DNA of 45,013 nt from contig CBCSLL010000017.1 of the NCBI GenBank assembly GCA_965140935.1, positions 161,104 through 206,116 on the forward strand. Direction: 5' to 3'. The notes below the pieces were generated by a model. It was given only the letters and a program-made list of their open reading frames with translations. It was not told the origin of the DNA and did not search any database. A program made the position numbers and the translations under genes. This DNA comes from Rotaria magnacalcarata (Eukaryota). Below, one piece after another: positions 1 through 45,013 of the stretch (positions are counted from its first letter, which is position 1; each line of letters opens with the position of its first letter).

Positions 1-209
1 GTAAGGTCGTCTATGTGTTATATCTGTGAGTTTCGAAATAGGTTAAACGAATGTTGAGAACATTTATGAATAGTAGTCTGCTATCAACCATATGGCGTCT
101 GGAACATAAAAACTACTAATTTTATACACATCTTTCAATTTCTTTCTTTTTTTCTCTCTCTCTTGCTTGTTCTTCTCGATTTTTCTACATACGTATTGTA
201 CTGTTTCAG

Positions 210-552
210 AATATTGTCCGATTGCCATTACTCATACAAATAAAGAAAGTAATGCCAGCTGAAAACATATATTCAATGAAAACACAGGACCGAAATTCTT
301 CTTATCCATTTGCTGAAAGTTCTCTTAGTCATTCAAATAATCAATCGGAAATATTCAATGAAAGACGATGCATATCAACAACCATTCTTACTTCATCACT
401 TGATCATTATACAAAAACAAATGCTGTAAATTATCAAATAGTTGATCAACCAATGCAACTAAATTCAATCGATAATTCATCTTGGATAGAACGATGTAAA
501 CAAAGTATTACAAATATTTTTAAACAAATTTCTAAACCAATCATTAAACAAG
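210..552 (+). CDS. Internal coding exon of an unidentified gene, 5'-partial. Acceptor ctgtttcag|, donor CAAG|gtaaac, phase-1 exit
   Basis: Open frame (the 222..578 ORF of the track) bounded by a canonical acceptor at 208-209 and a GTAAAC donor at 553. Its phase matches the exon at 1844. I recognise no domain. Confidence 0.4.
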
Positions 553-931
553 GTAAACAGTTCTATTCATTAAAATGAATTCATTTGAGTCAGAGAGAGA
601 GAGAGACCGAAATATATATATATACTATAGAATCTGGCTTTTATATAATCTGATTATATGTACGTATCTGCGAGAATTGATTGTTTTTAACCATCTCGGT
701 TTCTTTTCATGTTCGAACTTGTTTAATTACCGATTTCTTTACCCTCGATGCTTCTATCGAAGCAAACTTTATCGGTAAATTTAAGTAGACAAAAGCCAGT
801 CATCGTTGCCTATGTTGTTTTGTCAACATAGCGATAGCTTCAATATTTACTTTCGGCAAATATTTCCTTGTGCATTTTTTGCACTATTGTTGTCAATCTT
901 ATTAATATAAAGCTACTGCGGCATTGACTAC

Positions 932-948
932 ATATATATATATATATA
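932..948. repeat. (TA)n microsatellite
   Basis: Perfect TA dinucleotide run. Confidence 0.9.
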
Positions 949-1025
949 GTGTATGTGTGGGCAAATATCGATCATCAACAAAGCACAAGAAAAAAAGGAG
1001 ACCAACGATCTAGACTCAATTCTAT

Positions 1026-1064
<39 letters not shown>

Positions 1065-1065
1065 A
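1026..1065. repeat. (GAAA)n microsatellite, about 9-10 units
   Basis: Direct tandem GAAA repeats. It is a tetranucleotide SSR and has no spacers, so it is not a CRISPR array. Confidence 0.9.
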
Positions 1066-1843
1066 TTTATTTTCATTATGGCAACTACCGCATCGTCTTA
1101 TATTCATGCCGCGTTTTTCCTTTTGATTCATTCATAAGAATGACAAGTTAAAATCAATGGAGATTTTCTTCTTTTCGTTTTAACATTAATACCACCTGAT
1201 ATTCTAGAAAGAAACAAAGAAAGAAACTTGTTCAACCTGTCATTTATATGTATATATATATTTTATTATAGTTCCTTTGAATACAAATGATAGCTAATAA
1301 ATATAATTTCGCGATTATTAGCAAGTAGATCTAGTTCTCATTGAATATCTAACCTTATTGGTATTCATTCATAGAAGTAAAAGAAATATAACAATCATTC
1401 TTCTGTTTAAATGTTCGTTTGTCTGTATATTAAAGAAAAAGAAAACAATAAAAATGGTGAAAAACGAATTTGTATAGATACACTTGAAAATCTTGGTTGA
1501 ACATGAATTGTTGACTAAGCTTTGAGAAGAAGGTTTATTAAGCAAAAGAAAAAGGTGTCTGTATGTTTTGCACGGCCGACTACGATGCTGTTCGAGAGAA
1601 GAGAGAAAAAAAGAAAAAGAAGGAAAAAGAAATAAGAGCGATACAAAAAAAACCGAGTAATAACAACACCAAGCTATAGTGTTGTTTTAGCAATTTACCC
1701 CTAGCAAGGTTTCACTTGTTACATGGAGAGTTGAGAGGCAAACTACGAAACCTGTAAGAAATTCTCAAGATTGAGTGCATTAGATATTATCAATGTACTC
1801 TTTATACACCTCAATGTTTTTTATCCCGTTTTTTGTTTTATAG

Positions 1844-2376
1844 ATTCAATCATAATGATCAATTCAGGTCATCCACAACTATCTACATTCAATTATGATC
1901 CTGAACTTGATCTAAGTGAAGAACGTTTATTACTTGTTTCGAAGATCTTGTTAACAACATTGCGTGAAAGTAAAATAAAACACTTATCATGTGATAATTT
2001 ATATCTTCCATGCAATCATATTCGTAACATTGCAAGACAATGTTTGGTTATGTCAGCTGAAGAGCCATTTGGTATAATGGGGGCACAAATTAAAATAAAA
2101 TTAACACTACTATCACCGAATATAACAAACACAATAACAAAATATTTGCCAGTCATACGAATAAATCCAAAGCAAAAAACAACATTTGAAATTGAAGTCG
2201 ACCTACGTGAAGATACAAAAGTATTCACATTGAGGCGTATGCTTTCATGGATGAAAGTGTTTCAGCAAATTAAAGAGCGTAGTCCATTATATGTAAGTCC
2301 CCGGTGTTTACTCATTAAAAATGTCTTCTATAAAACAGCTGAGCCCAAACGAGCTCTGGTTAATTCAATGGCATAA
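1844..2376 (+). CDS. Terminal coding exon of the same unidentified gene (…DSIIMINSGHPQLSTFNYDPELDLSEERLLL… stop TAA 2374-2376)
   Basis: Acceptor ttttgttttatag| at 1842-43. The phase-1 entry is completed by the leftover G of exon 210-552 (G+AT=Asp). The frame stays open for 177 codons in AT-rich DNA. Product unknown. Confidence 0.45.
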
Positions 2377-4507
2377 TTAGATTTTATTCTTTTTTTATTC
2401 TTTATATTTATATATATTTTTTTGTTGAACTGTGTCAGATCTAAGTATCATGGAATAGAAAAGAAAAAAGTGTACCTCTGTGCTTCTTTTTTTGTTTACT
2501 GTATTGTTTCTCCTTTTCTTTTTAACGCTACACGTCAAATGTTTCCACCGTTTTAAAGAGAGACTTGATTTTAAATATTTTAGGTCGGTTGTATTCATTA
2601 TTTTGCATCTCGCTCTCTTTCTTTTTCTGCCTTCATATTTTAAGTATGTATAAGTTTGCATAAATACTCAAAATAAAAAAAGAGAAGTTTTCTTTTTTAC
2701 TCTGCGGAGTGAATATTTTATTCAAGTTTATAGATGTCAAGTGCAAAGCAAAGTATTGGTGAGAACGGAAAGAAAAGGTGATAAACATCAGTAGACAACC
2801 GAGAACATTTCGCCAAGTTGATCGGCGTCTTGCTTACAATTAAAATAATGCATTCAAATGCGATAAAGTATATGTTGACTTAAAAGCTATATTCGATAAA
2901 TGAATTTTTCTTTTTGCCGTTTCTTTTCTTGTTTGTCATAAAAGGGCGACGTTTATATGATAAAGTACCCGGTTATTGTAATAAGTAGAATAAAAGATAA
3001 ATTTGACTATAGATTTCATAAATAACCTGCTGCCTGTAGATATAATCAAGTTGATTATCAAATATTCAATGAGAGTTTGCCTTGTAGGCAAAAGAAACTT
3101 TTTTTCTTTCTGTCATCGAAATCCTATAAAAACATATCTATTTGCATTTTACTTTTAGCTCAGAAGAGAATCAAGGTTCAGTTCCTTATAAAAGCAAAAG
3201 CAAACTTTAATAGCTTCATTAATCAGCCTTTTGAATAAAGATGATAATAAGATTATTCAAAAATTATGTGTGTAGTTGTAGATTATTGATTAGGATTCAA
3301 TTTTAGAACAGAACAAAACGACTAGATTTGATCGTAGAAGGAAATACAAGATCTATTCTTTAGTAGTTGTCTTCGTCATAGAGTGAAATTCACATTTGAG
3401 ATCATTGCAACCTATAATAATTCCACAAATTTGTTTTGTCTCATTAAAGTTTTGTGTGATGTGAACGTAGTAAGATGATATAATTACATTGATTATAAGC
3501 ATCAATCCGTTATGCATCGGTTCGAATAGCGATTTTTTTGTCTACTAAAAAACATACGCAGGTGAAAAGTTAGAATAGAAAAAGGATTTCTCTTTGATAT
3601 TGCGCTATTCCATAAGCTAATATTACTTTGTTTTGAGCATTAAAAAACAGTCAGCTAAGTTCATGTTGTATTTTCAAGAATTTTGTAACCAACATATTCT
3701 AAAGTAGATACTCCAGGTAACAAAAATGACGGAATTCTTATCCTAATTTTCTATTGTTTAATGTGAATTAAGAATATTTTCTGCAAAAGAAAAACTTCGT
3801 ACTTTTTTTGAATAAAACCTTATAAACGATTGGTCATCTTCAAGAAGAAAAAGTATCGTACGAATTACAGTGCAACTTTAATTCTGTCATGCTAAGTTAA
3901 AAAGAAAGAGATCCGATCATCCTAATTTATGAATGATTCTAATTCAATACAATTTTTCTATCAATCTTTCGTGCATAAATATTTTATATAAATACAATAA
4001 ACTACCATATAATTTATGCAAGTTTTTTTTTTCGCATGTTAAAAATTGAATGTCAATGGTAACGCATATCTATTCCTTTTGAAACAGATGCAAGTACTCT
4101 TAAGAAAATGATTTTTTTTCTCAATTATTTTCTCTGTTCAATTCAATATTTGAAAATAAGTAATAAATTTAGTTGATGATTTTTTTTTTCAAGAAAGAAT
4201 AAAAGAATTTTATTGAAATTCACTTTTATTCTATGTAGTAGTTTAAAAGTGAGACGTATGTGTTCTCCTTACTGGCTCTTATTCTATTTAATGCTATGTT
4301 AAAGTTCACATATATGCGTTTAGAACTTTTTTTTGCACTCCTAATCAATGTTAATATTCAAACTTGAAACAGAGAAAAAAGTCAAAATGAATAAATAATT
4401 GCAAAGTTCATTTTATATGAAAACAATTAGAATAAATGTTAAATGGATTAAATTGATTTTTGATCGATTCCGAGAATGAAGAGATTTGATTAATTAAAAT
4501 GTACTTT

Positions 4508-4523
4508 TCTCTCTCTCTCTCTC
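4508..4523. repeat. (CT)n microsatellite
   Basis: tctctctctctctc run. Confidence 0.8.
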
Positions 4524-5249
4524 GCTTTCCGTGTGTACGCTAAAGCACCGTGTCGACTACTAGGCCAAAGCTTATTTATTTGAAAAATAAAAAGCAACTT
4601 GATCGATAGACAAACAAGTAGAAAATTGATTATACATGAATAGTTTTCTTTTTTTTTCATAAAAAAGAATTTGAATCAGTGACTGTTTTCATCTTTTTTT
4701 GTTCTTGACGGTATAAAACCATTGAATAATCTTTTTTTTAGAAATGAGGAATGAAGTTATGGGTAAAATATCCTATTTAAGATTTTGGCAAACTCACTTT
4801 TAAGATTATGTTACAATATATTTACGAATATGATTTTCGGATTTCAAATATATTTGCTGTTTTATACTTTGTGGGTAATAAAAAAAGAATGTACGACAAA
4901 GAAAGCTGATACTATTTGTCAAACAGGATTAGCTTCACTTGAGCTCGAAGAATACCTTACTAAAGCATCTGTATTTTATTTTCTAGGAAATAGTTAACAA
5001 ATCCAAATTGAACAAGAAATTTTAGAATAGTAATTTCTTTCGATATATTACCTTTCGAAAACTATGTTTTATTGAAATTATCAAAGTACATGATGTTAAC
5101 TCAGATATAATAACGAAGTTTTTCATAAAAATTTTATACGTATCACTGTACATCTCAATTTCATTTGAGATGTTGTTGTCATGACTTATTGGATGTTTAG
5201 GAATGATTTCAAATTAAAATAATCAAATTTAGAGAATACCCAGGAGAAT

Positions 5250-5620
5250 TATTTCGATAGTAGGATCCTATCGGATTCCGACAAGGGGCAGGCAATGAAT
5301 ATACCGAATATCATATGTGTTTCAACAAAAACCGACGAAATCTTATGGGATTCCTGGACACGGACCTACAGTAGGATCCTTGGTATCGGATCCGATGTCG
5401 GATTTTAACGGAATCCAACCCTATCGAATCACCCTTGCGCTGTGATGGCTCAAAATGTATATTTGATCGTGAATAAGAAAATGATTTTTTCCGGCGGAAC
5501 CGACAATAGGTCCGTGTCCAGGAAAATTCTATCGGATTTTGTCGAGGAGTCGAATCCCATAGGATTCGATAAGATCCGTTGTCGGATTCAGTCACCTGGG
5601 TATAATAGGTAGATTGTAGA
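5250..5620. repeat. Foldback / inverted-repeat element (MITE-like or hairpin locus)
   Basis: Perfect 16-bp inverted repeat CCTGGACACGGACCTA (5353-5368) / TAGGTCCGTGTCCAGG (5507-5522). Imperfect arms extend it (…cttatgggattc… / …gaatcccatagg…). Variants of TATCGGAT(T/C)C recur densely in both orientations. The segment is locally richer in GC than its flanks. Confidence 0.6.
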
Positions 5621-5913
5621 AGTCTCATACAAAAATATTTTCCATCAAATTCATTTCGACTTCTATTTCATCTATCGGTTGTTCGATTTCAAATTTTCGA
5701 TTGATCTGATTGCATAAATAGTTTAATAATAAATTCTAACAATCGTATGATAACTCTTCATTTACAATGCACTTCAACAAAATTTTCCTCCTCGTTTGTT
5801 CTTGATAGTGACAGCTACAGTTTGATTTCTAAAGAAAAATTTCAGGCTTCACTGCATCCTTTGATATATTTACCATGAATAATAAATACATCAACTTCTA
5901 AGAAAGAAAGAAC

Positions 5914-5932
5914 TATATATATATATATATAC
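5914..5932. repeat. (TA)n microsatellite
   Basis: tatatatatatatatata. Confidence 0.85.
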
Positions 5933-6340
5933 ATCAGAAAGAGATGATGGTATATTTATTTCCTAAAATATACAATAGGAGTCTATTAAATTTTCTCTTT
6001 CACTTTTGCACATATACAATATAGCTTCAATTGTTGTTTCAATATTCAAAAGTTCGTTTTTATTGATCTTTATATCTAAATAAATACCATTATAATAGTT
6101 GCTATACACACAGGAATAAAGCAATGGCCTAGACTGTTATTTCATGATTGTTAAGGAAAAAAAAATGCCACCTCCGTTCTTTTCTCTCTAATGTACATTT
6201 GTTGTACTTTCAACTATGCGCGTGTTAGTTATAATTAATGCATCAAGCAATGCAAATTCTCGCCAATCATTAATTATGGGGAAAAAACAAAGTGCACTTG
6301 TCTTAGGCAAGAAAAAGCGTAGAGGAAATTTGAATTGGGA

Positions 6341-6350
6341 GGGGGGGGGG
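6341..6350. repeat. poly-G tract (G10, G13 if the preceding GGGA is counted)
   Basis: gggagggggggggg in DNA that is about 70% AT. Confidence 0.9.
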
Positions 6351-7810
6351 TCATCTTGTCTATTGTAATTCTCACATAGCACAAGAATCATTATCAGCAA
6401 ATAGTCTCCGCTTTTTTTTCTTCTTTTCAAAATTAATTAATTCTAAAATAGAGGCTTTTCAGTCACTTATATTCCTACTGTACAAAAAAAACAACAACAG
6501 AGAACAGTTGATTAGATGCAAAAAGCACTTGTCTGCTTAATCTTTAACTACATACATGAATGATATACTTTAATAAAATTGACGATTAATCGATATCGTA
6601 CAGAATGAATTCATTCGTTTTAGTCAATCGTAGCTTTAAAAATAAATTCATCTACTTGCGTCATGTAGACTAACCCATTGTATAATCCAATTCGATTGGT
6701 ATGCTTCAGTCAAAAGATATTTTTCAACAACAAAAGAGACTAGAATAATTATTATTATATCTTCTCATATAAATCTGTTAGGATTCTTTACTAATAACTT
6801 TTTAAGTGCTCAAAATCGAGGTTTTAGATAAATAAATTAAAAGTCTTCTTTCTATTGAACATTGATCAGATTAGACAACTTCTCGAAAAGGTGCTGCATA
6901 CTTTCATTGATGATTATTTTTTTTTGTTCGAGACCTTATGTAATTCTTCTGTTGACTAGAACATTTCTCCTATGTCACTCTATGTATTCAACAAAATATT
7001 TTTCTGTAGGCCTCATCGTTCGTGAACAATTTCAATATCATCATCAATTAAGTTTTCTCTAATCCTACTCAACCTTCTCGAAGATTAATATTTGTTGTTG
7101 ATTCATCATCACATTGAAAGCTATATAATCCAAATAGATCGAATTTCTTTCAAAATAAAAGCCAGCAATATAGGCTCTTATTAAACTCAAAAGAATTGAA
7201 GATTTTTGAAGTTATCAGATATCTTGTTGAATATTTCTTTGGAGACTAACTAACTGTCATCTGAAATATTCTTCATTCTTCATCTGTTAGAAATTTATCA
7301 GTTGCCATTAAATGAGTGGAGAAATTTTCAAAGAAAACAAAAATATCTTTGATTAAGTTCAATTTAAATTTAATAAACCCTAGACTGATTTCCTCGAGTT
7401 TTTTTTCAAAACATTAAAAACTGTCAAAAAAATCTATCTTTGGAAAATGAAAATACGAAGTTCCAGATCCTATAATCCGCGAAATCTACTCCATTGGAGT
7501 AATATGATATATTTCGTTTCTTTATTATATGAAAAATATTATAAACTAGATCGTATTCGGGTGAAACTCGAATATGAAATGGGGTGTGAAGCATGAAATT
7601 TATTTTTTTGCCTAAAAGACATTGTGGATTCAAATCGAACAGGTTAAATTGCAAAATTTACAAATCATTGTTTCGCGTCACAATAATAACATAACTCTTT
7701 TTAAATCTATGTTCTTATTTTCTAGAACGAGAAATTATTGGAACACTTGCAACTATATAAATATATTAAAACACTATGCTTTTATTAAAAAAAAACTAGA
7801 ATAAATATAA

Positions 7811-7833
7811 ATATATATATATATATATATATA
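7811..7833. repeat. (TA)n microsatellite
   Basis: TA dinucleotide run. Confidence 0.9.
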
Positions 7834-8829
7834 CATTTAGTTTTTTCTTGTGGCATAAAGTCTGATAATTATTTACATCTGGACATTTTTGCACTTGACG
7901 TGTCAATCGTTCAAGCAACAAAAAACTAGAAAAATTTTCATTTCCGATAAGTGCAAATTCTAATCTAAAAGGAAGTAACCATCATTACGCTGTTATCAAT
8001 AGCAATCACTATTTTCCATTTCTAGCTTTGCGTGGTTTAGAAGCATTTAATATTCATGTCATAGAATCCAACAATCAGCCATACATCAAACGTCAGTCGA
8101 AATCATAATCACGAAATACAAGTTTCTTCTGTATTTTTTCAATCAACAATATAATAGTATCTATTATTTGAATTTATTTTTGATTCAATTTACTTTAGGA
8201 CACAATTATTTCGATAAGGTTTGAAGAAAAAAGTTTTTTTTACAGTAGTTATAAACATAAATAATCTCATAAGATATTTAATTCGTATACATAATGTAAA
8301 TAATATTTCATTAGATATAAAAATAAAAATAAGATTTGTTTAATCGTTTGCACTGATATCTTAATCCTAATTTAAATTGTTTTTAAAAAAATCCAAGACA
8401 ATCATAATCACAATCAAATAAAAACAACAATTCTCGGCTGATTTTTAAAACTGTTTTTTTATCATTGAGAATTATTAGAAGTTTTTTTAAAGAAAAACTA
8501 TCATGGAATAGATAGGACTGCTGTAGATGATTGGAACAGTGAATAATTTATGCTGTGCAGAAAAAAGAACGACTGATCTTTGTAGATATTACTGTTTTTT
8601 TGATATGTCATTAATATGAAATTGGCCTCTTTTGCAACAGCTTGTAGTGGATTTGTATCTAGTTTCTTTTATTCAGTTACATTTTGTCATGTTTCATGAC
8701 AAACGCAACAGATAGTCACTCCTATTCGACGCGCACTGATAAAAAAAATGAAGAAGAAGAGAAAAAAGATAGCAGTTTCTTTGGCGACTCACAAACACAA
8801 GAAGAAAAACTCGAAATACATATTTCTCA

Positions 8830-9111
8830 ATGAGCAATTTAGAACCAACGTTACCATCGTCAAGTCAATATCTAACTCCATCGGCTCCAGGAAATAATGC
8901 TCCTAGTCGACCATCGGCAGGGCCCTCTGTGGATGAAGTTTGGCGACTAAGATATGAAATTTCATGTGATCATGCCAAACTTCTTCAATATATAAAAGGA
9001 ATGCTTGAAGAAACAATCACTTTGGACAAACAATATGCTGAAAATCTTCAGAGATTAATGGCAAAAGCTGATTGTATAAAGTCATATGCAAAGGCAAATC
9101 CTATAAATGAT
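8830..9111 (+). CDS. FER: Fes/Fer-type tyrosine kinase, exon 1 (ATG 8830; start of F-BAR)
   Basis: MSNLEPT…DEVWRLRYEISCDHAKLLQYIKGMLEETITLDKQYAENLQRL fits the N-terminal F-BAR helix of Fes/Fer. Donor AATGAT|gtaata at 9112. Confidence 0.8.
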
Positions 9112-9172
9112 GTAATATGAGAAAACTTATTTTATAGTTGTTCTCGAATACTTTTTTATTTTAATTTAAAAG

Positions 9173-9349
9173 GTTTGTCATAACATTTTTCTGCAATGGT
9201 CTAAGCGAGCAACATCGATGCTCTCAAATGCTGAGAAACTTCAATATAGTGTATTTGATGGATTACTTAAAGATCTTCTGGAAAAAACAAACGATTTGAA
9301 AACATTTCTCGAAAACGAAAAATATCAATATGAAGCTGAAATGCAAAAG
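9173..9349 (+). CDS. FER: Fes/Fer kinase exon 2 (F-BAR)
   Basis: Acceptor tttaaaag| at 9171-72, donor CAAAAG|gtaaat at 9350. Phase 0 in and out. Confidence 0.75.
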
Positions 9350-9531
9350 GTAAATATTTCCAACATTTCTCATTTTAATTTAATTATTAATTTAAGCGAA
9401 ATTTAAAAAAAAGATGCGATAGTCATAGGTAAGTTGCATGTTTATATTGTACGATAGGATGTGGTTGTTTAAACAAAACAAAAACTATTGACGTTTTTTT
9501 CATAATCTTTCAATATATTAATTATTTTTAG

Positions 9532-9625
9532 GCTGAAGAAAATGTTAAGGAAGCTGAGGAACGCTATGTAAATGAAGCAAGAGTATTCTGTGCAAAGAAC
9601 GCTGAATTAATGAAAGTCAAAGCGG
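9532..9625 (+). CDS. FER: Fes/Fer kinase exon 3 (F-BAR)
   Basis: Acceptor ttatttttag| at 9530-31, donor GCGG|gtaaat at 9626. Phase-1 exit. Confidence 0.7.
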
Positions 9626-10192
9626 GTAAATTATTAGATTGATTTCATTATCGACTGATCGATCGATGGACCGAGAAAAATTTATCATTTTACGACAAAA
9701 TGCCATTTCATATTAAAATAGTTGATATGCTTCTTGCTGATGTTCAATATAGGTGTCACGATGACAAGAAAAACTTAATTTCACGCAAATTTCATCGCGT
9801 TTGACATAGAAAACTAAATATTACAGAACGATTTCTAAGAGAATAATAAATAGATACACATTGAATTGAAACTCTGACTTTAGATAAATGTCATCGGTTC
9901 CTAGTATGAGATGAGTGCTCAAATATTTCTTGTTTGCGCTTCTTGAAACCATTTCGAGATACATTTATGTTCATCTTTTCAGTTAATGAAAAAATAATCT
10001 TTCACCATACGTAGTTCTAGCATAGCCAAAGCCGAGATATTTTCTATACTCTTCTATTTACTTTCACTAACTACTCAGTCTAAAACGTCTGCTGTAAAGA
10101 CCAATGGGCAACCAGTGGGTTTCAATTCTATGCGTATCTAATCTAATAAATGAACATTTTCACAAGAAGGATTATTTGACAATTACTTTTAG

Positions 10193-10434
10193 CGGCCAGA
10201 ATGAACGATAACAAACAAATCGAGATGGAACGTATCGTAATGGAAAAACGAGATTATCTTTATCATGCACATAACGAATACGTACTTGCAATACGAGAAT
10301 ATGATTTCAATGGCAAACAACAAATATGTAAAATAATTAGTTTAGCTATCTATTTTGAAAAAGCTCAATCAATTCTCGATCAAGACTGGTTCGTTAAAAC
10401 GATTGGTTTTTATATAAATACAGTCGTTTCGGAA
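10193..10434 (+). CDS. FER: Fes/Fer kinase exon 4 (F-BAR; …YLYHAHNEYVLAIREYDFNGKQQ…). 3' boundary uncertain
   Basis: Acceptor acttttag| at 10191-92. YLYHAHNEYVLAI resembles Fer KLHMLHNQYVLAL. I placed the end at GAA|gttatt (phase 0), but the strong GTAAAA site at 10326 is an alternative donor. Confidence 0.5.
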
Positions 10435-10760
10435 GTTATTTGACGAGGGTTATTTTGAAAGTTTACCTATAACTGTAAACGTTCAAAAGAATTCAACTAG
10501 TGATTTATGTAGCCAATTGTGTAATTAAGCATTCTAGGAGAGATTCGAATAGTATTATTTTCGAAAATTCTAGAAGATCGAAAATTCACATTAAGAAAAA
10601 AATTCTACACGAAAATCTTTGTTTGAATTCTTAACAGTATTGAAATCAATAAAAACAAAAAGTTAAAATAAACTTCATCGAATGATTCCGAAAGTTACTG
10701 TATCTATATATATATAATATACTTAATCATATATATATATATATATACGTATATAGGAAG

Positions 10761-10897
10761 TGTCTATTGGAAGCTATAGCTGACTATGACTTTAAGAAAA
10801 ATCATCTCGAAAATTCCAACCAACATGCTAATATGACACTACACCTTAACTCAAAGAAACCAATCCAGCCTAATGACCTACGGATCATAGATTCAAA
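10761..10897 (+). CDS. FER: Fes/Fer kinase exon 5 (coiled-coil linker). Boundaries tentative
   Basis: Open frame CLLEAIADYDFKKNHLENS…DLRIIDS. Donor TCAAA|gtttgt (phase 2) is completed by exon 6. Confidence 0.4.
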
Positions 10898-10907
10898 GTT
10901 TGTATCC

Positions 10908-10943
<36 letters not shown>

Positions 10944-10970
10944 TCTTGTTAAACTAAGTTATTCCAATAG

Positions 10971-11017
10971 TATTCCATTGAGTCAAAAATCGACGATAAA
11001 ATTCAATGATTCAGTCG
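10971..11017 (+). CDS. FER: Fes/Fer kinase exon 6 (47-nt micro-exon). Tentative
   Basis: Acceptor ttccaatag| at 10969-70, donor GTCG|gtaaaa at 11018. This is the only choice phase-compatible with exons 5 and 7. The alternative runs on to 11124 but breaks the phase. Confidence 0.35.
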
Positions 11018-11187
11018 GTAAAAAAGCGGGTTTACCTAATCTTAAAGATAACGAAATTATTACTCATGAATCAGCAACTAGTCAAGTGACAAATGTCGCA
11101 TTAAAAGATAAGTATGCGAAAAAGGTGCTTTTCGCTTAGATTAATTTTTAGTTTTTAGAATTCAAACATTAATATCTGATTTAAAAG

Positions 11188-11248
11188 ACGATATTAATAA
11201 ACTCGAAAACTTACGTCGAGATATTGAACAAACCAAGAATAACGATAT
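11188..11248 (+). CDS. FER: Fes/Fer kinase exon 7 (coiled coil DINKLENLRRDIEQTKNND)
   Basis: Acceptor tttaaaag| at 11186-87, donor GATAT|gtttgt. Phase 2 links it to exon 8. Confidence 0.55.
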
Positions 11249-11303
11249 GTTTGTTATTTCAACTATATGCTTCTTCTACTATAATATTTATTGTATTTTT
11301 CAG

Positions 11304-11457
11304 TTCATATTATGTAAATAAAAGTTTATTTCAAAAAAGTCAACAAGCAGAAAGTTTGCGACAGCAAATTGAATGGAAACAAAATCTAAAAAATGACTTA
11401 CAAGAAGTACTGGACGATATTGGATTTGACGGCCCTGATACTAAAATACCTACTGGT
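11304..11457 (+). CDS. FER: Fes/Fer kinase exon 8 (coiled coil …QQIEWKQNLKNDLQEVLDDIGFDGPDTKIPTG)
   Basis: Acceptor tttttcag| at 11302-03, donor ACTGGT|gtaaga at 11458. Confidence 0.65.
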
Positions 11458-11516
11458 GTAAGAATAAATAATTAAATTGCTCGAAATAAAAATTCTTTAT
11501 TTCTGCTCTGTTTTAG

Positions 11517-11735
11517 CTATCAGACAAACTAGAAGACCTACCATACTTTCATGGCATCATACCGCGTACTCACACTGTTAATCTTTTAATTAACAAAGGA
11601 GATTATTTACTCCGAAAAAATGATCGAGGAAAAATAGTTTTATCAATTTTATGGACTGATCCAGATGATCATAATAAATTGAAAGATGGCCATTATTTTA
11701 TTAATGAAATTAATAACAATGACACAAATGGGACA
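11517..11735 (+). CDS. FER: Fes/Fer kinase exon 9, SH2 domain N-half (FHGIIPRTHTVNLLINKGDYLLRKN…)
   Basis: SH2 FLVRES-type core: PYFHGIIPR, then YLLRKNDRGKIVLSILW. Acceptor ctctgttttag|, donor GGGACA|gtaagt at 11736. Confidence 0.9.
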
Positions 11736-11791
11736 GTAAGTGTCAGATGAGGGTCTGTTTAACTTTAATTTATATATGTATTTATTATTAG

Positions 11792-11974
11792 ATGTATTCA
11801 TTTCACGGTAATTGTTTGTCTAAACTAACAATTCCAAAATTGATATCATATTATGTGCGACAGAAATTAGAATTACGTGATGATGGAACACGATTAATAC
11901 GAGCAGTGGAAAAACCCGATTATATTATTAATCATCATGATGTTAACGTTGATTATACTGACAGATTGGGGAAA
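11792..11974 (+). CDS. FER: Fes/Fer kinase exon 10, SH2 C-half plus SH2-kinase linker
   Basis: MYSFHGNCLSKLTIPKLISYY… parallels Fer [20 protein letters not shown]. Acceptor tattattag|, donor GGGAAA|gtaaga at 11975. Confidence 0.9.
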
Positions 11975-12275
11975 GTAAGATACAAGATAATAAACTAGCT
12001 ATTAATAATTGAAATAGGATGTGGAAATTCAATATTACAAAACAAAACATTTGAATGATGATACCATTAATGTTATTTCATAGCTACTTTTGAAACTATT
12101 AAGTTACTGAATAGCTTAATAGTTGATTGTTTGCTAAGCAAAATAGAGTGTACGTGAATAAAGTGAAATTTCGAAGATTTGATAACTAACCGACACAGTA
12201 GATATTATTTTAAAACATCTTAGGTGACGTTTCTTGATAGGAAATGGATTTTGATTTTGATTTTCTAATTAAAAG

Positions 12276-12492
12276 GGTAATTTTGGTGAAGTATTTCGTG
12301 GTGAATACCGAAACCATAAATATGCAATTAAAATACTTCGTTCGAAAAGCGGAGATGAAAGTTCACGAGATCGAGACAGATTTGTTAATGAAGCACTTAT
12401 ACTTAATCGATATACACATCCAAGAATCGTTAAATTTATTGGTATCGTTGCATCTTGTGAGCCACTTATGATTGTAATGGAATTAGTTAAAC
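12276..12492 (+). CDS. FER: Fes/Fer kinase exon 11, kinase subdomains I-V (GNFGEVFRG…AIKIL…MELV)
   Basis: Gly-loop GxGxFGxV, VAIK-type lysine motif (AIKIL) and hinge MELV. Acceptor aattaaaag| at 12274-75, donor AAAC|gtatga. Confidence 0.9.
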
Positions 12493-12556
12493 GTATGATG
12501 CGCTATTTCACTAAATGACAATATTTTGTTTTTAACTTGTTTATGTGTTTTTCCAG

Positions 12557-12674
12557 GAGGCAGTTTGAGTCAATATGTAAAAGAAAATGATTTCAATGTA
12601 TCACAATTAACGAAAATGTGTCGTGATATTGCAAAAGGAATGGCTTATTTAGAAAGTAATCAAGTTATCCATAG
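12557..12674 (+). CDS. FER: Fes/Fer kinase exon 12 (…AKGMAYLESNQVIH)
   Basis: Acceptor ttttccag| at 12555-56, donor CATAG|gtatgc. The split Arg codon is completed by exon 13, giving HRDLAARN. Confidence 0.9.
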
Positions 12675-12694
12675 GTATGCAGATGAAATAATGA

Positions 12695-13074
<380 letters not shown>

Positions 13075-13130
13075 GTATTTTCTTTTGTCAACTTGAAAAT
13101 AATATTATTAAAGTAATTAATTTGATTTAG

Positions 13131-13300
13131 GCAAGCGACTTGAAAAGCCGGGAAAATGCCCAATGAGTATTTATGAAATCATGTATCAATGTTGGTTAGA
13201 AAATCCAAAAGAGCGATACGATTTCGCAACTATTGTTGAACTGTTAAAAAAAGAAAAAACTATTTTATCTAAACTTCCGTTTTTTGGTTCTTCAAAATAA
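13131..13300 (+). CDS. FER: Fes/Fer kinase exon 15, terminal (…CWLENPKERYDF… stop TAA 13298-13300)
   Basis: Acceptor tttgatttag| at 13129-30, frame open to TAA. The 15-exon model sums to 2382 nt, i.e. 793 aa, and phases are consistent at every junction. Confidence 0.85.
13295..13300 (+). promoter_or_regulatory. AATAAA poly(A) signal overlapping the kinase stop codon
   Basis: tcaaAATAAAtatat: the hexamer overlaps the TAA stop. This is typical of compact genomes. Confidence 0.4.
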
Positions 13301-14242
13301 ATATATATAGTTTATGTTTTAGATATGCCTTATTTATTTGTTAGTACAAAAGTTCGTCTTGAATCAGGTCCAACTGTTGTCGGTGATGAACAAACTGATC
13401 CGGAACTCATGGCATATTTAGGTGCTAAATGTTTTCACGAAAAATGTAACAATTTGTAAGTCAACATAAATATTAAGTTCAAAACAATCTAAAACAGGTG
13501 TTAATGTAAATACACTAGAAATTTGTACCCCTACAGGCTTCGACATAAATTGTCTATGTGAATGATCAGAGTCAGTATACCAATAGCGGCTCGTTAGAAT
13601 ATAGTTCCGATTTTCTTATTGCATTGCTGAAGGAATAAATAAAAGAAGAGTAAAGCAACGTGGTTCCGATATAGATAGAATAAGACAATCTGTCTATGAT
13701 TAGCCACAGAGCAGCTGCATCACGTTTCACATTTTAATGCCGCAGGGATTGTGCTCAAAGCTTTTATCATTTGATGAATAAATACAAAATGTAAATAATG
13801 TTAATTGTAATATTTCTTAAATGGATGTGCTCTCATTCTGAATAGTAATAAGTAAAACTAAATTTCTATACTTAATGTTTCTTTCAATATATCGTTGTTT
13901 TCTATGTAAGAAAAAAATCTTATTTTATGACAAACTGATTCATTTTTTGAGTAGTTTTAAACAGAAGTATTTCGCTGATATTAATCTATCGTTTTATTGT
14001 ATCGAGTAACAGAAATTTGCAAATTTTCTAAATCATAGATCTAAAAAATATCGAGTTTATTCCGTTTTACACTTTGATGATCGTATCACTTCTATCAAGT
14101 CATTCATACGAAGAATACATTGAATAGGATATTGGTGAAGATTCTATTCCGAAAAATTCTAATAATAATTATATTTGATTGAATATTCTCGTTGAAAACA
14201 ATTCTCTACTCAAAACACTATTTCAATTATTCATGATATCAA

Positions 14243-14258
14243 GGGGGGGGGGGGGGGG
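14243..14258. repeat. poly-G tract (G16) followed by CGGGC
   Basis: aagggggggggggggggggcgggctg. Confidence 0.9.
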
Positions 14259-14622
14259 CGGGCTGAAAATAGATTTCGCTTCTTAATTTCATTATTCACT
14301 GTCTATCAATCTCTCAGTATGGTTTGTCTATTTTAGTTCAGAATATCGTACCGATGATTGTGCACGGGTTGTTCTTGATAAACTTGAAAAACTTGGCTAT
14401 TGTGTTCGTTCAATGACAGGAATTGGTCAAACATGTATTTGGCTTCTACATAAAAGTTAACTGAACGTTTCTCTCTTAATCTCAAATACACATATATGTT
14501 GTCTGGTATTCATGTCAAATAAATATAGGTTTTTTTTCGAGCTTCTGTACTGTATTTGAGCGAAAAAGAAGTGAACAGAGCAAAAAAAACAAAATGAAGT
14601 TAACCAATCAACGCACAGAAAG

Positions 14623-14630
<8 letters not shown>

Positions 14631-14653
<23 letters not shown>
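14631..14653. repeat. (GA)n microsatellite
   Basis: gagagagagagagagagagagag. Confidence 0.9.
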
Positions 14654-15156
14654 CACGAGCCTAAACAAACAGTGCGCACACATACACAAATAAGTAAAAA
14701 TCAACAGACATACACAAGCAACGTCGGAAGAAAAGAAAACAAAGTAGTTCATTCACACACTTTTTTCTTTCTTTTCTCGTTCATATGTCGTTTTTTTGTT
14801 TCAAAAATAGAGAGAGAGAAAAAGAAAGCTGCGTAAAAAAATGCATTTTGTGTGCTGGATTTTCTTTTTGTTCGTTCACATATCAAAAGGAAATTGTTCT
14901 TTTTATGTCTCCTGTTAGTTAAATATGTTTTGTTTTAGTTCTCTCAGTAATTTATGTATATATATTTATATATGCGTATGTATGACTAAAGAGAAGAAAA
15001 AAAGCTATTGCATCAGTAACAGATACATGAAAGAACAAGAAAATAAATAATAGTAGACATTTCCATCACGCAAATAAAGGAATACAAATCGATAAGGAGA
15101 CGTTGGAAAGAACAAGAAACAATCGGCAAGTCTATTAATGCTGCTATTAGGAGGTT

Positions 15157-15230
15157 TTAACGGCATTCCCATACTTTAACTGATGTATCAACACTACCCG
15201 TAATCACAAAAGGTTTATTTCGATGCATAT
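15157..15230 (-). CDS. LIS1: LIS1 exon 12, terminal ([24 protein letters not shown]; stop codon at 15159-15157, minus strand)
   Basis: Ends in …VTGSVDQTVKVWECR*, as human LIS1 does. The 12 exons total 1230 nt, i.e. 409 aa (human 410), with every phase consistent. Confidence 0.9.
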
Positions 15231-15292
15231 CTAAACAACAAAAAACGCAATGTCTTAGAGCTTAGAAATCAATAGCAAAAATGTTATTTTAC

Positions 15293-15449
15293 CAAGTGAA
15301 GTGCAAAAATGAGTATGAGCTTCAATGGATTTTGTATTTCGTTTATTCTTAATATCCCATACACGTAGCGTTTTATCGTCAGAACAACTCAATAGATATT
15401 TTCCACCTGGATGAAAAATAAGACCACGAACCCAATTATCATGACCAGT
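15293..15449 (-). CDS. LIS1: LIS1 exon 11 ([37 protein letters not shown]…)
   Basis: [12 protein letters not shown]…[17 protein letters not shown] in human. Acceptor ctattag|, donor CACTTG|gtaaaa. Confidence 0.9.
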
Positions 15450-15509
15450 CTAATAGAAATGAATCAACTTATAAAACAAATATTCTATTTTGATAAATGA
15501 AATATTTAC

Positions 15510-15605
15510 TAGTATGAATAAACATAGACCATTGGTTACATCCCACATTCGGATTGTCTTATCGCGTGCACCGGATACGAGATAAGGGCCGGATCGTTTT
15601 GAAAT
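15510..15605 (-). CDS. LIS1: LIS1 exon 10 (…[26 protein letters not shown])
   Basis: [22 protein letters not shown] in human. Acceptor ttttttatcag|, donor ATACTA|gtaaat. Confidence 0.9.
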
Positions 15606-15659
15606 CTGATAAAAAAGAATAAAATATTTTCAAGAAGAAATGAATGAAAAGAAATATAC

Positions 15660-15800
15660 TTCAGATCCACCATTGGACACCGATTCATTTATATTTGGTC
15701 CGGCCGAATCTGGTGCCCATGCAATACATTCAATAACATTTTCATGGCCACGTAATTCAGTTTTACATTCACCACTTGGCAACGACCATATACGTGCAGT
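15660..15800 (-). CDS. LIS1: LIS1 exon 9 ([32 protein letters not shown]…)
   Basis: Acceptor tcttttctag|, donor TCTGAA|gtatat. Confidence 0.9.
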
Positions 15801-15855
15801 CTAGAAAAGAAATAAACTTAACATTTAATATCATGAAAATGTTCAATCAACATAC

Positions 15856-15952
15856 ATGATCGACGGAACAACTGGCTAATAATGTACCATCTTGATAAAC
15901 ACGTATCATACGCACCCACTCTCGATGACCAACAAGAGATTTCACACAGAAT
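15856..15952 (-). CDS. LIS1: LIS1 exon 8 ([33 protein letters not shown])
   Basis: [26 protein letters not shown] in human. Acceptor gaatag|, donor GATCAT|gtatgt. Confidence 0.9.
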
Positions 15953-16262
15953 CTATTCAAAAAAATAATAATAATTCGATTTTTTTTTCTAAAATATTTA
16001 TATCTATATCAATGTTAAACGTAGAAATGTGCAGGGCTAAATTTTCTCATTTGGAGCATAAAATACAATTTTTAGTCTCGTACATTCCTAGCGAAGTGAA
16101 ATCATCATTTTAAAATCACTATCTCAATTATAGATTCAAATGATAAATTTTGACATGCTTCGTTTTTTGATTTTATTTTAATTAAAACTACCTTTGACTC
16201 TCTAGGATAAATAATGTAATGTATAAACTAGAGTTATTTTATTTATTGAAAATGAAACTTAC

Positions 16263-16365
16263 GTCGTCGATACTTCCCAGATTTTAATCGTTTTATCACG
16301 ACTAGAAGATATAATATGATCACCACTTGGAGTAAATGTAACCGAAGATACATTATGATCATGAC
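16263..16365 (-). CDS. LIS1: LIS1 exon 7 ([34 protein letters not shown])
   Basis: Acceptor attttattttag|, donor ACGAC|gtaagt. Confidence 0.9.
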
Positions 16366-16418
16366 CTAAAATAAAATCAGATTCAACTATGAATTTTTAC
16401 TCATCTTTTCATGATTAC

Positions 16419-16490
16419 CATGCATGGTTTTAACGCATTGATAAGTTTGAAAGTCCCATAAACGAACACTCATATCAGCCGAACATGATA
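16419..16490 (-). CDS. LIS1: LIS1 exon 6 ([24 protein letters not shown])
   Basis: SCSADM…LWDFQ…C…TMHGHDHNV in human. Acceptor ttttctttag|, donor CATG|gtaatc. Confidence 0.9.
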
Positions 16491-16547
16491 CTAAAGAAAA
16501 AATATGAATTTTGTTTTTTTCTTCTTCTGACAATTCTATTGATTTAC

Positions 16548-16644
16548 CAAGCCATTTGCCTGTATGATCAAAAGAAACATCTTGCACCGGCGCTGTATGA
16601 CCTTTCAATGTTCGTTCATGTTCTCCCGATTCATAATCCCAAAT
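16548..16644 (-). CDS. LIS1: LIS1 exon 5 ([32 protein letters not shown])
   Basis: Acceptor cactactag|, donor CTTG|gtaaat. Confidence 0.9.
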
Positions 16645-16716
16645 CTAGTAGTGATAGAAAAAAACAACAACAACAACAAGGTGTCAACTACTATTCGTTA
16701 AATCAATAATTTATAC

Positions 16717-16923
16717 TTTAATGGTTGCATCTTCACTAGCTGATGCAAGGATGTCGAAAGTTGGATGAAAGACAACACGTGTCACTGTATCACGATGACC
16801 TTTTAACTCAAATTTTTCAGGGGGTCTAGGTATCCATTCGTTAGGTTGACGTTTTTCTCGGGTAGGTCCACCAGTTGTCGCTTCTTGTAGGGCTTCTTGT
16901 AATTTTGATTCGAGATCCATAAC
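16717..16923 (-). CDS. LIS1: LIS1 exon 4 (VMDLESKL…[25 protein letters not shown]…[10 protein letters not shown])
   Basis: WIPRPPEK…GHR..VTRV.FHP…SASEDATIK is near-identical to human. Donor ATTAAA|gtataa. Confidence 0.95.
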
Positions 16924-16995
16924 CTTGATGAATAAAAATCATTCAAGTACAATATTAATAACTGGAGAATTAGCAAGTTGACTTTTCTTTCTCAC

Positions 16996-17070
16996 TTTTT
17001 TCTGTAGTCGTATAACTGACGTCCATTTTTTTTCCAGTTGATCTTTTCGTTCGGCACTTTCATTGTTAGA
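16996..17070 (-). CDS. LIS1: LIS1 exon 3 (…LEKKWTSVIRLQKK)
   Basis: KKWTSVIRLQKK is identical to human LIS1. Acceptor ttgttttag|, donor AAAAAA|gtgaga. Confidence 0.9.
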
Positions 17071-17127
17071 CTAAAACAAGAATGAATAAATCAGTTCTTG
17101 TTTTATTCTATTAAAAATTTTTCATAC

Positions 17128-17206
17128 AATATTTGCTTCTCTGCAAAATTCTTTAAAAGATATTGTATAACCACTAGTGGATAGATAATCAGCTATGGCT
17201 TGATTA
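17128..17206 (-). CDS. LIS1: LIS1 exon 2 (LisH: NQAIADYLSTSGYTISFKEFCREANI)
   Basis: LisH motif NRAIADYLRSNGY in human. Acceptor ctactttttag|, donor AATATT|gtatga. Confidence 0.9.
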
Positions 17207-17264
17207 CTAAAAAGTAGAATTTATTTATTTATTTATTAAGTAGAAAAATAAAATAATATCTTAC

Positions 17265-17296
17265 AGTTCATTTTTTTGTTTTTCAGAAAGAACCAT
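17265..17296 (-). CDS. LIS1: LIS1 exon 1 (MVLSEKQKNEL; ATG at 17296-17294)
   Basis: MVLSEKQKNEL matches human LIS1 MVLSQRQRDEL. Donor …GAACT|gtaag. Confidence 0.85.
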
Positions 17297-18419
17297 GATG
17301 AGTGGTGACACATAGGCACTTGATATATTATATAATCGTTAAAGAATTATATTTAAGACATGACCTTAATGCTTCGATAAGATATTGTCATCATCTACAG
17401 AAGAAAAAAAAAACCGCAAATATGATGTTAGTAATATGATCGTTCAATCATTATACAATATTTTTAACTGTTTTTATTTGCATTTATTCATTTCCCCCCA
17501 TTAACTACGGCGTGTAAATAATATTTTAATTACAGCAAAAAGAAAAAAAAGAAGAGCTTTCAGTTAATTACATACAAATACAAAAGAATGAGAAAAAATT
17601 ATTGTAGATACAATCACTGTTTAATATATAGAGATTCTTAAAAAAAATACTTGTTCAAACTACAATAACATTCTGTTCGGAATAATCTGGTGGTGGTTCA
17701 TCACTTGTTGATATTGACGCCGGTAGAGCACGTTCGATGAATAACGGTTCTTCACGTCGTGACCAATCATTCATTAATCTAATTAAATAGAAATCAGCTA
17801 GATATTATTTTTCTATTTCAAATTCTTCCGGAGATTCGCCATTTTTATTGATAAACATGTGATTGGCTTATTCATTATTTCTTTGACGTCACATATTTTG
17901 TCAATAAGAAAATCTTGCCGATTTATCTACTGGAATAATCTTAGCAATTTTCAAGAAAATTATTCTTATGTTTGTCTATAATTTTGTTCCGTGAAACAAA
18001 AAAAAGTTAATCAAAATACTCGATATTCAATCTTTTCCAAAATATTACCCATCTAAGTAATATCTTCAAGCATATTTCATTGCTCAAAGAAGATTCTGTT
18101 AGATGAAAATCAAAATTTAGCAATACTAACTACAGCAAAGGATCAGCCTGGACGTATCTAATGTTTATAACATAAACCATACCGTATAGGATGGAAAGGT
18201 TTAATCATTGAGCGCAAGATCTTTTAAGTCAACTTGCCCTTTAGCATAAAAATGTAGTTAGTAGTAGTCTTAGGGAATGTATCAAACGTTCGAAATTATC
18301 TTCAGACAGTATCCTCTACTGAAAGAATGTATTTCTATCTCGCTTCAAATATCCTCGATAGATAATCCTATTGTTTTTATTTGCGTCAAAGGAATGTTGC
18401 CTTCGAATGATTAATATTT

Positions 18420-18640
18420 TCACCTTTCTAAATGTTCTTCTTCAGCTGTTGGATATCGTCTTAATAATGCAAAAGCAGTAGCTAATAATGAAAGACCACT
18501 GGACACGACAACAAGATAATAAGCGACATCAAATTGTACTTCCACTTTTTTTCCAATTTTGGAGCGAGTTTTATCTTGAATATCATAAATTATTTCCGAC
18601 GTCCAAAAACATAGACCGGTAACTACTGTACAAAGAAGAA
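18420..18640 (-). CDS. Four-TM membrane protein, exon 3, terminal (TM4; stop TGA)
   Basis: Acceptor ttcttttctag|; VLLCTVVTGLCFW…VAYYLVVVSSGLSLLATAFALL…*. Total 834 nt, i.e. 277 aa. Confidence 0.6.
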
Positions 18641-18698
18641 CTAGAAAAGAAAGCAAAAATAAAAACCATGATTTGTCAAAAATAAAAAACTATTTTAC

Positions 18699-18869
18699 CT
18701 GATAAAATATGCCAAAAAGCATGACGCCTCATAAATTTTAGTCCGAATTTCATCGGCCCAAGTGCATCTAATAAAAAACCAATCGTTGAAGATAATATCG
18801 CTAAACAAATTAATGTTATCATTAGACGAAGAATTAATATTGAACGTGTGTCAACACAACCTATTAACT
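18699..18869 (-). CDS. Four-TM membrane protein, exon 2 (TM2–TM3)
   Basis: Acceptor ttttcttatag|, donor TCAG|gtaaaa. Phases are consistent. Two hydrophobic helices (ILILRLMITLICLAILSSTIGFLL…). Confidence 0.6.
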
Positions 18870-18930
18870 CTATAAGAAAAATATGCACACACTGTCTCTT
18901 GTTTTATTTTTTATTTTTGTCAAAATTTAC

Positions 18931-19372
18931 CCATATAATCATTCGGTTTAAATTGATATATATCGTTCATAGATGCTGATGGATCCCAGGGTACGGGTGC
19001 TCGGACAACAAATAGTTTTCCAACTGCAAAAAACATGCTCAAACCAATATACTTTGAATTGCACAAGCCACCGTTTAACCAGAACCATCGATAATCAGAC
19101 AGACTGACTGCTAATGCAGCTATAGCAAACATACTGCATGACGCTGAAATATAATTTCGTTCGTATCGTTTTATTATAGATGATGCTGATGAATGAGGTC
19201 GTGTTGTTATCGGTTGAGAAACGAGATTTTGTTCTTCAACAACTGATTGTTCCGTTGAATCATCAGCAATTGTTTCATCTTCTGTATTAACAAGTGGATG
19301 AACTCGATGATCATTATTTATTGTTTGAAAACGAGAAAAAAAGCGTGAAAAAAATCGATTATCGAGTGACAT
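18931..19372 (-). CDS. Four-TM (LHFPL/PMP22-claudin-like) membrane protein, exon 1 (ATG at 19372-19370; TM1 FAIAALAVSLSDYRWFWL then extracellular loop)
   Basis: MSLDNRFFSRFF…; hydrophobic TM1 followed by SDYRWFWL and a Cys-containing loop. This resembles the LHFPL TM1–ADWL arrangement. Donor ATGG|gtaaat. Confidence 0.55.
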
Positions 19373-21894
19373 AATACGAGTTTTTTTTTTCGTAGATTTC
19401 AGTAGGTCATAGTTATAGAAATTATGATGATAAACAAGAAAGAAAATAGAAAAAAAAATAGATCTGTAATACAAAATAATAATAAAAAATAAAAATCAAG
19501 CTAAAGAAATAGAATAATTGTTTATTTCCTTAACTGACAGAATAGATCTTTGCATGTGTTAACTCCATTGCAAACTTTATTTGTGTCTTTATGTACCCTC
19601 ATTTTGATTGACTCTTTTTCTAATCAATCATTTTTATTGGCCGACCTACTGCAATATGAATGAATGAATTTCTTTGATTGCAGAAAAGAATCAACCATTC
19701 GTGTTATTGAAATGCATACATACATATATACATATATAGAGAACGAGTTCCCTTGAAAATATTCTAACTGATATGTCTAAAAGTTTTATTCCAATATCCA
19801 GTTTTGATAATTCTCGAAGTCAACAAGGAGCAGTTTTTCTACGGTGACTTTCTAAATTAATTATAGATGGCACCAGTAAGTACATCATCCAATCTAGATA
19901 TGGTTGTGATTGGAGATCCGGAAATATTTTACTCGAACAGAGTCGATCATTGAATCTCGATTGACAGAAAAATTTGAATTTCATGATTTTGTTTTAAATT
20001 TTTTCTTCGTTTTACTCCAAACTAGGAGACTTTCTTGACTAGTAAAATATAATTGAATAGTCATATTGTGTGAGATCTTGTTATTTTCCTTGGATTTTGA
20101 AAACTTTTTATAAATTTAAAGTTCTCGTTTGCTCATCAACGTGAGAAATAAAATAAAAGTGACCGGTTATCAGAGATTTTCTTATATCTTTAGAAATTAA
20201 CATTTTAATCTCAGAAACAAAGTGTATAATTACAAGATGCATAGATTCTATTTCAGATTCGTATGAAAAATACTGCTGACTCACTCATGCTTTTTGAGTG
20301 GCAATCGATACCGAAAACATTTTATCATGTGAAACTTTTTATCAAGAAAAAGAGCACGAGCAAGCGATTGCATTCGATTGTTTGCATATGTTGTCTTTTA
20401 TTAGTAAATATTCTGTAATAAAATACCCCAACGCCCTCTCCAAAAACAAACATTCTTACAAAGATGTTTTATACAAAAATATACTTCTATGATAGAATCT
20501 GTTACACTAATAGTATAGACAAACGACACGTATTACATCTACTCTGTGTCAATTTGAAAGTGAAAACAAGCAAACGCTTCTATAGGTTAACTATATCTTC
20601 ATCTACACATTGAGATGTCTTTGTCCTCTAGGCTTGTTTTAATTAACTCAATTTTTCACAAAACAAATTAATAAAAAGTAGCTTACATCTCATGTTTTCT
20701 ATCATACATTGAAAACATTAAGCACCGAACAGAAAAAGAAAGAAGGAATCGTTGAAAATACAATAAAAAATCTAATAACAAACCTTCCACAATCATATTG
20801 CATTTAAGAATCACGAAATACACCCGAAAATCATGTTAAATTGAAATGTTCTTTTTTTGGTAAGTTTTGGTAAATTCTTTCTCAAATAAACAACAGTCAA
20901 ATGACTCAGACGTGCTTCTCTTGGAAAAGAACATCTACTAAGAGCTATTGATATTCCTATTCTAAACGTCATCATCATCCTTATCATAATACATTCGCAT
21001 GATTAATAGCAAATGATCCATTATATTGATGGAAATTTCTTTTTTAACACTTAGTACACATTAGGAACTTAATTATTTAGCATTTACAATATTTCCATAC
21101 TCTTGCGTGCACGCAACAAGTACACTGTCGGTTATATTTAAAATGTGTATCTGTTACTAGCATCAGTTTGATTACAACTGTCAACAGTCGCTAATTTCGA
21201 TGTCAAAGTAATATTGTTCTAGATGAATGGAAACATCTTCCATGTCAAAGAGACGATGTATAACACAGTAACATAGATATCAATCCAATAGTTTAAGATA
21301 CCAAGTTACTTGTCATTTACTAAATAGAATATTGCAAACTAGGAACCGACTAGAACTTTAAGTATGACTGTTGTCAACACATAGAAGAAGTAGAAATTTG
21401 AAAGACGCGAATATTATTCTTCGATTACAGTCTGTGATCAGTCATGAGTACTTGTGAGAAACATTGTTTATGTTCTTATAAAGTTGTTAGAATGACAAAT
21501 ATTAATAAATACTCTACAAATTTCACGGATTTTATTATTGCTGAAAAGAAAACGAAACAGAAGCAAAACATTCTCGCTAGGAACCTATCTGTGGTGAACA
21601 AAAACATCGAACTTGGCATTAAATAAGTTAGATACGATTGTTCTTAACATCTGCGTTCAATTTTTCTTTTACTCTACCATACGCAATATAAGATCTTCCC
21701 AGATACGATTAGTATATCAAAATTCAATCACAGTGCTTCTTACTACCTCAGCGTAAGATGTAATCATTTTTATTTGAATTTATTTCACACTTGTATTGCT
21801 GTACGATCGGAAAATAGTTTCAGTATATCGCTGTTACTCATTTGGCACTATGTAGATGTTCAACTCAGTCATGTATATTTGTTGGTTATCTGAA

Positions 21895-21916
21895 TATATA
21901 TATATATATATATATA
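21895..21916. repeat. (TA)n microsatellite
   Basis: atatatatatatatatatatat. Confidence 0.9.
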
Positions 21917-22825
21917 AGTTTAACGATAATAAGGTCAGGAAGGCATTGTTAAAAAGACTTGTACAGATATTGTTTTGCTCTTAATCACTTTTGTTTCAAG
22001 ACAATCGAAATACGCTCTTGTGAAAATTCAAAGATCAAATAAGGTTTATTCTTTGCTCTCATTTTGTACGAATATCTAAAGAACAAATGCTATGTCATCG
22101 GTAGATTGTATAAAATAGAGACTAGACAAATTAGAAGAAGAAAAAAAACAAATATTGATTTAGTCAATTGATTTTATAATGATATACCCATTCGGATAAA
22201 TTTCACAAAAGTAAAAATGAACCCAGGAGCTATTTATGTAGAATAAAACAAATGCAACATAGCGGTTCAAGGCATCAACTATTGCTTGTTCTCTGCCTTG
22301 AATATCTATCCATATGAAACCTGTCATACTTTCGTATGTTATTCTTTCTTCGTGTCATTTCTTTTGGTTTCTCTTCATTTTTTCTCACCATATTTTATTT
22401 ACCACCGATGGTAAATTATGAATCTATTTCTTACCTTGTTCCTTTCTCTTTCTATGTACGATTGCATAACTAAACAGTTGTGAATACTTGCAAACATTTC
22501 CGAGTGCAATAATAAAGAGGACAAAGTCAAAAAGAAAAAAGAAAAGCTAGCCAGGTGACTTGTGCTTACTATGAACAGAAGGACGCATCAATATCAAGAT
22601 GTGCAATCAAGCTTCTTTATAATTCAAATGTCAACTATGAATGTATAACCTGCTGTAGGAGATAAAACACATCGGATAAAATGTATAAGTAATCAAGGTA
22701 AATCCATGAAAATACTTTTAACAAACGGATATGAAATTAAGAAGTTAACAAATTATATATCCATTTATTTGGATCCTATCAAATACAATATTTGACAAAA
22801 TAAAACTTGAGTTTTATTAGAACTC

Positions 22826-23396
22826 ATGGATTTCATCAATCGCTACCATAAAAAGTATCATATTGCAAAGACGAAGGATGCCAATTTTACAGATAGGCCA
22901 TCAACACGTGGATTTCGTTTTGTGGATAAGAATGGTCATATAAATGTAAGTTATTCTTCACTTGGACGTGTGAAACATATCCATTCAAATTTAGTTTTAT
23001 TTATAATGCAAGCCGACTGGTGGCTTGTATTAATATTTGTTTTACTTAGTTTTATAATAAGTTGGTTTTTCTTTGCATTACTTTATTTTCTTATTTCCAT
23101 TGAACACGGTGATTTTGTATTGAAAAACGAAGAACAGAAATTACTAGACAATCAACTGAATTCAACACGTTCATATTCAAAAATAGAACGAGAAAAATGC
23201 GTTCAAGATGTACATAATTTTTTAAGCGCACTACTTTTTTCCATTGAAACTCAACATACAATTGGTTATGGTTCGAGATATATAACAACAGAATGCATGG
23301 GTGGAATACTTATATTGACTCTTCAATCTTCACTTGGTTATTTACTACAAGTTATTGTTACACAAATTGTTTTTACTAAATTATCAAGACCGACAG
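22826..23396 (+). CDS. Inward-rectifier K+ channel (Kir), exon 1 (N-terminus, M1, pore helix with TIGYG filter, M2)
   Basis: FVDKNGHINV… (Kir N-terminal RFV.K.G.CNV); SIETQHTIGYGSRYITTEC is the K+ selectivity filter T-I-G-Y-G in its Kir context. Donor ACAG|gtaaag at 23397. Confidence 0.9.
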
Positions 23397-23479
23397 GTAA
23401 AGGTAGTTTTCGTTTTTGATCGCTGTTTTTATATTTGACAAAGATCAAAGGTTTTAAATTTTTGTGCTATTTGTTTTAG

Positions 23480-23560
23480 GAAAATCACAGTTTATTGTAT
23501 TTAGCAATTATGCGCTCATCGCACTGCGAAATAATCAATTGACTTTAACATTCCGTATAG
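23480..23560 (+). CDS. Kir channel exon 2 (GKSQFIVFSNYALIALRNNQLTLTFRI)
   Basis: Matches the Kir motif [25 protein letters not shown]. Acceptor ttgttttag| at 23478-79, donor ATAG|gtatat. Confidence 0.9.
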
Positions 23561-23613
23561 GTATATTGAATGAACTATAACAATTATAGATTTATCTTAG
23601 TTTTTCTTTCTAG

Positions 23614-24098
23614 TGAATTTGTCTACTTCTCAATTGATTTTTGCAAGTGTTCGTTTATTAATGATTCGTCAACGGCGAACACTGGAAGGTGAAATTATTC
23701 CTCATCAAATCTACGATATGGAATTAGCACATCTTTGCAATGGTCAATTATTTTTTCCTCGACCAACTATTGTTGAACATATTATTAATTCGCGTAGTCC
23801 TCTCTATGGTATACAACGATCAACATTAGAAAAAGAACATTTTGAAATAATCGCTATTATTGAAGGTTGCTTTGATCATACCGGTTTTTCATGTCATTAT
23901 CGTACATCTTATTTACCTGATGAACTCTTATGGGATTATCAATTTTCGCCTTGTAATCCAACATTGAATGGATATGATTACAAAAAATTCAATGATGTAC
24001 AATTGATAAGTTCTCATCCGGTTATGAATTATGATGACGATGAATTGAATGATGTGCGGACATCCGAGAACATCCCACAGTTCGCCACATTTATATGA
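23614..24098 (+). CDS. Kir channel exon 3, cytoplasmic C-terminal domain (stop TGA 24096-98)
   Basis: …EGEIIPHQIYDMEL…SPLYG…HFEIIAIIEG…SCHYRTSYLPDELLWDYQF parallels Kir …EGEYIPLDQ…SPLYDL…DFEIVVILEG…RSSYL..EILWG.RY. Total 1137 nt, i.e. 378 aa. Confidence 0.9.
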
Positions 24099-36372: not shown

Positions 36373-36976
36373 TTTCTTTTGCTCACTATTTTGACTACTG
36401 TAGACGTTTGAAAGAATGAAATGTAAGTAAAAAAATAACCTGAGTATTTAAACACAAATGTCTGAAGCAAGAGAAAGAAATAACGTTGCACAAGTTAGAA
36501 GAAAGAAAAGCAAATAAACGTGACAGTATATTGATTCATGTTTAGCAAAAAAAAGGCAAATTGATAGCTGATGGTGTAAGAACAACTCGAATACTTGCAA
36601 AATCTTTTTTTTTCTTTCATGTTATTGCAAAAGCAGATAAATTTCACATGTGGATAAAGAACAGCGACTGCACAGCAAATTTATCTATAGTCGCGCCATC
36701 TATGCCAATGAAATGTAGATCGAAAAGAAATTTCTATATAGAAAATCAAATTAAAAAGAATTCAATATTGAAAAAAAATATTAAAAACCAGTTAAAAATG
36801 AAAGAGCTTCAGTAATAAACTTTGAGGACATTCGCTTAGCGACATGAATAATGTGGTGCCTTGTTCTACTCATCCAGTCAGCGGTAACCGCAAAAAATGA
36901 AACTATTAAGTCATAATCTCTTGATATTTTAGAGTAAAAAAATGTTCTTCGATAACTGACTCTTATTCAAACAATC

Positions 36977-37134
36977 ATGCGCGTTGATCCAATATCTAAA
37001 ATAACATCTGATGTTCAATGTGATTTCAGTTCTAAATATGATGATCATTGTCGTCAATATCATTTATTGCCTTTGTCAAGTGTAAAAATCAAACTCGATG
37101 CTGGAATTATTGATTTAGATACAGATAGTCTTCG
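36977..37134 (+). CDS. CEP78: CEP78 exon 1 (ATG 36977)
   Basis: …KYDDHCRQYHLLPLSSVKIKLDAGIIDLDTDSL parallels human CEP78 [33 protein letters not shown]. Donor TTCG|gtatgc. Confidence 0.8.
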
Positions 37135-37185
37135 GTATGCATCGTAAAATGTTTTCTTTTCTTCGCATAAAACCATTTCACTTAG

Positions 37186-37295
37186 ATTTGATGATTGGAC
37201 ACCATTGTGTTCGGCTATTGGTACATGTAAAACACTTCGTTCTCTTACATTACGTAGCCAATACTATAATTCATTGTCGAACAATTTTGCCGAAG
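37186..37295 (+). CDS. CEP78: CEP78 exon 2 (RFDDWTPLCSAIGTCKTLRSLTLRSQYY…)
   Basis: Human RGVDWAPLLSTL. Acceptor cacttag| at 37184-85, donor GAAG|gtttta. Confidence 0.75.
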
Positions 37296-37354
37296 GTTTT
37301 ACTTTTATAAAAAAAAATAAATTGACATATTTTTAATTCATTTCATTTATTTAG

Positions 37355-37539
37355 CTGAACGGCGAACATTAAAACGAGCTTCATCAGCTTCCAAACGTCC
37401 ACCAATATTTCAATCAAAAGAATTATTGTCAAAAATCTGTACACATATCAAGGACAGTTTATTGATAACAACAGAACTTGTTTTATTGGAATTCGATGGT
37501 CTTCCATTTCGACGTAAAGATCTAACCACATTAGCGCAG
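37355..37539 (+). CDS. CEP78: CEP78 exon 3 (…LVLLEFDGLPFRRKDLTTLAQ)
   Basis: Human …LELNGLILRERDLTILAK. Acceptor catttatttag|, donor GCGCAG|gtatag. Confidence 0.8.
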
Positions 37540-37590
37540 GTATAGAGAAATTAAAAGTTATTGTTTATCTTCAATTCTGATGGTTTTCAG

Positions 37591-37663
37591 GGAATTGCCA
37601 AATGTAAATCACTCGTTCATTTTCGTCTTACGAATAGTCCAATTGGCGATGAAGGACTTGATA
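37591..37663 (+). CDS. CEP78: CEP78 exon 4 (GIAKCKSLVHFRLTNSPIGDEGLD; LRR)
   Basis: Human [24 protein letters not shown]. Acceptor ggttttcag|, donor GATA|gtaaga. Confidence 0.85.
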
Positions 37664-37716
37664 GTAAGACGATTTGCTTTGTTAAAAACAAAAATGAAAA
37701 CCTATCTTTCTTTTAG

Positions 37717-37820
37717 TCCTTTGCCGACATTTGAATCAAGCACCAAAAATTCGTGAAGTCGATTTTTCAGCTTGCTCGCTCACCAGCCAAGGTGCACACA
37801 TTATTGCTGATCTTATCAGA
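37717..37820 (+). CDS. CEP78: CEP78 exon 5 (ILCRHLNQAPKIREVDFSACSLTSQGAHIIADLIR; LRR)
   Basis: Human [34 protein letters not shown]. Acceptor ctttcttttag|, donor ATCAGA|gtaagt. Confidence 0.85.
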
Positions 37821-38398
37821 GTAAGTTCATAGTTTAAAGAGCAAAATTTTTTATTGTAGTTACAAAAGTTCATACGAGATAAGCGAATAGACTTATGTAA
37901 TAAACCGAAGAAAAATAAAACACAGTACTGAATAAAGTTACATCGATTGACATAAATACTGATGTTAACAAATAATATTGATTGATTGTTATTAAAAATT
38001 TTCAAGTTCCAATGTATTATATTCTAATGTTGTTACATCAGTTTCACTGACAATATCTTCTTCATCGAAAAATCTTGTATGTAGTGGTTGAAAAAATAAC
38101 AGAAAGATAATCATCAATATAAGCATTGCAATAAATAAAAAACTAATTATAGCAGTTAAATGACCATATGACACGAAGAATTCTCCAGGAAAAAACGACG
38201 TCGTTTGATTATTCATTTTCGCGACTGAAAAAAACAAAGTACCCCATAGAACTGACTTGTAAGAGGAATCTACTACTATGGCAAAGAACGGAATTTTTCT
38301 TCTCGCTCGCGTGTTCAGTATATTTCATGACTTAGAAGAAACAGAATTATAAAATCATATGCAATGAACTATAAACAACTGGCGTTTGCTTTTTGTAG

Positions 38399-38597
38399 CA
38401 ACAAGGCAATCGACGTCATACAGATGTTTGGAAAGAAAGTCTTCGTCATCAACAAAAAGAAAGTTTACCATATCAAAATCCAATGCTTGATCATATGTCT
38501 GGTTTACGACGTGTAACACTCAATCGAAATTCATTGATTGCTGATCGCGGTGCAACATTTCTAGCTGAAGTACTAGAAGCCGATCTTTGGATTAAGG
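38399..38597 (+). CDS. CEP78: CEP78 exon 6 (…DVWKESLRHQQ…MSGLRRVTLNRNSLIADRGATFLAEVLEADLWIK)
   Basis: Human [50 protein letters not shown]. Acceptor ctttttgtag|, donor AAGG|gtaact. Confidence 0.85.
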
Positions 38598-39033
38598 GTA
38601 ACTATTTATTCGACGATAAATAATTTAATTATTTTGAAATTTCAATTCCGCCGAGATCTTATTTTGTTTTTATTAGAAAGCAAAATAAATTTGATGAAAG
38701 AATACAGTTTTCAAAAATTATTTATCTATTTTTTAAATCACAGTTGCTTATAGTTAAAAGAGATTAGTTCTTTTCTTTCATTCCTTTAATAGAATTAATC
38801 GGAAGTAGCTTTTTAGTTTCGACGAATGCTCTCAAAATTGATGAGATGACATACAATCATGTCATTCAGTGCAATGATTAAGCAGGAAATAGAATGTTTT
38901 CTTCTCTTTATTTTCCTTACGATATATTCGTAGTATCGTCCAAAAATTAATTAAATATTTGATTATGAAAACAAAAATTTCTCGATATGCTTTTGATCTA
39001 AGATAATAAGCGAATATTGGTTTTCTTTTTCAG

Positions 39034-39215
39034 CACTCGATCTTCAAGATTGCGCTATATCAACAAATGGTGCAAAAGAATTTTTAAATGCAGCTAAATA
39101 CAATAGTCTGATACATATCATTGATATTCGTAATAATCCTCTTGTCGATCGTGATATCATGGAGAAATTAATTGAACAATTGTTAATTAATTGTGAAGAC
39201 GATCGTTTGTGTGAA
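39034..39215 (+). CDS. CEP78: CEP78 exon 7 (ALDLQDCAISTNGAKEFLNAAKYNSLIHIIDIRNNPLVDRDIMEKLIEQLL…)
   Basis: Human [51 protein letters not shown]. Acceptor ttttctttttcag|, donor TGTGAA|gtttgt. Confidence 0.85.
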
Positions 39216-39268
39216 GTTTGTATTCGATTAAAGATAAAATAAGAATTCATTGCCTTGTTAAAATTTAG

Positions 39269-39483
39269 TATAAATGGTTAAAACTTGAATCTCCTCGACG
39301 GCCGCGTTCAAAAATTGCTCGAACAACGACAACAACTGGTGCTAATCGACCAGCTTATTTCAATCCCAAAACACCTGTTGATCCAGCTAAGTTACAACGA
39401 AGTAAATCCACCGGGTCTGTTTCAACTGAACCCAGAAGTGATGGAATACCATGGAGAACAGCTGCACGTGCAAGTCGATTACC
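39269..39483 (+). CDS. CEP78: CEP78 exon 8 (YKWLKLESPRRPRSKIARTTTT…DGIPWRTAARASRLP)
   Basis: Human [23 protein letters not shown]…GFLPWRTAERAKRHRG. Acceptor aaatttag|, donor TTACC|gtatgt. Confidence 0.8.
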
Positions 39484-39738
39484 GTATGTTTATATGTACA
39501 TAAAAAAAACAAATTCATTCTAAAAGGAAAGCATGACTAAGCACCTATCGAATTGATATCATTTTTACTTGTATATCAATATCCAAACTATTTCCTCATT
39601 TACATATTTTAAGAGTTGAACATGGATTATGGAAAGAGTCTTGAATATAAATTACTTGAATCGTTTGACAGATATAGCGGTTTTCTTTGTCTATCTATAA
39701 AGTGTTCATTTATTTGAGAGTCTCTTTGTTTCTCTTAG

Positions 39739-39850
39739 GGGATTTCCGCCCAAATTACCAACACGTGGTTTTCATTCATCAGAAGAATCGATTTATGGCA
39801 ATGGTATTGGTGGCGATTTGCAACAGCAACAATTGAAAGAAAATCCAATT
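39739..39850 (+). CDS. CEP78: CEP78 exon 9 (GFPPKLPTRGF…)
   Basis: Acceptor tctcttag|, donor CCAATT|gtacgt. Human GFPLIKTRD. Confidence 0.75.
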
Positions 39851-39904
39851 GTACGTTGCTTGAAAAAATCTGTTCGAAATTAGAGACATAGTTGATTGTT
39901 TTAG

Positions 39905-39982
39905 AGTCGAATTCAACGATTAGAAAGTAAATTACGCGAAGAGCGGCAAGCTAAACGACAATTAGAAGAACAACTTCAACAA
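39905..39982 (+). CDS. CEP78: CEP78 exon 10 (coiled coil SRIQRLESKLREERQAKRQLEEQLQQ)
   Basis: Acceptor gattgttttag|, donor CAACAA|gtaaaa. Confidence 0.75.
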
Positions 39983-40036
39983 GTAAAAGAAATGTTCTAC
40001 TTCGTATTATTAATGTTTTATCTATTTATTAATTAG

Positions 40037-40146
40037 GTTTTATCAAAAAATGATCTAGCACAACGAGAACAGGATCATTTTTGTGCAGTAGTAGAAAATA
40101 CATTTCAGAAATTTCAAAAATTTCTAGATTTTCTTAGATCAAAGCG
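40037..40146 (+). CDS. CEP78: CEP78 exon 11 (…VVENTFQKFQKFLDFL…)
   Basis: Human SIENSFQKFHAFLDLL. Acceptor ttaattag|, donor AAGCG|gtacat. Confidence 0.75.
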
Positions 40147-40201
40147 GTACATTTCTTTTTTTTTCAAAATTGATTTGAAAGAAAAATCCTTCTATTTACA
40201 G

Positions 40202-40406
40202 ATTGGGTGAATTAATAACAATGGCTGGCCTTGATGATGCATTTACTAATCCACTTGAAGAACGTCGTGAAACACCATTAAACGTTGCCAATGGATCGAA
40301 TACAAATCATCAAACGGTAGTTGCAGAAAAACATGATGAACGATTACAATCATCATCATCCTCATCATCAATATCAGGATCCATAGATACGAATATAAAA
40401 AGTTAA
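40202..40406 (+). CDS. CEP78: CEP78 exon 12, terminal (RLGELITMAGLDDAF… stop TAA 40404-06)
   Basis: Human LGQLATMAGIDQSDF. Acceptor ctatttacag|. The 12-exon model is 1731 nt, i.e. 576 aa. Confidence 0.8.
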
Positions 40407-40509
40407 TTTTGATTCTTTTGCTTTCCATTGCTCAACGATGCTCAACTGTTCGCTTTCGTTCTACACATAGCATCTCTTTATTAGTTCTGAATGTAATTTT
40501 GTTTCTTTT

Positions 40510-40537
40510 GTGTGAGTGTGCGTGCGTGTGTGTGTTT
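40510..40537. repeat. (TG/CG)n purine-pyrimidine alternating microsatellite
   Basis: tgtgtgagtgtgcgtgcgtgtgtgtgtg; alternating purine-pyrimidine runs of this kind have Z-DNA-forming potential. Confidence 0.8.
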
Positions 40538-41410
40538 GCTCGTTTCATATTTGGACAGTTTTGCTAATATTCTTGTTTGTTGTTTTTTTCTACTTCGAGT
40601 ACACGTCGTCATTCGATGACAAAGCGAACCGAAGAATGCTTTACTCAGTGAACGAATGTATAAAAAAAAAAGGAGAGATGCATATTAGATTATGTTCATT
40701 AAATATTTGGTTATTTTTCATAATAAATAATAATGTAGAATGGTTGAAAAAAATTCATCTCCATTTACAAAGTGAGTAGAATTACGACAATGTTTGACAA
40801 ATGTTCCAGTTGCGACAATCCCCATCCAGGAAACTAGAATATAACAATAGCTTCTTAATGACTTTACCATTCATAAAAGTCGTAGTAATTATTTTTCATC
40901 ATATCATATTCGTGTTCGCAATCAATTACAGAATTCAGAGACCAGGAATTTCTACTGTCAGTCTTACGGTACGCATCTGTCGTTTGCTCACAAGTACAAT
41001 TTCATTTCTTTTAGTACATTATCTCATTGCGATAGTTTTCTGAATGGTTAATATATTTTTCTTTAATTGTGAATAATAAAGCGTAGGCTAATTTTTAGAA
41101 ATGCAATAGTTCCAAGCGGACTAAAAAAGAATGCATATGCTAGATGTAACAAGCATTTGAAAATGTGAAACATATTTTTCGTAGGTTCTGTTGCGATTTC
41201 GGGCCCATGGACAGGCACTGAATTCCAAACACTGCGAAGTTTCGAGTAAACGAAAAGCAGATACAAATGGTGAAGTTGAATTTTGATTTCGTAAAATTTT
41301 TTCAAACATAGATTTTTATTCAAAATAGATTTTCCTTAATTTTCTAAAAGGTCTTTAACATTAAATGATGAAAAAATAAGAAGTGAGACCGAAATCTACA
41401 AGCGTTTTTC

Positions 41411-42225
41411 CTAGTGGCGTAACCAGAAAATTTTTGTAGGGGGGGGGGGGGGGGCATCCCCCCCGTTTTTAGAAAATGGAGTATTCTAACTATGGTTTTC
41501 CATCGTACCAGTTTGCCACGAATGATTTGTTTTCATGATTTTTTGGATATGAGCTGAGTTTAGGTTGAGCAGGTCGATCTTGGCATGAAATACTAACATC
41601 AATAGCATCACCAATTGTTTTATTATTGTTTTTTTCTGCATGTTGTATATTTTTCTGATTTTCCATATTGATGCTTTGAGACGACGTTATTCATGGTGTT
41701 TCAATAGGTTCATCAATATCAATAGTAACACGAGATGTATGTGAGTCGCGTGACTGTATAATAGCATTTTCATTATTAGCGTCATTTGTCTGTTCGTGAA
41801 GAGATTTACTCTTTTATTCAGTAGATAAAGAAAAAGAAAAATCAAGAGTTTTTCCTTTGCCATCGTCCATTATAGCCAAGGCTTTGCGTCGTGTACCGAT
41901 GAACAAGATTAACTCGAAATCGAAATGTGTGTGTAAAAGTATTTATACTTCACAGAACGCAATTAAATTAAATGTTCTTGTCTCTATTCGCTTTTTTAAG
42001 ATATGCATTGCTCTGATTTTACACTAATTGGTGTATATTTATGTATTATTATACACGTTAAAAAGTTCAAAGAACACACAAATATTGACTATCACCTTTT
42101 ATCATATTAAATTGGCATAGTGCACCGAATAATTTGTTCTCAAAATGATTGATTCATCTATGATTACAATGAAACGCTAAACTTTTCCTAGAGGGGGCTG
42201 AGCCCCGCTCTGGTTACGCCCCTAG
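41411..42225. mobile_element. 815-bp non-autonomous TIR element (MITE-like); 16-bp TIRs CTAGTGGCGTAACCAG / CTGGTTACGCCCCTAG
   Basis: The termini are reverse complements at 15 of 16 positions. Inside the left TIR: AAAATTTTTGTAG + G16 + CAT + C7. Inside the right end: a GC-rich segment GGGGGCTGAGCCCCGCTCTGG. No ORF lies between the TIRs. Confidence 0.6.
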
Positions 42226-43596
42226 TTTTTCCACTGATTTAGTTGTTTGAATCGTTGAAAAGATTAATAAGGATTGATTTTATGCTTTATCGTGTAAATT
42301 AATTATTTATCAAATAAGTTCTTTATTTCGTACTTGAAACTCGATAAAAAAAAGCCTTTTCTTTAGTTAGAGATGTCCAAAGTGTATTTTTCTTATTTTA
42401 TTTTGTAACTTATTGTGCATTTAAAAAAATGGCAATCTTCAAACTACTAATTAAGTCACCTATGTTTCAATCTCCTTATTGCTGCTCATTCGATAGATTT
42501 TGAAGATCGAATATGAAGCATCGATACGAAAAAAATCCTTTTCATCTTGATATCCTCGGGAAGACCCGTTAGACTGGTCGAAAGCTTTGCGTTTTACTGA
42601 CTTGTCGTCGAGCCATCTACGTATCAAAAATTAACAATTCAAGGAATCGGTTTTGAATGTTGATGCCCACGATACCCTCAAATCGGTGGGTCAAAATTGA
42701 AATGTCTATCGGAGAAGGGTCACTTGGTTGGTCATCGCTCATGGCTAAAGAGTAAAAGTAAATACTGATAAAATTTAAGTTTCTCACTCTCTAATCTTAC
42801 ACTACCTTGAAATCCCTCTCTCTATTTAATATAAGATCCAAAGCAAACCTTTTTCTCTCAATTGTTATCGTTTAGTCCTCAAATAGAATTTGAATGAAAA
42901 AACATTTAGAATGTGAATACAGTATAGTAAAGCTTGTGATTCTCGTGAATGGATTCATTTTTATCAAAGTAAATTGATGAAACGACTGTGATTGTAGGCG
43001 TAGGTGGCTAAACAAGTGGTGCAATTAATTGACATCAAAAGTGTTTTTATTTTTATTTGCTGCTACAATGTGTGTTCATAAATTTTTCCACATAATATTT
43101 CAAAATAACTCGTTTCATTAGTCTGCTCAAGAAAAATATATAGTGCTTAGAATAAGCCAATTATATTCTACATCATCTCGTTCCACTTTTATTTTTGCCC
43201 AAACGAAAGTTCATTTCGTTTTCTATTTTAGACATATATAATTTTCCTTACGAAAAATTTGTTCAGAAAATTTGGAACATGGATCGTTTTGAGATCTTGT
43301 CTATTTTTCTATACTGGATGGGTATTGTGGGTAAGTTTTATCGATAGGAATGATTTTCTCAAAAAACATATCCAGTTCTTTTTTTCTTAAACGTGAATCA
43401 CATATTCCCAGCGCAGTCGCGTAGCATAAAATTTTGATTTTTTTAGAAAAGACTACAGGGTATGAGTAAAGCGAAAATAAGAACCACACGTCAAGATTCG
43501 CTATAGTTAAAGATAGTTAAATAGGTTTTTCTTTACAATCGAATACATTTTTTTAAATAGTCACTACAGAAATCGATGTAACACTCGTCAAAAACA

Positions 43597-45013
43597 ATGC
43601 TACAGGTATTAATTGTAAAGGATTTAAAAAAAGGTTTTGTTTTATTCAAGATTCATTTAGTTACTGTCGCAACAACAAGTCTATGTGAGGTTTCTAATCA
43701 ATTCATGTGTATGGAAAGCGGCCGATGCATTGATAAAGAAAAGGTATGTGATACCAAAATTGAATGTAGATTTAATATCCAATCACACCCACGTCATAAT
43801 TTTATTTGAAAAAAACCATCAGTCGACAATCTAAAGAGATTTCTATTTAAGGTATGCGACTCTATTGTTGATTGCCAAAATGGTGATGATGAACGTTCAT
43901 GTAGTAGTTGTACATTTGATGGCGCACCAAGTTCTTTACGTGGTTGGATTGATGTTAGTAAAGGTTCACTCATGTGGAAACTTCGTACAAACGGAGTATT
44001 AGCCGCAGCTAATCAAGGGTCACCATTTGATCATACATCATATAGTCCTACAGGGAATTATATGTATTTATCAACATCGAATGGAACGACTTTAAATTCA
44101 TCAGCACGCTAAATAACACCTGTTCTTAGCCAAGCAAGTTCAACATGTCTTCTAGAATTTTTGGATTCACTTAACTGGCATTTCATCAAATCAATTGAAT
44201 GTTTTGTTATTAACTGATCATCAAACTGAACGAGCAATATTGCAACAATTTCATTTTCAAGCAATGACCAATTGGACAAACGTAAATATTCTAATTGATC
44301 GTGTTGATGTACCATTTCAAATATGATTTGATTCAAAACATTCAACAACACTTCGATGGGTTGCTATTAACGATACGAAAATCTCTCGTTGTCATTTACC
44401 TCCGATTGTTAATGCAAGTGAATGCCAAGCAGCAGATCGATTTCACTGTGCATGTGGTTCCTGTATACCTAAAGTTCGTATTTGTGATACGACTGATGAT
44501 CGTGGCGATCATTCCGATGAATCAAGTCGTCTATGTGCATCGTATCAAACATATACATTTAATATATCATGCTGTGATTGGATACATGATAATTCAGCAC
44601 AATTTAAATGGGCATTAAATCGAGGACCATCGCCATCGCATGAAACTGGCGTATGTCGATTTCTATTTGAATATGAATTTCATCAATTTAAATGATCGTG
44701 TTTTTTGTTCTCTTTTCACTTCTAGCCGAATCGTGATCATTCAACTGGTTATGCACCGGGTCAATATGCTTTTATTGTAGCATCATTTCCTCAATTACCA
44801 GGGCATACAGCACGTTTAATTAGTCGAGCATTCCAACCGAGAAAACATCAAGTTGTCATCTGGTATTCTATTGTCATATGTTAGGCGCAGACAGGGGCGT
44901 AAGTCAGGTCTCAGAGCAGGGGGGGGGGGGGGCGTAACTCCAGGGGGGGCGCGAGCAACCAAAGATGGGGGGGGGGTCTTTACAAATTTTACTTTAAAAA
45001 TTTTTTGAAAGGG
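43597..45013 (+). pseudogene. LDL-receptor class A / MAM-domain repeat gene (MALRD1 / apical-endosomal-glycoprotein-like), with a disrupted reading frame. Continues past the window end
   Basis: LDLa modules: CEVSNQFMCMESGRCIDKEKVCDTKIEC…VCDSIVDCQNGDDERSC and ECQAADRFHCACGSCIPKVRICDTTDDRGDHSDESSRLC. MAM-like segments: FDGAPSSLRGWIDV…PFDHTSYSPTGNYMYL… and …WTNVNILIDRVDVPFQI… However, an in-frame TAA at 44110, a frameshift near 44215, a TGA near 44331 and another TGA near 44694 interrupt what should be continuous MAM domains. I found no GT…AG introns that bypass them. Confidence 0.45.
44895..45013. repeat. Second partial copy of the poly-G-associated terminus family (GGCGTAA[GC]T[C]CAG next to G14, G7, G10 and AAAATTTTTT)
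   Basis: ggggcgtaagtcagg…G14…gcgtaactccag G7…G10 tctttacaaattttactttaaaaatttttt. Compare the left terminus of the 41411 element (GGCGTAACCAG AAAATTTTTGTAG G16). It runs off the window. Confidence 0.5.

Follow-up and report, generated by a model that had tools for sequence, protein, structure and literature searches.

A short non-autonomous element, probably deletion-derived from a hAT transposon, in a Rotaria genome

The locus

The window, by which we mean the whole 45,013-nucleotide stretch of DNA analysed, has about 30% G+C throughout. Its animal genes include an inward-rectifier K+ channel gene (22.8-24.1 kb), a TEP1-like TROVE/NTPase/WD40 gene (27.6-36.4 kb) and an LDLa/MAM gene (43.6-44.9 kb; positions 43600-44891) in which Pfam identifies two MAM domains and one LDLa domain. 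The LDLa/MAM gene looks like a pseudogene: it has two in-frame stop codons (TAA in place of an expected Leu, TGA in place of an expected Trp), its frame shifts twice, and the LDLa motif has a Cys-to-Arg replacement. About 1 kb upstream of its first exon lies the element that is the main subject here, an 813-bp unit at 41412-42224 whose own orientation is the minus strand. The far end of the gene is broken by the terminus of a different element, at 44892-45013.

TEP1-linked loci from two related rotifer assemblies (L006 and L007; loci fetched for comparison carry L numbers) are syntenic with window positions 36400-40750, at 70-83% DNA identity and approximately 80% protein identity. An earlier note on this DNA had proposed a search for an empty insertion site; in this synteny the alignment ends abruptly at approximately 40750, short of the element, and the 4 kb beyond, containing both transposon insertions and the apparent MAM pseudogene, has no counterpart in either assembly.

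Two further G runs occur in the same G+C-poor DNA, G16 at 14243-14258, which is followed by CGGGCTGAAAA, and G10 at 6341-6350; no GGCGTAA motif is found near either.

Boundaries and target-site duplication

The earlier note described an 815-bp unit, 41411-42225, with 16-bp inverted-repeat ends, CTAGTGGCGTAACCAG (41411-41426) and the reverse complement of 42210-42225 (CTAGGGGCGTAACCAG), matching at 15 of 16 positions. The inverted-repeat ends are real and match to that extent, but the interval is one base too long on each side. Inspection of the flanks, which the note had recommended, revealed identical 8-mers (8/8), GTTTTTCC, at 41404-41411, where the left copy abuts the element end, and at 42225-42232. 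From local base composition, the chance of such a match at fixed positions is approximately 4e-5. C41411 is the last base of the left copy and G42225 the first base of the right copy, and because this perfect duplication includes both bases, they are excluded from the element. The 'CTAG' proposed as a family hallmark must be shortened in the same way, its leading C being a duplication base; the hallmark is TAGGGGCGTAACCAGA without the C.

The corrected 16-bp terminal repeats (TAGKGGCGTAACCAGA) read TAGTGGCGTAACCAGA and TAGGGGCGTAACCAGA; they are identical at 15 of 16 positions and start with TAG(G/T)G. The 5′ repeat, with the minus-strand reading TAGGGGCGTAACCAGA, occupies 42209-42224 and is defined by pairing with the other end. 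The 3′ repeat, which reads TAGTGGCGTAACCAGA on the plus strand, occupies 41412-41427 on the minus strand and is defined both by this pairing and by other copies, since the same 16-mer (TAGGGGCGTAACCAGA; TAGTGG in L014) terminates L001, L003, L009, L011, L012, L013 and L014. The single mismatch between the window repeats is the TAGTGG variant, and L014 carries that variant at each of its ends. Termini of hAT transposons typically begin YARNG, and the window repeats fit this form.

At three or fewer mismatches the window contains only two matches to the terminal 16-mer, and two matches were obtained in none of 100 shuffles. A repeat search returned arms of 17 nt (41411-41427 and 42209-42225) that are 94% complementary. 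The earlier note had worried that the repeats might be part of a larger segmental inverted duplication, a concern that is removed by the lack of any inward extension of the inverted repeat past 16-17 bp.

A clean duplication is found at the window copy only. In L001 and L014, the other copies for which each end is available, the 8-bp flanks do not match; possible reasons are decay, adjacent insertions or recombination between copies. For the window the predicted empty site is GCGTTTTTCCACTG, reconstructed in context as ...AAGCGTTTTTCCACTGATT.... In DNA scans the terminal repeat had no matches in collections of viral or prokaryotic genomes, as expected for a eukaryotic element.

The transposase remnant

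The earlier note reported no ORF, and there is indeed no long open frame in the element (none exceeds 58 aa). What had been missed is a stop-interrupted remnant of a transposase N-terminus at 41469-41870 on the minus strand, recognized by translation and homology and consisting of 133 codons and a terminal TAA, with three internal stops. Its translation is MDDGKGKTLDFSFSLSTE-stop-KSKS...RPAQPKLSSYPKNHENKSFVANWYDGKP-stop-LEYSIF-stop, the tail reading ...NKSFVANWYDGKP-stop-LEYSIF. Between the remnant and the 5′ end structures is an untranslated 5′ leader (41871-42189, minus strand) that aligns with the leaders of L001 (89%), L005 (92%), L009 (66%) and L014 (60%).

A word-indexed protein search with the remnant found five short proteins, four of them 68-88% identical to it and the fifth 51%; one is from R. 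magnacalcarata, one from R. socialis and three are from ENA or JGI metagenomes. A search of 1.84 billion representative proteins, using a profile built from related short proteins, recovered P0096, a 395-aa R. sordida protein with the Pfam domain DUF4371 and the UniRef name 'TTF-type domain-containing protein'. Residues 1-129 of P0096 match the remnant with 54% identity over 132 residues (E 2e-45), and the match runs through ...RSFMSKWYEGRPWLEYSI inclusive. Beyond the matched part P0096 enters a zinc finger (EKNSTYCYYCRHF...), and the window copy has no finger. The closing motif of the remnant, ...RSF..W....PWLEYS, we take to be the opening of a TTF-type finger. A Pfam scan of the remnant alone gave nothing significant and returned no TTF-type finger model, and a protein-pattern scan of JGI metagenome contigs gave 600 pattern matches, none of which was confirmed.

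Long relatives and the internal deletion

P0096 is encoded at L009 and L008, both from R. sordida assemblies, and the next gene model there carries PF05699, the hAT dimerisation domain, which was confirmed on the ORF at L009 2529-3593 (E 2.7e-8). Downstream of the L009 coding region comes ...AAAAGTGGGGGGCAGAGCCCCCCACCCCCCCTACGAGAATTTTCTGGTTACGCCCCTA, and this sequence shares 83% identity with the final 58 bp of the window element. L009 and the window element align in two blocks. In the first, element positions 133-750, comprising the leader and the first 129 codons, align with L009 633-1234 at 66% identity; in the second, element positions 756-813, the same last 58 bp, align with L009 3730-3787. 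The intervening L009 1235-3729, approximately 2.5 kb, has no counterpart in the window element, which is therefore a 5′ end joined to a 3′ end.

L013 (Rotaria sp. Silwood2) is 96% identical to L009 and has the same terminus, and its 692-aa product combines DUF4371 with an RNase-H-like region and the hAT dimer domain; the 5′ terminal repeats of both L009 and L013 are beyond the contig ends. L014 (R. magnacalcarata, 2.7 kb) has TAGTGGCGTAACCAG at both ends and a 451-aa transposase remnant between them. P0119 and P0121 each have DUF4371, the RNase-H-like region and PF05699. The models matched by the longer relatives are DUF4371, FAM200-ZBED5_RNase-like and Dimer_Tnp_hAT, and more annotated relatives come from R. 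socialis, R. magnacalcarata, Rotaria sp. Silwood1, Silwood2, Didymodactylos carnosus and Adineta steineri.

The earlier note had also suggested looking for an autonomous copy. Longer relatives bearing a transposase were found, but among those recovered there is no intact copy with a single ORF, L009 being split into three. At the DNA level even the nearest long relatives reach only 60-78% identity with the window element, so its true parent is not among them.

A foldback element lies in the 5′ leader of the long R. sordida copy, at L009/L008 39-636, with 109-nt arms that are 95% complementary and internal AATGCATT repeats; both contigs end there.

The definition of hAT elements includes terminal repeats of 10-25 bp, an 8-bp target duplication and deletion-derived short copies (PMC3942097). 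The window element has 16-bp repeats and a perfect 8-bp duplication, the latter missing at L001 and L014; a transposase with PF05699 and an RNase-H-like core is present in its relatives only, the window copy itself lacking these domains. We are confident that 41412-42224 is a non-autonomous copy of the hAT superfamily, an internal-deletion derivative of a longer hAT, belonging to a bdelloid rotifer (Rotaria or close). It is an ordinary hAT and not a new kind of mobile element.

The earlier note had proposed a new MITE family. Much of that description holds, in that the unit is a non-autonomous mobile element, bounded by terminal repeats and a duplication, and a member of a repeat family; what does not hold is the novelty, since a coding relative exists and is a hAT. 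The strict version, a true MITE family of unknown origin with no coding relative, moved by an unrelated or unknown transposase, has the general appearance of the element in its favour: at 813 bp it is short enough, although at the upper edge of MITE length, it is AT-rich inside and near a gene (approximately 1 kb from the gene start), it has no frame above 58 aa, and it has both terminal repeats and a duplication. We nevertheless judge that version very improbable, because approximately 400 bp of the element is a recognizable remnant of a transposase N-terminus, because longer hAT copies can be aligned with it in the leader and at the 3′ end, and because the usual MITE definition excludes visible coding capacity or a visible coding origin (PMC3942097). 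An identifiable coding remnant and a traceable parent type set the element apart from strict MITEs.

Copies of the short form

Five other copies at more than 86% identity were found across public data. L001 5660-6470 (R. magnacalcarata, 89% identical to the window copy) has the same architecture from end to end. Contig ends cut the copies in L002 (R. socialis, 87%), L003 (JGI metagenome, 91%) and L005 (ENA metagenome, 92%), of which the last diverges just before the junction, and L004 (ENA metagenome, 90%) diverges in the middle of the remnant. In JGI metagenome contigs, a DNA scan for the 21-nt 3′ end yielded only the contig-end fragments L011 and L012. That the sequence belongs to a repeat family, as the earlier note had claimed, is borne out by these copies in other genomes.

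The deletion junction, ...TTAGAATACTCCATTTTCTAAAAACGGGG (also read ...TGGTTAGAATACTCCATTTTCTAAAAACGGGG...), is identical in the window, L001 and L002, and L003 has the same junction as the window, split by a nested insert. The flanks of the window, L001, L002 and L003 are unrelated to one another. From the shared junction and the unrelated flanks it follows that one deletion took place before the spread, and that the 0.8-kb form multiplied as a unit. These observations bear on the idea that the insertion at this site was of a full-length hAT, whose middle was lost there afterwards, so that the short form never transposed. Deletions of that sort are common for DNA transposons, and a perfect duplication is equally compatible with one, but one and the same junction recurs in R. 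magnacalcarata, R. socialis and a JGI metagenome contig, each time between unrelated flanks, and this makes such a history most unlikely for this copy.

In the reading that we favour, the short form arose as follows. The parent was a hAT of more than 3 kb, whose transposase combined a TTF zinc finger with DUF4371 and the hAT dimerisation domain. An internal deletion, estimated from the R. sordida relative, removed approximately 2.5 kb, keeping on the 5′ side the terminal repeat, G/C palindrome, leader and first 133 codons (approximately 750 bp), and on the 3′ side (approximately 58 bp) an A-run, G/C palindrome, A/T spacer and terminal repeat. It may have been caused by faulty repair, acting on short stretches of similarity (ACTYCA...GAAAAA) that lie on either side; in long copies both parental sides of the junction have ACTYCA...(G)AAAAA, a pattern compatible with deletion between such stretches. 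If general hAT biology applies, the short form would be moved in trans, by cut-and-paste, by the transposase of a full-length relative. That transposase would bind the 16-bp terminal repeats together with the adjoining internal repeats, excise the element and reinsert it through an 8-bp staggered cut. What is directly observed is the anatomy, the N-terminus homology, the common 3′ terminus, the junction at other sites and the 8-bp duplication at this one.

The nested insert of L003 (441-830, approximately 390 bp) has C13 and G8 ends and lies inside the WLEY/S codons; L005 diverges at the same base (615-638), into a different C-rich sequence. The site could harbour a different small element with G/C-run ends, or could be an insertion hot spot. 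Just outside the 5′ end of L001, at 5620-5659, is a degenerate, head-to-head terminus-like sequence (TCATGTGGCGTATCCAAGG; TCATGTGGCGTATCCAAGGTACCTGAAATTTTTTCG); this is a copy with no duplication.

G/C palindromes near the ends

Inside the left end the earlier note had recorded AAAATTTTTGTA, G16 (41439-41454), CAT and C7 (41458-41464), and regarded them as a G:C module capable of forming a hairpin. The positions are correct and the module folds, with a 7-bp stem. In the orientation of the element this G16-CAT-C7 palindrome (41439-41464, minus strand) belongs to the 3′ end, where a conserved A/T spacer, AAATTTTTGTA (41428-41438, minus strand), connects it to the terminal repeat. The 5′ end has its own G/C palindrome, AGAGGGGGCTGAGCCCCGC (42190-42208, minus strand), which folds into a stem of nine pairs, and GGGGCTSAGCCCC-like palindromes are found at the 5′ ends of L001, L010 and L014 too.

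Seven 3′ ends and two 5′ ends were covered by an alignment of element ends. The order of parts is the same in all aligned 3′ ends: the 16-bp repeat, AAAATTTTCGTA, a G run, a CTNNG-type loop, a C run and TTTTT, with a AAAATTTTCGTA-like spacer in seven of seven. The module is G7-CTTTG-C6 in L001 and L003, G7TG6-CTCTG-C6 in L009, G4AG9-CTCAG-C6 in L011 and G7-CTCAG-C10 in L012. The length of the G run differs between copies, from G7 to the uninterrupted G16 of the window; the runs of L009 and L011 have 14 bases with one interruption each. We infer that the window G16 is a length variant of the conserved G/C palindrome with no function of its own, and its length may be a homopolymer assembly error.

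Hairpin energies were not exceptional when compared with shuffles of the same composition (z -0.6 to -1.7), and no Rfam family matched anywhere in the window. These results weigh against the proposal that nothing mobile is present, whether the structure is taken as a palindrome arisen by chance, as a portion of some larger inverted segmental duplication, or as a locus for a structured RNA or a regulatory hairpin. The hairpins do exist, and G/C hairpins in AT-rich DNA can look functional. However, the inverted repeat stops after 16-17 bp, the interior is asymmetric and transposon-homologous, and copies are present elsewhere, so that with the energies and the Rfam result we give this proposal practically no chance.

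The palindromes are conserved through shared descent; they may also have a role in transposase binding. The stronger proposal that the palindromes and their variable G/C runs are structure-forming sites (hairpin or G-quadruplex) needed for transposase recognition, or else fragile ends, is in our opinion a long shot. Contigs often break at the element ends, which is compatible with fragility, as is the telomere-like tract of L013 described next. Were the fragility idea true, a DNA transposon would be connected with the breaking and healing of chromosomes in an asexual animal that tolerates DNA breaks.

In L013 (Rotaria sp. Silwood2, CAJNUA010009702.1) an approximately 100-bp (CCCACA)n tract at 2884-2990 starts at the first base past the hAT 3′ end; beyond the tract the sequence is unique. 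The tract complements TGTGGG, presumably the bdelloid telomeric repeat, and may be an interstitial telomere-repeat addition at the element end. Only this tract and the variable G/C palindromes are less than ordinary among the features described.

Relation to known elements

Deletion-derived, non-autonomous hATs have been described before, such as the BuT2-derived short copies and Mar in Drosophila (PMC3942097, PMC3517528). The relation of the window element to its long relatives is that of maize Ds to Ac, the two ends of a full-length element being joined by an internal deletion. Ac/Ds and the deletion-derived hATs also have in common with it short terminal repeats, an 8-bp duplication and amplification of the short form as a unit, as well as dependence on transposase supplied in trans, which for the window element is likely rather than observed. 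It differs from Ac/Ds in its terminal sequence, TAGGGGCGTAACCAGA, in the G/C palindrome with a variable G/C run inside each end, and in its host, a bdelloid rotifer, in which its mobility is predicted from sequence.

Transposases of hATs with a TTF zinc finger and DUF4371 are kin of ZMYM1, FAM200 and ZBED5, in a Buster/Charlie-like branch. The closing motif of the remnant and the domains of its relatives agree with this group, unlike which the window copy retains the pre-finger part only; its family may belong to either the Buster or the Ac branch. Target consensuses for the Buster and Ac branches were reportedly given by Arensburger and colleagues in 2011, and GTTTTTCC fits neither of them well.

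DNA transposons and MITEs are known to be regular components of Rotaria genomes, and the element adds a small data point on transposon dynamics in these asexual bdelloid rotifers (PMC7943196). Otherwise it has little importance beyond annotation, where exact boundaries, orientation, superfamily and origin become available for one repeat that would probably be left unclassified, or be called a MITE, in a de novo repeat library. It can be entered as a Ds-like derivative of a TTF/DUF4371 hAT, common to several Rotaria species. With its perfect duplication and near-intact terminal repeats, the window copy is usable as an insertion-polymorphism marker.

A second terminus

The element that breaks the LDLa/MAM gene starts with CAGGGGCGTAAGTCAGG at 44892 on the plus strand and runs off the window at 45013. 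It is separate from the 813-bp element. The earlier note was right that a terminus motif recurs here, GGGCGTAA being present at 44895 and 44930 beside G14, G7 and G10, but had used it as the evidence for its repeat family. For that purpose it fails: the two sequences do not align beyond a 10-base core, AGGGGCGTAA, and G runs, which are all that they have in common. Within the terminus GGGGCGTAACTCCAGG is repeated 35 nt further in (GGGGCGTAAC core). No inverted partner was found in the window or in any fetched locus. The insertion interrupts an exon and splits a conserved motif of the second MAM domain midway, directly after ...SSCHLVFYCHMLGAD. The CAGGG start and the repeated core suggest a related hAT-like family, at most a cousin of the 813-bp element.
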